A DNA stretch of 55,122 bases from the IMG/VR virus record IMGVR_UViG_3300048800_000064, positions 1 to 55,122 of that record; one strand, given 5' to 3'. This stretch comes from a virus (Duplodnaviria; Caudoviricetes). The notes beneath the pieces are model-generated. The model worked only from the letters and a program-made list of their open reading frames with translations, made no database searches and was not told where the DNA came from. Within the stretch, counting starts at the first letter, position 1. The number at the start of each line of letters is the position of its first letter. The position numbers were made by a program, and so were the translations under genes. Shown here piece after piece: positions 1 to 55,122 of this stretch.

Positions 1-2
1 GC

Positions 3-179
3 CACCGCACGATCAGGCGTCTGCAGCGGGCCGTCGAGGTCACCCGGGGGCAGCTGATTGACGCCGAGGTAGACGCGGGCGCGATCGCCGCCCATTTCCG
101 CACCTGGCGCAGCGAGTTCTACCACCCCAAGTGTCCGCTGGTGCCCACCAAGCCCGGGGCGCTCGAGGACTGCTCGTGA
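3..179 (+). CDS. Hypothetical protein, 5' truncated by the window edge
   Basis: Open frame HRTIRRLQ...ALEDCS ending at TGA 177-179, overlapping the next GTG (GTGA coupling). Confidence 0.55.
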   Translation, partial: HRTIRRLQRAVEVTRGQLIDAEVDAGAIAAHFRTWRSEFYHPKCPLVPTKPGALEDCS

Positions 180-655
180 CCGAGCTGCGCGTCTCTCCCG
201 ACCTGGCGCTGCCGCTCGAGGCGGTCACCGAGACGGATTGTATTTGGGCGGCGGGGTTCTTCGAGGGAGAGGGCACGGTCACTATTGCGGTCCGCAACTC
301 GGATGAGACCTACAGGCTGGTGGTCATCATCAGCAACACCGACCGGCCACTCGTCGAATGGTTCCGCGGTCGGTGGGGAGGGTGGCTCCAGCCCGTGTAC
401 GGAGAGCGGCCTGGACGAGTTCCCGCTTGGACATGGGCTGTCGCCGGGCCAGGCGCAGAACGCTTCATCAGCGACATCGGCCCCTATGTACGGAGCCAGA
501 AGAAGCTGGCCAAGTTGCGTCTTGCTCTGCGATTCCGCCGTGCTCAGATCCGCCCCGGCCTCATCAAGACGATCGACCGAGTGGCATACAAGGGTCGCCA
601 GCGGTCCCGCTACCGCGAGATGCGGGAACTCAACCATAGGGGCGTCCGGCTATGA
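176..655 (+). CDS. Single-motif LAGLIDADG homing endonuclease
   Basis: WAAGFFEGEGTV motif, downstream ISNTDRPLVEWF..WGG and YVRSQKK; GTG start coupled to the upstream stop. Confidence 0.85.
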   Translation: MTELRVSPDLALPLEAVTETDCIWAAGFFEGEGTVTIAVRNSDETYRLVVIISNTDRPLVEWFRGRWGGWLQPVYGERPGRVPAWTWAVAGPGAERFISDIGPYVRSQKKLAKLRLALRFRRAQIRPGLIKTIDRVAYKGRQRSRYREMRELNHRGVRL

Positions 656-828
656 GCCGCCCGCTGCCGCCGCGGCACCCCGAGAGCAAGGTGGGCGCTG
701 CGCTGCTGATCGCCGCCGGCCTGATGGCGGTGCCGTTCGCGGTCCTGGACTCCGCCTGGTGGTTGGGCCTGACGATCGCCTGCTGGACGGCCGCTCTGTT
801 GCTCCTCCTGGAGCGGCACCCGTCATGA
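652..828 (+). CDS. Small membrane protein
   Basis: MSRPLPPRHPESKVGAALLIAAGLMAVPF...; two hydrophobic stretches; ATGA overlaps at both ends. Confidence 0.6.
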   Translation: MSRPLPPRHPESKVGAALLIAAGLMAVPFAVLDSAWWLGLTIACWTAALLLLLERHPS

Positions 829-1037
829 GCCAGCACGACGAACCCCTGACCGAGCCGCTAGGCCCACTAGAGCCGCTGGCGGTGCAACTGCGCAAACGGG
901 CATACCATGCCGCTGCTCACGAGCACGACCTCATGCTTCAAGCCGCCGCCCTGCTGGAGTCCCGTGACCAGCGCATCCGAGAACTAGAAATTGAGGTCGA
1001 GAGGCGCGTCTATCCGACCGCCAGGAACTCGGGGTGA
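825..1037 (+). CDS. Hypothetical protein
   Basis: MSQHDEPL...; translationally coupled on both sides. Confidence 0.6.
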   Translation: MSQHDEPLTEPLGPLEPLAVQLRKRAYHAAAHEHDLMLQAAALLESRDQRIRELEIEVERRVYPTARNSG

Positions 1038-1999
1038 CCATCGTCCGGCGTGGCTACTTTCGTGTCCGTCGCGGGTTCACGACCAGCGGCTACACGCTGG
1101 CCCTCTCCAGCGACTCGGCGGTCGTTGCCGTGCTCAGGCTCTGGGACCACGGAAAGGTGGTCTCGGGCTCCTTCGACTCCGAGGCCCAGCTCAAAGAAGT
1201 GATGGGTCGGTACTACCGATACGTGCCCGAGCTCCGCACCAAAGGCTGGCTTGATGACCTCGACATACATGATTGGGACGAAGATCAGGCCAACCCCGAT
1301 GCAACTGCGGCTGAGCGCCAGAGGCGCCGCCGGGCCCGACTTGGAACTCAGAAAGGACGAGGGTCACGCCGTGACAGTCACGGTAGTCACGCCGTGACTG
1401 TCACGGATGTCACGGAGGTGTCACGGGACTTAACAGAGACAGAGACCTTAACAGAGACCCGTACCCCTCGTACTGTCTCGTTAAAGCCAGAGCGCGCGCG
1501 AGACTCTGGCTCCGATGATATCGATCCGGACGACCTCGACCCCACGCCTCAGCCCCCCAGCGACGTCGACCCCGACGACCCCCCGATGGCCATCCCCGGG
1601 CCCCAGCTCAAGGCGATGGATGCGTGGCTCACGGACCACGACTACGCCGCCCTCGACGCCAAGGATCGGATGACCGCGAGTCGGTTCTTGAGCCGCCACA
1701 CCGGGCTGTCAGCCGCGGACTTCATCAAGACCTGGGGCGACGCCGCTGCCGGCGGGGTCCGGATGCGCTCGGCACTGGCGATCGCGATGCAGAAACCAGG
1801 CGACGGACCCAAGACGCGCGTTGAGCTCCGGATGGAACGTCGGCTTGAGGGAGAGAACCTTGAGCGTCACCACCACGTCCGAGAGGCCGAGAGCGCTGCT
1901 GGCGAACATCCGGCTCGTGGTGAGAGCACGGCGTTCAACGTCGCCTCCGAGATAGTCCAGCGCCTCCGCAGTCAAGGCGCCGTGAGCTCCGAAGGGTGA
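1034..1999 (+). CDS. Phage replication initiator-like protein
   Basis: IHDWDEDQ..DATAAERQRRRRAR followed by a low-complexity SRDSHG/VT segment and ETETLTETR, typical of phage replisome organisers; internal iterons. Confidence 0.7.
   Translation: MTIVRRGYFRVRRGFTTSGYTLALSSDSAVVAVLRLWDHGKVVSGSFDSEAQLKEVMGRYYRYVPELRTKGWLDDLDIHDWDEDQANPDATAAERQRRRRARLGTQKGRGSRRDSHGSHAVTVTDVTEVSRDLTETETLTETRTPRTVSLKPERARDSGSDDIDPDDLDPTPQPPSDVDPDDPPMAIPGPQLKAMDAWLTDHDYAALDAKDRMTASRFLSRHTGLSAADFIKTWGDAAAGGVRMRSALAIAMQKPGDGPKTRVELRMERRLEGENLERHHHVREAESAAGEHPARGESTAFNVASEIVQRLRSQGAVSSEG
1363..1458. repeat. Iteron cluster, probable replication origin
   Basis: Six GTCACG and two CGTGAC, including two GTCACGCCGTGAC palindromes (1363, 1386), then CTTAACAGAGAC twice (1429, 1447). 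Confidence 0.65.
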
Positions 2000-2205
2000 G
2001 CTCCCTGGCTACTGACGAAGAGAAGCTGATCCGAGCCGACGAGCTGGTCAGCCGTATTGACAAGCTCACCGAAGACCTGATCGCCATCGCAGACGAGCTC
2101 CAGGACGAGCTGCAGAAGCTCGGCGGAGAGTTCCGCTGCCCCGCCTGTCGCCCAGCCAACGACGCCCAGCCGGCTGCCTTTCACGTCCACCTCAACGACG
2201 AGTAG
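1996..2205 (+). CDS. Small coiled-coil/Zn-binding hypothetical protein
   Basis: Coupled ORF with CPAC and a HVH ending. Confidence 0.6.
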   Translation: MSSLATDEEKLIRADELVSRIDKLTEDLIAIADELQDELQKLGGEFRCPACRPANDAQPAAFHVHLNDE

Positions 2206-2241
2206 CCAACTTCGTCGCTTGTTCACGCTCTGGAGGCACAC

Positions 2242-3150
2242 ATGATCAGTTCCCCAGAAGAACCCATCACCGACGTGGCCATCGCCGACCTGGTCATCGA
2301 CAGCAAGGTCCAGGTGCGCCACAGCGAGCACCGCGCCACCGTTGATCGCTACAAGGAGAGCCTGGACTCCCTGCCTCCCGTCGTGGCCTACGAGACCCCC
2401 GAAGGCCTGCTGCTCTCGGACGGCTTCCACCGCATCAAAGCCCACACCCGGTCTGGTCGAAGCACCATCGCAGCCCACATTCGCCCTGGCACCCGTGAGG
2501 ACGCGCTCGAGTACGCGGTGACCGGTAACTGCCGCCACGGCGCCGCCCTCACGCCCGACGAGCGCGACGCTGGCATCCGGCGGCTGCATCGCTTGCACCC
2601 CGACTGGGCGGGGATCCAGATCGCCGAGCAGATGAGCGTGCACCGCGCCACCGTGGACCGCGTGCTCCAGGCCAACGTAGTCCGCCAAAGCGTGGGCGCC
2701 AGCGCCGGCGGACTCTCTCGCGCCGTGCTCACCAACATCGAGCGGGCGCCGGCAGCGGACCGCGCCGAGCTCGCCAGGTTAGCTCGCGACGAGGGATTCA
2801 CCGCAGACGAAACCAAGCACGCAGCAGAGACGCTTAGGGCTCAGCAATTTCAGGAATCCCTCGCGCCGCGACGGTACGACGCCGACCACGGGGAACGCCT
2901 GAAGGTGGGCCGTGCCGAGATCAAGATCACCTACATGGTGCCGAGCGGCCGCACCCGCAACCGTGGCGGCCAGACCTATGACCGCGAGAACGTGCCGATC
3001 GAGCGCCGCGTCTCAGTGAACCTGGGCCCGGAGGCCTTCGAGCCCGGCAAGCCCGGCGCCGTAGCCGCCGCCAACGCGATCGCCAAGCAGGTCTACGCGA
3101 CGCTGATGACCGAAGGCTGGCCCGTGCCCCTGACCTGGCTGTCGGAATGA
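2242..3150 (+). CDS. ParB/Srx-like N-terminal domain plus HTH protein
   Basis: LPPVVAY..LLLSDGFHRIKA, NCRHGAALT, and HTH IQIAEQMSVHRATV; GGAGG SD. Confidence 0.8.
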   Translation: MISSPEEPITDVAIADLVIDSKVQVRHSEHRATVDRYKESLDSLPPVVAYETPEGLLLSDGFHRIKAHTRSGRSTIAAHIRPGTREDALEYAVTGNCRHGAALTPDERDAGIRRLHRLHPDWAGIQIAEQMSVHRATVDRVLQANVVRQSVGASAGGLSRAVLTNIERAPAADRAELARLARDEGFTADETKHAAETLRAQQFQESLAPRRYDADHGERLKVGRAEIKITYMVPSGRTRNRGGQTYDRENVPIERRVSVNLGPEAFEPGKPGAVAAANAIAKQVYATLMTEGWPVPLTWLSE

Positions 3151-3344
3151 TCCAAGACCCAGCCGACTTCGCCGCAGCCTTCAAAGCAGCGATCCAGGGC
3201 GACGCCTCAGAGCGAGCGCTGAAGCTCTACTGCGCCCTTCATCCAGCATCCGAGCTGATCGCTGAGTCCGGCCAGGACGAACCTCGGCTCCACTGCCCCG
3301 AGCCCGACTGCGACGTCGCCGTGCTGCCAAGGCTTGAGCCGTGA
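3147..3344 (+). CDS. Hypothetical Zn-finger-like protein
   Basis: CALHP...CPEPDC; coupled. Confidence 0.55.
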   Translation: MIQDPADFAAAFKAAIQGDASERALKLYCALHPASELIAESGQDEPRLHCPEPDCDVAVLPRLEP

Positions 3345-3796
3345 CCGACGAGCCCGAGACCGTCCCCGACCACCTCCCCACCATCGTCGTCTGGTACCTG
3401 ACGCCCTCCAGCGCCGAGCCCCTGGCGGCGCAACTCAACGGCGCCACCACCGCCCACCTCGCCCACGCCGCCCGGGTCTTCCTGGCGATCGCGGTCCAGA
3501 TGGAAAGCGAGAACCCGCCCGAGGTCAAGACCGGCGGCGGCTGGCAGGGAGGGGCCATCGAGGTCAAGCCCGACACCGTGGGCCTGGCCATCCAGTGGGG
3601 CGAGGACGGCAGCGCCGGCGGGGTGCTGAATCTCGGCGTGCCACCCGCGGCGATCCACTTCCACGGCGCAGCGCTACTGGTCGATGAGCTGGCCCGGAAC
3701 AACGTCCGCCAGGTGCTGGTGGCCCAGGACCAGCAGCGACAGCGGCAGGCGTCGGCGAGGCAGCGGATCCTCGGCGGCGGGCGGGACCAAAACTGA
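3341..3796 (+). CDS. Hypothetical protein
   Basis: Coupled ORF with phage-like codon usage. Confidence 0.6.
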   Translation: MTDEPETVPDHLPTIVVWYLTPSSAEPLAAQLNGATTAHLAHAARVFLAIAVQMESENPPEVKTGGGWQGGAIEVKPDTVGLAIQWGEDGSAGGVLNLGVPPAAIHFHGAALLVDELARNNVRQVLVAQDQQRQRQASARQRILGGGRDQN

Positions 3797-3849
3797 TGCG
3801 CATCTGCGCATCGAGATTGGGCAATTAGAGAGCTATGGCAATTAGAGAG
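3795..3849. promoter_or_regulatory. Palindrome and direct repeats upstream of terS (operator or pac candidate)
   Basis: GATGCGCA-TC-TGCGCATC at 3795-3812; GGCAATTAGAGAG at 3820 and 3837. Confidence 0.4.
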
Positions 3850-4632
3850 GCGATGGCTAAGGGCAACCCACGCAAAGGTCCAGCTCGGGGGAGGAGAGGC
3901 CGGCCCGGATCGCTGCCGTGGCGAAATGACATCGTTGTGATGGCCCGACTCCGCGAGGTCGAGGCGCTGGAGCGTCAGGGCATCAGCCTGGCGGAGTCGG
4001 CAGAGCGGCTCGAGGTCAGCGTGCAGACCGTCAGCCTGGACCGCGCCCGCATCCGTGAGCTCTGGGCTGAAGAGGGCACCAAGTCCCGCGAGGACCACAT
4101 CCACGACCTCGAGTTCCTGGAGGCCAACCTGTGGCAGAGCTACACGGCGCTGGGCGGGAGCGAGGACGAGCTGGAGGACGCCGACGGCACCAAACGCCTT
4201 GGCCACTACAACTCGGACCGCACCGGGATTGCCGCCCAGATCCGGAGTACCCGCAAGCTGATCGCCGAGCTCGACGGCAGCCTGGTACGTGGCGGTGGTG
4301 GGGGAGTGGCCGTTCAGGTGAACGTGGCGATCGGCGAGGGCGAGGTGGAGCCGACGCTGGAAGAGCTCTGGACAGCCGGCAAGATCACTGAGGCCGAGCT
4401 GCAGACCGGGCTTCGCCTGATGGCGATCCAGTCCGGGTCGGACTTCGCCACGGCGCCGGCGGCCGTGATCGAGGCCCAGGCCATAGAGGTTGTAGCCGCG
4501 GTGCCGGCTGCCCTGCTGCCCCCGCCGGCCGAGGATCCGCCGGCGCACTCGGTGCCGGTGGCCAGCAACGGCAACGGCCACCGCAAGGTCCAGCGCTTCG
4601 AGGACATCGACCCCGAGGACGAGGAGGCGTGA
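3835..4632 (+). CDS. Probable terminase small subunit (HTH); alternative start at 3853
   Basis: HTH GISLAESAERLEVSVQTVSLD, helical core, VAVQVNVAI beta segment; first gene of the packaging region. Confidence 0.6.
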   Translation: MAIREAMAKGNPRKGPARGRRGRPGSLPWRNDIVVMARLREVEALERQGISLAESAERLEVSVQTVSLDRARIRELWAEEGTKSREDHIHDLEFLEANLWQSYTALGGSEDELEDADGTKRLGHYNSDRTGIAAQIRSTRKLIAELDGSLVRGGGGGVAVQVNVAIGEGEVEPTLEELWTAGKITEAELQTGLRLMAIQSGSDFATAPAAVIEAQAIEVVAAVPAALLPPPAEDPPAHSVPVASNGNGHRKVQRFEDIDPEDEEA

Positions 4633-4772
4633 TGGCTGCGGATAAAGAGCGCCATCCGGTAGACGCGGCCAGCTTGGCGGCGGGGTGTTTCCTGGGCTGG
4701 ATCGCCGGCCTTGTGCTCGTCGTCGGCGGGCTCTGGCTCTTCTCTCATCTGGCGGTCATCTGGCATGGCTGA
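4632..4772 (+). CDS. Small membrane protein (46 aa)
   Basis: MAADKERHPVDAASLAAGCFLGWIAGLVLVVGGLWLF...; coupled. Confidence 0.5.
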   Translation: MAADKERHPVDAASLAAGCFLGWIAGLVLVVGGLWLFSHLAVIWHG

Positions 4773-5187
4773 ACAGCTGAGGGGCCATGGCCTCACAGTC
4801 CACGCCGGCGCGCTCAAGCGCCTGCCCAGCGACAGCAGCTATGACGCGGCCTGGTGCACCTGCGAATGTGGCTGGAGGAGCGGCAGTTTCGCGATCTCCC
4901 CTCGAGATGCGTACTCGGAACGCCCCCAAGAGCGCGCCGTCGAACAGGCGCGAGACCACTTGACCGGCGTCATCCTCGCGGCGCTGGTTGAGTACGCCGC
5001 CCACAAGCTCGACTGCGCTGCGGTCCGGCTGAAGACGCCCTGGCCCTCGGTGACAGCAGCTTGCACCTGTCGCCTCGACGAGTGGCGTGAAGTACTCGGC
5101 CTACCGCCGCTCGGGGAGGCCTCGGATCCGGTTGAAGCCGAAGAGCAGGCGCTCGGCCACTTCGCCGCTGAGCGGACCCCGGGCTGA
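4765..5187 (+). CDS. Hypothetical Zn-finger protein
   Basis: GHGLTV...CTCECGWRS...HL and HKLDC...CTCRL motifs. Confidence 0.6.
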   Translation: MAEQLRGHGLTVHAGALKRLPSDSSYDAAWCTCECGWRSGSFAISPRDAYSERPQERAVEQARDHLTGVILAALVEYAAHKLDCAAVRLKTPWPSVTAACTCRLDEWREVLGLPPLGEASDPVEAEEQALGHFAAERTPG

Positions 5188-5408
5188 TGGCGAGGCTGTT
5201 CCCGTTCCCCGGCAAGACTCTGGCCGACAGCAAGCCCTTAGCCATCCGCCGCGGTGAGCTGCGCCCCGTCCTCCAGGACGGCTACCTGGTGGACATGGTC
5301 CCGGTGGCGCGCTGCCCCACGTGCCACAAGCCAATCGGTGAAGTCGAAGCTGCCTGCCCTGAGGGGTCGCAGGAGCTGCCGCTCAAGATGCCAAGGCGCC
5401 GGCGCTGA
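5187..5408 (+). CDS. Hypothetical protein
   Basis: Coupled ORF with CPTCH. Confidence 0.5.
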   Translation: MARLFPFPGKTLADSKPLAIRRGELRPVLQDGYLVDMVPVARCPTCHKPIGEVEAACPEGSQELPLKMPRRRR

Positions 5409-5713
5409 TGGTCAGCCGCATCCTGGTCACTGCGATCCTGCTGCTTGGACTCACGGCCTGTCGCCTGGAGGCGCCCCAGGTCACCCAGGGCAGGGTCACC
5501 CACAAGCACACCGAGTCGGCCTACACGTGGTTTGAGATTCGTGAGCACGGAACCCCCACCCAGAACACGGTGGTGGTCCACGACGAGCCCAAGAAGTATT
5601 TCCTGACGGTCACCGCCTGCCCCCCTGACTGGAGCTGCGTCGACGCGGACACCGCGGTGGACCAGGCCACGTATGACGCCACCCCAACCGGCAGCGACTA
5701 CAGGATCCGATGA
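5408..5713 (+). CDS. Putative lipoprotein
   Basis: Signal peptide ending in lipobox LTAC. Confidence 0.65.
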   Translation: MVSRILVTAILLLGLTACRLEAPQVTQGRVTHKHTESAYTWFEIREHGTPTQNTVVVHDEPKKYFLTVTACPPDWSCVDADTAVDQATYDATPTGSDYRIR

Positions 5714-5961
5714 GCGAGGTCAGCATCGCCCGCCGCCTCTGGGATGACTTCACGGCGATGCACGCCCAAGACCTCGCCCTTTTCCGCGACTGGTACATGC
5801 GCTGCGAAGCTCACGCCAGCCGGCGCACCGGCCTGCCTTACGGCTGGCTCCTCGTCTTCCCTGACGGCAGCTTCCTTAGCGGCGTCGGGCAGGTGATCAT
5901 CTGGGGCTTCGGCGCCAGCGTGACGATGCCCATGCCCCCGTTCCTCCCGAGCCGAAACTGA
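5710..5961 (+). CDS. Hypothetical protein
   Basis: Coupled ORF. Confidence 0.55.
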   Translation: MSEVSIARRLWDDFTAMHAQDLALFRDWYMRCEAHASRRTGLPYGWLLVFPDGSFLSGVGQVIIWGFGASVTMPMPPFLPSRN

Positions 5962-6167
5962 TGAGCTGGGGAACGGTGCTCAAGCTGCTGGTCCTGGCCT
6001 TCGGGCTCCGGGTGATCTGGGACTGGGAGGACGATCCCGAGGAGGAGCAGCCCGACGACCCCGAAGAGCCGGGTGATCACCTCGAGGAGCCTGCTGTTCC
6101 CCGATCCTGGAGCTACGCCGACGCGTCTGCGAGCCCGCGCCACCGCCGCGTCGGACCCCTGCCGTGA
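5961..6167 (+). CDS. Small membrane-anchored acidic protein
   Basis: Hydrophobic N-terminus followed by an acidic tail. Confidence 0.5.
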   Translation: MSWGTVLKLLVLAFGLRVIWDWEDDPEEEQPDDPEEPGDHLEEPAVPRSWSYADASASPRHRRVGPLP

Positions 6168-6286
6168 TCCAGAAGCTCCTCTGCTTGCTCGGCTTCCACA
6201 CCTGGCGCGGCCGGACCGTGCGCGGGATAAGCCGCAACGTCCACATCAGGGAATGCGAGCACTGCAGCTCGGTGGAATGGCCGTGA
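6164..6286 (+). CDS. Small DUF1660-like Zn-binding phage protein (40 aa)
   Basis: MIQKLLCLLGFHTW...CEHC; coupled at both ends; absent from the ORF track. Confidence 0.55.
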   Translation: MIQKLLCLLGFHTWRGRTVRGISRNVHIRECEHCSSVEWP

Positions 6287-6447
6287 GCCTGCTCTTCTGC
6301 TCAAGCTGCGGCGACGAGGTCGAGATGGACGGCTCTGAGCCCGTCGACGACGACGCTTTGGTAGCCGACGGCGAGGTCATGTGTGGCGACTGCCGCCGCG
6401 AGGAGCGCAACGACGACGACGTGGACGAGGAGAGCATCGGTTGGTAG
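6283..6447 (+). CDS. Small Zn-ribbon acidic protein
   Basis: CSSCG...CGDC. Confidence 0.55.
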   Translation: MSLLFCSSCGDEVEMDGSEPVDDDALVADGEVMCGDCRREERNDDDVDEESIGW

Positions 6448-6611
6448 TGCTGGCGATTCGGCGGCTGTACCTTGCCTACCAGTTCTGGCGCTTAAAGCGC
6501 GCGACGAGGAGGATGGCGGTCGCAATGATGCGGCTCGAGCTGGCCGCCTGGGCGGGCGCACACGTCATGACCTATTTCGCTGGCGTCTGTCGGGCGGCGA
6601 AGCTCGCATGA
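6447..6611 (+). CDS. Hypothetical protein
   Basis: Coupled ORF VLAIRRLY... Confidence 0.45.
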   Translation: MLAIRRLYLAYQFWRLKRATRRMAVAMMRLELAAWAGAHVMTYFAGVCRAAKLA

Positions 6612-7054
6612 GAGAGCTGATCGGCAGCAGCGACGCACGGCTCCGCACGCCTTCCAAGCGCGTGGCAGCCGTCGATGACGCCGTCCGGGAGCTCGCCGCC
6701 GACATGGCTGAGGTCATGTTCGAGCACGGCGGCGTGGGGCTGGCAGCTCCGCAGATCGGGGTGCTCAGGAGGGTGATCGTCTACAAGGCGCCGAGCAATG
6801 GCGAGGTTCGCGTGCTGGTCAACCCTTGGATCACGCGCAGCTCCGGGCGGATGTCCCATCAGGAGGCCTGCCTGTCGCTGCCGGGCGTCCTGGTCTGGGT
6901 GCAGCGCGCCGCTGAGGTCACCGTCCGCGGCTCCGACCACACCGGACGCAGGGTGCGGATCCGGGCCACGGGCGGGCTGGCCCGCCGCCTGCAGCACGAG
7001 ATCGATCACTTGGACGGAGTTCTTATCACCGACCATGCGGCGAAGGCGGCATGA
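6608..7054 (+). CDS. def: Peptide deformylase
   Basis: All three PDF motifs: GVGLAAPQIG, EACLS, QHEIDHLDG. Confidence 0.95.
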   Translation: MRELIGSSDARLRTPSKRVAAVDDAVRELAADMAEVMFEHGGVGLAAPQIGVLRRVIVYKAPSNGEVRVLVNPWITRSSGRMSHQEACLSLPGVLVWVQRAAEVTVRGSDHTGRRVRIRATGGLARRLQHEIDHLDGVLITDHAAKAA

Positions 7055-7281
7055 GAGGACCAATATCCGCGCCGGGTGAGGCTGAGCCCCGGCTCACGCT
7101 TAGGCTCACCCGCCAGCAGTACAGCCTCCTCGAGGAACTCTCCGGCCTGGGCATCCACGGAGTGACGCCGGCCGAGTGCGCGCGGCACCTGATCGCGAAC
7201 GAGTTGGTGCGCCTGCTCACCGACGGCTTCTTCCCGACGCGGGTCGAGGTTGTCGATGAGGACCGGCGGTATCTGCAGTGA
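7051..7281 (+). CDS. Small ribbon-helix-helix-like protein
   Basis: LTLRLTRQQYSLLEEL...TPAECARHLI. Confidence 0.5.
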   Translation: MRGPISAPGEAEPRLTLRLTRQQYSLLEELSGLGIHGVTPAECARHLIANELVRLLTDGFFPTRVEVVDEDRRYLQ

Positions 7282-7586
7282 AGGGCACGGCCGCCAAGAA
7301 CCTCGCCAGCGTCCAGTACTTCCAGCGCAAGGCTCAAGACCTGCTGCGCACCAGCGACGGTCGCCTCGGCGAGCGCGGGCACATCTGCCGGCCGCTGACC
7401 AAGGACGAGAAGAAGCGGCTCGAGGGGACAGGGAAGGCGCCGTCGCCGTGCCCCAAGTGCAAGCGCCGGCGGCCGGCGGATCCGCGCCGCGTCAACCCGT
7501 ACCGAGCAGCGCGTGGCGGCAAGACTGAGCTCGCCAAGCAACTCCGCCTCGAGCACGACTTGGCGCCGCGCCGGCGGGCGGCATGA
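7278..7586 (+). CDS. Basic hypothetical protein
   Basis: HIC...CPKC; coupled. Confidence 0.55.
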   Translation: MKGTAAKNLASVQYFQRKAQDLLRTSDGRLGERGHICRPLTKDEKKRLEGTGKAPSPCPKCKRRRPADPRRVNPYRAARGGKTELAKQLRLEHDLAPRRRAA

Positions 7587-7993
7587 AGGACACGACCGAG
7601 TGGACGTGGTTCGCTGGCTGCTGGGTCAAGGTCGACGAGGACGGCTGCATCAGGCAGGCGCAGGAGCCGCTGCAGAAGGGCCTCAGGGGGCTCACCTGGG
7701 CAGCCGAGCCATGGGCGCCCAGGAGCCTGGTCCACTACACCGATCCTGAGCCCGCCACGGCTAGCCTTATCCGCACTCCTGGCGTCTGGAACGCGGTACA
7801 GAGCCGAATGCATCGGGAGTTCTGGTGGCTGCGCGCCGATCCCGAGGGCAACATCGTGGAGGCCTTCGCCCGGAGCTGGGACGACGACAACCTGATCCTG
7901 CAGCCGCCACCCAAGCTGCACTGGTGGGCGAACCCCGTGGTGCCACCCCAGGACCTCGTGGCGACCTACATACCGGCTCACGTCTTGCCATGA
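7583..7993 (+). CDS. Hypothetical protein with an internal repeat
   Basis: WVKVDEDGCIRQA and WLRADPEGNIVEA are similar. Confidence 0.6.
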   Translation: MKDTTEWTWFAGCWVKVDEDGCIRQAQEPLQKGLRGLTWAAEPWAPRSLVHYTDPEPATASLIRTPGVWNAVQSRMHREFWWLRADPEGNIVEAFARSWDDDNLILQPPPKLHWWANPVVPPQDLVATYIPAHVLP

Positions 7994-8814
7994 CTGAGGC
8001 CCCAGCCCAACTCCACCCTTCGCGGACCCAGCGCCAAGCCGCCGAGGCCTCCCGCAGCTTCCTCGCCTATGCAGCTTGGGTCCGCGGACTCGTGCCGGCG
8101 ATCGACGAACACTGGGCCATCATCGAGCGTCTGCTCTATGGCGGACCGCGCGAACTCATCCTTGGGGCTACGGGCATCGGCAAAAGTCAGTGGGTAGCGG
8201 CTTGGCTCGAGTGGCACTTCGGCCTCAACCCCAATCTCCGCGTGCTCTACGTCAGTGAGATTGAGAGCGGTATCGCGACTGACGTGCTGACCGAGGTCCG
8301 CGAGACCATCGGGTCAAACGAGCGCTATGTGATGACCTTCGGCGATCTGAAGGGAGACTCGACCAAGTGGGGGGTCAAAGGCTTCCAGTTCCGTAACCTG
8401 ATCACCCAGGAGCAGGCCGATCGAAACCGCCGGATTACTCCAACCCCGGCGCCGCCGTTCGAATGGCTCTCCCCCCGAGGCCGCGTGCCAGGGCTCCGAG
8501 GTGACAACGGGAAGCCGGTAGGCTGGCGCACCGGCTTCACCGGGCAACGCATCGATCTCATGGTGGGTGACGATCTGGTCAGTGACAAGTCGGCGTACTC
8601 TCCCGTGCTGACCACCCGCGCCTGGAACGTGCTGCACCAGAAGGCCATCCCACGCGCCGATGATGCCGCGACCTTCCGCGTGATCCTGCTCGGGCAGACT
8701 TGGGCGCCGCGTGACATGTACGGGATGGTGCGGGAGAAGGGGATCGTGGTGTTGGATAACAACCCCGGGCGCGAGGGCCTGGACGTGCTCGGCCACGGCG
8801 AGGAAGCGGCGTGA
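7990..8814 (+). CDS. Terminase large subunit, N-terminal ATPase half
   Basis: Walker A GATGIGKS, FTGQRIDLMVGDDL Walker B, coupling motif ILLGQTWAPRDMYG; ends at its own stop. Confidence 0.85.
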   Translation: MTEAPAQLHPSRTQRQAAEASRSFLAYAAWVRGLVPAIDEHWAIIERLLYGGPRELILGATGIGKSQWVAAWLEWHFGLNPNLRVLYVSEIESGIATDVLTEVRETIGSNERYVMTFGDLKGDSTKWGVKGFQFRNLITQEQADRNRRITPTPAPPFEWLSPRGRVPGLRGDNGKPVGWRTGFTGQRIDLMVGDDLVSDKSAYSPVLTTRAWNVLHQKAIPRADDAATFRVILLGQTWAPRDMYGMVREKGIVVLDNNPGREGLDVLGHGEEAA

Positions 8815-9269
8815 GTGAGCGGAGCCTGACGCAGATCGCGCCCTATCCAGATGCGCTGGCGAACCTTGTGGAGCGCCTGACGTATCGCCCCGGCTGGATC
8901 TTCTGGCTTGGCGAGGTTGACCGCGACAAGGACGGAGAGGGCAAGGTGGTCGGCGCCGGACTGACGCTCGATATCATCACGCTCGGCTACAACGCCTACA
9001 AGCCGAGCGATGGCGAGACCTACCGCGTCCACCACTACTTCATCGTCCCGGCAGCGACCTATGACGAGCGCGCCTGGACCCGGTGGCTGTTCGATCAGCT
9101 CCTGCTGGTTGAAACACACGAGGCGATGGAGTTCTTCAGGATCGACAAGCGGCGGCCATTCGCGCCCAATCACGGGCCGGGGCGCAATCCCTACACCGTT
9201 CTTGAGCGCGGCTCCGAGAAGGACGCGGCGACGATGTTCACTGGCAAGCCCACCAAAGGGACAGTCTGA
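8811..9269 (+). CDS. Conserved phage hypothetical protein
   Basis: Coupled ORF; WLFDQLLLVETHEAMEFF..RPFAPNHG. Confidence 0.7.
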   Translation: MSERSLTQIAPYPDALANLVERLTYRPGWIFWLGEVDRDKDGEGKVVGAGLTLDIITLGYNAYKPSDGETYRVHHYFIVPAATYDERAWTRWLFDQLLLVETHEAMEFFRIDKRRPFAPNHGPGRNPYTVLERGSEKDAATMFTGKPTKGTV

Positions 9270-9340
9270 TGGCGCTCCCGGCTCGGCGGAGTGGTGGTCA
9301 GCGTGCCTGACCCCGACTGGCTCCCGGCGGGGCCCCTTCG

Positions 9341-9631
9341 GTGAACGAGGTCACCGTCGCCCAGGTCCTGGACGCCCGCGACGGCGTCGGCGGTACCTGG
9401 AGCGAGCTGCTCGGCCGCCCAGGGGCAATGTACTGGTACGCCGTCAACCACCGCAAGCAGGTCGACGTCTGCTGCCCGGGCTGCGGGCAGTTTGTCTGCC
9501 GGCTGGAGGCCGACAAGTACCCGCTCGGTGGCAGCGAGATGGCCCCCAGCTGCACCGTGGTCATCGAGTTCTCCGGCTGCTGCCATTGGAAGGGCAAGCT
9601 GACCGACGGCGTCTGGATCCCGGAATCCTGA
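9341..9631 (+). CDS. DUF6527-like Cys/His metal-binding protein
   Basis: CCPGCG...APSC....GCCHWKGKLTDGVW pattern. Confidence 0.55.
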   Translation: MNEVTVAQVLDARDGVGGTWSELLGRPGAMYWYAVNHRKQVDVCCPGCGQFVCRLEADKYPLGGSEMAPSCTVVIEFSGCCHWKGKLTDGVWIPES

Positions 9632-9640
9632 GTTCCCTGA

Positions 9641-9940
9641 GTGCCCCTGACTCCGTACTCAGACCGAGCTCGACGCGAAGGACTCTGCTGTGTGGTGAAC
9701 TGCGGCCGGCCACGCAAGCCCGGAGTCTACTGGCGCTGCGCGGAGCATGTCCGCGCCAACCGCCGTGACTACTACCTGCGCTGGAAGCACAAGAAGTTCG
9801 GCTTTGGTCCCAGGGAGAGACCGTTCCATGAACTCTGCATCGCCGTGGCGCTTGAGGCTGCCTACACGAGCGGCTATCGGCATGGAGCAGTTGCCCTCTC
9901 GGACCACCACCGACGTGCCCGCGCGGCTGAGGCTCAGTGA
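9641..9940 (+). CDS. Hypothetical Zn-finger protein
   Basis: GLCCVVNCGRPRKPGVYWRCAEH. Confidence 0.55.
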   Translation: MPLTPYSDRARREGLCCVVNCGRPRKPGVYWRCAEHVRANRRDYYLRWKHKKFGFGPRERPFHELCIAVALEAAYTSGYRHGAVALSDHHRRARAAEAQ

Positions 9941-10851
9941 ACCGAGGACGGCCTCAGCTTCCGCCTCTCCGTCGGATGACCCGCACCCGGCTCGAGGCCG
10001 ATATCCCGTCATCCGAGAAGGACGGCAAGCCTTGGAGAATAACCGTGCTCCGCGCAATCCGACCCGATGGCAGCCCAGTGTGGCCGGCCCGTATCCCGAT
10101 GGAGTTCTACCAAATGCTGTGGGACTCGGGCGGCTCGGCCTTGTTCAGCGCGGTCCAGATGCAGGACCCAAGCGGCATATCCGGCAACATCTTCAACCCC
10201 GAGGATTTCCGGAGCTTCTGCTGGCCCGACTACGTCGACCCCGACACCGGCTGGGACGCCCAGGAGCTGCTGGCCCGGGGCCGCGTCCAGGCGATCGCAC
10301 CCGACCGTCGCGAGATGTTCTCGATCCAGGCCCACGACCTGGCGGTCAAGAAGGTCGAAACCGCGGACTACTACGCCCGATGGAACGCCTACGGCAGCCG
10401 CGATCACCGCATCTTCGTCGACTGGGTCTACCAGGCTCGCCTCAATTTCCGGGAGCGCATCGCCGACATCACCAAGGGCGCCGACAAGTACCACCCGATC
10501 GCCATCGGCATCGAGTCCAACGCCTTCCAGTCCGACACCTTCGAGGAGGTGCGCCGGCTGAGCTTCCATCCCTACGTGGAGGTGCCGTCGACCCTCGACA
10601 AGGTGATGCGCGCCCGGCCTCTGGCGGCCCGGTACGAGAGCGGCGATGTCTACCACCGGTACAACGCCAAGTGGAGGCCGATCTACGAGGCGCAGCTGGG
10701 GGCGTTCCCTGGTGGAGCCCACGACGACATGGTCGACGCGGCCTCGCTTGGCTACTGGCTGCTGCAGCACAAGGCCGGGACGACGAGCGACGACATCGAC
10801 GTGCTGAACCGGGCGATGCGGCGAGAGTCGCTGATCCCTGGCGCCTTCTGA
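9937..10851 (+). CDS. Terminase large subunit, lid plus RNaseH-like nuclease half (Terminase_6C-like)
   Basis: VWPARIP..FSAVQMQDP, QAHDLA..TADY, IGIESNAFQ, DKVMRA, FPGGAHDDMVDA. Confidence 0.9.
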   Translation: MNRGRPQLPPLRRMTRTRLEADIPSSEKDGKPWRITVLRAIRPDGSPVWPARIPMEFYQMLWDSGGSALFSAVQMQDPSGISGNIFNPEDFRSFCWPDYVDPDTGWDAQELLARGRVQAIAPDRREMFSIQAHDLAVKKVETADYYARWNAYGSRDHRIFVDWVYQARLNFRERIADITKGADKYHPIAIGIESNAFQSDTFEEVRRLSFHPYVEVPSTLDKVMRARPLAARYESGDVYHRYNAKWRPIYEAQLGAFPGGAHDDMVDAASLGYWLLQHKAGTTSDDIDVLNRAMRRESLIPGAF

Positions 10852-10953
10852 GGAGGCCAGAGCAGGTGCTCCGTTTCAACCGCTCCAGTGAGCGGCGGCT
10901 GGTCTCAGCGAGCTGAGTGCTCCCGGTACCTGGTGGCCCTGACGTGAGTCTAA

Positions 10954-10979
10954 GGGCAAATCCGCAGGCCTGCGACGGT
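10954..10979 (+). promoter_or_regulatory. Late-type promoter GGGCAA-N14-GACGGT
   Basis: One copy of a recurring motif with fixed spacing. Confidence 0.65.
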
Positions 10980-11029
10980 GGCCGGGTCAACCAATCGGGG
11001 AAGCCCGATGCCTGTGAAGGAGGCGAACC

Positions 11030-11434
11030 ATGCAGAAGTCCGAACCCACGTTCACGCGCCCGGAGCCCAGCGTGCTCACCCTGGAGTTCGAAGCTAAGCC
11101 AGGGTTCGAGCGCTTCTTACTCGTCTGGGAGGGCCACGTCGTCCCGTACATTCATGTCACCAACGTCACCGACCAGTGGCGCGGCTACGCCAAAGAGTGG
11201 GGCGGCGATCATCGCGAGGTGACCTTCGAAGCGCACCGAATCGCCCGTGCCGTGCGCGGCGGTGAGCGCGTGTTCAACCTGGACCTCGATGGGCGGTTCG
11301 GGCACACCTGCATTGAGTCGGAGCTCTTCGGATGGACCTTCTTCCTGGCCAACGCGATGGCGGTCAGCGCGGGGTACACCAGCCACGGCCCGAGCAGCCG
11401 GCGGATCAACCGGCACGGGGTGTCGCGGAAGTAG
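11030..11434 (+). CDS. Hypothetical protein
   Basis: AGGAGG SD; LDGRFG...FLANAMAVSAGYTSHG. Confidence 0.7.
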   Translation: MQKSEPTFTRPEPSVLTLEFEAKPGFERFLLVWEGHVVPYIHVTNVTDQWRGYAKEWGGDHREVTFEAHRIARAVRGGERVFNLDLDGRFGHTCIESELFGWTFFLANAMAVSAGYTSHGPSSRRINRHGVSRK

Positions 11435-11459
11435 GGCAAATCCGCGCGCGGCCCATCGT
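11434..11459 (+). promoter_or_regulatory. Late-type promoter GGGCAA-N14-CATCGT
   Basis: Recurring motif. Confidence 0.65.
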
Positions 11460-11511
11460 GGGATCTCCCCCCCAAACAACATCAACCCACCACCCCAAGG
11501 AGGTCCCCACC

Positions 11512-11778
11512 ATGGGCGACTACCGGATTGTCATCGAGGCGCTCGGCGGCCACGGCTGCCAGCGCGACAAGCGCGACGGCGATGCCGTTGTGGGCTGCGA
11601 GCAGCGCAACTGCCCTGACTGCAAGGCTCGTGAGCTGGTCCGCCAGATGAAGCGGATGGGCGAGCAGGTCAAGGTGGCTCGCATCGAGCACTGGCCCGGC
11701 GACATGCCCGGATACGACCCGAAGAACACGGTCACGGACGACCTGCTCTCGGGCATCCGGCGAGGCAACTTCCCGTAA
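11512..11778 (+). CDS. Small Zn-binding hypothetical protein
   Basis: AAGGAGGT SD; GGHGC...GCEQRNCPDC. Confidence 0.75.
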   Translation: MGDYRIVIEALGGHGCQRDKRDGDAVVGCEQRNCPDCKARELVRQMKRMGEQVKVARIEHWPGDMPGYDPKNTVTDDLLSGIRRGNFP

Positions 11779-11793
11779 GCCGACGGTTTCCGT

Positions 11794-11900
11794 CACGTTG
11801 AGGCAATAAGCATGAGTAGGGCTGCTGGGGCAACCCGGCGCATTGCTGAGAGCCGAAGGGGCGCCGCAGTGGCGCCCCACCCTGTTACGGCCAGCCGAAT
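11794..11900 (+). ncRNA. Candidate structured RNA or leader with loop-loop complementarity
   Basis: GCTGGG-GCAA-CCCGGC, GGGGCGCC/GGCGCCCC, GGCAAT/ATTGCT, AGTAGGG/CCCTGTT. Confidence 0.35.
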
Positions 11901-11907
11901 ACGAGGC

Positions 11908-11997
11908 ATGAGAGAGTTCCTCTCGCGCTGGCTGTGGAAGCTGGTGATCGGGCCGCTGATCACCCTCGACCTCTGGTTGCACAACCCCGCGGACTAG
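11908..11997 (+). CDS. Possible 29-aa hydrophobic peptide
   Basis: MREFLSRWLWKLVIGPLITLDLWLHNPAD. Confidence 0.3.
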   Translation: MREFLSRWLWKLVIGPLITLDLWLHNPAD

Positions 11998-12000
11998 CCG

Positions 12001-12026
12001 GGGCAACTCGGACACCCCGTCACCAT
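12001..12026 (+). promoter_or_regulatory. Late-type promoter GGGCAA-N14-CACCAT (portal operon)
   Basis: Recurring motif. Confidence 0.65.
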
Positions 12027-12062
12027 CCGGACAAATCCGGACAGTAGGCGAGGTGCAGAGCC

Positions 12063-13859
12063 ATCGGTAAGGCCAAGGGACCAACAGAAGGGCGCGCGGG
12101 CGGCCGAGCGGAGACTGACGCCGGATTCCCGGTAGGCAAGGCCCCCAACCCGCTCGAGCTCGGCGTCTCGGGCACCAGGATCATCGCTGGTCTCACCTAC
12201 GAGGAGACCAACACCCAGCTCCAGGGCATGAACGGGTACCGCAAGTACCAGGAGATGCGCTTCGACCCGACCTGCGCCGCGGTCCTCAAGGCAATCGAGT
12301 ATCCGATCCGTGCTGCCCGCCATTTTGTCGAGCCCGCCTCTGACGATCCCAAGGACGTGCAGAAGGCGGATCACGTGCATGACCAGCTTTTCGAATTTGG
12401 TAGCCAAACAATGGACGACGTCCTCCGGCTCGCGTTCGGCAAGCTGACCTGGGGCTTCTCGTGGTCGGAGATCTGCTACTCGATGATCGAGAGCGGGCCC
12501 TGGGCGGGGAAGTGGGGCTGGGACAAGTTCGCCTGGCGGTCCCCCGCCACCAAGTGGCGCTGGAACATGGGCGAGGTCGACGGCCGGCAGGAGCTCGTCA
12601 GCGTCACCCAGCTGGCGCCGCCGTTCTACCAGGCGATCGACATCCCGCGCGACAAACTGCTGCTCTGGGTCAATGACCAGGAGGGCGACAACTACGACGG
12701 CATCAGCACCCTGCGCGCCGCCTACAAGCCCTACGTCTATCGCGACGTGCTGTACCGGATCCAGGCGATCGGCCTGCAGCGCAGCTACATGGGCATTCCG
12801 CGGGCCAAGGTGCCGGCGCAGTGGAGCACTGAGCTGAAGACCCTCATCGCCCAGATCCTCGAGAACCTGCGGACCGACGAGACCGCCGGCTTTGCCGTCC
12901 CCGAGGACGTCGACATCGATTTCATCTTCAACCGGCTCAACGGCGACGCCATGCAGAAGGCGATCGCCCACCATGACGTCCAGATCGTGGCCCAGGCCCT
13001 GGCCGACTTCCTCAAGCTCGGCACTGGCGACGTCGGCTCCTTTGCGCTCTCGAGCGACAAGAGCGAGCTGTTCCTGTACGCCCTGAACGGTCACGCCAAC
13101 TACTTCGACCAGGTCCTCAACCTCTACCCGGGGATCCCGCTGCTGATCACCTACAACTTCGCCGACGCGGACCCGGCCAAGATGCCACGGCTGGTGCATG
13201 GCGACATCGGGCAGCGGGCGCTGGACAAGCTCGGGCGCACCCTGGCAGCGCTTACGACGACCGGCTTCCTGACGCCCGACGACCCCACCGAAGACAAGCT
13301 GCGGCAGATGCTGGACTTCCCCGAGCGCGACAGCAGCATCACCGACCGGGCGCTGGCCGATCTGGTGGAGGAGGTTTTCCCGCGGCAGGCTGATCGCGGT
13401 CGGAGCAGTACTGACTCGGGACCCCGCCTGCGCCCCAAAACGCTGGTCGTGCCGCCGGACGGGCTGCCGACGCCGGTTGGCCAGGGTCCCGATGCCGGGC
13501 TGCCAGCGCAGATGTCGGAGCGCAAGGCCGAGGCCTTCCGGGAGCTGCAGCGCATGGTCGCCCAGCGTCCCTTCCGGCGGTCTACCAACATCCGCACCGA
13601 CCGGGCCCGGATCCAGATGAGCGAGATGTTGATTGACGCCCTCGATGATGCCCGGAGCGGCATCGGCGCCAGGCCTGATCGGCCTTCGATCCGGATGGCG
13701 AAGGCGCGCACGCCCTACAAGGTGCTGCCGGCTCCCGCGGTGACTGTTCCGCGGCCACAGCGAGCACTAAGCCAGCGGCCGGCGACCGCGGAGCGGGTGC
13801 GGCCACATGCGGCGCGGATCCGCCAGGCGCTCTACCACGTTGGCAGCCGCGGCCGCTGA
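12063..13859 (+). CDS. Portal protein (DUF935/Mu gp29-like); first ATG at 12228, probable ATC start at 12063
   Basis: ELGVSGTRI..EETNTQLQG..YQEMRFD, IPRDKLLL..QEGDNYDGISTLRAAYKPY, GSFALS; position after terL. Confidence 0.9.
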   Translation: MGKAKGPTEGRAGGRAETDAGFPVGKAPNPLELGVSGTRIIAGLTYEETNTQLQGMNGYRKYQEMRFDPTCAAVLKAIEYPIRAARHFVEPASDDPKDVQKADHVHDQLFEFGSQTMDDVLRLAFGKLTWGFSWSEICYSMIESGPWAGKWGWDKFAWRSPATKWRWNMGEVDGRQELVSVTQLAPPFYQAIDIPRDKLLLWVNDQEGDNYDGISTLRAAYKPYVYRDVLYRIQAIGLQRSYMGIPRAKVPAQWSTELKTLIAQILENLRTDETAGFAVPEDVDIDFIFNRLNGDAMQKAIAHHDVQIVAQALADFLKLGTGDVGSFALSSDKSELFLYALNGHANYFDQVLNLYPGIPLLITYNFADADPAKMPRLVHGDIGQRALDKLGRTLAALTTTGFLTPDDPTEDKLRQMLDFPERDSSITDRALADLVEEVFPRQADRGRSSTDSGPRLRPKTLVVPPDGLPTPVGQGPDAGLPAQMSERKAEAFRELQRMVAQRPFRRSTNIRTDRARIQMSEMLIDALDDARSGIGARPDRPSIRMAKARTPYKVLPAPAVTVPRPQRALSQRPATAERVRPHAARIRQALYHVGSRGR

Positions 13860-13871
13860 GGCCGATGCTGA

Positions 13872-15587
13872 ATGAAGACTGCCGCCACCCCTGAGGCGAA
13901 GAAGAAGGCGCTCCACCTCGTCAAAAACGAGGGCCTATCGATCCGAGCCGCAGCAGCAGCCGCCGGCGTCCCGCATTCCTCCCTTCACGATTGGATTCGC
14001 CGTGGCGAGCCCGCCTACGACACCGAGCCAACCCCCGCCCCGAGCGTGGCCGACACCGAGGACGAGGCCGCCCGCCGGATGGAGCAGGCGTCTCAGACCG
14101 GCACCGAGGCCGACCCCACCATGGGGATGCCGCCGGCGCTCAAGCCCGGTGAGGAGCAGGGAACACCGCCGACCAACGCGGACCTCGAGGACAAGCAGCC
14201 CGACCTAACCACGCTGGGCGCGCTGTACCGCTACGTGAACCTGACGGCCAACGACGTCGCTCACCACGTGGCCGTCGAGGCCGCCCGGCGCATCAGTCCC
14301 AACTTCGACATCTCCACCGACCACCACCGGCGGATCCGCAACGCGCTGGGCAAAGGTGACGAGCCAGTCAGGTTGTCGGAGAAGGCGCGCCGCCAGGTCC
14401 CGGGCAACAAGGGCGTCATGATCGCCCTGATCCCGCCGGGGACGGCTGCGCGCCAGCTCGCCGAGGTCGGCGATGAACCCGTGGATCAGATCCACATGAC
14501 ACTCGCCTACCTGGGCAAGTCGGACGAGTACGAGCCAGCGCAGTTGGACGAGCTTCGGGCGGTGCTGGCGCAGTTCGCGTGGAGCGAGCGGCCGATCAGC
14601 TGCCAGGCCTCGGGGACGGGCCGGTTCCGCGCCGGCGGCGACGCCAAGGACGCTTGGTATTGCTCGGTCGACGCCCCGGCGCTGCCCGGGATGAGGGAGC
14701 GGATGATGCAGGCGCTGTGGGCCGCCGGCTTCTACCCCAGCCAGCTGCACGGCTTCTCCCCGCACATGACCATGGAGTACCTCGAGCGGGACGCGCCCAC
14801 GCCGGACGACAAGGATGTCCCGACACCGGCATGGATCTCAGAGGCGCTCACGGTCGCGGTCGACGAGGACTGGGATGACCTGCCGTTCCGACAGCGGATG
14901 TCGGAGCAACTCGACTTCGCGAACATCGCTCCGCCGAGCTACGTGCAGGACACCTACGCCCGCTGGGAGATGACCGACGCGCAGGCGAGAACCCTGGCGG
15001 ACGACATCTACGCGACCCGGCTTGACGGCTACGCCGCGGCGATCAATGACCAACTGCAGGCGCTCGGTCGGCCGATGGTCGCGTCGGTCAGCCACCCCGA
15101 TGTGCTCGCGCAGTTGCGCCAGGAGGCTAACACCTCTTCGGCTCAAATCCTGCAGACCTACAACCGTGATCTGGCCAGTGAGGTTTACACCCAGTACATC
15201 GAGCTGAGGGGCACCCTCGGCCGACAAACCTCCGAATACCAACTGGACCAGGCGACCCAGACATGGATCGACGACCGGGCTGAATGGAAAGCGAAGCAGG
15301 TTGCCGCCAACGAATTCGGTGCTGCTTACAGCGCTGGCCTCGGCGACTTCCTCAGCCAGAACTCGCTGAATCCGATGGGTCACGTCGAGCCGCCAGACGC
15401 TCAATGCACCATCTGCCAGGAAGCGATCGATATGGGCACAGCACCGGCGGATGAACTGAACAGCATCATTCCGCCGCACATTGGCTGCTCGCACGAGGTC
15501 GTCCTCCATTGGGAGGAGGGAGCCGTTGATCCGGGCGCCGACGTATGGACGGGCCAGGAGTCCCCAATGGGCGAGGCGGCGGCTTAG
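13872..15587 (+). CDS. Head morphogenesis (MuF-like) protein fused to an N-terminal HTH and a central 2H phosphoesterase (Acb1-like) domain
   Basis: HTH GLSIRAAAAAAGVPHSSLHDW; two HxT motifs HMTLAY (14493) and HMTMEY (14763); MuF C-terminus CTIC...IPPHIGCSH. Confidence 0.85.
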   Translation: MKTAATPEAKKKALHLVKNEGLSIRAAAAAAGVPHSSLHDWIRRGEPAYDTEPTPAPSVADTEDEAARRMEQASQTGTEADPTMGMPPALKPGEEQGTPPTNADLEDKQPDLTTLGALYRYVNLTANDVAHHVAVEAARRISPNFDISTDHHRRIRNALGKGDEPVRLSEKARRQVPGNKGVMIALIPPGTAARQLAEVGDEPVDQIHMTLAYLGKSDEYEPAQLDELRAVLAQFAWSERPISCQASGTGRFRAGGDAKDAWYCSVDAPALPGMRERMMQALWAAGFYPSQLHGFSPHMTMEYLERDAPTPDDKDVPTPAWISEALTVAVDEDWDDLPFRQRMSEQLDFANIAPPSYVQDTYARWEMTDAQARTLADDIYATRLDGYAAAINDQLQALGRPMVASVSHPDVLAQLRQEANTSSAQILQTYNRDLASEVYTQYIELRGTLGRQTSEYQLDQATQTWIDDRAEWKAKQVAANEFGAAYSAGLGDFLSQNSLNPMGHVEPPDAQCTICQEAIDMGTAPADELNSIIPPHIGCSHEVVLHWEEGAVDPGADVWTGQESPMGEAAA

Positions 15588-15612
15588 GGCAACGACCGCC
15601 GGGATGTAGCGT
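15587..15612 (+). promoter_or_regulatory. Late-type promoter GGGCAA-N14-TAGCGT with no ORF downstream
   Basis: Recurring motif followed by a long hairpin. Confidence 0.6.
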
Positions 15613-15618
15613 TCAGGG

Positions 15619-15700
15619 CATCCCCTCCCTTCCTTAGTCCCGAAGGTTTGCGCCGAGTCCTCCTCGACGTTGTCGCAGCGGCGCAGACCTCTCGGGATCT
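15619..15700 (+). ncRNA. Candidate small RNA: long hairpin with exposed anti-Shine-Dalgarno tracts
   Basis: TCCCGA-AGGTTTGCGCCG pairs with CGGCGCAGACCT-C-TCGGGA; TCCCCTCCCTTCCTT 5' tail and GTCCTCCT in the loop. Confidence 0.45.
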
Positions 15701-15850
15701 GCGGGGCAACTCGCTTTTCGTCATGAACTCCCACCTTTGGGGAAGGAGTTTGGTCGTTGTCCCTGGCGCTAAGCTGCACTCTGCAGTCCATCCGGGACCA
15801 TTGGCTCCATGACAAGAGCCCTGGCTCGCACGTTGCGCGCCGCTACAGCA
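15700..15850 (-). ncRNA. TnpB omegaRNA scaffold and guide (guide GAAAAGCGAGTTGCCCCGCA from 15719 downward)
   Basis: Overlaps the tnpB 3' end and right-end hairpin; 5' boundary approximate. Confidence 0.6.
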
Positions 15851-16881
15851 TCAGCCGGGCCAGCAAACCCGCACTCGATGCATCGGAACTCCCCGCGACT
15901 GGGGCGGTTCCGCTTGTCTACGCGCCCACACTCAGGGCAGGTGCGCGAGGTGTTCCGAGGATCCACCAGGACTACCGGGACTCCGGCTCCCTGTGCCTTG
16001 TAGGTAAGGAAGGATCGAAGCTGGGCGAAAGTCCAGTTGGAGTGTCGAGCCCGCTGGCGCCTCTTAACCGTGACGCGGTCGCGGATGCCTTTTAGATCCT
16101 CGATGGCAATCCCGCGACCGCTGCCTTGGGCGACGGCTACGACCCTCTTCGAGATGATGTGGTTGGTGTCTGCCTGGTAGCGACGCTGGCGCCCGGCGAT
16201 CCTGCGGAGTTTGCGCCGCGCCGAGTGGGTGCCCTTGCGCTGGAGATTACGCCTGATATGTACGTGGATGCGTCGCTTGCGCTCGACGGCGCCGCCCGTG
16301 TGGACGGTGCCATCGGAGTCCACCGCCAGGTTCACGATGCCCAGATCGATTCCCAGGTAGTCCTGCACCCTTAGGGGCGGCGGCTCGGGCAATTCCAACG
16401 TCAGATACAGGTAGAACTCGCCCTTGCGGTAGATCAGGTCGGCCTGGCCTCTCCGTTTGTCGACGCGACCCTCCTGGTACGCACCGAGCGTGACCGGGAT
16501 CGTGAGCCGACCCACCAGCGTCGACAAACTCACCGCCTCGACGCCCCTCCAGCTCATGATGCGCTCGTCATAGCTGATGGCGCCATGGGAGCGAAAGCGA
16601 GGCTGGATGGACTTGTCGCGCTTGTAGGCATCAACCACCTTCCAGATGGCGTGGATAGTCATCTGAGCGGAGAGCCCGAAACGCTCCCGCACCTCGTAGT
16701 AGAGGCGCTTCTGGAGGGTCACTCGGTTGGCACACTGGGCCTTGAAGGCAGCCGCGGCGATCCAGTCGCAGGCGGCGTTGAAGCGCTCGATGGTCGCTAG
16801 GAGAGCCGCAGCTTGCTCTGAGGTTGGGGCCAGCTTCACCGGCAAGGTACGCTTCACTCCCTGTAAGTTTACACGAGACGA
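15720..16881 (-). mobile_element. TnpB-only IS200/IS605 (IS1341-like) element
   Basis: Putative TAM TTGAC (minus strand 16886-16882); right-end hairpin AACTCC..GGAGTT then CATGAC; GTCATG pseudoknot partner at 15813-15808; no tnpA. Confidence 0.75.
15769..16857 (-). CDS. tnpB: RNA-guided endonuclease TnpB (362 aa)
   Basis: VKRTLPVKLAPT N-terminus; RuvC GIDLG, IAIEDL, ADAVAARN; Zn finger CPECG/CIECG; only the 3' part of the 884-aa track ORF is real. Confidence 0.95.
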   Translation of the reverse strand: MKRTLPVKLAPTSEQAAALLATIERFNAACDWIAAAAFKAQCANRVTLQKRLYYEVRERFGLSAQMTIHAIWKVVDAYKRDKSIQPRFRSHGAISYDERIMSWRGVEAVSLSTLVGRLTIPVTLGAYQEGRVDKRRGQADLIYRKGEFYLYLTLELPEPPPLRVQDYLGIDLGIVNLAVDSDGTVHTGGAVERKRRIHVHIRRNLQRKGTHSARRKLRRIAGRQRRYQADTNHIISKRVVAVAQGSGRGIAIEDLKGIRDRVTVKRRQRARHSNWTFAQLRSFLTYKAQGAGVPVVLVDPRNTSRTCPECGRVDKRNRPSRGEFRCIECGFAGPADAVAARNVRARALVMEPMVPDGLQSAA

Positions 16882-16908
16882 GTCAATCATGGCAGGGCCG
16901 ATGAGGGA

Positions 16909-16934
16909 GGGCAGTCTCGCTACGCTGCCAGTCT
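16909..16934 (+). promoter_or_regulatory. Late-type promoter GGGCAG-N14-CAGTCT, leaderless start 7 nt downstream
   Basis: Motif variant directly before GTG 16942, which has no SD. Confidence 0.6.
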
Positions 16935-16941
16935 TACGACC

Positions 16942-18831
16942 GTGAGAACCCCAGCTGTCATAGCTCTTGATCTCAACGTTGAGGCGTTTCGTCTTGGCGA
17001 GAGCAAGCAGCTGCCCTTCGCGAAGGTCGGCGAGTGGGACTTCCCCGAGGACTACGGCGAGTTCAATGTCACGCCCGACCACCTCGACGCGATCGAGAAA
17101 CATTTCCGGGCCGACGTCCGTCGCGTGGAGGTCCCGCTGCTCAACGAGGAGCACGGACCCGGCGCGGTCGGCTGGATCACCGACTTCGTTCGCGTAGCCC
17201 CCGATCGACTGGACGCGATCGTTGAGCTCAACTCCCGCGGGGAGCAGGCACTGGCCAATGACGAGTACCGGCGTGTCAGCCCAGAGATCCTGCGCGACTA
17301 CTTCGACGCCGAGACGGGCGAGTCCTACAGCATGGTGGCGGCTGGGTTGGCGCTGACCACGGCTCCCCGGCTGAAGGCACTGGACCGGATCGCCGCCTCT
17401 GAGCATCCGCGGATCCTCGCCTTTGCCGAGTCCCCCAGCGAGCTCACCACGGTCGGCAGCCATATCGACGGATCGATGGGAAACACCAGCGTTGCCTATG
17501 CCATCCCCGAGCTGAAGCGTCTGCCCATCAACAGCAAGGCCCAGGTCAAGGGGTCTGTGGCCCGCTTCGCGAAGGTCCGCAACCAGGACGGCACGCCGCT
17601 CACTGAAACGCAGCGCACCGCAGCGTGGGAAAAGATCGCTGCCGCCGCGAAGAAGTTTGGCATCGACGTGCCGTCTCGCTACAGCGAACTGCGGCTCAGC
17701 CCCCAACAGACGGCCGAGTATCTGATGGCTGAGGCGGTGAAGCACACCCACGCCAAGCGTGGCGGCGGCAAGACGACACACGAACACGACGACGCCACCA
17801 AGGGACACGGCCACGACGGCCTGCTGCCCGCCTTCAACATGGCCGAGGGCGACGACGTCGGCGACGGCGACCAGGACTTCGATGACCAGCCGTGCCCGAG
17901 CTGCGGCGCCGAGGACATGGACGTGATCTCCATGGACCTGCGCTGCCCGTCGTGCGGCACCCACGCCAGCTTCCACGCACCCTCGCAGTTGTTCGCGGAG
18001 ATAAGCGGCAAGCAGCGCGACGCCCTGGATGCCGGCGCCTTCGCCGTTCCGGGCAAGCGGCAGCTGCCCATCCAGGACGCTGCCCACGTGCGCAATGCCA
18101 TCGCTCGATTCAGCCAGACGAAGGACTTGACACCTGAGGAAAAGGCCGCTGCCAAAACGCGAATCCAAGCAGCCGCGAAGACGTTTGGTATCAACGTCGG
18201 AGACGATTTCAGTGAAATCGCCGGGGCAACTTTGCGGCCCGGTTTCAATGACGCCGTGCCTGACGACACCACACCGAAGCCGGAACCCACTCCGACACCA
18301 GCGCCGGAACCGACTCCCGAGCCCGCGCCTGAGCCCGCGCCTGCACCGGCCCCCGAGCCCGCGCCTGCACCTGAGGCTTCGGCCCAGAAGCCAGCGGACT
18401 TCGCCGAGTTGAGCACCATGCACATGGCCGAGGTCGCTGAGAACAAGAAGCTCAAGGCCAGGGTCCAGGAGCTCAGCGAGAACATGGCCCGTCAGGAGAC
18501 CGCGCAGAAGATGGCGGTGGTCGCCGAGCGGATCGACGGACTGGTTCGTGAGGGAAAGATCACCCCCGCCGAGGCCGAGACCTTCAAGGAAAACACCCGG
18601 CTCGTCAAGCTCTCCGAAGACTCCTGGCCCCTTGACGTTCTCGCTGGCCGCAAGCCTGTGGTCGAGATGCGCGAGCGCGGCACCGACGGGATCGGGGCTG
18701 AGGCGATTGACGACGGCACCCGGCTCGCCGAAGCCGCCAAGGTCCTGATGTCCGAGAAGGCCAAGGGCGGCACCAAGATCACCATGAAGGAAGCGATCCT
18801 CGAAGTCGCTCGCCTGGGGTACAGGGGCTAA
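16942..18831 (+). CDS. Mu-like prohead protease fused to two DUF6582-like domains, His-rich and Zn-ribbon modules, and scaffold
   Basis: NEEH..AVGWI, EYRRVSPE, GLALTTAPRLK; KRLPIN..ARF..AAAKKFGID and QLPIQDAAHVRNAIARF..AAAKTFGIN; C-terminal coiled coil and GKITPAE. Confidence 0.85.
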   Translation: MRTPAVIALDLNVEAFRLGESKQLPFAKVGEWDFPEDYGEFNVTPDHLDAIEKHFRADVRRVEVPLLNEEHGPGAVGWITDFVRVAPDRLDAIVELNSRGEQALANDEYRRVSPEILRDYFDAETGESYSMVAAGLALTTAPRLKALDRIAASEHPRILAFAESPSELTTVGSHIDGSMGNTSVAYAIPELKRLPINSKAQVKGSVARFAKVRNQDGTPLTETQRTAAWEKIAAAAKKFGIDVPSRYSELRLSPQQTAEYLMAEAVKHTHAKRGGGKTTHEHDDATKGHGHDGLLPAFNMAEGDDVGDGDQDFDDQPCPSCGAEDMDVISMDLRCPSCGTHASFHAPSQLFAEISGKQRDALDAGAFAVPGKRQLPIQDAAHVRNAIARFSQTKDLTPEEKAAAKTRIQAAAKTFGINVGDDFSEIAGATLRPGFNDAVPDDTTPKPEPTPTPAPEPTPEPAPEPAPAPAPEPAPAPEASAQKPADFAELSTMHMAEVAENKKLKARVQELSENMARQETAQKMAVVAERIDGLVREGKITPAEAETFKENTRLVKLSEDSWPLDVLAGRKPVVEMRERGTDGIGAEAIDDGTRLAEAAKVLMSEKAKGGTKITMKEAILEVARLGYRG

Positions 18832-19271
18832 TGGCCGGCGAAATCGAAGGCGCGATAGCCGACCAGACCTACCGGAACGTCGCCCTAACGAACTTCCTGC
18901 CCAACACCTGCGTCGACGTCGACCCTGCCAACAGCGACGCCATCAACACCGCCTGCCTGTACGTCGCCTCCGGCTTCCCCTGCGAGACGCTGGGCGTCGT
19001 CTACGACCAGGCCAAGCTCGACCCCTCCGGCACCCCGATCAAGAACTCGGGTGTCGCCGTCCGCCACTGGGGCATCGTTCGAGTCGTCGTGACCGGCGCT
19101 GTCACCCCGGGCGCCTACGTGTCCGTCGCCAACGCCTTGGGGCAGTGCGCATCGCAGGCGCTCTCAACCGCTGGCCAGCTGCTGAAGCCGGTCGTTGGCC
19201 GGGCGCTCACCTCCGCTGCCGCACTCAACGATCAGCCGTTGGTGCTGCTCATGATCGGCTCGAGGGTCTGA
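18831..19271 (+). CDS. Capsid decoration/cement protein (DUF2190-like)
   Basis: VAVRHWGIVRV..GAVTPG...VVGRALTSA; lies between scaffold and MCP. Confidence 0.7.
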   Translation: MAGEIEGAIADQTYRNVALTNFLPNTCVDVDPANSDAINTACLYVASGFPCETLGVVYDQAKLDPSGTPIKNSGVAVRHWGIVRVVVTGAVTPGAYVSVANALGQCASQALSTAGQLLKPVVGRALTSAAALNDQPLVLLMIGSRV

Positions 19272-19274
19272 GAA

Positions 19275-20219
19275 ATGCCTGACGTCTTCATCCCACAGGT
19301 CCACATCGACCAGGCTCTGACCCAGATCAGCATCGCCTACGAGCAGGACGACCTGGTCGGCGACAAGATCTTCCCAACCGTCCCCGTGGACAAGCGAAGC
19401 GATCGCTACTTCATCTACGACCGGATCGCCTTCAAGAAGCTCGACGACCTCGTCCGGCCCGGCAGCACTGCTCCCGAGTGGACGCGTACGCTGTCGACTG
19501 GCAGCTACAACGCCGAGCGTCATGCCCAGCGCCTGCTGGTGACCGACGCCGAGAAGCGCCTCTCCGACCTGCCGCTGGCCCCACAGGCCGACGCCACCGA
19601 GATGGTCACCGAGAGAGTGCAGAACCAGCGCGAGTTCCGCCAGCTCGCCATTGCCTCCGACCCCGCTCAGGTCACCCAGAACATCGCGCTCTCGGGGACC
19701 TCGCAGTGGTCGGACTACACCAACAGCACCCCCCTGGTGGTGATCAAGAACGCCAAGCTGGCGGTCCGACTCGGCATCCTCAAGCGGGCGAACATGTTCA
19801 CCGCCAGCTACGAGGTCGCACAAACCCTGGCCGACCATCCGTCGATCAAGGACATGCTCAAGTACACCGACCCCAACCTGGTTTCGGAGACCGGACTGCC
19901 GGCGATCATTCGCGGCCTCCGCGTCAACGAGGCGGCCGCCTTCATCGACATCGCCAACCCCGGCCAGGCGCCGACCATGGCTTCGGCCTTCGGCAAGAAC
20001 GCGCTGATCCACTACACCAGCCCCCGTATCGGGCTGAAGATGATCACCTTCGGGCTGACCATGGAGGCTCCCGACGACACCACCGGCGCCCGCGGCTTCG
20101 CGGTCGAGATCTACCGCAACGCTGACAAGCACGGCGACTACGTCGAGGTGGCCAACACCTATGACGAGGTCGTGGTTGCTCCTGGCGGTGGGTATCTCCT
20201 CCTGACCGCTGTCGCCTGA
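19275..20219 (+). CDS. Major capsid protein
   Basis: HIDQALTQISIAY..IFPTVPVDKRS..QWSDYTNSTP..TFGLT..GYLLLTAVA. Confidence 0.9.
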   Translation: MPDVFIPQVHIDQALTQISIAYEQDDLVGDKIFPTVPVDKRSDRYFIYDRIAFKKLDDLVRPGSTAPEWTRTLSTGSYNAERHAQRLLVTDAEKRLSDLPLAPQADATEMVTERVQNQREFRQLAIASDPAQVTQNIALSGTSQWSDYTNSTPLVVIKNAKLAVRLGILKRANMFTASYEVAQTLADHPSIKDMLKYTDPNLVSETGLPAIIRGLRVNEAAAFIDIANPGQAPTMASAFGKNALIHYTSPRIGLKMITFGLTMEAPDDTTGARGFAVEIYRNADKHGDYVEVANTYDEVVVAPGGGYLLLTAVA

Positions 20220-20229
20220 GTCTGATCTG

Positions 20230-20883
20230 ATGCCAGCCCAGGCAGCCACAGCCGAGCAGACCAAGGTCAAGATCCAGCGGCTCACCGCCGACGACGTCGA
20301 GCGGTACGAGGACGAGCCCGACGACGACGGCTGGGACGGTACCCTCTTCGAGGCCCGCCTCACCCGTCCGATCATGCGTAACCAGCAGATCGTCACCCCC
20401 AAGATGACCGAGACCAAGCCGCTGTACTTCAGGGCCGCTCGGGTCAAAGAGCGGTGGGTTGACGAGGATGGCAAGGTTCACCAGTACCGCTGGGTGGGTC
20501 CTGAGGCCGAGCATCTCCGAGATCTGATCGCAGTTGGAGTCATCGCGAACACCCAGGAGTCGAACGCGCGCTCTCGCCGGCAGGCCGTCATCGATCACGA
20601 GCGCGGAGTCGACGGAAACGAGGACCACGGTCCCCTTCCTCACCTCAGCGAGGCCACACCGATCGCGGTCAAGCGTCGGTGGGAGAAGCCGCTCGCCGGC
20701 GGCCCGAAGGAAGTCATGCGCAAGGAACTCCAGGAATCCCGTGAGGGCATCGCCGAGCTCCGCCAGTACGCCGGGGCCGAGGCTCCGGGCAGCGCGCGCG
20801 CGAAGTATCTCGGCGAGGTCGAGCCTGCGGCTGAGCCGGGAGCCGAGGCCACGCCAGAGGGCGCCACAGGCTCCAAGGAGTAG
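20230..20883 (+). CDS. Hypothetical protein (head region)
   Basis: Long ORF in the operon with phage-like codon usage. Confidence 0.65.
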   Translation: MPAQAATAEQTKVKIQRLTADDVERYEDEPDDDGWDGTLFEARLTRPIMRNQQIVTPKMTETKPLYFRAARVKERWVDEDGKVHQYRWVGPEAEHLRDLIAVGVIANTQESNARSRRQAVIDHERGVDGNEDHGPLPHLSEATPIAVKRRWEKPLAGGPKEVMRKELQESREGIAELRQYAGAEAPGSARAKYLGEVEPAAEPGAEATPEGATGSKE

Positions 20884-20887
20884 GCCC

Positions 20888-21427
20888 GTGGCCTCGGTGA
20901 TCTACCTGGCACCACCGGGCACTGCTCAGGGTGTGCTCGACGTTCTTGTTGGCAACATCATCTACAGCCTCGAGCCTGGTGTTCCTCACGACATCCCACC
21001 TGAGCACTTCGCCGCCGTCGTGGCGGCTGTGAGGATCGCCAGCGGGACGCTTGCCCCAGTCGCTGCTGGGCCGGTGATCACCCACCAGGGGGCTGGCGGG
21101 GCGGCATCCTACACCTACGAGGTCGTGGCTTACGACGCCACGGGTGACGCGGTGCCTTCGCCGACCACAACCGATGCGGCGGGCAACGCGGCTCTTGGTA
21201 GCGGCAATGGCGAAATCGTGACTTGGGTAGCGCCTGCGAATCCGTCCAGCGCTCGCCTGGGCTTCAAGGTCATCCGGACCGCCGGTGGCCCCTCGCAGGG
21301 ATTGCTCGGCACGGTAGGGCCAAGCGTGGTCACGTTCACCGACACCGGCGGCGCGGCGACTGTCTACACACCAGCCGGGACGAATCCAGGCGTCGCTCAG
21401 GCCATCGCCGGACCGCCTGAAATCTGA
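20888..21427 (+). CDS. Virion protein with an FN3-like domain
   Basis: AAGGAG SD; ASYTYEVVAYD..GNAALG..VTW..GFKVIRT..FTDTG. Confidence 0.7.
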   Translation: MASVIYLAPPGTAQGVLDVLVGNIIYSLEPGVPHDIPPEHFAAVVAAVRIASGTLAPVAAGPVITHQGAGGAASYTYEVVAYDATGDAVPSPTTTDAAGNAALGSGNGEIVTWVAPANPSSARLGFKVIRTAGGPSQGLLGTVGPSVVTFTDTGGAATVYTPAGTNPGVAQAIAGPPEI

Positions 21428-21441
21428 CAAGGAGGATCCCC

Positions 21442-21807
21442 ATGGCCACCACGAAGAAAGTAGCAGCCAGCGCATCCGAAGCAGCAGCCCCCGCCGATCC
21501 CAAAGCCGATCGCGCCGAGGCGGCAGGTCGGGCCCAGGACATCGCGGATGACATCGCCGGCCCCAAGGCCAAGGCGACGCCAGACAAGGCATCCAAGGAC
21601 CTGACATCGAAGACCTACACGGCGCTGCACGCGATCGTGCGGAACGACCAGCCGGTCGCTCCAGGCGCCACCGTGAAGTTCAACGCCGATGAAGGCGAGC
21701 ACGTGCAGGATCTGCTGGACGCCGGCGCGATCGCTGACGCCGAGCACGCGGACGACAAGCTGGCCGAGGCGGACGCCGCCCGCGCCGCCGACGCCGCCCG
21801 CCGCTGA
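21442..21807 (+). CDS. Ala-rich head-associated protein
   Basis: AAGGAGG SD; PGATVKF..DLLDAGAI. Confidence 0.75.
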   Translation: MATTKKVAASASEAAAPADPKADRAEAAGRAQDIADDIAGPKAKATPDKASKDLTSKTYTALHAIVRNDQPVAPGATVKFNADEGEHVQDLLDAGAIADAEHADDKLAEADAARAADAARR

Positions 21808-21819
21808 GGTTCTTGAGGC

Positions 21820-22089
21820 TTGGCCGGCGAAAGCGCCGAGGCGCTACTGCGGTCGCTTTACGCCGAGGCCAATCCCAACACGAGCATCGAGCAGGTCTAC
21901 GCCCGGGCCAACGCGCTGACGATCGTGGGCGGCCAGGGCCTCGAGGAGCTCGTGCGCCTCAAACTCGTCGCGAACGGCAAGACGGCGCAGCTCCGGGAGA
22001 GCCTGCTGGCCACGATCAAGGCTGGTGGCGCCGTCGGCGAGTCGATCGAGGAGTGCCTGCGGAACACGGGCCTGACCGGATGGAGCTGA
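21820..22089 (+). CDS. Hypothetical protein
   Basis: GAGG SD, TTG start. Confidence 0.6.
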   Translation: MAGESAEALLRSLYAEANPNTSIEQVYARANALTIVGGQGLEELVRLKLVANGKTAQLRESLLATIKAGGAVGESIEECLRNTGLTGWS

Positions 22090-22096
22090 CGGCGAT

Positions 22097-22122
22097 GGGC
22101 AACCTCCCAATTCAGGCAGCGT
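22097..22122 (+). promoter_or_regulatory. Late-type promoter GGGCAA-N14-CAGCGT, leaderless GTG at 22130
   Basis: Recurring motif. Confidence 0.65.
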
Positions 22123-22129
22123 GTGCGCC

Positions 22130-22642
22130 GTGAGGATCCACGTCGACGTCCGCGCATTTCACGATCACTATCCACTCTCTGAGGGCGAGGGAGCCCCCGA
22201 TAGCGCGATCGTGACCGCGCTGGCGGATGGTCGGCCCGCGGTGCGGTTCCTGCGCCGCGAACACAGCACGACCTCGATCGACATTCCCACCTTGGATGAG
22301 GACTGGGACCAGTACCTGGAGGCGATCGACGCCGCCCGCAATGAGGGGAAGACGCCCGTCCAAGAGTGGGAGACCAAGAGCGAGTTCCTCGAGGGGCACC
22401 TGCGGCACGTCATGGCGCATCACGCGCCCCGCGAGCACTGGCTGGGGCTCGGCGTTGAGCCCGGCGCAGAGGCCCCTGACGAGGTCAGCGCGCACGAGAA
22501 GCACCTGCAACAGCGGTTCGGAATCGGTGAGCGCAAGCCCCCTCGCAAACTTCCCAACATCCTCAACCGGGATGAGCTTCGAGAGGCCATGGCGCACGAG
22601 ATCCTGAAGGCTGCCAAGCCTCACGCCGAGGAAGCCCCTTGA
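22130..22642 (+). CDS. Hypothetical protein
   Basis: Leaderless start predicted from the promoter. Confidence 0.65.
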   Translation: MRIHVDVRAFHDHYPLSEGEGAPDSAIVTALADGRPAVRFLRREHSTTSIDIPTLDEDWDQYLEAIDAARNEGKTPVQEWETKSEFLEGHLRHVMAHHAPREHWLGLGVEPGAEAPDEVSAHEKHLQQRFGIGERKPPRKLPNILNRDELREAMAHEILKAAKPHAEEAP

Positions 22643-23265
22643 GAACGACGGTAGGCACCGACTGGCTAGCCCAGCTCGCGGGTGGGGGAGGTGCCACATC
22701 GACCGGCACCGGCACGACCGCGCCGACCGCCACCACGATCACCCTGGACGGCGTCAGCGCTCCGGGATCGACCACCGCGTACAACGACCGCATCATCACC
22801 TGCGGCGGCGTATACGGCGTGGTGCAGTCGAACACCAACGCAGCGCCACCTGTCCTGACGGTTGACAAGTGGTACACGCCCTCCAGCCCGGGCGGCGCGG
22901 CTGCTGGTACGCCCGCTGCCGGCGTCTGGATCATCCTGCCGGGTGCAGCCCCGATGTGGTGGATGGCGCTGTCGACCGACGGCACTGCGCCTGCTGCCGG
23001 TGACTCGCCGCTGCCCTCAGAGATATCGGCGAACGGACTTGGGCGGGCGGTCGCGACATATGCCCACACAGGCGGGACCTCAACCTTCACGCTGACCAAG
23101 ACCTTCACCTGCACAGGTGGTTCAACTACGGTGGCGAAGATCGGCCTCGGCTGCTCGTCGGCGGCTGCGAGCCGCAACATCTACAGCACGGCTGAGCAGG
23201 CCCCCAACCCCGCGCTTGGATCGGGCGACACGCTCGCGCAGACTGAAACCCTGACCGAGAGCTAA
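22639..23265 (+). CDS. Virion structural protein (fibre/collar-like)
   Basis: MALSTDGTAPAAGDSPLPSEISANGLGRA..LTKTFT..GDTL. Confidence 0.7.
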   Translation: MRTTVGTDWLAQLAGGGGATSTGTGTTAPTATTITLDGVSAPGSTTAYNDRIITCGGVYGVVQSNTNAAPPVLTVDKWYTPSSPGGAAAGTPAAGVWIILPGAAPMWWMALSTDGTAPAAGDSPLPSEISANGLGRAVATYAHTGGTSTFTLTKTFTCTGGSTTVAKIGLGCSSAAASRNIYSTAEQAPNPALGSGDTLAQTETLTES

Positions 23266-23267
23266 CC

Positions 23268-24116
23268 ATGATCCCGCCCGGTCGCATCCTCTCGGGCTAC
23301 GACCACGACACCGGCCGACTGGTGCTGCCCGAGCACATTCGGCAGATGCGCGCCAAGGATCGCAAGATCTGGATGGCCGATCAGGGCATCGTCCTCGCTC
23401 GACCCGACGACAACGAGCTCGTCTCCGGCGGGTGGAAGGGCAAGCATCTCTCCGACGAGACCGGCAAGCGCTTCCGTATGCCCAGCTGGATGCGTGGCAT
23501 GGCTCCCCACGTGATCCGCGAACGGTTCGGCCTGCTACCAATGGCACAGGGCGGCGCTTACTCGATGTTCGAGATGATGCAGCCGTTCATGGGCGCGGAT
23601 GCGGTGACGATCTCGGTTACCAACGTGGAGACCATCGCCACTCAGGACTCGATGCTCGGCCTGCCCGCCAACCACTTCGGCTTCCCCGGCAAGGTGGTGT
23701 GGTTCCATGCTGCGGGTAAGCAGAGCAACGTCGTCACCACGCCTGGCACCGTCATCTTCCGGCTCCGCTACAACGGCCTCGCGGGTACGCTGCTGGCCAC
23801 CACCGGCACCATTGCTCCCAACATCGTCGCCGTCACCGACAATCTCTGGGCCGTCGACGTCTACCTGAAGGCGATCACCACCGGCCAGACGGCGACCTCG
23901 CTGGTGCTGCTGGCCTATGGGGAGTGCCGCTTCGCCAACACCCTCGGCGCGGCGGCTGACATTCGCGCCCTTCAAATGCCTCCAGCCGGGACCTCGCTGG
24001 CGAACTCGGCTGGCCTTGACGGGCGGACCTCGTTCCCGCTGACGCTGACCGCCCAGCCCACGCTCACGACCCTCACGGTGACCGCCCGTGATGCTTGGAT
24101 TGTGGCGTTGAACTAA
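23268..24116 (+). CDS. Virion structural protein, beta-rich C-terminal domain
   Basis: Charged N-terminal ~95 aa followed by a Thr/Gly-rich beta domain. Confidence 0.65.
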   Translation: MIPPGRILSGYDHDTGRLVLPEHIRQMRAKDRKIWMADQGIVLARPDDNELVSGGWKGKHLSDETGKRFRMPSWMRGMAPHVIRERFGLLPMAQGGAYSMFEMMQPFMGADAVTISVTNVETIATQDSMLGLPANHFGFPGKVVWFHAAGKQSNVVTTPGTVIFRLRYNGLAGTLLATTGTIAPNIVAVTDNLWAVDVYLKAITTGQTATSLVLLAYGECRFANTLGAAADIRALQMPPAGTSLANSAGLDGRTSFPLTLTAQPTLTTLTVTARDAWIVALN

Positions 24117-24126
24117 GGCACCGGAC

Positions 24127-24864
24127 GTGGCGATAGAGTTCGAAAGCCACGTCTGCGATACGGGTGGCACCGGCGTCTTTGGGACGTCAGATGGGTCGAA
24201 GCACATCACGATGACGGTTGGCGCTGGTGGCGCCAATGCCGGTGACCTTCTCGTCCTCGGGGTTGCGTCCGGCGCTTTCCCCACAGGGCCTCTCGCCTCC
24301 GTCACCGATTCGCAGGGCAACTCCTGGACTGCGGCTAAGGTCGCAACGCCCACCACGTTCCATCAGGTTGAAATATGGGCTTGTAGACCTGCCAAGGCGC
24401 TAGTGAACGGCGACACTATCGTCCTAACGACCTTCGCCGTGGGCGACAGCTACCAGGCCGGGGTGGATGAGTTCAGCGGGTTCACGGGTCCACCTGGCTA
24501 TGTCATTGACGTCAGCAATTCGACCATGCTTCAGGGTCCGACCGCCCCTGTTGCTGCCTGCTCGGTCACTACGACACACTCCCCCGATCTGGTCTATTGC
24601 GTCATTGGTTCTGATGGCGATCCAATCGACATCGTCGCCACCGGCATGACGCTTGGATTTATGCCGCTAACCGGGTTCAATTGCGGTCACTTCGAGTGGA
24701 TCATCCGTACCACTCCCGGCACCAACAGCACCTCGGATGGTGCGCCGACCTTTACGTCTACCACCGATCAAGACATCGCGGTGGTGGCTTTCTCGGGTTC
24801 GACCCTGGGCGTTCCGGGCAACTTCGGCGGTACCAAGAGCGGCTTCCCGGCAGGGATTTCTTAG
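24127..24864 (+). CDS. Virion beta-sandwich (adhesin/fibre-like) protein
   Basis: AGDLLVLGV..SVTDSQGNSWT..EFSG; C-terminal PGNFGG motif. Confidence 0.7.
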   Translation: MAIEFESHVCDTGGTGVFGTSDGSKHITMTVGAGGANAGDLLVLGVASGAFPTGPLASVTDSQGNSWTAAKVATPTTFHQVEIWACRPAKALVNGDTIVLTTFAVGDSYQAGVDEFSGFTGPPGYVIDVSNSTMLQGPTAPVAACSVTTTHSPDLVYCVIGSDGDPIDIVATGMTLGFMPLTGFNCGHFEWIIRTTPGTNSTSDGAPTFTSTTDQDIAVVAFSGSTLGVPGNFGGTKSGFPAGIS

Positions 24865-24865
24865 A

Positions 24866-25561
24866 ATGGCCGCGCTTGTCGGCTCTGCGGGTGCGGTAGC
24901 CGCCGCCAACTCCTCGGTCACGCCCGCCTTCGGGCAGGCCACGACCGCTGGGAATCTACTCGTCGCCCAGGTCGCCCATAGCGGCACCACTGCGATCGCT
25001 TGCTCGGACGGCACCTGGACCTCGGCCGGTCAGGCGGTCCAGGGCACCGTCGCTCGCGCTGCCCTGTTCTACAAGCAGAATTGCGGGGCCGGTGAGACCG
25101 CGCCCACGTTCACCGGCGGCGCGGTCACCATCGCCGTAGTCCTCTCCGAGTGGTCGGGGGTCGCCACCGCTACGCCGCTGGATCAGACCGGCACCGCCAC
25201 CGGCACCGCCACACCACTCACCGTAACGGCATCCGGGACCGATGGTGGGACGGGTCGACTGGTCATTGCTGCCTACGGCTGGCGTACCAGCGCCGCGGTC
25301 GTGGCCAGCGAGACGGATAGCACCAACTTCGCCCAACTGGTCGCGGACTCAGCCAGTCGCGCCAACCACCTCGGCAGCCCCTACAGCGTCACCGTCGCCA
25401 CCGGCAGCGCGGCCGATGCCGATACCGAGACGGAAAGCGTTGGGACCGTGTCGAGTGTGGCGGCGGTCATCGCCAGCTTCGCGCCAGCGGGGGCTGCTGT
25501 CCCTCCTCCAAGCCCAGGCAACTTTGGTGGATTCTTCGATAGAGCCTTCCCGGGGGCCTGA
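24866..25561 (+). CDS. Virion beta-sandwich protein, paralogue of 24127-24864
   Basis: TTAGNLLVAQV..WT..EWSGVAT..PLDQ; C-terminal PGNFGG motif. Confidence 0.7.
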   Translation: MAALVGSAGAVAAANSSVTPAFGQATTAGNLLVAQVAHSGTTAIACSDGTWTSAGQAVQGTVARAALFYKQNCGAGETAPTFTGGAVTIAVVLSEWSGVATATPLDQTGTATGTATPLTVTASGTDGGTGRLVIAAYGWRTSAAVVASETDSTNFAQLVADSASRANHLGSPYSVTVATGSAADADTETESVGTVSSVAAVIASFAPAGAAVPPPSPGNFGGFFDRAFPGA

Positions 25562-27720
25562 TGCCTTTCAATAGCGGTGCTGGGGGGAGCTTCACTGGCG
25601 ACCAGCAGAAGCGGGTTCGCAGCCCACATCAGAGCTTCCGCCCGCCGCTGGGCAGCGTTTTCAGTGGCCCCAACAGCTACACCGAAGGCACCGCCGACAC
25701 TCTTGGGCTTGCGGATGCGAGTAGCCGGACCGTCGCCTATGCCCGCTCTGTTTCAGAAACGGTGGGGCTTGCGGATGCGTCGTCTGGAGCGCAGGTTCTC
25801 AGCCGCAGCACTAGCGACGTCATCGGTGTTGCTGAGGCGCTCTCTCGCAGTCAGGCTTTGGGCAGGGCTACCGCAGAAACAGTAGGGCTGGCGGATGCGA
25901 CTACATGCGTCCGAACCCTAAGCCGGGGCACGGCTGATGCCCTTGGCCTCGCGGATGCTGCCACTCGGACGGCGTCGGTTCTGAGGGGCACGTCGGACAC
26001 AGCAGGGCTAAGCGGGGCTGTGACGCGCACCGTGGCGGCTGCACGGGCTACTGCCGACACGATGGGCGTCGCGGATGCCGTGACCCGGGCGCCGTCCTAT
26101 ACGCGGACTCTCGGCGACCAGGTGGGTCTGAGCGAGGCTCTGAGCCGCGTCGTCACGTACACCCGGGCCAGTGCCGACGCCGCGGGCCTCGCTGACGCCA
26201 GCAGTCGCGCGCAGACGCTGGGGCGCGGCGGCAGCGATGCGATGGGACTCAGCGATGCTCTCACGCGCACGTTCGCCGCAGCCCGCAGCAGCGCTGACGC
26301 GCTTGGTCTTGCCGGGGCTGTGACGCGCACCGTGGCCTTGACACGCGCTGTCGCTGAAGCGCTCGCACTGGCCGAGGCGGTGAGCCGCCAAGTCTCCTAT
26401 GTCAGAGCGCTGACCGAAGCCGTTGGACTGAGCGATCAGACCGCCCATGCCCAGGTACTGGCGCGAGCTACCGCTGACGGGATCGGCTGCAGTGAGGCGG
26501 TAGTGCGCGTGGCAGCCTACGCGCGAGCCGTCGCGGAAACACTGGCCGTGGCCGGCAGCGTAGCTCGCACAGCCACTTATGGACGGACGGCCGCTGACGC
26601 GGTGGGCCTGGCGGAAGCGTCGAGTCGGCTCGCCACCTACGGGCGCATGATCGCCGACGCCATCGCCATCGCCGAGGCAGTATCAGCGCTGAAGGGAGCG
26701 GCGCGCTCGACGAGCGATGGGCTGGGCCTTGCCGATGCGGCTGCGCGAACTGCTGCGGTCATCCGTGCTGTCGCTGCCACGATTGGCCTGAGTGAGCAGG
26801 CAGCCCGCCTGACCGTCTACGGTCGCGCTACAGCCGATCAGGCGGGTCTTGCCGACAGCCAGAGCCGGATAGCCAGTTACGCCCGCGCCAGCGCCGACGT
26901 AGTAGGTCTCAACGGCGCCACCACCCGGACACTTGCTGGTGTTCGAAACGGCACCGAGGTCATCGGCCTGGGCGAGGCACTGTCCCGCGCTTACACCGGG
27001 GCACGAGCAACCTCGGATGGGGCGGGCTTGGCTGACGGGGTGGGCCGGACGGCCAGTCTCGCTCGCGGTGGCGCCGACGGGCTGGGCCTCAGCGGGGTAG
27101 CCTCCGGGACGCGCTCAGCGATCCGCAGCAACGCGGACACGATTGGCTTGGGCGAGGCGCTGTCGCGGAGCTACGCAGGGATCCGCGCGACCTCCGATGG
27201 TCTCGGCCTAGCCGACCTGGCCGCCCGAAGCGGGGCTCATGCCCGGACAAGTTCGGACAGCGCGGGCCTTGCGGACGCCTCATCTCGCGCCCAGGCGCTC
27301 GCGCGCGTGATAGCGGAGACTGTCGCGCTGGGCGACTCTGGGGCTCGCTCACTGGCTCTGGGCCGGAGTGCTGCCGACACGATCGGCCTGACGGAGGGGG
27401 CCACGAGATCGTGGACGACGGCGCGAATGCTCGGCGACACCCTCGGGCTGGGCGAGGCCATCCAGCGGAGCCTGACGCGCTCCAGGACAGTTGCTGAGGC
27501 GATCTCACTGGTCGAGGTTGGCTTCTGGACGTACCCGGTCATCGTGGGAACCGCTGGCCTAAAGCCGGGCAACAAGGCGACTGCGGGCGCGCTGCCGGGG
27601 AACTCGGCCACTCCCGCCTCCGCTCCGACGAACAAGGGCACCCCTGGCCTGCTGCCCGGCAACAACGCCTCAACCACAGCCAAGCCGACCAACGCCGCCG
27701 TGACCAAGTCCTTGTTCTGA
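25561..27720 (+). CDS. Long repeat fibre protein (about 31 x 20-aa repeats)
   Basis: Consensus xxRxxxDxxGLADAxxRxxx; C-terminal 10-aa PGN/PTN repeats. Confidence 0.8.
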   Translation: MPFNSGAGGSFTGDQQKRVRSPHQSFRPPLGSVFSGPNSYTEGTADTLGLADASSRTVAYARSVSETVGLADASSGAQVLSRSTSDVIGVAEALSRSQALGRATAETVGLADATTCVRTLSRGTADALGLADAATRTASVLRGTSDTAGLSGAVTRTVAAARATADTMGVADAVTRAPSYTRTLGDQVGLSEALSRVVTYTRASADAAGLADASSRAQTLGRGGSDAMGLSDALTRTFAAARSSADALGLAGAVTRTVALTRAVAEALALAEAVSRQVSYVRALTEAVGLSDQTAHAQVLARATADGIGCSEAVVRVAAYARAVAETLAVAGSVARTATYGRTAADAVGLAEASSRLATYGRMIADAIAIAEAVSALKGAARSTSDGLGLADAAARTAAVIRAVAATIGLSEQAARLTVYGRATADQAGLADSQSRIASYARASADVVGLNGATTRTLAGVRNGTEVIGLGEALSRAYTGARATSDGAGLADGVGRTASLARGGADGLGLSGVASGTRSAIRSNADTIGLGEALSRSYAGIRATSDGLGLADLAARSGAHARTSSDSAGLADASSRAQALARVIAETVALGDSGARSLALGRSAADTIGLTEGATRSWTTARMLGDTLGLGEAIQRSLTRSRTVAEAISLVEVGFWTYPVIVGTAGLKPGNKATAGALPGNSATPASAPTNKGTPGLLPGNNASTTAKPTNAAVTKSLF

Positions 27721-27727
27721 GTACTGT
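27702..27727 (+). promoter_or_regulatory. Variant late promoter GACCAA-N14-TACTGT, leaderless ATG at 27734
   Basis: Same spacing as the main motif; no SD. Confidence 0.45.
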
Positions 27728-27733
27728 GCAGCC

Positions 27734-28591
27734 ATGGCAACTGTAGGCCAGCCAGACAACATATCCGTCGCCTTCACCTCGCCCAGCGGCGTCGCCTTCG
27801 ACCCCCCCACGGCGGTCAAGGTGACCTACGCCGGACCTGGCCAAACCGCGACGACGAAGACTTATCCAACCGACACCGTCGTCATCAGGGACGGTGTCGG
27901 CGCATACCACGTGGCCATCCCCGACAACCTTGACGGCATCTGGAGCTTCAGATGGGAGGGGTACGACGTGACGCCGGACCCGATCGTGGCGGTTGACGGC
28001 TCGGTGTATATCTTCCCGAGTCCATTCAAGCCGCTGGCGACTGGCAGTGGCGTCCCCTTCGGCACCGGATACGCGAGCGTGGCCGACGTGGCCGCCCGGA
28101 TCGCCGCCGGGAGCTGGGATCCGACCAAGTCCAACGCCTTCCCGACCGCAGTGCAGACGGCGCAGTTCCTGATCGAGGCTTCAGCCGACGTCGACATGGT
28201 GCTCGCGAAGTCGGGATACACCGTGCCGCTGACACCGAGTTCGAACGCGCCGGGCGGGGTCATCCAGCCGCAGGCCTACTCGATCCTGCGCAAGATCGCC
28301 TCAGCCTTGGCCGCCGGCCACGTGGAGATGGTTCGCCACGGGTCGATGCAGCACAACGCCGATAAGCAGGGCGACGACTGGATCACCTACGCCGACGACC
28401 TGCTGACCCGGATCGAAACGGGCGATGACAACCTGACGATCTTCGGCGCCGCCGGTGCCTTCGAGATGCAGCCCGATCCGGCTGGGGTCATCTCCAACGG
28501 CAACCTGATCTACGACGTGGGCACGGACACCCTGCTCGACCACTCCGGGCAGCCTGGTGTCCCGGCCTTCACGATGAAAGAGCAGTTTTAG
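27734..28591 (+). CDS. Head-tail adaptor fused to an N-terminal Ig/BppU-like domain
   Basis: N-terminal DPPTAVKVT..RDGVGAYH..GIWSFRWEG; C-terminal YASVADVAARI..IEASADVDMVL..GYTVPL. Confidence 0.7.
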   Translation: MATVGQPDNISVAFTSPSGVAFDPPTAVKVTYAGPGQTATTKTYPTDTVVIRDGVGAYHVAIPDNLDGIWSFRWEGYDVTPDPIVAVDGSVYIFPSPFKPLATGSGVPFGTGYASVADVAARIAAGSWDPTKSNAFPTAVQTAQFLIEASADVDMVLAKSGYTVPLTPSSNAPGGVIQPQAYSILRKIASALAAGHVEMVRHGSMQHNADKQGDDWITYADDLLTRIETGDDNLTIFGAAGAFEMQPDPAGVISNGNLIYDVGTDTLLDHSGQPGVPAFTMKEQF

Positions 28592-28720
28592 ATGGCCTGG
28601 GGAGCGGCCGCGCGTACCGCCAGCCACCACGGCAAGCGCAGCCACGTCAAGAGTCAGCACGTTCGTTCCGGCAAGAAGAGAAGCCACAAAGCGATCACGC
28701 CCCGCAAGAAGAAGAAGTAG
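28592..28720 (+). CDS. 42-aa Lys/Arg/His-rich basic protein
   Basis: MAWGAAARTASHHGKRSHVKSQHVRSGKKRSHKAITPRKKKK fills the gap exactly; absent from the ORF track. Confidence 0.65.
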   Translation: MAWGAAARTASHHGKRSHVKSQHVRSGKKRSHKAITPRKKKK

Positions 28721-28725
28721 AAGTA

Positions 28726-29250
28726 GTGATCACGGTCGAGATCATCGGGCTGCGGGATCTGCAGGGACGCTTCGCGGCGGCAACCGATGGGGGCCTCGTC
28801 GCTCGGCTGCAAGAGGAAGCCGTTGTGATGTCAGGGGAGATGGCCAGGGCCTTCTCGGCGGCGGCGCCTCGATCGTCCAAGCCGCGGGACGGTCACACAC
28901 CCTTTGCTGACTCGATGCACGGAGAGGCCATGAGGACAGCCACGGGCTTCGAGGTGGGGGTCAGGAGCGATCAGGGTGAGCTGGCCAGGATGATCCGAGA
29001 GGGCACCCCGCCGCACGAGATCTGGGCCGGCGCATTCACCGGCAAGAGCGGGGCGAAGGTCCTCTACTTCGAGATCGACGGGGAGGCCATCATGCGGGCT
29101 CACGTGCACCACCCGGGCACCCGCCCCAACCTTTGGGAGCACCGGGCGATCGCAGCCGTCGACCCGATCATCACCTTCATGGGCAACCGGATCGGCGCCC
29201 GGGTGATGCGAGATCTCGCCGGCGGCGGCGGCCTGGCCGTGGCGGCTTAG
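28726..29250 (+). CDS. HK97 gp10-like neck/tail completion protein
   Basis: ITVEIIGLRDL..EGTPPHEI..VHHPGTRPN. Confidence 0.75.
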   Translation: MITVEIIGLRDLQGRFAAATDGGLVARLQEEAVVMSGEMARAFSAAAPRSSKPRDGHTPFADSMHGEAMRTATGFEVGVRSDQGELARMIREGTPPHEIWAGAFTGKSGAKVLYFEIDGEAIMRAHVHHPGTRPNLWEHRAIAAVDPIITFMGNRIGARVMRDLAGGGGLAVAA

Positions 29251-29844
29251 TTGGCTCAGACGCCTGGCACCGGGAGCCTCGAGCAGGTCCTGCGGATGCT
29301 CCAAGCCATGGGGGAGAGCGCGGCCTATCAGGTCGAGATGGACGCTTTTGTCCAGGTGGCTCCCCAGTCCCTGATCTATCCCATCCACGATCTCAATGGC
29401 GCGTCCTACAACATCGAACTCAAGGAGCAGCAGTTCAGCGACCCCAGCTGGATCAACGACTCGTTCGCGGAGGTTCGACTGACCGATGAGCTCAATCCGG
29501 TGCCGCCGTATCCGCAGCTGATCTTTGCCGGGGGACCGGGCCGAATCGGGCCGGCGGTGAATGGACAATTCGACGAGGCCTACGGGAGCCAGTGGCGATA
29601 CCGCGTCGACGCTGTGGTGATGGCCGAGAGCAGCGAGCCGCAGAGCGCGCAGAGGCTCGCCCTGATGATGCTGATGGCCTTCGACCGGCTCGTGGAGCGC
29701 AACCAGCAGCTCGGGGGCCTGGTCCAGCTCGTGTTTCCGGAGAGCCCGATCACGCCTGGCGGCAGTGGCAAGCTGGCGGTCGGCGGCTATCTCGGCGGCG
29801 CCATGCTCAGATATGGCGTGGACGTCCTGGTGGTGCGCCCGTGA
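29251..29844 (+). CDS. Tail terminator-like protein
   Basis: Position; ERNQQLGGLV motif. Confidence 0.6.
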   Translation: MAQTPGTGSLEQVLRMLQAMGESAAYQVEMDAFVQVAPQSLIYPIHDLNGASYNIELKEQQFSDPSWINDSFAEVRLTDELNPVPPYPQLIFAGGPGRIGPAVNGQFDEAYGSQWRYRVDAVVMAESSEPQSAQRLALMMLMAFDRLVERNQQLGGLVQLVFPESPITPGGSGKLAVGGYLGGAMLRYGVDVLVVRP

Positions 29845-30278
29845 CCCAGGGCCTGATCGTCAAGGCCGGGACCCTCAACAAGTCCCGCCGGAATTGCTTT
29901 GTGGTTGCGGTACGCCGCTCCGTCCCCGGGCCCGGGCACGGCGAGTGGGAGCTGACCTCGATCGACGGTTACACCGTGGTCTGTCCGTCCTACCTCGAGG
30001 CGACTAACTGGGTCTTTATCATCGGCCACCAGGTCTTCCCCGGCGGCCCGGTCGACGACGACGAGTACCTGGCATGGCTGCTCGAGCACTACTTCCGGAT
30101 CATCCCTCACGAGGCCGGCCCCATGGACGACCGCGGCATCGGCAGGCACGGGAACCTCGAGGTCATGTACGACCTTGCGGTCCGGGGATGGCAGCCAGAC
30201 GCTGAGGACATCCTCGGCATGAACCCGACTGCCGAGATGATCGAGCGGGTCATGACCGCAAAGAAGCTCGGCCGCTAA
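29841..30278 (+). CDS. Hypothetical protein
   Basis: Coupled ORF VTQGLIVK... Confidence 0.6.
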   Translation: MTQGLIVKAGTLNKSRRNCFVVAVRRSVPGPGHGEWELTSIDGYTVVCPSYLEATNWVFIIGHQVFPGGPVDDDEYLAWLLEHYFRIIPHEAGPMDDRGIGRHGNLEVMYDLAVRGWQPDAEDILGMNPTAEMIERVMTAKKLGR

Positions 30279-30862
30279 TGGCGCAGAGTGCCACGGTCAA
30301 GGTCTTTACGACGCGGCCGCCGCGGCTCCTGGTGGCGACCGTGGTCACCGAGGACCGGATGTCCGGCTTCGACAACTGGGTCGCGGCGCTTCGAGCACAG
30401 GAGACCGAGCTGCTGTGGGACCTCGTCTTGGTCGACGGGACCGACGAGCCATCCCCTTGGTACATCCGCTGGCTGGTGGCCTGGTCGAAGTCGCGGCCAT
30501 TCGGTCCGAGGCATCGGGTAAGGCTGCTCAGAGCGGGCGCGACGCAGGGCGAGGGCTACCGGGACGAGGAAATCAAGGCCCGGGTCGCGCGGCGTCTGCT
30601 GTGGGGCAAGTTTGAGAACTGGGCATCGTATGACCTGCTTCTAAGCCTTGAGGTGGAACTCCTGATCCCAGTTGACACGATCCAGCGCCTGTACCGAGCC
30701 GGGGCCGATGTGGTCACGACTGTGAGCGCTCGACCCCTCGCCTGCGCCATGGTGGCCAGGCGGCTCGTGGAGCTGGTTCCGCTTCGACTCACCAGCGCCC
30801 CCGAAGACGAGCAGTGGCTGAGCGACTGCCGCCGCGCCGGCGTGATACCGGTGGCGGTCTAG
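30278..30862 (+). CDS. Glycosyltransferase family 2 (GT-A)-like protein, possibly degenerate
   Basis: LVLVDGT, YDLLLSLEVELLIPVDTIQRL..ADVV, EDEQWLSDCRRAG. Confidence 0.55.
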   Translation: MAQSATVKVFTTRPPRLLVATVVTEDRMSGFDNWVAALRAQETELLWDLVLVDGTDEPSPWYIRWLVAWSKSRPFGPRHRVRLLRAGATQGEGYRDEEIKARVARRLLWGKFENWASYDLLLSLEVELLIPVDTIQRLYRAGADVVTTVSARPLACAMVARRLVELVPLRLTSAPEDEQWLSDCRRAGVIPVAV

Positions 30863-31726
30863 ATGGCGGTCACCCCAGCCAAGATCCGCATGGGCGCGGC
30901 CGACAGCGTGATTCTGTTCGGGATCACCGATCTCGGCGGCACCATCGGCGGAGTCGAGCTCGACTACACGCCAACCGTCTTCCAGATTGAGGTCGACCAG
31001 GTCATCCTGCCTGTCCGGGCGGTCAAGACCAAGGAAGAATGCAGCCTCACCTGCGCCCTTGCCCAGACCCAGATGTCAATCGTCGAAGCCGCATTCGGGA
31101 TCGCGACCACGGCAGTCGCCACGGTTGCGGCCGGCACCCTGACGAGCCCCACAGCACCCACCGTCACACCGGTCGGTGCTGCCGGCGCAGCCTCCTACAC
31201 CTACACCGTGGTGGCATTCGACAGCAACGGCGACGGTATTGCGTCGCCTGTCGGGACCACTGCCACCGGTAACGCCGCGCTCGGGCCGGTCAACTACAAC
31301 CAGATCACCTGGGCGGCCGTCCCCAACGCCACGGGCTACAAGATCATCCGCACCATTGGTGGGACCACCCAGGGCCTGATCGGCACCATCAACGCCGTCG
31401 CGCCGCTGAGCTTCAACGACACCGGCCTCGTGGCGACTGCGTACACGAACATCCTGGTGCAGCCGGCGACGCCGAATGTCGACACTGCCTACTTCGGCGG
31501 CAATCCCCTGATCCCCCAGGGCACCCTTGACTGGTCAGTGCCGAAACTCGACGGAACGCCGCTGAAACTCCGTGGCCACTTCAATCAGTGCGTGAGCTTC
31601 AAGGCCATCAAGATCAACTTCAGCCGCGAGAAGACGACCGAACTCAACAAGGTCAGCTTCTTGGCCCTGGCGGACCTGACCCAGCCGGTCGGCCAGGAAG
31701 CGGGAAGTTTGAAGGAAGAGTACTAG
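30863..31726 (+). CDS. Major tail (tube) protein with inserted FN3-like domain
   Basis: DLGGTIGGVELDYTP..IEVDQ; insertion ASYTYTVVAFD..ITWAAVPNATGYKIIRT..FNDTG. Confidence 0.85.
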   Translation: MAVTPAKIRMGAADSVILFGITDLGGTIGGVELDYTPTVFQIEVDQVILPVRAVKTKEECSLTCALAQTQMSIVEAAFGIATTAVATVAAGTLTSPTAPTVTPVGAAGAASYTYTVVAFDSNGDGIASPVGTTATGNAALGPVNYNQITWAAVPNATGYKIIRTIGGTTQGLIGTINAVAPLSFNDTGLVATAYTNILVQPATPNVDTAYFGGNPLIPQGTLDWSVPKLDGTPLKLRGHFNQCVSFKAIKINFSREKTTELNKVSFLALADLTQPVGQEAGSLKEEY

Positions 31727-31729
31727 GCG

Positions 31730-32011
31730 GTGACCAAGGACACGGCGAAGGCGCAGGACCCGGGTGATCCTGATGTCGAGCTAACGTACCAGGGCCCTTC
31801 TGGCAGCTTCGACTATCACGGGACGGCTTTCCGAATTGGGGAACCCACCACGGTGCCAGCCTCCGTTGCCGAGGAGATCCACGCAGCCTACGGCGCCGAC
31901 CACAGTTTCATCGTGCTCCCGCCAGCAGACGCTCAGGCACCTGCTGAGCCAGCGGCGGATCCTGAGCCGCCGACAGACGTGCCGCCGGGGAGCCAGCTGC
32001 CCAAAGCCTAG
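31730..32011 (+). CDS. Small hypothetical protein
   Basis: ORF in the operon. Confidence 0.55.
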   Translation: MTKDTAKAQDPGDPDVELTYQGPSGSFDYHGTAFRIGEPTTVPASVAEEIHAAYGADHSFIVLPPADAQAPAEPAADPEPPTDVPPGSQLPKA

Positions 32012-32026
32012 AGGCTCATCCGGGCG

Positions 32027-32052
32027 GGGCAACTCCGCAATCCTGAGAGCGT
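32027..32052 (+). promoter_or_regulatory. Late-type promoter GGGCAA-N14-GAGCGT
   Basis: Recurring motif before the tail chaperones. Confidence 0.65.
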
Positions 32053-32089
32053 GCCTACCTGATAGCACACCCCGTTCAGGAGGCAACCA

Positions 32090-32605
32090 ATGGCCGGAGC
32101 ATCAACGGCACAACGATCCGAGGTTTCGCAGCGCGTAGCAGCTGAGTCGCCAGACCAGCTCCGCGGCACCATCGTCGAGGTCGGCGATGAGTTGATTCCA
32201 ATCGGGAAACTGAGCCTGACGCAGTGGATCGGCCTCACGCGCATCGGCGCCGAGTTCGTGCAGAAGGTCGACCCTGCACAGATCACGCGCATCTCGACTC
32301 TGATCGACTCGGTGAGCCCCGCCGACGAGGACTCAGAGGTGGCGGTGGCGTCTGATGCCGCTACTCCGACCGTCGACTACGCAGCACTCCTGCAGATCCT
32401 GCTTGACGTGCTCGACGACGCAATCATCACCAAGCTCTTCGGGATCATTGTCGATCGGCCGACGGCTTGGGTCGACAAGCACTTCGATCCCGTGGAGTTC
32501 ATCCACGTGTTCGAGGCGCTGTTCGAGCACAACGATCCAAAGAGGATCTGGGCGGCTTTCTCCCAGGCGGCCGAGCGCTGGCGGCCGACCTCCTCGACCA
32601 ACTAG
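32090..32605 (+). CDS. Tail assembly chaperone (G-like)
   Basis: AGGAGG SD; lies between MTP and TMP. Confidence 0.8.
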   Translation: MAGASTAQRSEVSQRVAAESPDQLRGTIVEVGDELIPIGKLSLTQWIGLTRIGAEFVQKVDPAQITRISTLIDSVSPADEDSEVAVASDAATPTVDYAALLQILLDVLDDAIITKLFGIIVDRPTAWVDKHFDPVEFIHVFEALFEHNDPKRIWAAFSQAAERWRPTSSTN

Positions 32606-32952
32606 AGCCAGCGCTACCCGTGCTCATGAGCGCCGGGTTCACAGAAGCTCAGATCTTCTCGTGGTCCCCAGGGCTCGTGAGCAGCCGGCTGCAGCTGGTC
32701 AAGGAGATGCACGACGACCGGCTGGCCGACGAGGCGACGCTCAACATGATGATCGCTGCCGTCGCCGCAGGTGTCGATGGAGCAGCCGACGACTTCAACG
32801 GCATCATCGCCGAACTCCGGCGCGATGCAGAGGCTTCGACCGATGCGCACCTGTTGAATCCCAACGCAGAGACCGACTGGGACGCAGTGCGCACCGTAGC
32901 GACCCGGGTAAAGGTCAGTCCGGATCCCGAGGCTGACGCCCAGGAGGCCTGA
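32557..32952 (+). CDS. Tail assembly chaperone GT extension (-1 frame)
   Basis: Overlapping -1 ORF FLPGGRALAADLL...; candidate shift at GGCTTTCTCCC 32554-32564. Confidence 0.6.
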   Translation, partial: FLPGGRALAADLLDQLEPALPVLMSAGFTEAQIFSWSPGLVSSRLQLVKEMHDDRLADEATLNMMIAAVAAGVDGAADDFNGIIAELRRDAEASTDAHLLNPNAETDWDAVRTVATRVKVSPDPEADAQEA

Positions 32953-35501
32953 TGGGCGTTGACGTAGCCGAGATGCTTTTCCTCTTTAAGGGGAATGCGG
33001 CCGGTGCTCTGAAGTCGATGGGCGAGGTCAAGGGCGGCATGGCTGAGGTGGGCCAGTCCGGGAATAAGTTGTCAGGGCTGGGGGCCATAGCCACTGCCGT
33101 TGCAACCGGCCTCTTGGTGGTTGGTGCCGTCGTCGCGGGCGTGGGCGCCATCAGTCTCAAGATGGCCGGGGACTTTCAGCAGGCCACCACCCAGCTCGTC
33201 ACGGGCGCAGGGGAAGACGCCAAGGCCCTGGAGTCGGTGCGGCAGGGGATCCTGAAGATGGCCCCCGAGGTCGGCCAAACGCCCATAGAACTCGCCAAGG
33301 GCCTGTTCATGATCGAGTCCGCCGGCTACCACGGGGCGGATGGCCTCAACGTCCTAAGGGTGGCCGCCGAGGGGGCGAAAGTCGGCGGCGCCGACCTCGC
33401 GACGACCGCCGATGCCGTCACGACGGTCATGAAGGACTACAAGATCTCGGCCAGCAACGCCGGGGATGCGACGAACTTCCTGGTCAGCGTGGTCGCCCAG
33501 GGCAAGACCCATATGCAGGACCTGGCTGGGTCGCTGTCCGCGATCCTGCCTACCGCATCCGCGCTCGGCGTACCTCTGGACCAGATCGGGGGAGCGATGG
33601 CGACGCTTACGGCGCGGGGCACCCCGGCGGCCAACGCGGCGACCTATTTGCGTTTCACTCTCTCCGCGCTCGCGGCTGAGACTCCGAAGGGATCGAAGGC
33701 GCTGGAGGGCATCGGGCTGACCTCTTTGGAGGTTGGCGACACGCTGACCCATAAGGGGCTGCTGCCGGCGTTGCAACTAGTCGAAGAGCACTTGAAGACG
33801 AAGTTCCCCCAGGGCGGGGCGGCGATGTTCGCAGCCCTGAAGGACATCACCGGCGGCACCCGCGGGCTCGGAGCAGCTCTGGGACTCACCGGCCAGAACA
33901 TGGGCGACTTCCTCGCGTCGACGGGCAAGGTCAGCAAATCGATCGCCGACGGCAAAGGCCAGGTGATCGGGTGGGACCTGGCGCAGAAGGACTTAAACGT
34001 CCGCCTGGACAAGCTGAAGGCGGGCGCGTCGGCCGCGGCGATCGAGATCGGCACCAAGTTGCTGCCGGTGGCTTCGGCTGTCATCGGCTGGCTGACTGAC
34101 CAGACCCCGAAGATCGTGCCCTTCGTCGAGATGCTCGGGAACGGGATCGGCACGGCGGTCACCATCGCGGGCAAGGCCATTGGCGGAGCGATCGACATCT
34201 TCAGGGGCCTGCCCGCTGTGCTCCAGTACATTATTTCGCCGCTGGGGTTCCTCGCTGTCCACTTCCAGCAGATCGCCGGCGCGGTCAAGTACTTCACTGA
34301 CCAGCTCTCCAACGGGAAATCGGTCTGGGAGGCGGTTCAAGACACCCTGGGCCACCTCGGCATGAAATTTGGCGACGTCAGCAAGATCATCGGGCCTTTG
34401 CGCTCCGTGCTAGATGCGCTCCCCGGCGTCTTTGCCGCTGTCGGCAAGGTCATCGGCGAGGTCGGGAAGAGCCTGAACGAGCTCTGGCAGGCGGTCCTCC
34501 CTGCCCTGAAGGACGCCTTCACCCAGATGCAGCCCGCGATCCAGCAGCTGATGGCCGCTTTCCAGCAGCTGATGCCGCTCTTCCAGGGGATCGCGATTGT
34601 CATCGGTGCGGTCCTGATGGTGGCCTTCAAAGTCATCATCGAGGTCCTCAAGGTCGTGTTACCCGCGGCGATTCAAATCTTCGTGATCGCCTTCACCGTC
34701 ATCGCCGACGTCGTGAAGCTGGTGGCCGACATCATCCAGGGCAAGTGGATGGCGGTGATCGGGGACATCATCAAGCTGTTCCAGGACTTCTTTGGGATCG
34801 TGATTGATCTCTGGCGGGTGAAGTTCGGAGGCCTCGTCGATGATGTTGGCCGGTTTGTGGGCGGGATCATTGGCTGGTTCGTTCACCTGTGGGACATGCT
34901 GGTGGGGCACTCGATCATCCCCGACATGATCAACGGCATCGTCGGCTGGTTCGCCAGCCTGCCCGGCCGTGTGGCGGGAGCGCTGGGCGGCTTCGTGGGG
35001 CAGGTGGCGGGCATCTTCGGTGGCCTCTGGGGCGCCTTCAACGGCGCTGCGGGCCACGCCATCGACGGGCTGATCCAGGGCTTCCGGGACGGCTGGTACA
35101 AGATCAACCAGGTCATCCACACGTTGGCGATGCTGCTCCCCGGCCCGCTCAAGGACGCGCTCGGCATCCACTCGGCTTCCTCGGTCATGGCCAAGGAGAT
35201 CGGGGAGCCGGTCGATGAGGGTGTCGCGATGGGGATCGAGCGGAGCACAGCGTCCCACGATGCCTTCCGTAAGAAGCTGAGCGGCTTCAGCGCGAAGACC
35301 AGCCTGAACTTCAGCGGGCAGGCTCCAGGAGCAGGCTCAGGGTCAAACCTCGAGTTGGAGGGGCAGCATGGCGGTAGCGCGATCGCACCCCTCCTAGAGA
35401 AGCTGGTGGCGCTGGGTGGCATCGCGAACGATCACCTGCAAGAGATCAACAAGGGCACCCCGAACGTTGGCGCAAGGGCCGCTGCGATGAGAGCTGGATG
35501 A
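32952..35501 (+). CDS. Tape measure protein (TP901-like)
   Basis: Core ELAKGLFMIESAG..GKTHMQDLA; amphipathic repeats; LVGHSIIPDMI and LGIHSAS motifs. Confidence 0.95.
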   Translation: MGVDVAEMLFLFKGNAAGALKSMGEVKGGMAEVGQSGNKLSGLGAIATAVATGLLVVGAVVAGVGAISLKMAGDFQQATTQLVTGAGEDAKALESVRQGILKMAPEVGQTPIELAKGLFMIESAGYHGADGLNVLRVAAEGAKVGGADLATTADAVTTVMKDYKISASNAGDATNFLVSVVAQGKTHMQDLAGSLSAILPTASALGVPLDQIGGAMATLTARGTPAANAATYLRFTLSALAAETPKGSKALEGIGLTSLEVGDTLTHKGLLPALQLVEEHLKTKFPQGGAAMFAALKDITGGTRGLGAALGLTGQNMGDFLASTGKVSKSIADGKGQVIGWDLAQKDLNVRLDKLKAGASAAAIEIGTKLLPVASAVIGWLTDQTPKIVPFVEMLGNGIGTAVTIAGKAIGGAIDIFRGLPAVLQYIISPLGFLAVHFQQIAGAVKYFTDQLSNGKSVWEAVQDTLGHLGMKFGDVSKIIGPLRSVLDALPGVFAAVGKVIGEVGKSLNELWQAVLPALKDAFTQMQPAIQQLMAAFQQLMPLFQGIAIVIGAVLMVAFKVIIEVLKVVLPAAIQIFVIAFTVIADVVKLVADIIQGKWMAVIGDIIKLFQDFFGIVIDLWRVKFGGLVDDVGRFVGGIIGWFVHLWDMLVGHSIIPDMINGIVGWFASLPGRVAGALGGFVGQVAGIFGGLWGAFNGAAGHAIDGLIQGFRDGWYKINQVIHTLAMLLPGPLKDALGIHSASSVMAKEIGEPVDEGVAMGIERSTASHDAFRKKLSGFSAKTSLNFSGQAPGAGSGSNLELEGQHGGSAIAPLLEKLVALGGIANDHLQEINKGTPNVGARAAAMRAG

Positions 35502-38176
35502 CTACTCCGAATACTCCCGTCTGGCTGAACCCGACATCACCTGGGCGGCTGTCCAACCAGCGTGGTGCCAACACGGGTGGCGATGCGCTGACAATGAAGA
35601 CCCGGTACAGCAACCGTCAGGGTGGGCAAGACCTCGCCGGGAACATCCGAGTCACGGCATACCGCACCGTGGCAGGAGGGCTACCGCAGGCAGCGCAGTT
35701 GGCCTGGGATTCCGGTGCTCCTACCGTGCCTGCCTTCCCACCCTTGCCCCGAACGGCGGCTGTCACCGGATTGGAGGACGGTTCCTCTGATACCTGGAGG
35801 ATCGGGCAGCGCGTCTACTGGGTGGGGCCGGACGGCTATGTTCTCAGTGCTTCCATCGCCTCCAACGGGATTGGATCGTGGCGCATCGAGCGCGCCATGC
35901 CCACCGTCGAGCAGGACGGGACGACGCTGGCGGTGGCTGATTGCAGTATCGCCCAGGTCTACTCAGGGAGCCACCTGCACGATAGCTTCCCGCCGATCCT
36001 CTATGCCCTGACTGCCTCCAACGTCTACTTCGCTCTCATCAATGCTGACGGTACGCTCGGAACATGGACCCTGTTTGATGTCACCAACCCGGTAGGAGCG
36101 ACAGGTGGCTCCATCATCGTTGTCGCTGCCGGGGGGAACGAGGTGGCGCTCCTTGTCATGGCAGGCACCCTGGGCACCGCCTCCTGGAAGATCGAGCTTG
36201 ATAACGGCAGCCAGGGCAACGGCCGTGGCCAGCCAGACGGAGATGCGCCATACATGTGGATCACCGGCCCGACTCTTCCGGCTGCCCGTACTAATGGGAG
36301 GCTCCTCACCGACAAGGACCCATCCGCAACCAGCTACGCCACAAGCTACCTGTATTACCTCGGTGGCGACAACGGCACCACCGGGCAGACGACCTGCTAC
36401 CGCGCTGCCATCACGGGCAGTGATCTGACAATCGGCAACTTCGCTGCGATGGCGACCGCACTCCCGGCAGCCCGGACCCAGCACGCGGCGATCATCCTCA
36501 ATGGGTTCGTCTATGTCATGGGGGGTTCAGGCACCACCAACGGGGCAGGCACAACATCGATCTATCGACGGGCGATGACCGACATGTCGGGCAACACTGG
36601 GACGGCATGGGCCACGGATGCAACTGTGCTCAACGCCGCCATCACGCGCACTTCTGCTGCCGCTTTGGGTTGGCCAAAGTCCCACTCAGCCCCAGCAGGT
36701 GCGGTCTACGTTTACTGGGCGGTCCTTGGCGGGACCACGACTGGTGCCGTAGCGGGCAACATCGTCATGACCCAGGGTGGACAGGTCAAGACGGCTGATG
36801 GCACTGTGAATGCAGTGCAGGTGATAGTGCCACCCGGGTTGACAGCCGGCCAGCTCGGAACTGGCGGAGTGATCCTGCTCAATGCCGATGGCTCGCAGGA
36901 CATCACCTTCAACTACGGAGCCTTTGGCATCGCGCCATTGTTCAACCTGGCTGACGGGGATCAGATTCAAGTGACGGTGATCTTCGCTGATTCGACCAAC
37001 GGGGACTGGAGCCTCGGCGCAACGACCGTGATCAAGATCGGTCAACCGCCGACCATCGGCAGCGACTTCCCCTTCGGCACCATTACCACGGCGCAGCCTA
37101 CAGCAGCAATGAGCTACGTTGCAGGCGCTGGAGGTGGGCCGCAGGCGACCTCGAGGATTCGGGTCCAGCGTATCTCGGACAGCGCCATCGTGTTTGACTC
37201 TGGACTGCGCCAGGGTGCTCTCAACAGCATCCTCCTGAGCCTGGCTCCCCTCCTGCTCAATGGGGCAGGCGTGTATCAGATGCTCTTTGCGATTAGCAGC
37301 ACCGATGTACCGATGGCAGGAAGTTCGGCCAGCGCAGCCCTGACCCAGGCTTTCACGGTCAATGCGGCTGCCGCTCCAGGTGTACCAACCGCACCCGCGG
37401 CGACGCCTGACCATCCCAATGGCTTGATCACAGTCGCCTGGACCAATCCCAATGCCTCTACCGCTGTCACCAACCGCGTCTACTACAGGCTGACCGGCAC
37501 AACAGCCTGGTACCTCCTCAAGGACGGGATCGCGGCGGTGACAAGCGGGACTCAGCAGTCTGTGGCGCTTATGGATCAGCTCGCCCTCGGCGTCGGCTAC
37601 GACTTCATGGTTTCCGCGGTAGGCCCGCTGGCGTCGGCACAGGAATCAGCGGGGAGCACCGTCGTTGCAGCAACAATCCTCCCAGGTTCAGGCGGTGGCT
37701 ACACAGCCATGCTCCACCTGGCGGGTGCCGGCCAAGCCAACCATGTGGCGATTGCGGTGCAGGGAGGCCCCAAGCTGGGGCTCCACCTGGATGCGGAGCA
37801 AGTCCCGGTGCTCGGCCTGCGCGCGCCGCTGGCCCGCTATGGGCTGCTGGACTACCTGACCGTGGAACTCAACTCGGCGTTTCTGGATGCTGCGACCTAC
37901 AACGCCCTCATGGCGCTCCTCGATCAGATCCAGCTCACAGGCACCGCAGGCTATTACCGAGATGCAGCCGGAACAATGGTCACGGTCGCGCTCGAGAAGG
38001 ATCAGGCCGTCGCCTTCATGCCTGCCAGCTACTCAGCTCTCAAGCAGGCGACTATCAAGCTCGTAGAAGCGGGAAACACCTACCAGCCCAGCACGGTCTA
38101 CGGGTCAGCGCTAGGTATTCCGCAGCAGGTTTCTGGGTCTATCGTTCGTCAGACCCTCCTCGAATCAGCCCTCTGA
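35498..38176 (+). CDS. Large distal tail protein with kelch-like propeller and FN3 domains
   Basis: LPAART..YLYYLGG, LPAARTQHAAIILNGFVYVMGG; FN3 ITVAWTNP..YDFMVSAVG; C-terminal YYRDAAG. Confidence 0.75.
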   Translation: MTTPNTPVWLNPTSPGRLSNQRGANTGGDALTMKTRYSNRQGGQDLAGNIRVTAYRTVAGGLPQAAQLAWDSGAPTVPAFPPLPRTAAVTGLEDGSSDTWRIGQRVYWVGPDGYVLSASIASNGIGSWRIERAMPTVEQDGTTLAVADCSIAQVYSGSHLHDSFPPILYALTASNVYFALINADGTLGTWTLFDVTNPVGATGGSIIVVAAGGNEVALLVMAGTLGTASWKIELDNGSQGNGRGQPDGDAPYMWITGPTLPAARTNGRLLTDKDPSATSYATSYLYYLGGDNGTTGQTTCYRAAITGSDLTIGNFAAMATALPAARTQHAAIILNGFVYVMGGSGTTNGAGTTSIYRRAMTDMSGNTGTAWATDATVLNAAITRTSAAALGWPKSHSAPAGAVYVYWAVLGGTTTGAVAGNIVMTQGGQVKTADGTVNAVQVIVPPGLTAGQLGTGGVILLNADGSQDITFNYGAFGIAPLFNLADGDQIQVTVIFADSTNGDWSLGATTVIKIGQPPTIGSDFPFGTITTAQPTAAMSYVAGAGGGPQATSRIRVQRISDSAIVFDSGLRQGALNSILLSLAPLLLNGAGVYQMLFAISSTDVPMAGSSASAALTQAFTVNAAAAPGVPTAPAATPDHPNGLITVAWTNPNASTAVTNRVYYRLTGTTAWYLLKDGIAAVTSGTQQSVALMDQLALGVGYDFMVSAVGPLASAQESAGSTVVAATILPGSGGGYTAMLHLAGAGQANHVAIAVQGGPKLGLHLDAEQVPVLGLRAPLARYGLLDYLTVELNSAFLDAATYNALMALLDQIQLTGTAGYYRDAAGTMVTVALEKDQAVAFMPASYSALKQATIKLVEAGNTYQPSTVYGSALGIPQQVSGSIVRQTLLESAL

Positions 38177-38177
38177 C

Positions 38178-39347
38178 GTGCAGGCCCTTGAGAGGACTTC
38201 CGTTCCTGCTGATAATGGAGCGGGAGGAGGAACGGCGTACACCGCAGATCAGGTGGTGGCAATCCTGACAGGGGTTGTGCTCACCGAGCGCTGGAAGTTT
38301 GAGCGTCTGGCCGCGGATGGCACGATTGGTGATCTCTTCGTTCAGCCAGGAGCAGAGGTCCAGCACGATACGACGAGAGCGGTAAAGCGCAGTCTCAAGT
38401 TCACAGTTCGAGGCGACGTAGCGCTCACACCCTTCAGCGATCTTGTAAGGGTGCGCTACCAGGCCTATGCCCCAGACGGTGGTTGGTTGGATTTTGTTCT
38501 GGGCATCTTCACCGTGGTACCTCCCTCCAAGGCTATCCAGCCAGCAGCCACCTGGCGCACTTACGATGCTTATGACCTGACCCAGTTGCTTGTCGACGGC
38601 AACCTGACCGCTGCTCTCGGACTGGCTGCTGGAGCGCCATACCTCTCGAGCATTCAGTCAGTCGTGGGAGATTATGGCGGTGGAACTCCCCTGCCAGTCT
38701 CCATTGATCTTGGATCAGCCGCCTCTCCAAACCTGGTTGCTCCTCTGGGCTGGGATGCCGGGACTACCCGACTCACGGTCGTCAACGATCTCCTTGGAGG
38801 CATCAACTGTTTCCCGGCGTGGATCGACGAAACTGGAACGCTGAGGTCGCGGACAATCCCCGACTGGAACCTGATCACCCCCAGTTTTACGTTCGATGCC
38901 ACCGTACAGGGAAGCATCGTTCATGTCAGTGGGACCGAGACCATCGATATCACCAAGGCGTACAACCAGGTGCTGGTGATTAGCGATGACCCCCGCAGAC
39001 CACCTCCCCTCTCGGTGCTCTATACGAACACTCGACCCGATAGCCCCATCAGCGTCCCCAACTGGCATCCAAAGCTGACGACCGTGAGAGATTCAACCAT
39101 TCCCGACATTGCGGTCTGCCTCGCGGTGGCAATGACGAAGGCGCAGGAAGCGGCACGAATCTTCAGCCGCCTCACGGTCAACACCACAGCCTGGCCGGTG
39201 AGCCAGGACAACGACGTCTACGGGCTCATCTACCAGACGGCTGACGAACCCCTGAATGCCTTCAACTACCTCGAAACCAGGTGGACTCATCGCTGCAAGG
39301 CCGGGGCGCTGACGGAACACGAACTCGTGCGACTGGTGGCAGCATGA
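38178..39347 (+). CDS. Baseplate hub/minor tail protein
   Basis: VQHDTTRAVKRSLKF, LGIF, AYDLTQLL, WDAGTTRL, YNQVLV. Confidence 0.8.
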   Translation: MQALERTSVPADNGAGGGTAYTADQVVAILTGVVLTERWKFERLAADGTIGDLFVQPGAEVQHDTTRAVKRSLKFTVRGDVALTPFSDLVRVRYQAYAPDGGWLDFVLGIFTVVPPSKAIQPAATWRTYDAYDLTQLLVDGNLTAALGLAAGAPYLSSIQSVVGDYGGGTPLPVSIDLGSAASPNLVAPLGWDAGTTRLTVVNDLLGGINCFPAWIDETGTLRSRTIPDWNLITPSFTFDATVQGSIVHVSGTETIDITKAYNQVLVISDDPRRPPPLSVLYTNTRPDSPISVPNWHPKLTTVRDSTIPDIAVCLAVAMTKAQEAARIFSRLTVNTTAWPVSQDNDVYGLIYQTADEPLNAFNYLETRWTHRCKAGALTEHELVRLVAA

Positions 39348-40156
39348 AGGGTCCGTCTGAGCGAGAGCTTGCCGAGTTCTTTGACACCTACCTGGCCAAG
39401 AAGTATCGCCACCTCGTAACAGAGAGGTTCTTCGGCGCGACCATAGCTGCGGTGAACTCGAGCTTGCCCTGGACAGTGGAGATCGTGCGGGCGGGAGAGA
39501 CGGCAAGCGACGGCAGTACCGGGGTGGTGCTGGCAACGAGCTACCTCCCCCAGGTGGGTGATGCCGTGGAATGCGTTTGGCGAGACGACAACGTGTGGAG
39601 CGTTCTCGGACCACTAGGGCTACCACCATTGGGGCTGACCAAAATTGCGGAGGTTGTAGTCCAAGGCACGGCAGCAGCTGCCATCGACATAAACAACCTT
39701 CCTCAGAACTTCAAAGACCTCATGGTCACGGTCAGCGCCCGCACAGACTCTGCTTCGGTCGGCACCTACAACGATAACGCCCTGATCCAGTTCAATGGGG
39801 ACACGACCGCAGCCGACTATGCCAGCTACTACTACGGCGAGCAACAGGTTGGGGGTGCCGCCGCCTTTGTCTCGGGCGGTGGGCCAGGCAACTGGTATTT
39901 TGCACTGGCAGGATCAGGAGCATCATCCGTTGGACGCTTTAGCGTAACTAGCGCGTTGATCTCTGCCTATTCCGCTGCCGACCGGTTCAAACAGTGGGTT
40001 TCTAGTACGTCCTCGATGGACATCGGTAACACCGGGTCCGCCTTTACCTTCACAGGGGAATGGGACAGCCTCGCACCGATAACCTCCCTCCACGTTTGGG
40101 CAGATGGCGCGAATTTGATAGCCGGGACTCGATTGACCGTCTACGGGTTGCCGTAG
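39344..40156 (+). CDS. Tail tip protein (OB-like N-terminus plus receptor-binding C-terminus)
   Basis: SYLPQVGDAVECV; IPQ-like LPQNFKDL..IQFNGDT..APITSL..GTRLTVYG. Confidence 0.75.
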   Translation: MKGPSERELAEFFDTYLAKKYRHLVTERFFGATIAAVNSSLPWTVEIVRAGETASDGSTGVVLATSYLPQVGDAVECVWRDDNVWSVLGPLGLPPLGLTKIAEVVVQGTAAAAIDINNLPQNFKDLMVTVSARTDSASVGTYNDNALIQFNGDTTAADYASYYYGEQQVGGAAAFVSGGGPGNWYFALAGSGASSVGRFSVTSALISAYSAADRFKQWVSSTSSMDIGNTGSAFTFTGEWDSLAPITSLHVWADGANLIAGTRLTVYGLP

Positions 40157-40160
40157 CTGA

Positions 40161-40186
40161 GGGCAAGGGCCCGTTTCTGGCACCGT
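40161..40186 (+). promoter_or_regulatory. Late-type promoter GGGCAA-N14-CACCGT (lysis cassette)
   Basis: Recurring motif; followed by a 22-codon leaderless uORF (40193-40261). Confidence 0.6.
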
Positions 40187-40262
40187 GAGCGCGTGAGCGG
40201 AGACCAATCGGAGCACCAGGGGGATCGTCGCGGCAACGGCTGGACGCACGTCCCCGCATAGC

Positions 40263-40901
40263 ATGGGACTCTTTTCGCACAAACGGAACGGAAACGATCC
40301 GACGCTCAACGTCCGCGAGCTCTTCGAGGCCGGTATGACGCGCCAGGACGACCTCCGAAAGCAGGACAGCAAACATTCGCGTGAGGTCGGCAACCTGCGC
40401 GCCTCGCACGCCAAGGAGCTGCGCAAGGGAGAGAGCAGTCGCATCAACGCCATCCTGGCGGCGGCTGCTCTCAGCGTCCAGCAGGCGGCTGTCGCAGCCC
40501 GCACCGAGGCGGCGACGATGGCCTCTCAGGTCGTGACCACTGCCGAGACCTTGCGCGGTCAGGTGGAAGCGGCCAAGAACGCATTTGCGACAACCATCAG
40601 CGCCACGATTACGCCGATCAACAAGCGTCTAGACGAACTCACCCAGACCCAGTACCAACAGCAGGGCGAGCGGCTGGCATACGCCGAGGGCAAGGACACG
40701 AGCCAGTGGGTCATCTCGTCGCTCATCCTGGGCGCGTCGGTCCTGATCGGCGCCGGGGCTCTGGTGCTTTACCGGACTCAGGGGCAGCGGCAGGTTCGGA
40801 CTGACAGCGGGCGGACCAACCAGTGGGCCATCACGACGGTCGTGGCTGTGGTGGCTGTGGTGGTCACCGTGCTGGCCGTCACCGGGCACCTCAAGGGATA
40901 G
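40263..40901 (+). CDS. Coiled-coil protein with two C-terminal transmembrane segments
   Basis: Duplicated TSQWVIS/TNQWAIT TM segments. Confidence 0.7.
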   Translation: MGLFSHKRNGNDPTLNVRELFEAGMTRQDDLRKQDSKHSREVGNLRASHAKELRKGESSRINAILAAAALSVQQAAVAARTEAATMASQVVTTAETLRGQVEAAKNAFATTISATITPINKRLDELTQTQYQQQGERLAYAEGKDTSQWVISSLILGASVLIGAGALVLYRTQGQRQVRTDSGRTNQWAITTVVAVVAVVVTVLAVTGHLKG

Positions 40902-40925
40902 ACGTTGCCGCTGATCTCATAGGAA

Positions 40926-40951
40926 GGGCAACTTAGGCCCTCTCCCATCGT
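40926..40951 (+). promoter_or_regulatory. Late-type promoter GGGCAA-N14-CATCGT, leaderless ATG at 40959
   Basis: Recurring motif. Confidence 0.65.
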
Positions 40952-40958
40952 GCAGTCG

Positions 40959-41771
40959 ATGGCTGCATCTCCGCCGGCTGATCCGGCTCCTGGTATCGCG
41001 AAGGAACACGACATGAAAGTCGGCGAGACCGCCGACATCAACGTCGATGGCCATCCCGCCCGCACCGACTCACCGGGCTTCGGCAACGCTCGGACGACGA
41101 TGCACAAGATCTGCGACGCCCTGGTCGCGGCTGGGAAGGCGATCTTCGAGGGACCCGGACCGTACCAAGCGCACCACGGTGGCTCGCTCTGGGTCTATTC
41201 GGCGACGACCGGCTGGCTGCTCTTCCTCAACAAGGCGGGCATCGAGTGGAGTTCGCAATTTTGCGCGAAGGCTGAGCTGGTGGACGCGTTGCGCCAGAAC
41301 TACGTCGCGCTGCTCGATGCGTTCCCGGAGACTGAAGCGGAGCTGACGAAGATCGGCCTGAAGGACGTGGCTCGGTTCCGGCAGCCGGTTGTCACGGCCG
41401 ATGACATCGCCTGGTACACCGACTCGCTGGCCAACTCCTGCGTCCCGATCAACGCGGCATACCACATCGGTTTCGCCAAGAGCGGCTTCGTCGGCGAGCA
41501 CAACGACCCCAAGCCCATCACCGACATCCAGCATTTCAAAGTAGAGAGCTTCCAGCTCCTGCACGTCGATCCCGCGACCGGTGGCCACGTCGCGGTCGTG
41601 CCGGTGGCAGCGCCGGGCAGCGGTGACAGCCGTGTGCAGGTGATCCACACCTCCGAGACGCATCCGCTCCACGCCAAGCGCGTCAAGGCGCACACTACCG
41701 GCAACCCGCTGGTGCTGGCCGCCAGCAACCCCCTCGCCAAGGCCGCATTCGCCAACCAGCAGGCAGCGTGA
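40959..41771 (+). CDS. Hypothetical protein, possibly DUF6424/HNH-derived fold
   Basis: HPARTDSPGF, QAHHGGSLW, IEWSSQF, DSLAN..YH..EH. Confidence 0.6.
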   Translation: MAASPPADPAPGIAKEHDMKVGETADINVDGHPARTDSPGFGNARTTMHKICDALVAAGKAIFEGPGPYQAHHGGSLWVYSATTGWLLFLNKAGIEWSSQFCAKAELVDALRQNYVALLDAFPETEAELTKIGLKDVARFRQPVVTADDIAWYTDSLANSCVPINAAYHIGFAKSGFVGEHNDPKPITDIQHFKVESFQLLHVDPATGGHVAVVPVAAPGSGDSRVQVIHTSETHPLHAKRVKAHTTGNPLVLAASNPLAKAAFANQQAA

Positions 41772-41869
41772 TGCTGGCGATCATCGAGACCAGCGGCATC
41801 ACCCTGCTCGATGTCCTGATCGCGGTCCTGATCGTCGCCCTCATCGTCTTCATCCTCAAGCGGATATGA
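41771..41869 (+). CDS. 32-aa single-TM peptide (holin/antiholin-like)
   Basis: MLAIIETSGITLLDVLIAVLIVALIVFILKRI, coupled to the endolysin. Confidence 0.6.
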   Translation: MLAIIETSGITLLDVLIAVLIVALIVFILKRI

Positions 41870-43698
41870 CGCTGAGCCAAAATGACCCGCGCTGGCGGGG
41901 CAAGCGCCTGGGTGGCGGCCCAGACACCATCGGTGCGGACGGTTGCTTCCTGACCAGCTTCGCGCAGCTGATGACATGGGCTGGCCATGCGATCGACCCG
42001 GGACAGCTCGACGACCAGATCCACTTCTCCGGCGGCGAGCTGCTGGGCGATTCCGCTCTGCAGGATCTCCACCCCGACCTGTGGAAGCTAGAGGAGATCT
42101 ACCACTGTGAGTCGATCCCGTGCGACCAGAACAAGCTCAACAATGACGACCCCAACCTCTACGTGATCGTCGAGCTTTCCGGAGGGTCGTTGGGCAGAGG
42201 CACCCACTTCTCGCCGATCGTCGACTGGCACGCCGTCACGATCGCCGACACTTGGGTGGGTCAGGTCCGGCCAGTCTCGGTCTGGGGCGCGCCTTGGCAG
42301 AGGCTAATCCAGAAGGTTCTCCGCTACCGATACATCGGCGCCGGCGCGGCACCAGCCCCTGCACCGACGCCCGCCCCAGCGCCGACTCCAGCCCCAGCGC
42401 CGACTCCAGCCGCCACATTCGCCGGCGTGGTGGCTGCAGGAGGGGTCCGCGTCCGTCACCTCCCGGGGACCGACCAGCCGATCATCCTCCAGCCCGGGCC
42501 CGGAGACCCGCAGGTTGTCAACGGTGGCATCGGCCTAACCTTCGATGCCTGGTGTCATCACACACCGAAGGGCGGGGACGACAGCGTCGTGCTCGACACC
42601 TCTTACAACCCGCCGCGCGCTGACGATCGATGGTTCCGGACCAGCCCCGGAGGTCACTGGCTAGCCTCAGCGGGAATCAACTATGCCAACGGAGCCGATC
42701 CGCCAGCGAACCTGCTCATCGGTGACCCCGCGGGCGCCACGCCGCCGGCGCCGCTGCCAGCACCGGCACCTGGACCCAAGCCAACCACGGTCCCCTTCAC
42801 CGGCGACGTCGACGCGCCCAAGGGCGTGCTCTGCTGGGAGTGGACCGACCAGGCCGACTACGGCAAGCTGAAGGGTCTCGGCTACAAGGGGGCCCTCATC
42901 CGGGCGGCCAACGGTGCCGGTGGCAGCACCGACGCGGCGCAGTATCAGGCTTGGGTCGCGCGCGCGCCGCTGGCCCGCGCGGCCGGCCTCAAGGCGTATG
43001 CCTGGGCCTTCTGGTACGGCGAGGGAGACGCCGGCTACACCGAGGCAGATCCCGCCGCCTACCTGATGACCTGCGTCGACAACCTTCTGTCGAGGCCGAT
43101 TGATACCGACGCCTTCTTCATCGACTACGAGAGCCGGGACGACACCGGGTTGGCTGCCGCGCTCCAGGCGCTGCGTGACCGTTCGGGCAAGGCCGTCTTC
43201 CTCTGTCCACCAGGGGATCCCGTGGAGTACGGGCTCAAGTGGAACCTCAAGGCGATCGACGCCGCGGTCGATGGCTGGTGCCCCCAGGTCTACACCAGCG
43301 CCTGGCTGACGATCTCCTTCCAGCAGGCGCTGGCTGAGTGGAGCGCGGAGAACGATCCCAACGTCTACCGCGAGCCCCGCGTCTTCCCCGTGTCGGACGA
43401 GCCGGATCCCGCCAAAGCGGCGCAATGGGCGCAGCAGGCGATGATCGATGGCCTCACGGGGTGGAGCGTGTGGCGGGCCGGAACTGTGGGCGATGCGGCG
43501 CTGGCGGCATACGCGCACTCCACGCCGGCGCCGACGCCAGTCCCCGTGCCCTCCCCGGGGCCAAGCCCGGCGCCGCTGCCAGCGCCGTCACCCACTCCAA
43601 CTCCAGCCCCTGACCCTGTTCCGACCCCACCACCTGGCGCGCTCAGCTGGCTGCAGCTGCTCGTCAACTGGCTCGTCCGCCTCTTCGGGCGGAAGTAA
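41866..43698 (+). CDS. Modular endolysin: C39-like peptidase, SH3-like domain, GH25-like glycosidase
   Basis: SQNDPRW..TIGADGCFLTS..THF; PA linkers; GLKAYAWAFWY, FFIDYE, PQVY; C-terminal amphipathic helix. Confidence 0.85.
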   Translation: MTLSQNDPRWRGKRLGGGPDTIGADGCFLTSFAQLMTWAGHAIDPGQLDDQIHFSGGELLGDSALQDLHPDLWKLEEIYHCESIPCDQNKLNNDDPNLYVIVELSGGSLGRGTHFSPIVDWHAVTIADTWVGQVRPVSVWGAPWQRLIQKVLRYRYIGAGAAPAPAPTPAPAPTPAPAPTPAATFAGVVAAGGVRVRHLPGTDQPIILQPGPGDPQVVNGGIGLTFDAWCHHTPKGGDDSVVLDTSYNPPRADDRWFRTSPGGHWLASAGINYANGADPPANLLIGDPAGATPPAPLPAPAPGPKPTTVPFTGDVDAPKGVLCWEWTDQADYGKLKGLGYKGALIRAANGAGGSTDAAQYQAWVARAPLARAAGLKAYAWAFWYGEGDAGYTEADPAAYLMTCVDNLLSRPIDTDAFFIDYESRDDTGLAAALQALRDRSGKAVFLCPPGDPVEYGLKWNLKAIDAAVDGWCPQVYTSAWLTISFQQALAEWSAENDPNVYREPRVFPVSDEPDPAKAAQWAQQAMIDGLTGWSVWRAGTVGDAALAAYAHSTPAPTPVPVPSPGPSPAPLPAPSPTPTPAPDPVPTPPPGALSWLQLLVNWLVRLFGRK

Positions 43699-43708
43699 GG
43701 AGGACCCC

Positions 43709-44062
43709 GTGAAACTCGATGTCCAAGTGCTTTATCCGCTGCTGGTGATCATCGCCCTGCTCACCGTCGACGTGTTGCTCCAGGCCGCCTATGAGTTGAA
43801 GAACGGCAACTTCAGCTTCCAGGTCTTCCCACGCACGATTGCGACCAACGTGGGACCTTACGTCCTGGGCCTGCTGGCGATCGCGACGCCTGGGCTTCTG
43901 TCAGGCAGCACGCTGCTCGACGTCTTCGGGGGGAAGGTCGCCCTCGCCTCGGTATTCAACACGATCTTCGACGGCTTCGCGGTCGCCTACATGCCCAAAC
44001 TGGTGGCCGACATCACCGCGAAGACATCGCAGCTGGTGGGCGGGGCCAAGCCCACAGGATAG
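43709..44062 (+). CDS. Holin
   Basis: AAGGAGG SD; about three TM segments; directly after the endolysin. Confidence 0.7.
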   Translation: MKLDVQVLYPLLVIIALLTVDVLLQAAYELKNGNFSFQVFPRTIATNVGPYVLGLLAIATPGLLSGSTLLDVFGGKVALASVFNTIFDGFAVAYMPKLVADITAKTSQLVGGAKPTG

Positions 44063-44070
44063 GGCGTCTG

Positions 44071-44886
44071 ATGTCGATGCGACGCCGGGCGGTCCTCGCT
44101 GCTCTTTCGCTGGCGCTCCTTGCGCTGGTTGGTTTCACCGCGGTCCCCGCTGCCGCAGCGACAGTGGTCGTTTGCTCGAATCACGCCGCCCATGACACCA
44201 GCGCGCTCAAGGCGGCGATCTCACTCGGGGGCACCGTTCAGGTATCGGCGGGAACCTGCGCGCTCAACGACCGCCTCCTGATACGCAGGGCCGTCGTGGT
44301 GCAGGGCGCAGGGGCCAATCAAACCCTCCTCGTCCAGCACGCCGCCCAGGTCGTCTTCCAGATCACCGCTCCCGGCGTAACCATCGCCGCCATGAACCTC
44401 GACGTGGCCACCCGCAACCCCGGCCTTCCGCCGGACCAAGCGCCACCCGCGGTACTCTCCGGGCACAGTCACACCACCCTGCGCGACCTGACCGTCGAGG
44501 CCGGGACGGGATTCGGTATAAGGGTCGTCGGACCGGCCCCGTGCGACAGCTTCCTGACAACGGGGACTGTGGTTTCCAACGTCAACATCACCAGCCACGG
44601 TAGAGGCGGCTTCGCGTCACTGGACATCTCCTGCACGAACGGGGCGACGCTCACCAACGTCACCATCAACGGCAACTACATCGCCCTCTACCACGTCGAG
44701 AACGTCACCCTGCGCAACGAGGTGTTCGTGCCGGATGCGAAGCCCTGCCAGGCGCCGGCGTACATCACCGGCCCCGCGCGCAACATCAGCATCGACCAGG
44801 TGACGGGCGGTGGTCACATCATCCAGAAGGGGTGGCCGCTCACGAATATCACCATCACGAATGACAGGGGCGCCCCTGGCTGCTGA
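44071..44886 (+). CDS. Secreted pectin-lyase-like beta-helix protein
   Basis: Signal peptide MRRRAVL..AAAA; DTSALKAAI..GGTVQVSAGT..GAGANQTLL. Confidence 0.75.
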   Translation: MSMRRRAVLAALSLALLALVGFTAVPAAAATVVVCSNHAAHDTSALKAAISLGGTVQVSAGTCALNDRLLIRRAVVVQGAGANQTLLVQHAAQVVFQITAPGVTIAAMNLDVATRNPGLPPDQAPPAVLSGHSHTTLRDLTVEAGTGFGIRVVGPAPCDSFLTTGTVVSNVNITSHGRGGFASLDISCTNGATLTNVTINGNYIALYHVENVTLRNEVFVPDAKPCQAPAYITGPARNISIDQVTGGGHIIQKGWPLTNITITNDRGAPGC

Positions 44887-44927
44887 CGGGGGCTCGCAGC
44901 TGGTGGGCGGAGGCCTTAGGGCTGGCG

Positions 44928-45491
44928 TCAGCCCTTCACGTCAATGTGCCAGCTCCCTTCGCTTATTATCTCGAGGAAATACGTGCCGCCCTTGTGGTAG
45001 TGCTGCGTATCCTCTCCCTTCAGTCCCGATTGGCTGACACCCTGGTTGTCGAATTGGACTGAGCCATCGCCGTTCTTGATCGTCACGATGAAGTTGCACG
45101 CTTGACCAAAGGCCGCGCAGTCGTAGGTGTAGTGCAGGTCCCAGTCGCCGCCAGCCGTGAACTTCTGGGTGGATTTGGTGCCGGTGCCGTCCAGGGTGAG
45201 CAGCTGGGCTGCGGCTGCAGGAGCCTTGGACGCCCCAGCCGCGGGCGACTTGTCGGCGACGGCGGGAGTGCTGGTGCTCTTCTTTCCAGCGCCGCCCGCA
45301 ACGGCGATGATCACAATCAGGACGATGAGGCCCAGGCACCCAACACCCAGGTTGCGGACCATGTGCCCGCTCTTGGGCGCCGGCGGCTTGGCTAAGTTTG
45401 GGTTGGGAGCCCACTGGCTTCCGTCCCAGACGTATTGGCCATCAGGGGAAACGGTTCCCGGGGCGCTCGGTGGCGGCTGTTGCTGACTCAA
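44928..45491 (-). CDS. Membrane-anchored surface protein (moron)
   Basis: AGGAGG SD, TTG start, TAAGAT -10; SPDGQYVWDGSQW, one TM, extracellular beta domain. Confidence 0.85.
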   Translation of the reverse strand: MSQQQPPPSAPGTVSPDGQYVWDGSQWAPNPNLAKPPAPKSGHMVRNLGVGCLGLIVLIVIIAVAGGAGKKSTSTPAVADKSPAAGASKAPAAAAQLLTLDGTGTKSTQKFTAGGDWDLHYTYDCAAFGQACNFIVTIKNGDGSVQFDNQGVSQSGLKGEDTQHYHKGGTYFLEIISEGSWHIDVKG

Positions 45492-45547
45492 AATTCTCCT
45501 CCTATCCTCTGGCGCATCTTAGCTGGTGGGGGCCTGGTCGCGGGATC

Positions 45548-46420
45548 TCAGGCCGTCCGGCCGATGCGGCTGAGATGCTCGTCGAGCGCGACAATAGCGT
45601 TGCGGGCCGCCTCGTCGTCGTCGCTCAGGTAGAGTTGGGTGGTGGCCAGCGACGAGTGCCGCATCAGCCGCCGCAGGGTGTTGATGTCCGTTTGGCTCTG
45701 CCCGCGCAGGATCAGGTTGGCGTAGGAGTGGCGGAGCATATGGGGGACCACTCCTTTTAATGCATCTCCGGACACCCGCTTCCACGCCTTCGAGATGGCG
45801 CGGGTGGAGAGCTTGCCGTTGGGTCCGGTGAAGGCCCAGCCGCCGTCGATGCCAAAGGCCTCGAAGTACAAAGCCAGGGTGTCGGCTGTCGTCTGCCCCA
45901 TCGGCAGCCAGGCGTCGGTGCCGCCCTTGCCCTGGCGGGCGCGGATGCGCCTACCGGCCACATCCACGTCCAGGAAATGCAGGTTGGTCACGTCCTCCAG
46001 CCGGAACCCCTGGAAGAGCAGCAGCATGATCTCGGCCTTGTCCTTGATCCGCGCAGAGCGCAGGCGAAGGGTCAGCATCTCAAGCTCCGTCTCGGTGAGT
46101 GCCCGCCGCCTAGCCTGCGACTTGGGCGGCGGTGACATCTGCCGGAACGGCGATACGGGGCCCCCATGTCCCTCCCACCAGCGGAAGAACAAGGACAGCA
46201 CCACGAAGTTCGAGCGGCGGACATGGACTGAGGCGTGGGGTCCGAGCCGCAGCGACAGGCAGTCCCGCATGTCCTCCGGCTCGAACTCGTGCGGCAGGGC
46301 TCGGAAGGTGACCGTCAGGATCGAGCGGTACGTGCGGATGGTGTTGGGCGAAAGGCCCCGGAGGTCCCTTTGCTCACGCAGCCACTCAGCCCCGACCCTG
46401 GCCAGCTCAGTCTTTAACAT
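45548..46420 (-). CDS. int: Tyrosine integrase lacking an arm-binding domain (alternative start 46441)
   Basis: GFRLEDV, QGKGG, HMLRHSYA, LMRHSSLATTQLY. Confidence 0.92.
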   Translation of the reverse strand: MLKTELARVGAEWLREQRDLRGLSPNTIRTYRSILTVTFRALPHEFEPEDMRDCLSLRLGPHASVHVRRSNFVVLSLFFRWWEGHGGPVSPFRQMSPPPKSQARRRALTETELEMLTLRLRSARIKDKAEIMLLLFQGFRLEDVTNLHFLDVDVAGRRIRARQGKGGTDAWLPMGQTTADTLALYFEAFGIDGGWAFTGPNGKLSTRAISKAWKRVSGDALKGVVPHMLRHSYANLILRGQSQTDINTLRRLMRHSSLATTQLYLSDDDEAARNAIVALDEHLSRIGRTA

Positions 46421-46496
46421 TTCTTTCACCCTAACCGCCACGCCGCAAGGCCGGGGGCTTCAGTCCGGTGACGCGCCCGTGATGTTATTGACACGA

Positions 46497-47054
46497 CTAC
46501 GCGACGGCGGCCCACTCCGGGTCTGAGTTCAAGCCATCGAGAATTCGGGGGTACCAGTTGGTAGAGCAGCGGTCTGAAGAACCGCGTGTCGGCGGTTCGA
46601 TTCCGTCTCTCGGCACCATCTCCCCGAACCACGGTTCGTCGTAGTCGTGCAGTTTGCGGATCTTCGGGAGAGGCGAACGGCTGGCGCCTCGGCTGGCCTT
46701 GGTCCGGACGTAGCGCTGGCGATGGCTCTTGAGATGCTGCAATAGGGTGTTGGCGGCGATAATCCGGTCGGCGGTCGTGGGCAGGCTGGCCAAGTCGCTG
46801 GCCAGCTCGCGCTCCAGCTGCGCGGCGAAGGCCTCGGTATCCAGGTGGTACAGCGCGACCAAGCGGTAGGCGTCCTCGACCAGCGGACGGACGTTGGACT
46901 CCAGCGTCGACACGTTGGCGGCGGTCACCTTGCCGCCGGTGGCCATGGCCACGTCATGGGTTCTGTCCTTGCCCCTAGAGGCCCGGAGCGCCTCGCCCAG
47001 GGTACGGTAGCGGGGGGACCCGAGGTCTAGGATGTTCTCGGAGTCGGTTGCCAT
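46497..47054 (-). CDS. Immunity repressor (XRE HTH) whose 3' end spans attP
   Basis: TLGEALRASR..THDVAMAT..TAANVSTLESNVRP; GGAGG SD; divergent from cro. Confidence 0.8.
   Translation of the reverse strand: MATDSENILDLGSPRYRTLGEALRASRGKDRTHDVAMATGGKVTAANVSTLESNVRPLVEDAYRLVALYHLDTEAFAAQLERELASDLASLPTTADRIIAANTLLQHLKSHRQRYVRTKASRGASRSPLPKIRKLHDYDEPWFGEMVPRDGIEPPTRGSSDRCSTNWYPRILDGLNSDPEWAAVA
46555..46618 (+). other. attP common core: 3' 64 nt of a tRNA-Phe(GAA)
   Basis: CAGTTGGTAGAGC-AGCGGTCTGAAGAACCGC-..GGTTCGATTCC-GTCTCTCGGCACCA; 5' acceptor and D-stem strands missing; next to int. Confidence 0.9.
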
Positions 47055-47070
47055 AGGGCCTCCGTCTTAG

Positions 47071-47216
47071 ACGAATACGTTGTCAACGCGCGTTATCGTC
47101 GCACATCTTCGTATTCACCGCAACCACTAACCACACGTAATCGTTCCTAAGTCCTGCGTCTGACGCGGGTTCTCAGAACCGCTTGACTTCCACGTATCCG
47201 TGTGCGACGATTCCGT
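47071..47216. promoter_or_regulatory. Immunity region: ACG-N4-CGT operators and sigma70-type rightward promoter
   Basis: Operators at 47071, 47090 (GCG variant), 47135, 47192, 47207; TTGACT(47183)-N17-GACGAT-N6-ATG. Confidence 0.7.
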
Positions 47217-47217
47217 C

Positions 47218-47475
47218 ATGCCCAAAACGTCGCCGACCAAACTGGCTATCCAGCGCCACCGCGAGCAGAGAGGGATCTCAATGCAGGACGCCGCTGATGG
47301 CGCGGGTGTCGACGTGAACACCTGGCGGCGGTGGGAGAGGGGAGAGCTGATCCCTCGCGCCGACCTGCTCTTCGCGATTGCTCGAACGTTGGGCGTTTCA
47401 TCTGAGGCACTCAACGACTGGCCAGTAAAGCCACGACAGGGCCACCGCAAGCTCCCCGTCGCTGAGGTCGCATGA
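47218..47475 (+). CDS. Cro-like XRE HTH regulator (leaderless)
   Basis: REQRGISMQDAADGAGVDVNTWRRWERGELIP. Confidence 0.9.
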   Translation: MPKTSPTKLAIQRHREQRGISMQDAADGAGVDVNTWRRWERGELIPRADLLFAIARTLGVSSEALNDWPVKPRQGHRKLPVAEVA

Positions 47476-47846
47476 CCACAAAACGTGAGGCTCCGGATCT
47501 GACCCGGAGCCCCGAGAGGCCTGTAGCGCCTCGAAGGAGAAGTATGGCATTGGCAGTACCAATTCGGGAGCGGCTCGGAGTCCAAGGCCGCATCGCCGGC
47601 CACGGCCTGACGGTGGCTCGCACTGAGCGCCCGGACGGCTTCGTCCTCTACGAGGGCTCTTGCAGCTGCGGTCGGTGGAGCGACCGCTCCCTCTTCCGCA
47701 AGCTGGTCAGTGACGCCTACGCCCGGCACCTGGTCGACACGAAGCGTGACCCCGAAGGCAAGCACGACGCGATCCGGGGGCAGCTGCGGGCGGTGCGCGG
47801 TCCGCTGGCTCCCTCGACCGCTGGCGACCCGAAGGACCCGGCATGA
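47472..47846 (+). CDS. Hypothetical Zn-finger protein
   Basis: GHGLTV..CSCGRWS..HL. Confidence 0.6.
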   Translation: MTTKREAPDLTRSPERPVAPRRRSMALAVPIRERLGVQGRIAGHGLTVARTERPDGFVLYEGSCSCGRWSDRSLFRKLVSDAYARHLVDTKRDPEGKHDAIRGQLRAVRGPLAPSTAGDPKDPA

Positions 47847-48403
47847 GCACCCTCGTAGCTGCACAGCGGGAGTACGTCAACGGGCTCCGGTCCCTCGCCC
47901 GGTTTGTCAACGGCCATCGCAACATCCTCGAGTCGTATGAGGCGGCTGAAGGGCAGACCTTCAACCTCTATCCCGGGACCGCCGAGAAGATGGCCGAGTG
48001 GACCCGGGTGCTCCTTGACGGCGCACCGCTAGGGGCTGTCCGGAAGGAAGTCGACGACCACGGGATGACCATCACCCGGCGGTTCGGCCCGCACCAGCTG
48101 AGCCTCTTCGTTGCCCGCGATCGCGTCTGCAAAAAGATCGAGGTCGGCACCCGAGTCGTGACCAAGCCTGACCCGGAAGCGCTCGCCGCCGTGCCCTCTG
48201 TCGAGGTCAGCGAGACGGTCTTTGAATGGGAGTGCGCGCCCGTTCTTGCTACGGTCTTTGAAGTCCGCTGCCGGAAGTGTCAGACCGTGATCGGCCACTG
48301 GCTGTGGAAGCGATCTGGCCCTGCCACCGGGAGGCTGGAGTACAACGCCAACGCGGCTGACGACCGCACCTGCAAGAAGTGCGCCAAGGCGGTGCAGCCG
48401 TGA
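47843..48403 (+). CDS. Conserved phage hypothetical protein
   Basis: RDRVCKKIEVGTRVVTKPDP..EWECAP; C-terminal CxxC pairs. Confidence 0.75.
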   Translation: MSTLVAAQREYVNGLRSLARFVNGHRNILESYEAAEGQTFNLYPGTAEKMAEWTRVLLDGAPLGAVRKEVDDHGMTITRRFGPHQLSLFVARDRVCKKIEVGTRVVTKPDPEALAAVPSVEVSETVFEWECAPVLATVFEVRCRKCQTVIGHWLWKRSGPATGRLEYNANAADDRTCKKCAKAVQP

Positions 48404-48615
48404 AGCGGTCGCCCATCATCGCCGAGCAGCGGGTGCGTCCCCGCATCCTGGAAGTTTTGCTGGTCGACCTGCCGCGCGACATCGCCTACTACATCACCTC
48501 TGAGGGCCGGGAGGGCGGAGAGCGTCTTATGCCCTTCGCCGCCGCGGCCATCGTTGCGTTGGGGCTGTTCATCGTGGGCGCCCAGCTCGTGCTCCGGTTC
48601 GGGGGGCTGCACTGA
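48400..48615 (+). CDS. Small membrane protein
   Basis: Coupled ORF with a C-terminal TM segment. Confidence 0.55.
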   Translation: MKRSPIIAEQRVRPRILEVLLVDLPRDIAYYITSEGREGGERLMPFAAAAIVALGLFIVGAQLVLRFGGLH

Positions 48616-49937
48616 TGCCTATCGCTGGACTTTCAGAGCAGCGTCGGTTGCCGCGGGTCATGAAGATCCGCCTCGGCATCAAGACCAGGAACGCGCAGAA
48701 CGTCGAGTTCCCGAAGGAGGTCGACTACTTCTGCCTAAACAAGGAGGACTTCGCCTCCCCGGACATCTTCGCGGAGGTCAACGCGGCCTACGGCCAGCAG
48801 CCCAAGCAACTCAAGATGCTGCTGCCGTTCGAGGTCGACGCCATCAGCCCGATCGATGGCGACGAGTTGGTCTACAACCAATACAACCGCGCGTACGGCG
48901 CCGGCCACGGCTTGCGCTGCAAGGGATCGGGCGGATCCGCCAATCAACCCGGCACCGCGGAGACCAGCGACGTCGAGTGGGCCAAGCGCATCGGCCAAGA
49001 GACCGGGGTCCGTCCAACGAGGCTCCCCGGCGGGCGCCTCCAGGTCCAGTGCCTCGGCCGAGACTGCTGTAAATACGCAGCCCCTGGCCACGATGGAAAG
49101 GACGCGCCCGGCGGCGCGGCAGCGTGCAAGCAGATGCTGGTGTTCCGGGCCTTCCTGCTCCATCCCACCGACGACCCTATGAGCCCCGACTACTGCCGCC
49201 CCTTCGGCATCGCGGAGCTGGCGTCGAGCTCGTACAACACCATGGTCGACATCCGCTCGGGGCTAGAGATGCTCAAACCCTTCGCCAAGCGCACGGCCGC
49301 CGTTCCCTTCTGGCTGGTGCGGCACCCTCGCACGACCAACCACGACGGCAAGCGGCAGGTGCACTACACCTGCATGGTCATCTGGTCGGCCAAGGAGGTC
49401 CAGGCTGCGGGTCTGACCAGCCCCTCCGAGGTCTTCCTGCCGGCGGCGCTGCGCAAGGAGCTCAAGGCGCTGGGCGAGCCGGACTTCGATTCCGTGCGAG
49501 ACCTGCTGCCCGCAACCAACGGCTACCTGGAGGCGCCAGCCGTCGAGGCGCCGGCGCCCGACGTGCCCGGCGCTACGGCGTCTGACCGCGATGAGGTGGT
49601 GGCTGCCGCTGCTGCCGACGCTGCTGCCGACCCGGATGGCACCGAGCCGCTGCCAGCGGTCGACGAGGCCGCGGAGCAGCGGCAGCTGACTCAGGCCGAA
49701 CGCGACGAACTCAAGGCGCTGTGCGGCGGTCGTACCGATCCCGAGGATGCCAAGTCCCCCTTCAAGCCGGAGGCGATCGCCAAGCTCCAGGAGATGGTGC
49801 GGCACGCCTCCGCAGCGCTCGGCACCGAGCCGGCGGATGGCCAGTACCTGCTGAGCAGCCTGCAGGTCAGGCACAAGCGGTGGATTGTCGATCAGCTCGC
49901 AGCGGAAGGCGTGGCGGTTCAAGAGGCAATGGTGTGA
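48615..49937 (+). CDS. Gp3-like / recombination-directionality-factor-like protein
   Basis: RRLPRVMKIRLG..FPKEVDYF, LRCKGSG, SSSYN; sits beside the exonuclease. Confidence 0.7.
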   Translation: MPIAGLSEQRRLPRVMKIRLGIKTRNAQNVEFPKEVDYFCLNKEDFASPDIFAEVNAAYGQQPKQLKMLLPFEVDAISPIDGDELVYNQYNRAYGAGHGLRCKGSGGSANQPGTAETSDVEWAKRIGQETGVRPTRLPGGRLQVQCLGRDCCKYAAPGHDGKDAPGGAAACKQMLVFRAFLLHPTDDPMSPDYCRPFGIAELASSSYNTMVDIRSGLEMLKPFAKRTAAVPFWLVRHPRTTNHDGKRQVHYTCMVIWSAKEVQAAGLTSPSEVFLPAALRKELKALGEPDFDSVRDLLPATNGYLEAPAVEAPAPDVPGATASDRDEVVAAAAADAAADPDGTEPLPAVDEAAEQRQLTQAERDELKALCGGRTDPEDAKSPFKPEAIAKLQEMVRHASAALGTEPADGQYLLSSLQVRHKRWIVDQLAAEGVAVQEAMV

Positions 49938-50386
49938 CGGCGGTTGCCACGGTCGAGCTCGCTCCAACGGCTGCCGATATCGAGCGGCTCTTCCGGATGG
50001 TCCAGAAGACCGAGGAGTGCTGGCTCTTCATGGGCTCGACGAACAACCGGGGTTATGGACAGTTCCGCCTTGACGGTTCGCCGCGGCTCGCCCATCGGGT
50101 GGTCTACACGTTCTTTCGTGGCCCAATCCCGGCCGAGTTGACCCTCGACCACCTCTGCGGCGTTCGCCGTTGCGTCCGTCCCCCGCACCTGGAGGCTGTG
50201 ACCCTCAAGGTCAACCTCCTCCGATCGACAAATCTAGTGGCGGAGAACAGCCGCAAGACCCGTTGTCCAGCTGGCCACCCTTACGACGAAGCCAACACCT
50301 GCTACAGCAGGGGTGGCCGCTACTGCCGGGCATGCGCGCGCGCGAAGATGCGCCGGCGGGCTTCCGCTGCGAGGGCCTACGCATGA
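49934..50386 (+). CDS. HNH homing endonuclease
   Basis: CWLFMG..GYG..AHRVVY..DHLCGVRRCVRPPHLEAVT..N; CPAGH..CRAC. Confidence 0.9.
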   Translation: MTAVATVELAPTAADIERLFRMVQKTEECWLFMGSTNNRGYGQFRLDGSPRLAHRVVYTFFRGPIPAELTLDHLCGVRRCVRPPHLEAVTLKVNLLRSTNLVAENSRKTRCPAGHPYDEANTCYSRGGRYCRACARAKMRRRASAARAYA

Positions 50387-51495
50387 CCGCAGTGTCGACG
50401 CGGACCAAGCCGGTGATCCGGCGCACGATGCTCCAGGGGCTCCTTAGTTGCACGGAATGGGCATCGGGTGAGAGTGAGCAGGCAGCTTTTGGCAGCGCCA
50501 TGCACGACGCCATCGCGGCCTATCTGCTGTCGTGTAAGGCGCACCGTGAGGAATCGCGGCTGGCCGACATCGACGAGCTGGCGCGCGACGCCTTCTTCCG
50601 CAAGGCCAGAGGCCTGGATCCCTCCCGGCTCGACGAGTTCAAGGCCCTGCTCGATCGCTTCGCCCGCACCCACACAGCGGACCTCCATAGCCTCATCCAC
50701 CTGGAGCACACGCTCACAACGGACGAGGGCTTCGCGATCCTGACCGGGACCGTTGATCGCCTGGATCGTATCGATGGGGGAGACCCTGACGATCCTCCGA
50801 CGGCCATCCTCATCCGCGACTGGAAGACGAGCTGGGCGCCCGAGCCCCACGCCTTCCAGTTGATGACCTACTCAGCCTTGGCCTGCAAGACGTGGCCGTC
50901 GGTGCAGCTGGTCGCCACTGAAGCTGACCACTTCCGTCTCGGGAGCGCCGGCGTCATCCGAGCCGAGTACTACCGCGAGTGGCTCCTGGAGTGGTGGGAC
51001 GACATCATATTCGGGCTGCGCGCTCGGCTTGACGGCCCCACGGGGACACCGACTGGCGGCGCGGGTTGCCAGTACTGCACCAAGCGGTTCAGCTGCGCCG
51101 CGGCCATCGCTCCGCACAACCTGAGCCCGGAGAACGAGGAGCAGGCGATCGAGATCTTCCAGACCGCCATCCGTCACGAGGCCGCGCTGGACGAATCGAA
51201 GAAGGCGCTCAAGGCGTACTTCGGGGACCGGGATCCGGCGGTGTGGGAGGGGCTGGAAGTCGGCTTCCTGAGCCCCCGGGACCCGTCCTTCAAGGTCGGC
51301 GACATCGAGGCCTTCCGGGGCGCCATGAAGGGCCTCGGTCTCGACCCCGAGCCGGCCATCCATGCGTCAGTCGAGATCAAGGCGGTCCCGTCAGTCGTGC
51401 GGCCGCAGTTGATCGAGGCCGGCGCCGCGCAGATGACGCTCGGAGATCCCGCGTTTAAGTGGAGAAAAGCTCAGGAGGTAGTCAACACCACCTGA
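50383..51495 (+). CDS. PD-(D/E)XK (Cas4/RecB-like) exonuclease
   Basis: FGSAMHDAI, GTVDRLD, IRDWKT, QLMTY, CQYC..C. Confidence 0.85.
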   Translation: MTAVSTRTKPVIRRTMLQGLLSCTEWASGESEQAAFGSAMHDAIAAYLLSCKAHREESRLADIDELARDAFFRKARGLDPSRLDEFKALLDRFARTHTADLHSLIHLEHTLTTDEGFAILTGTVDRLDRIDGGDPDDPPTAILIRDWKTSWAPEPHAFQLMTYSALACKTWPSVQLVATEADHFRLGSAGVIRAEYYREWLLEWWDDIIFGLRARLDGPTGTPTGGAGCQYCTKRFSCAAAIAPHNLSPENEEQAIEIFQTAIRHEAALDESKKALKAYFGDRDPAVWEGLEVGFLSPRDPSFKVGDIEAFRGAMKGLGLDPEPAIHASVEIKAVPSVVRPQLIEAGAAQMTLGDPAFKWRKAQEVVNTT

Positions 51496-51496
51496 G

Positions 51497-51895
51497 ATGT
51501 CGGCTGCCGTCTCTCTCTACGATGCACCACTGAACGCCGCCGACGTTGATAGGCGCGTCCTCTCCCTACTCCGTTTCGGCGCGCCCAACGCCCAGACCTG
51601 CAAGAACATCGGCCACGTCCTTGGCGTGTCGGAGCGGGCTGTGAGGAGCGCCTGCGACCGGCTCATCAAACAGCGCGGTGTCTTGGTCGGGAGCAGCACC
51701 GAGGCGCCCGCTGGCGTGTTCTTGATTGCCACTGAAGCGGAGAGGCTCCGCTACCAGAGGCAGCTGATCAGCCGTCTCCGCGAAGTTGCCGACCGGGCGC
51801 GGCGCGTGCAGCGGCTACCGCTTTATGGCAGGTCACAACCGGCCGACCTGCTCTCGCTGATGAGCGAACCACCGCCGGGATTTGGAGGAGCTTGA
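51497..51895 (+). CDS. Winged-HTH DNA-binding protein
   Basis: TCKNIGHVLGVSERAVRSACDRL..GVFLIATEAE. Confidence 0.75.
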   Translation: MSAAVSLYDAPLNAADVDRRVLSLLRFGAPNAQTCKNIGHVLGVSERAVRSACDRLIKQRGVLVGSSTEAPAGVFLIATEAERLRYQRQLISRLREVADRARRVQRLPLYGRSQPADLLSLMSEPPPGFGGA

Positions 51896-52408
51896 ATGGC
51901 AGACGCGTCTGTGCGCGAGAGGATTGGCCGGGGCCTGCGAGAGGAGGTTGAGGCTGAGGAACCGGACCTGGAAGCCGAGGCGCTTACCGAGGACCTCGAG
52001 GACGAGGCCGCAGTCGGGATCGCTGAGACCGAGGACGACGAGGACGTCGTAGATCTCGAAGAGGCCGACGAGGACCTAGACGTGGAGGCCGTCCGCGAAG
52101 CTGTCGCCCAGAAGCAATGGGCGAAGGATGTCCACGAGTTCGGGGTACGCAACGCCGAGGTCCTGCAGGCCGTCCGTCCGCCACTGATGGAGTTGGGCTG
52201 GAAGGTCAACGCCTTTACCAGCAAGGACAACGACAAGAACCGCGTGCTCACCATCCAGCTGACCGGACGCAGCGCCTTCGCCCAGCTGGGTATGCCCTAC
52301 GACGGCGACGGCGCCGAGCCGTGGGGCAAGTTTGAGAACGCGCCGAAGGGCAAGGAGTACCAGGTCGGCGGCGACGGGGTCGTTCAGTGTCGATGGATCG
52401 GCCGATGA
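51896..52408 (+). CDS. Acidic hypothetical protein
   Basis: GGAGG SD; D/E-rich N-terminal half. Confidence 0.7.
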   Translation: MADASVRERIGRGLREEVEAEEPDLEAEALTEDLEDEAAVGIAETEDDEDVVDLEEADEDLDVEAVREAVAQKQWAKDVHEFGVRNAEVLQAVRPPLMELGWKVNAFTSKDNDKNRVLTIQLTGRSAFAQLGMPYDGDGAEPWGKFENAPKGKEYQVGGDGVVQCRWIGR

Positions 52409-52989
52409 GGGTAGCGACGTCGACGAGGAAGAGGTCGAGCGTGTCGGCGTCGCCGGGCTTGGGCCAGAGTCGGACTTCGATCCCGACGAACTCCCCGAGG
52501 CCTGAGCCTGTGCTGATCCTGGGTCTCGACCTGTCGATGACCTCTGCCGGTTGGGCTCTTCTCAACGACGGACAGCTCGTTGGGTCAGGAACGGTCAAAA
52601 CGGCGCCGCCGACCGATCGGTTCGAACGCATCAATACCATCCTTGCGAGGGTCAAGACTCTCGCGGGCGTCGACCTGGTCGCCATCGAGGGCTACTCGTA
52701 TCAGTCGGCCACCTCGGCTGTCACCGCCGGCGAGCTGGGGGGCGTGGTGCGCTATTGGCTCTTCCTGCGCCGCGTCCCCTACGTCGAGCTGGCCCCCGGC
52801 ACATGGCGAAAGGTCGCCTTCGGCAAGGGGAACCTCAAGAAGGACGAGGTCAGGCTGCAGGCGTCGAAGCGCTATGGCGTGGAGATCGAGAGCATCGATG
52901 CGCTTGAGGCCTGGGCGGTGGGGATGGCAGCATGGCTCAAGCACACGGGTCAGGAGATGCCGGCGATTCCTCGCGGGAAGGTGGCGTGA
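52405..52989 (+). CDS. RuvC-like Holliday junction resolvase (alternative start 52510)
   Basis: ILGLDLSMTSAG, VAIEGY, GKGNLKKDEV, DALEA. Confidence 0.85.
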   Translation: MRVATSTRKRSSVSASPGLGQSRTSIPTNSPRPEPVLILGLDLSMTSAGWALLNDGQLVGSGTVKTAPPTDRFERINTILARVKTLAGVDLVAIEGYSYQSATSAVTAGELGGVVRYWLFLRRVPYVELAPGTWRKVAFGKGNLKKDEVRLQASKRYGVEIESIDALEAWAVGMAAWLKHTGQEMPAIPRGKVA

Positions 52990-53158
52990 CCGAGGACCGC
53001 CTGGCCAAGGCGCTGAGCCTGATCGCGACGTGCGCGGACGCAACGCGGCGGACGGAAGCCATCGTCGATCCGGTGGAGCGCCGCCGGATGCAGGTGCAGA
53101 TCGCGCGGGGGCTGCGCAAGGCTGCGGACTATCTGGATGACCAAGGGCGGCTGAGCGA

Positions 53159-53162
<4 letters not shown>
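52986..53162 (+). CDS. Small hypothetical protein
   Basis: Coupled ORF. Confidence 0.55.
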
Positions 53163-54446
<1,284 letters not shown>

Positions 54447-54480
54447 GCAGCCAGGGGCTCTGGGAGTGGGAGCCGCCAGC

Positions 54481-55122
54481 GTGAGCGACAAGACTGCGAT
54501 CCAGTGGACTGATGCCACCTGGAATCCGGTGACCGGCTGCGATCGCGTCTCGCCGGGCTGCGCGCACTGCTACGCCCTCGACCTAGCGGCCCGGCTTAAG
54601 CAGATGCAGCCGCACCGCTACAAGGTCGACGGCGACCCAAAGACGTCCGGCCCGGGGTTCGGGATGCAGATGTATCCGGAGTCGCTCGACCAGCCGCTGC
54701 GGTGGACGCGGCCGCGTCGGATCTTCGTGAACTCCATGTCCGATCTCTTCCATCCCGAAATCACCGTCGGCTTTGTCTCTGAGATCTTCGCCACGATGGC
54801 GATCGCCAAACGCCACACCTTCCAGGTGCTCACCAAGAGGCCGGAGATCATGAGCCTGCTGCTGCGTAATCCTGGCTTCATCGAGGGTGTGTACCGAGCG
54901 ATCCAGGCTCGAGGGCATTTCCCGCTGACCACGGTCTGGCCGCTCCGCAACGTATGGCTGGGCGTCAGCGTCGAGAACCAGCACTGGGCCGACGTGCGGA
55001 TCCCGCTGCTCCTGGAGACGCCGGCGGCGGTGCAGTTCCTGAGCTGCGAGCCGCTCCTCGGCCCAGTCGACCTCTCGAGGTGGCTAGGCGTTGAGTGGAT
55101 GGACGCCCTCGGTGAGCCGCAC
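54481..55122 (+). CDS. DUF5131 (phage Gp37/Gp68) family protein, 3' truncated
   Basis: IQWTDATWNPVTGCDRVSPGCAHCYA, IFVNSMSDLFH, FQVLTKRP, NVWLGVSVENQ, FLSCEPLLG. Confidence 0.9.
   Translation, partial: MSDKTAIQWTDATWNPVTGCDRVSPGCAHCYALDLAARLKQMQPHRYKVDGDPKTSGPGFGMQMYPESLDQPLRWTRPRRIFVNSMSDLFHPEITVGFVSEIFATMAIAKRHTFQVLTKRPEIMSLLLRNPGFIEGVYRAIQARGHFPLTTVWPLRNVWLGVSVENQHWADVRIPLLLETPAAVQFLSCEPLLGPVDLSRWLGVEWMDALGEPH

Follow-up and report, generated by a model that had tools for sequence, protein, structure and literature searches.

The head genes of this uncultivated phage raise the question of whether a short tripeptide, recurring in several structural proteins, acts as a code for their proteolytic maturation. 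The window, that is, the whole stretch of 55,122 nucleotides analyzed, is a 55-kb record with a tape-measure gene, and its initial annotation read the head proteins as polyproteins punctuated by [FLM][AS]E sites. The motif is enriched, position-specific, conserved and linked to the clade of this phage's protease, and it is restricted to linkers and tails of head proteins. It is probably the cleavage code of the phage's own prohead protease; from the pattern of sites, we infer that cleavage occurs there, that it follows the Glu, and in what order the events would proceed. If the proteins are cut as proposed, small domains and an enzyme would be freed inside the capsid.

The 629-aa protease–scaffold protein contains 11 strict [FLM][AS]E sites compared with 1.31 expected (sd 1.11), and none of 5000 composition-preserving shuffles reached 11 (0/5000). 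The non-strict sites ASE152 and YSE247 come in addition, while residues 1–151 hold zero [FLM][AS]E sites. This recount agrees with the initial annotation, both in the number of sites past the catalytic domain and in the absence of the motif from the protease domain and the major capsid protein (0 in both). Genes outside positions 12000–18900, a crude, GC3-based background set, have 17 sites in 11,264 aa (1.5 per 1000 aa), with 14.2 expected. By themselves, the window portal (2 sites vs 0.54 expected, P=0.10) and the neighboring 571-aa head protein (3 vs 0.97, P=0.07) are not significant, and their support comes from homologues. As had been cautioned for external fibre repeats, a repeat protein (ORF 25561–27720) has four L-type motifs, spaced by 80, 80 and 60 aa; these are probably meaningless, and the motif by itself is therefore no predictor of a substrate.

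An exhaustive HMMER search gave 2529 matches at E≤1e-3, the best 150 of which were analyzed as cluster representatives at 50% identity, 120 of them with a protease domain. These 120 homologues (from the best 150 of 2529), none of which had served to define the motif, contain 702 sites against 131.5 expected, a 5.3-fold enrichment of the kind that the initial annotation had proposed to look for, in a total that conserved columns enter repeatedly since the homologues share ancestry; 76/120 are individually significant (Poisson P<0.01). Stand-alone scaffold homologues (n=6) have 33 sites vs 4.3 expected, and the 23 matches with neither a protease nor a scaffold domain have 26 vs 20.1. In an unbiased scan of all tripeptides in the homologues, LSE, FSE, FAE, MAE, MSE, ASE and LAE ranked near the top, alongside conserved words from the catalytic domain. 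The homologues favor F (6.6x), M (6.6x), L (4.4x), A (2.4x) and Y (1.9x) and disfavor I (0.6x) and V (0.8x) at P3, with enrichment of S (7.4x) and A (4.3x) at P2, and of E (5.3x) and D (1.7x) at P1; reversed or permuted motifs are not enriched (97–119 observed vs 131 expected). Site density is 1.32 per 100 aa outside the protease domain vs 0.36 inside (3.7x). The more distant the protease domain, the lower the enrichment (7.3x for the 20 nearest homologues, 2.8x for the 20 farthest), as predicted by a clade-specific protease specificity.

Within the protease–scaffold protein, 8/13 window sites recur at the corresponding alignment position, each in 8–12 of 13 homologues that are 30–40% identical, and E154, E163 and E264 are nearly invariant although the surrounding linkers vary. 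Pfam identifies Mu-like_Pro (37.5 bits, cut-off 25.2, covering only model positions 61–184 of 330) and two DUF6582 stretches, and PHROGs match the C-terminal scaffold part of 'head maturation protease' families; together with the CxxC pairs and the His-rich stretch read in the translation, this bears out in broad terms the module order given initially. Residues H71, S113, P114 and E115 are invariant in an alignment of 15 sequences, and the protease domain is modelled at a pLDDT of about 70–88, followed by a stretch (aa 151–185) below 50. At its C-terminal border, E154, A160 and E163 are nearly invariant, the ASE position being kept in 10/13 and the FAE position in 8/13 distant homologues.

The initial claim that sites fall at module borders holds for the conserved protease/linker and linker/scaffold borders, but YSE247 (0/12) and MAE300 (0/11) have no counterpart in homologues; at the end of the second module, FSE423 is present in the window but reads FHE in the closest relative, P0001 (629 aa, 84–86% identical). 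In P0075 and P0078, the N-terminal DUF6582 has a DDFSE-type ending. The His-rich HTHAK..GGG follows MAE directly in P0097 and after four residues in P0096, and HTHAKxGGG-like stretches stand at other positions in P0087, P0093 and P0082. Pfam gave no match over the Cys-rich stretch (aa 303–353) of the window protein; Zn-ribbon and DnaJ-CXXCXGXG matches were found in homologues, and the insert itself is common to the window protein and P0001 only, with FAE kept in the latter. The fold model of module 2 (pLDDT 70) had no PDB match. A strict site lies at −6 to +25 residues from 29/67 DUF6582 ends, a weak test, the chance estimate being about 34% given how densely sites occur on average outside the protease domain; in non-protease control proteins, the figure is 3/26. 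The proline-rich linker is predicted below pLDDT 50 at aa 425–450 and 472–484, and the scaffolding domain as long helices. All six scaffold sites are at the start, at the end or within confidently predicted helices, and are kept in 11/13 (FAE487), 10/13 (MAE495), 8/13 (LSE511), 12/13 (LSE557), 3/13 (LAE595) and 12/13 (MSE603) homologues; in the structure model, 7/13 sites are in or border low-confidence linker segments. The cleavage-code half of the initial proposal is strongly supported by the homologue tests, although not every border site is conserved.

The portal consists of a core (~aa 1–380) and a C-terminal tail (aa 381–543), in which the two MSE sites noted initially were recounted; its ORF (12228–13859) has no other strict site. 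Across 39 portal homologues, enrichment is seen in the C-terminal tails (83 sites vs 9.9 expected, 8.4x) and not in the cores (29 vs 25.2). In the L004 and L005 portals, 5/5 and 5/6 strict sites cluster at aa 511–654, between the portal core and an extra domain of ~310 aa. Homology to these relatives extends in frame upstream of ATG 12228; the start given before, 12063, has no canonical start codon.

The 571-aa protein comprises an N-terminal HTH-like region, a linker, a 2H phosphoesterase insert and a conserved C-terminal core with CxxC and HxxCxH; Pfam finds 2_5_RNA_ligase2 (E 1.2e-9) and weak HTH matches. Its earlier label, MuF, lacks backing, as Pfam found no Phage_Mu_F, PHROGs gave no supporting match and no profile match to Mu gpF was obtained. 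The reported sites on both sides of the 2H domain are confirmed and conserved: at LSE168, L004/L005 read MSE and P0223 (54% identical) has the same VRLSEKA, while M343, S344 and E345 are all invariant in P0223. The 2H domain is an insertion relative to L004/L005, where the core begins just past their single MSE site. Its PDB sequence matches are a 2'-5' RNA ligase (1iuh, E 1.7e-4) and an RNA 2',3'-cyclic phosphodiesterase (5h7e, E 7.5e-4), and in these alignments HMTL and PHMTM stand at the H-x-T motifs. The LAE196 inside this domain, flagged earlier as a caveat, is unconserved and probably no functional site. The gap that separates the 571-aa and protease genes contains a TnpB-like gene, which is outside the motif system; Rfam gave no match on 15300–17300. 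Downstream, homologues of the 146-aa protein in L003, L006 and L007 (46–50% identical) have 0 sites each, as do the capsid proteins of L003, L004, L005, L006 (partial) and L007.

Table 1. Motif sites and head-gene features of the window.
Feature	Positions	Strand	Basis
Portal, 543 aa from first canonical start	12228..13859	+	Pfam Portal_Mu E 1.7e-33; phrog_113 E 2e-59
Portal tail site MSE429-431	13512..13520	+	Aligns with LAE in L004/L005; E431 invariant
Portal tail site MSE464-466	13617..13625	+	Aligns with ATE in L004/L005; E466 invariant
Portal-adjacent head protein, 571 aa	13872..15587	+	Homologues in L004, L005, P0223
Site LSE168-170, upstream flank of 2H insert	14373..14381	+	S169, E170 invariant vs L004/L005
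2H (LigT-like) phosphoesterase domain, aa 171-342, both H-x-T motifs	14382..14897	+	PDB sequence matches
LAE196-198, within 2H domain	14457..14465	+	MAA in P0223
Site MSE343-345, downstream flank of 2H insert, before conserved core	14898..14906	+	Invariant in P0223
TnpB-like gene, 373 aa from ATG 16890	15769..16890	-	Pfam Cas12f1-like_TNB E 3.3e-20, OrfB_IS605 E 6.5e-7
Protease–scaffold fusion, 629 aa	16942..18831	+	Pfam, PHROGs, homologue P0001
Strict sites of fusion, first four	FAE161, MAE262, MAE300, FAE351	+	
Strict sites of fusion, remaining seven	FSE423, FAE487, MAE495, LSE511, LSE557, LAE595, MSE603	+	
Prohead protease domain, ~aa 20-151, His71 + Ser113 (YRRVSPE)	16999..17394	+	Pfam Mu-like_Pro
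Protease C-terminal border, IAASE(152-154)...LAFAE(161-163)	17395..17430	+	Conserved residues in alignment
Module 1, DUF6582-like, aa 164-249, ends in YSE247-249	17431..17688	+	Pfam DUF6582, alignment
Site MAE262-264 (LMAE), before His-rich stretch	17725..17733	+	E264 nearly invariant; kept 9/13
His-rich stretch, aa 265-302, ends in MAE300-302	17734..17847	+	Read in translation
Acidic stretch and two CxxC pairs, putative Zn ribbon, aa 303-353, ends FAE351-353	17848..18000	+	Translation
Module 2, DUF6582, aa 354-425, ends DDFSE423-425	18001..18216	+	Pfam best stretch 365-422
Proline-rich linker, aa 426-486	18217..18399	+	Read in translation
Scaffolding domain, aa 487-629, six sites	18400..18831	+	phrog_976 / 3894 / 2976 C-terminal parts
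146-aa head protein, 0 motif sites	18831..19271	+	Homologues next to capsid gene
Major capsid protein, 314 aa, 0 motif sites	19275..20219	+	phrog_1005 E 2.6e-59

In the processing that we propose, the motif would read [F/L/M, less often A/Y]-[S/A, less often G/N/T]-Glu as P3-P2-P1, with the cut after Glu, and the cutting enzyme would be the Mu-type Ser/His protease domain, with its assemblin fold, at the N-terminus of the 629-aa protein. Through its C-terminal scaffolding domain, this protein would enter the procapsid in full length, along with the portal and the 571-aa protein. The protease would then release itself at IAASE/LAFAE and cut the scaffolding domain five or six times into small peptides; next, the portal tail would be trimmed at two places, and the 571-aa protein cut on either side of its 2H insert. 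Finally, the linker passengers, namely the two DUF6582 domains, the His-rich stretch and the Cys-rich stretch, would be separated. Candidate passengers are located in the protease–scaffold protein, in the portal tail of relatives and in the 571-aa protein.

Such cuts may, however, serve only to clear the prohead, with the scaffold, linker modules and portal tail leaving or being degraded and nothing being delivered to the host. This reading, to which we give slightly less than an even chance, opposes the cargo part of the initial proposal and not the cleavage code. The best-conserved sites are those that would free the protease and shred the scaffold, DUF6582 is present in 47/78 of the longest protease homologues, a frequency that suits an assembly role, and P0001 has lost the site after its second DUF6582; propeptides are generally expected to leave the head, according to PMC10052503. 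On the other hand, module content and order are shuffled among homologues, which is unusual for an assembly-critical part, and NUDIX, 2H and inorganic pyrophosphatase domains each occur in a single homologue (1/78 longest; NUDIX in P0208 and 2H in P0165, with 1 strict site each). Retention of both H-x-T motifs in the 2H insert and the extra domain behind the portal-tail site cluster in relatives also speak against clearance alone. It is unlikely that the motif stays uncut and is instead a short docking motif for the capsid protein, portal or a chaperone during assembly: it is found in each of the three proteins whose entry into the prohead is required, and the six scaffold sites are in predicted helices, but its occurrence follows the protease clade, it marks the C-terminal border of the protease itself at two nearly invariant positions, a Glu-ending tripeptide with hydrophobic P3 fits the substrate pattern known for related proteases, and removal of a portal tail is documented for phage Mu (PMC11915804). 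Composition or helical periodicity of Ala/Glu/Leu-rich scaffolds, or post hoc motif choice, is a very improbable source of the enrichment, for although the motif was defined after looking and the scaffold is a helical region with much A, E and L, this is already contradicted by the unbiased tripeptide scan in other proteins, by the position specificity (I/V depleted and F/M enriched at P3, reversed motif at expectation), by the shuffles and by the enrichment of non-helical portal tails.

Read as a cleavage code, the motif has counterparts in several known systems. In T4, maturation removes short targeting peptides from internal proteins and breaks the scaffold down into peptides. PMC12991175 describes that T4 gp21 cuts after Glu in I/LxE, and the likeness extends to a hydrophobic P3 and to many sites in core and scaffold proteins. 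Unlike T4, the window protein matches no T4-type protease family in Pfam, its motif favors F/M/L and disfavors I at P3 and limits P2 to S/A, protease, passengers and scaffold form one polypeptide, and the capsid protein lacks a site. SPN3US gp245, according to PMC10052503, cuts after A-X-E, that is, with Glu at P1, cuts itself, and makes several cuts in portal and internal-head propeptides; these giant phages, myoviruses of 240 kb, have some 50 head proteins and Ala at P3, whereas the window record has 55 kb, an aromatic or large aliphatic P3 and passengers within the protease–scaffold linker. Phage Mu has a protease and portal of the same Pfam families, and its gpI/gpZ likewise combine protease and scaffold in one reading frame (Mu record notes). 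In the virion structure, its portal, gpH, lacks the last 124 residues, and the authors of PMC11915804 attribute this to protease I, a removal of the C-terminal tail like that proposed here. Mu gpI has 0 [FLM][AS]E sites, and the code is therefore not shared throughout the Pfam family; gpI instead contains LSA six times vs 0.25 expected, and the Mu portal tail contains AALSAE once. Passengers of the DUF6582, Cys-rich and His-rich kinds are all absent from Mu.

In fold, the window protease domain best matches herpesvirus proteases of the assemblin–scaffold (pUL26-type) kind (2wpo, 1o6e; Foldseek prob 0.99), with E-values of only about 0.01 from a multi-domain model. The herpesvirus enzymes are made as fusions with the scaffold, from which they free themselves, but they cut after Ala, not Glu. 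Head components also carry other proteins into capsids, as in the P1 Dar proteins and in toxins fused to MuF. DarB of phage P1 has a capsid localisation signal, as PMC9024508 describes. The P1 Dar and MuF-toxin systems share with the present proposal the idea that head-assembly proteins bring enzymes into the capsid, by attachment or by targeting; the candidate passengers of the window differ in being embedded between predicted protease sites.

The protease–scaffold protein of 629 aa encoded in the window (55,122 bases, 66% G+C) is densely studded with the tripeptide [FLM][AS]E, hereafter the strict site, and the motif is a real feature of the head proteins, beyond chance. As counted in the initial annotation, this protein carries 11 strict sites plus ASE152 and YSE247 (numbers denote the first residue), with none in residues 1–151. 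Measured against the proteome background, this amounts to 17.5 sites per 1000 aa, compared with 1.5 in the rest of the window. Shuffled versions of the protein contained 1.31 ± 1.11 sites, and 11 were reached in 0 of 5000 shuffles; the rest of the window, for which the background gene set was called crudely by third-position G+C, holds 17 sites in 11,264 aa vs. 14.2 expected. The other placements noted initially were also recovered: two MSE sites, both within the tail of the portal; LSE168 and MSE343 on either side of the 2H domain of the 571-aa protein, with LAE196 inside it; and no motif in the capsid protein, nor in the 146-aa protein. Neither the portal (P=0.10) nor the 571-aa protein (P=0.07) reaches significance when its count is taken singly. 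The caveat that fibre repeats also contain the motif is borne out by a 719-aa repeat protein with four L-type sites, LSE or LAE at residues 190, 270, 350 and 410. Their spacing of 80, 80 and 60 aa indicates internal repeats of ~80 aa, and the third-position G+C of this gene (0.73) is below that of the head genes.

Features of the window discussed in the text
Feature	Positions	Strand	Matches
304-aa ORF	9937–10851		C-terminal (nuclease) part only of large-terminase families, phrog_38 positions 467–715 of 760
Open frame before portal gene	12048–12227
Mu-type portal gene	12228–13859	+	Portal_Mu, E 1.7e-33
571-aa gene	13872–15587	+	Weak N-terminal HTH matches; 2H (LigT-like) phosphoesterase domain
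TnpB-like gene	15769–16890	-	Cas12f1-like TNB domain, E 3.3e-20; OrfB_IS605, E 6.5e-7
Protease–scaffold gene, 629 aa	16942–18831	+
His-rich stretch	17734–17847
146-aa gene	18831–19271	+
Major capsid gene	19275–20219	+	phrog_1005
719-aa repeat protein gene	25561–27720

The 629-aa protein consists of a protease domain, a linker and a helical C-terminal part, and its linker contains two DUF6582 stretches, a His-rich stretch, two CxxC pairs and a proline-rich stretch. It matches the Mu-like_Pro model (PF10123) with 37.5 bits vs. a cut-off of 25.2 (E 2.6e-9), residues 73–213 falling on model positions 61–184 of 330. H71 and S113 are invariant in an alignment of 15 sequences, and herpesvirus proteases rank first among the PDB structures that the protease model resembles in fold (prob 0.99, with an E of only ~0.01); the domain has an assemblin-type fold with a conserved His/Ser pair, the putative catalytic residues. 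Residues 448–623 match the C-terminal parts of PHROG "head maturation protease" families, and long helices are predicted at residues 486–608 in the structure model; a scaffolding domain lies C-terminal to the protease in the same reading frame, as is characteristic of Mu-like prohead proteases. A cursory look for a nested start like that of Mu gpZ revealed no clear ribosome-binding site before M493 or M495. Membership in the T4 gp21 family was not found, as Pfam at E<=0.01 returned only DUF6582, Mu-like_Pro and a low-complexity match. Within the same region, the TnpB-like gene stands alone and on the opposite strand in the 1.35 kb that separate the 571-aa gene from the protease gene, where G+C is slightly lower, and an Rfam scan of 15300–17300 gave no RNA match. 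Further upstream, the terminase gene may be split or interrupted, its ATPase part not having been located.

Because the motif was picked after looking at the sequence of the window, its occurrence in other proteins is decisive. An exhaustive HMMER search yielded 2529 proteins at E<=1e-3 (representatives of 50%-identity clusters), the best 150 of which were analysed, with the near-identical P0001, the closest protease–scaffold relative, left out of the class counts. Among the 120 proteins with a protease domain, 702 sites were observed vs. 131.5 expected, a 5.3x enrichment; in six stand-alone scaffold homologues the figures were 33 and 4.3 (7.7x), and in 23 proteins with neither domain, matched only through DUF6582 or proline-rich stretches, 26 and 20.1 (1.3x). 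The motif count is individually significant in 76 of the 120, and site density is 3.7 times higher outside the protease domain than inside it. Enrichment declines with distance of the protease domain from that of the window, from 7.3x in the nearest 20 proteins to 2.8x in the farthest 20. In an unbiased scan of all tripeptides in these 120 proteins, the motif words rank near the top alongside conserved catalytic-domain words, both the S-type (observed v expected: LSE 170 v 24.7, FSE 92 v 10.7, MSE 61 v 8.1, ASE 151 v 37.6) and the A-type (FAE 120 v 21.1, MAE 101 v 16.3, LAE 158 v 50.4).

Two trivial origins of this signal were considered. An artefact of composition or of helical segments is contradicted by the shuffles, the unbiased scan and the position specificity: at the first position (P3) F and M are enriched 6.6x each, L 4.4x, A 2.4x and Y 1.9x, with I at 0.6x and V at 0.8x; at P2, S reaches 7.4x and A 4.3x; and at P1, E reaches 5.3x and D 1.7x. 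Such an artefact is rejected because L separates from I and V, and because reversal abolishes the enrichment, reversed or permuted motifs being found 97–119 times v 131 expected, i.e., at or below expectation. The idea that M[AS]E words mark internal translation starts fails since F- and L-type sites are enriched equally. A search for other repeated tripeptides in 18 homologues (the 17 with <=2 strict sites, plus P0206 and P0189 and minus P0105) gave nothing clear.

The location of the sites was followed in an alignment with 13 homologues of 30–40% identity, in which a strict or loose motif was counted as kept. Most sites are kept in the majority: LSE557 and MSE603 in 12 of 13 each, FAE487 in 11, ASE152 and MAE495 in 10, MAE262 in 9, and FAE161 and LSE511 in 8; LAE595 is kept in 3 of 13, YSE247 in 0 of 12 and MAE300 in 0 of 11. 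The glutamates E154, E163 and E264 are nearly invariant amid poorly conserved linkers. FAE351 and FSE423 belong to an insert common only to P0001, which keeps the former and has FHE at the latter. In the structure model of the 629-aa protein (mean pLDDT 60), sites up to residue 425 lie within or border on segments of pLDDT <50, and the scaffold sites lie at the start, at the end or inside of confident helices. The proposal that sites mark module borders is therefore upheld by the alignment for the protease–linker border, the linker–scaffold border and several points in the scaffold, but is not well supported for every border; the test at DUF6582 ends is weak: a strict site lies within -6 to +25 of 29 of 67 ends, where chance, estimated from mean site density, would give ~34%. 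In DUF6582 proteins without a protease, a strict site is near 3 of 26 domain ends, and the ending of stand-alone DUF6582 proteins differs from the fused DDFSE form.

Independent evidence comes from the portal. In 39 homologues, with the window and the 91%-identical P0224 left out, portal cores contain 29 sites vs. 25.2 expected and C-terminal tails 83 vs. 9.9; sites are absent in three homologues with tails of only 45–58 aa. The portals of two related viral records, L004 and L005, are ~960 aa long, and all of their strict sites but one (5 of 5 in L004, 5 of 6 in L005) lie between residues 511 and 654, where they separate the core from an extra ~310-aa domain. The counterpart of MSE429 of the window is LAE in both, that of MSE464 is ATE, and the glutamate is invariant at each position. 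The extra domain of L004 (3460–4395), which also follows the motif cluster in the homologues P0233, P0234 and P0237, has no Pfam or PDB sequence match; by eye it resembles two tandem HAD-like halves, and the ESM Atlas returned small viral proteins and HAD-IIIC/PNKP-type phosphatases (score 0.91–0.92), a likeness that we treat as a lead only. The portal frame of the window is open upstream of its first ATG, GTG or TTG, and the translation of this stretch resembles the N-terminal ~35 residues of the L004 and L005 portals, so that the true start is probably a non-canonical codon upstream of 12228, or else the sequence contains an error.

The 571-aa gene lies directly downstream of the portal gene, as do its counterparts in L004 and L005. 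Its product had been labelled MuF, a name that is not supported: Phage_Mu_F (PF04233) was matched neither by the whole protein at E<=0.01 nor by the C-terminal core at E<=5, and hhalign of our alignment A3 against Mu gpF gave a probability of 0.1. It is therefore termed here the portal-adjacent head protein. A CxxC and a P-x-H-x-x-C-x-H motif are conserved across the three sequences, and this C-terminal Cys/His motif may resemble the MuF signature. The homologue in L004 and L005 is 429 aa long and lacks the 2H domain; its single MSE site aligns with LSE168, with S169 and E170 invariant. In the window, the 2H domain is a ~170-aa insertion right after LSE168, closed by MSE343 and followed by the conserved core. 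A 54%-identical homologue that also has the domain, P0223, retains VRLSEKA and RMSE exactly, and has MAA in place of the internal LAE196. The insert belongs to the 2H superfamily, as it matches Pfam 2_5_RNA_ligase2 (E 1.2e-9), its HMTL and PHMTM align with the H-x-T motifs of the LigT-type structures 1iuh and 5h7e, and both motifs are retained in P0223. Homologues of the portal and the 571-aa protein are absent from the record of L003 and from the upstream regions of L006–L008, and PADLOC assigned no families to the 571-aa protein, the protease–scaffold protein and the L004 portal.

Further modules occur in the protease homologues. Among the 78 longest of the 120, Pfam identified Mu-like_Pro in 62, DUF6582 in 47, ChaB in 6, several zinc-ribbon or DnaJ-type cysteine modules, and NUDIX (P0208), 2H (P0165), inorganic pyrophosphatase and Phage_Mu_F (P0206) once each; modules are placed before or after the protease and in different orders. 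P0208 and P0165 have one strict site each and, being among the few-site homologues, may use another code. The two DUF6582 (PF20223) stretches of the window score 71.4 bits vs. a cut-off of 27.3. The DUF6582 fold model (pLDDT 70) has no PDB match at E<=0.001, and in BFVD it matches only other unannotated DUF6582-bearing phage proteins; DUF6582-like folds (28–34% identity, prob 0.99–1.0, E 0.01–0.1) are embedded there in proteins that bear the names chromatin-remodelling ATPase, prohead protease and Dps-like DNA-binding protein. DUF6582 may thus be a general phage module, and a capsid-targeting role is conceivable; no paper naming it was found in the mainly open-access literature covered. The His-rich stretch, HTHAK-x-GGG-xx-TH-x-H, recurs in P0082, P0087, P0093, P0096 and P0097, N-terminally or internally and often directly behind a MAE site; most other homologues have a Cys-rich module, C-x-YQPP...CPGYT...CNGY, in its place.

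The motif is thus enriched, position-specific, conserved, confined in location and tied to the protease clade, and it is probably the code by which the phage's prohead protease recognises its substrates. Cleavage at the motif itself would follow from this distribution, and a cut after Glu is suggested by analogy with T4 gp21, reported to cut at I/LxE (PMC12991175), and SPN3US gp245, reported to cut at A-X-E (PMC10052503). The protease would release itself by cleavage at the motif, shred the scaffold, trim the portal tail, and set free the 2H domain and the linker modules. The phage Mu virion structure lacks the last 124 portal residues, which its authors state confirms cleavage by protease I (PMC11915804).

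The fate of the released pieces is less certain. Propeptides are generally expected to exit the head, according to one report (PMC10052503), and we consider it rather doubtful that the pieces are retained and injected as cargo, even if an intact enzyme between conserved sites and shuffled passenger modules fit such a role. It is similarly a speculative proposal that the head-assembly proteins serve as polyprotein carriers whose passengers are freed by the protease in the capsid and enter the host with the DNA. The linker of the protease–scaffold protein, the tail of the portal and the portal-adjacent protein would then each carry interchangeable passengers bounded by sites. Those of the window would comprise the 2H phosphoesterase, DUF6582 domains and metal-binding modules rich in Cys or His; a HAD-like tandem domain would take this part in some relatives, and NUDIX or pyrophosphatase domains in more distant members. 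Hydrolases of nucleotides or RNA ends would be present ahead of phage gene expression, and could, for example, degrade the cyclic nucleotides of defence signalling or repair cleaved tRNAs. If so, the strategy of internal proteins, hitherto described in T4 and giant phages, would extend to a tailed phage of moderate size, and cargo would be predictable from genomes through a readable sequence code; this would offer a simple, general loading route for counter-defence enzymes and a usable handle for protein targeting into capsids.

Irrespective of this, an [F/M/L]-[S/A]-Glu specificity is predicted from sequence alone for the whole clade and is replicated in independent proteins. Head proteins become readable maps of predicted mature termini, discarded parts and released embedded domains, such as the 2H phosphoesterase, with its catalytic motifs intact here, and, in relatives, the HAD-like domain that follows the portal tail. 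Protease specificity is also relevant to host sensing: according to a recent report, cleavage by a prohead protease activates CBASS enzymes (PMC12991175).

The clade is large (2529 HMMER proteins) and almost wholly uncultivated: tblastn against 50,697 deposited phage genomes gave only three records, of Helicobacter pullorum phage, at 31% identity over 21% of the query. A word-based protein search gave one true relative, P0001, most other matches having no BLASTP alignment to the query. No match was obtained in a DNA search of the phage collection with 12000–20300 or in a single-protein search of viral contigs, no relative in a scan of genome contigs, and nothing relevant in a PDB sequence search with our profile A1. 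To our knowledge, the specificity of the prohead protease has been established in only a handful of model phages, and a description of the cleavage specificity of a Mu-type protease was not found in the mainly open-access literature covered. A three-residue motif cut after Glu, the processing of head proteins at several sites, portal-tail removal and cargo borne by head proteins are already known. New are a defined code for this Mu-type clade, the difference of the clade from Mu itself, and passenger modules flanked by sites in three places: the linker of the protease–scaffold protein, the tail of the portal and the protein encoded next to it. Unlike the 629-aa protein, Mu gpI (AF083977 9057–10142) has no [FLM][AS]E sites; it contains LSA six times vs. 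0.25 expected, a count reached in none of 5000 shuffles, and five of the six lie in its scaffold half; the Mu portal (AF083977 5555–7093) has AALSAE once, in the C-terminal tail reported missing from virions. LSA may be the cleavage code of Mu, whose P1 residue would then be Ala, as it is for herpesvirus proteases.

Follow-up and report, generated by a model that had tools for sequence, protein, structure and literature searches.

The int-rep-cro region of the record

The DNA analysed here, which we call the window, is an entire IMG/VR viral record of 55,122 bases, classed as linear, with a G+C content of 65.7% and a CheckV completeness of 59%. Most of its genes lie on the plus strand. Our analysis concerns a leftward gene pair, an integrase gene (int) and a putative repressor gene (rep), and the divergent cro-like gene beside it. 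The features are as follows.

12228-13859: Mu-type portal gene, with other head genes
Near 41.8-44.9 kb: lysis region
45.5-47.1 kb, minus strand: leftward gene pair (int, rep)
45548-46441, minus strand: tyrosine integrase, a 297-aa ORF with core-binding and catalytic domains only (Pfam Phage_integrase, E 1.2e-17)
46492-46501 and 46640-46649: 10-base perfect inverted repeat flanking the attP core, centred near the anticodon stem
46497-47054, minus strand: putative immunity repressor, 185-aa viral form, from the ORF list, with GGAGG 5 bases before its ATG
46497-46554, minus strand: tail of the viral form, 19 codons (WYPRILDGLNSDPEWAAVA) plus stop, predicted to be split off rep by integration
46555-46618, plus strand: attP common core, the last 64 bases (D-loop to CCA) of a host tRNA-Phe(GAA) gene, matched exactly in contigs L002 and L003
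46620-47054, minus strand: repressor body, residues 1-145, an orphan sequence with no relative detected
47055-47217: rep-cro intergenic region, 163 bp, with candidate operators
47200-47475, plus strand: Cro-like helix-turn-helix (HTH) protein, first gene of the rightward early operon (Pfam HTH_3, E 1.1e-11; NCBIfam RstR family, E 1.5e-10)
From 47.2 kb, plus strand: early operon, encoding a Gp3-like protein, a PD-(D/E)XK nuclease, a RuvC-like protein and a DNA methylase
48615-49937, plus strand: the Gp3-like protein of the early operon, from a 'recombination directionality factor-like' family (PF18897, E 3.3e-22, residues 17-254)

Searches for a near relative of the phage among 50,697 phage records found none (megablast of 45400-47600; tblastn of rep), and IMG/VR viral-contig scans with rep, a 35-base piece of the core, int and the Gp3-like protein gave no match.

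We placed the start of the integrase at the ATG at 46420, a choice made for an identical database protein, which gives a product of 290 aa. Its Pfam Phage_integrase match, the only one to this family in the record, covers residues 115-276. Residues 24-281 align with positions 6-261 of the 263-position NCBIfam archaeal XerA profile (E 5.3e-33), and residues 25-281 with residues 20-271 of the PDB XerA structure 4a8e. These alignments with two-domain Xer proteins take up nearly the whole length of Int and leave no space for an arm-binding domain. PDB entry 5vfz ('Gp33'), which we take to be the Brujita integrase, also matches (E 3.7e-12). Ten metagenome relatives, 49-100% identical to Int and all 285-308 aa long, share with it invariant R140, K165, H227, R230, H255 and Y264, which completes the R-K-H-R-H/W-Y set. 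The nearest phage integrases, at 22-29% identity, come from Mycobacterium, Gordonia, Brevibacillus, Listeria and Staphylococcus phages. We also found 17 distant int loci among viral contigs (24-47% identity), and at the three looked at (L117, L118 and L122) a whole tRNA lies downstream of int, which is the classical arrangement. The integrase ORF of L118 (1474-2745) itself starts with an antisense tRNA-like stretch (GPEGLEPSTRG), with the whole tRNA gene after it, and may reflect nested or tandem integration.

Three absences were each counted in favour of an integration-dependent switch: the record has no match to an HTH_17-type excisionase, no match to a serine recombinase (Resolvase family) and no terminator-like site between rep and int. 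Counted against such a switch was the Gp3-like gene 1.6 kb to the right, in a record that is possibly incomplete. Gp3 of phiC31 acts on a serine integrase. Because the Gp3-like protein is encoded among replication and recombination genes, we read it as part of that module; it could conceivably have a role in excision.

Across the 163-bp gap from rep, the cro-like gene probably starts at the ATG at 47218, and its product is the only firm HTH match (Pfam). Just 3' of this gene, at 47487-47513, lies a 12-pair G+C-rich stem-loop that scores as a terminator on the minus strand only. The intergenic region contains four ACG-N4-CGT sites (at 47071, 47135, 47192 and 47207) and an 11-base perfect inverted repeat (47095-47105 and 47201-47211). 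Half of the eight ACG-N4-CGT matches in the window fall within this gap, an enrichment that is overstated because the motif was read off the same region. A search of the region for a sigma-70 consensus promoter found none.

The rep ORF lies directly upstream of the short integrase gene and is divergent from the Cro-like HTH gene; its 185-aa product ends in ...GSSDRCSTNWYPRILDGLNSDPEWAAVA. No relative of the rep body was detected in phage records, viral contigs or 5.8 billion proteins, which we counted against a switch. A HMMER search of 1.84 billion representatives returned five matches, all only to the tRNA-coded residues 146-170, and the four that we retrieved were rejected as relatives, being spurious ORFs over tRNA arrays. 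The three matches among 374 genomes of the host class were at chance level, as was the sole PDB match, a protocadherin (E 0.59), which we also rejected; PHROGs gave no match.

Four signs agree, weakly, on a possible XRE-type HTH near rep residues 20-90. They are a match to Pfam HTH_31 at residues 22-75 (E 1.8), one to the NCBIfam RamB N-terminus at residues 20-91 (E 0.094), nearest Atlas clusters that carry HTH_31/HTH_3 (score 0.92-0.94), and the helix pattern of a single-sequence structure model. The model is poor (mean pLDDT 41.7) and its helix pattern agrees with the HTH signs, and we counted it both ways. Window-wide HTH_31 and HTH_3 scans each list the cro-like gene and two other weak places, and not rep.

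We call rep a putative repressor mainly for its position between int and the divergent Cro-like gene. The 185-codon ORF could instead encode another lysogeny-phase or early protein and the true repressor could be another of the phage's HTH proteins, in which case integration would still truncate the ORF. This reading fits an ORF that has no significant family match, HTH profile scans that rank other places in the window above it, and a Cro-like protein that is the only firm HTH. We nevertheless judge it improbable. A repressor gene canonically sits between int and a divergent cro-like gene, as this ORF does, the coding signal is strong (GC3 = 0.84), and three sources give weak but concordant signals of an XRE-type HTH at residues 20-91.

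The attP core and the predicted effect of integration on rep

ARAGORN calls no whole tRNA in the window. The Rfam tRNA model matches 46557-46615 on the plus strand at 24.7 bits (E 0.0072). That this falls short of the gathering score of 29 is in keeping with a tRNA copy without its 5' part; the 5' acceptor strand and the 5' D-stem are absent from the alignment. In a scan of the metagenome collection, the 64-mer at 46555-46618 was found exactly in two contigs, L002 and L003. ARAGORN calls a 76-base tRNA-Phe(GAA) in both, and its last 64 bases are the phage core, leaving the first 12 bases of the host gene missing from the phage. Identity between phage and host ends sharply at 46555 and 46618, which we counted in favour of a switch. 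To the left of the core the host reads ...GATAGCT and the phage ...GGGGTAC; to the right, just after the CCA end, the host reads GGATCC... and the phage TCTCCC... A match of 64 out of 64 bases to a tRNA gene, beside an integrase gene, is not chance. [quoted passage not shown]

Of the 10-base repeat that flanks the core, the left arm includes the rep stop codon and the right arm falls within the rep codons for HDYD. By our estimate, about 0.4 such pairs would be expected by chance in 900 bases, and the repeat could mark outer integrase sites or be a chance occurrence.

Across the left edge of the core the rep strand reads ACC AAC TGG TAC, and the third base of TGG (46554) lies just outside the core. 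Because the host carries T where the phage carries C at this position, integration in silico turns TGG into TGA. The recombinant then reads ACC AAC TGA and encodes a 166-aa product ending in CSTN instead of the 185-aa product, whose sequence is split at the core edge as ...GEMVPRDGIEPPTRGSSDRCSTN-WYPRILDGLNSDPEWAAVA. Translated antisense in the frame of rep, the host loci in L002 and L003 yield ...VPRDGIEPPTRGSSDRCSTN and then a stop. All 12 tRNA-Phe loci that we examined have GCTCAG at that place. The crossover could fall anywhere in the 64 bases without changing the product, since phage and host do not differ there. One predicted junction would carry an intact tRNA-Phe and the 166-aa Rep, and the other int and the 19-codon tail. 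In the record itself, which is in the attP state, rep and int are adjacent and have phage genes on both sides.

These comparisons confirm what an earlier note on this DNA predicted at the level of sequence. It had placed attP inside the repressor gene with a core at 46555-46618, and the two host contigs confirm those exact limits. A search with the same bases identified the host tRNA-Phe gene and the GCTCAG that the note had anticipated, now seen at every locus examined. The in-frame TGA that it proposed, with loss of 19 residues, is borne out by the host T next to the core, and its view of the record as the excised (attP) form is upheld by the adjacency of rep and int.

The genes on contig L003 are ordinary cellular ones. 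For its isopropylmalate dehydrogenase, a metagenome-assembled genome (MAG) titled Candidatus Dormiibacterota bacterium gives a match at 87% identity, followed by others at 72-74%. Among 301 sampled genomes from this MAG's class, tRNA-Phe is one base off in five and shows a compensated pair change in two; the exact 64-mer occurs in none of the species-genome contigs searched. L003 is colinear with L091, a contig of a genome (G021) in the compensated-change group, with 82.6% identity across 3.1 kb spanning both sides of the tRNA. The G+C content of the host contigs is 65.7-67.7%, compared with 65.7% for the phage. Judged by these comparisons, the host contig is colinear with genomes from the class of a Candidatus Dormiibacterota MAG and not with Actinomycetota; the NCBI taxonomy gives Candidatus Dormiibacterota separate phylum rank.

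Parts of the stretch are present in three peat-metagenome runs, one of which may be where the record came from; no RNA run was listed among those containing it. In the same samples, loose contig ends at 46555 reveal the 5' part of the host tRNA. All three runs are represented by contigs that are interrupted inside the core, the point at which the phage and host paths join, and they are thus equally compatible with attP plus attB and with attL plus attR. Depth in one run (X1) is about 283-382 in the core, compared with about 61 on the phage arms. Over 45500-46583, a second run (X2) contains a variant that is nearly identical in int and the rep tail and has a handful of base changes, among them I253V in Int. 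The contigs of X2 and of the third run (X3) do not cover the rep body and are evidence neither way; its absence from X2 could reflect a swapped immunity region or merely an assembly gap.

We found no integrated copy and no natural attL in the genomes or contigs examined, which was counted against a switch. Rep lies beside tRNA-Phe in none of the 12 loci examined, and a search for int at E<=1e-25 found it in none of 374 host-class genomes. An apparent insertion after the tRNA in one genome (G013), suggested by a break in nucleotide similarity, was rejected because the same downstream gene is present in diverged form. The tRNA fragment could in principle be a relic or a recombination scar in a phage that no longer integrates at this site, and both the lack of an integrated copy and the 59% completeness of the record would suit this view. 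We regard it as very improbable, however, given an identity of 64 out of 64 bases to a tRNA gene from the same peat samples, intact catalytic residues in Int and metagenome Int relatives at 49-82% identity.

The predicted loss of the tail and the possible instability of the viral form

The 19-codon tail has G or C at 12/19, 10/19 and 15/19 of its first, second and third codon positions. It ends in EWAAVA, which is non-polar, alanine-rich and Ala-terminal but is not an xAA ending. We compared it with the tmRNA tags of five host-class genomes (AKNTQSLAFAA in two, and AKTPQTLAYAA, ANNNAELAIAA and ANKNAELALAA in one each). These host-lineage ssrA tags end in FAA, FAA, YAA, IAA and LAA, whereas the rep tail ends in AVA, and the difference was counted against a degron. 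In our own ORF list, 10 of the 52 phage ORFs end in [AV]A and 2 of 52 in four non-polar residues; the ending of rep alone is therefore weak evidence for a degron. The earlier note had described an ssrA-like AAVA tail: the AAVA ending is there, but its likeness to the xAA tags of the host is loose and [AV]A endings are common among the phage ORFs.

Other observations were counted in favour of a switch. ClpX is present in all three close host relatives checked. In the X2 variant, the tail differs by the conservative Y168F and a silent change at L175, and the frame stays open; these changes, only two in number, are compatible with a reading frame that is being kept. Tags in the described family are loosely defined in any case, since BPs gp33 ends in LDKAS by its record annotation and published accounts speak of tags that are '--LAA, or similar'. 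For the integrase, comparison with its relatives made no clear C-terminal degradation tag evident, and this was counted against a switch. Int ends in IGRTA, and the relatives, which end in LAAL, RIAL, LSAM, SGP, SDA, PGA, AAQ and VAP, share no ending.

The foregoing leaves room for a reading in which the phage chooses between lysis and lysogeny by other means, both forms of Rep being stable and active. A C-terminus that is common in this phage and differs from host tags would then call for no explanation, nor would an Int without a clear tag; and in DNA of 66% G+C, 19 open codons after the core are unremarkable. Yet the phage differs from the host precisely at the base where a stop would otherwise end its ORF, which suggests that the C-terminal extension is being kept. 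An armless Int, the rep-int order, a tRNA attB and the lack of an Xis-type gene also form the set that published accounts describe for dependent switches. We consider it unlikely, if less so than the alternatives above, that the two forms are equivalent.

Our preferred interpretation is that the cassette probably works as an integration-dependent immunity switch of the BPs type. It would be the lysis-lysogeny cassette of a temperate phage that infects an uncultured bacterium of the Dormibacteria class, built like those of BPs, Brujita and Charlie. Recombination with tRNA-Phe anywhere in the 64 bases would rebuild the tRNA and leave rep ending at a TGA supplied by the host, and int with the 19-codon tail would come to lie at the opposite prophage end, separated from the region of the rep promoter. 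In the free phage, the 185-aa form would be unstable or inactive through its exposed alanine/valine C-terminus, a candidate for ClpXP-type recognition. The 166-aa prophage form would be the stable repressor, acting on the ACG-N4-CGT sites over the rightward promoter, and the armless integrase may by itself set the direction of recombination.

Relation to known switches and other features of the record

Five of the nine features that we listed for integration-dependent immunity of the BPs/Brujita/Charlie type are seen here: a compact cassette, attP inside rep, a rebuilt tRNA attB, a shorter Rep (predicted in silico) through a stop at the junction, and an armless integrase. The other four listed features are a degradation tag at the C-terminus of Rep, another on Int, the lack of a recombination directionality factor, and a short Rep that acts as the DNA-binding repressor while the long form is inactive. 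In the published layout, rep and int are co-directional, cro is divergent and the control region spans 100-300 bp. The resemblance to BPs is closest. Its int(32)-rep(33)-cro(34) order, with rep and int leftward, cro rightward and attP inside the 3' end of rep (described in parts of PMC3694055, PMC4557955 and PMC9262239), recurs here. So does a tRNA gene as attB, with a host base next to the core that creates the stop, as those accounts describe. The rep frame runs through the antisense tRNA in both phages, reading EGFEPPT in BPs and DGIEPPT here. The earlier note had likened the locus to BPs and its integrase to the armless kind; the ORF positions support the int-rep/divergent cro order and the end-to-end XerA alignments the lack of an arm-binding domain.

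The differences from BPs are nonetheless considerable. Rep has no sequence similarity to its BPs counterpart, the best BLASTP stretch being the tRNA-coded part (E 0.079), and Int is 30% identical to BPs Int over 169 aa only. The tRNA is Phe here and Arg in BPs, and the core is 64 bp compared with 35 bp. The codon changed is TGG here and a Cys codon in BPs, and 19 residues are lost compared with 33. The host phyla differ, and the switch described here is a prediction from sequence.

Among other integration systems, Int resembles the armless 'simple' tyrosine integrases of the IntBrujita subgroup (PMC8138268) in being a two-domain Xer-like phage protein of about 290-320 aa, but its best matches are archaeal XerA-type profiles and not the mycobacteriophage group. 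Its identity to Gordonia and Mycobacterium phage integrases is only 25-29%. In corynephage CyranoPS, the repressor Cyr_18 is reported in a preprint to lose a short C-terminal piece (15 residues) on integration while int loses its promoter, much as we predict here, although that phage has an actinobacterial host and a 14.9 kb genome (bioRxiv 10.64898/2026.10.29.762952). Systems predicted from sequence in Gordonia phages and Bifidobacterium prophages likewise combine attP in the repressor gene with an ssrA-like ending; in the accounts concerned, all have Actinomycetota hosts, unlike the present case (PMC5559632, PMC6109161). The cassette shares with lambda-type switches (CI/Cro, Int, Xis and arm-type sites) a divergent repressor and cro and a tyrosine integrase. 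It differs from lambda in an Int without an arm-binding domain, in having no Xis-type gene that we could find and in an attP inside the repressor gene.

Judged by titles and abstracts, published accounts of integration-dependent immunity concern Mycobacterium, Gordonia, Streptomyces, Bifidobacterium and Arthrobacter, all actinobacterial hosts, to which a preprint of 2026 adds a corynephage; 'prophages of various bacteria' are mentioned in the original paper of 2013. The papers found on Dormibacterota and prophages, again judged by titles and abstracts, do not deal with such a switch. We tentatively put forward the cassette as possibly the first integration-dependent immunity switch outside Actinomycetota, in a Dormibacterota phage and with a repressor unrelated to any known, although we hold this broader claim less firmly than the mechanism itself. 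Its notable points are the host phylum and the unrelated repressor; the kind of switch is already known. If the claim is true, the switch with attP inside the repressor is either of great age or readily arises anew wherever a tRNA gene is the target of an armless integrase. One published proposal sees integration-dependent immunity as a lysis-lysogeny switch of minimal design, with three genes, that may be ancestral (PMC3694055). With an attB that matches a tRNA gene of the Dormibacteria class, the present case would extend the range over which the switch is known and link a phage to a host phylum of which no member is in culture. With its 64-bp site, the armless Int would make a small, self-contained integration and immunity module that could suit surrogate hosts.

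Several genes elsewhere in the record are of separate interest. The phage encodes a peptide deformylase (6383-7054, plus strand; Pfam Pep_deformylase, E 8.7e-41), an auxiliary gene better known from cyanophages. Adjoining the portal gene, a 571-aa protein (13872-15587, plus strand) joins an N-terminal transposase/psq-type HTH to a 2'-5' RNA ligase/LigT-like phosphoesterase domain, an odd combination for a head-gene block. A 629-aa protein (16942-18831, plus strand) comprises a Mu-like prophage protease region and two DUF6582 stretches. The lysis region includes a 610-aa protein (41866-43698, plus strand) that matches no Pfam family at E<=0.001 and has long Pro/Ala/Thr-rich linkers.
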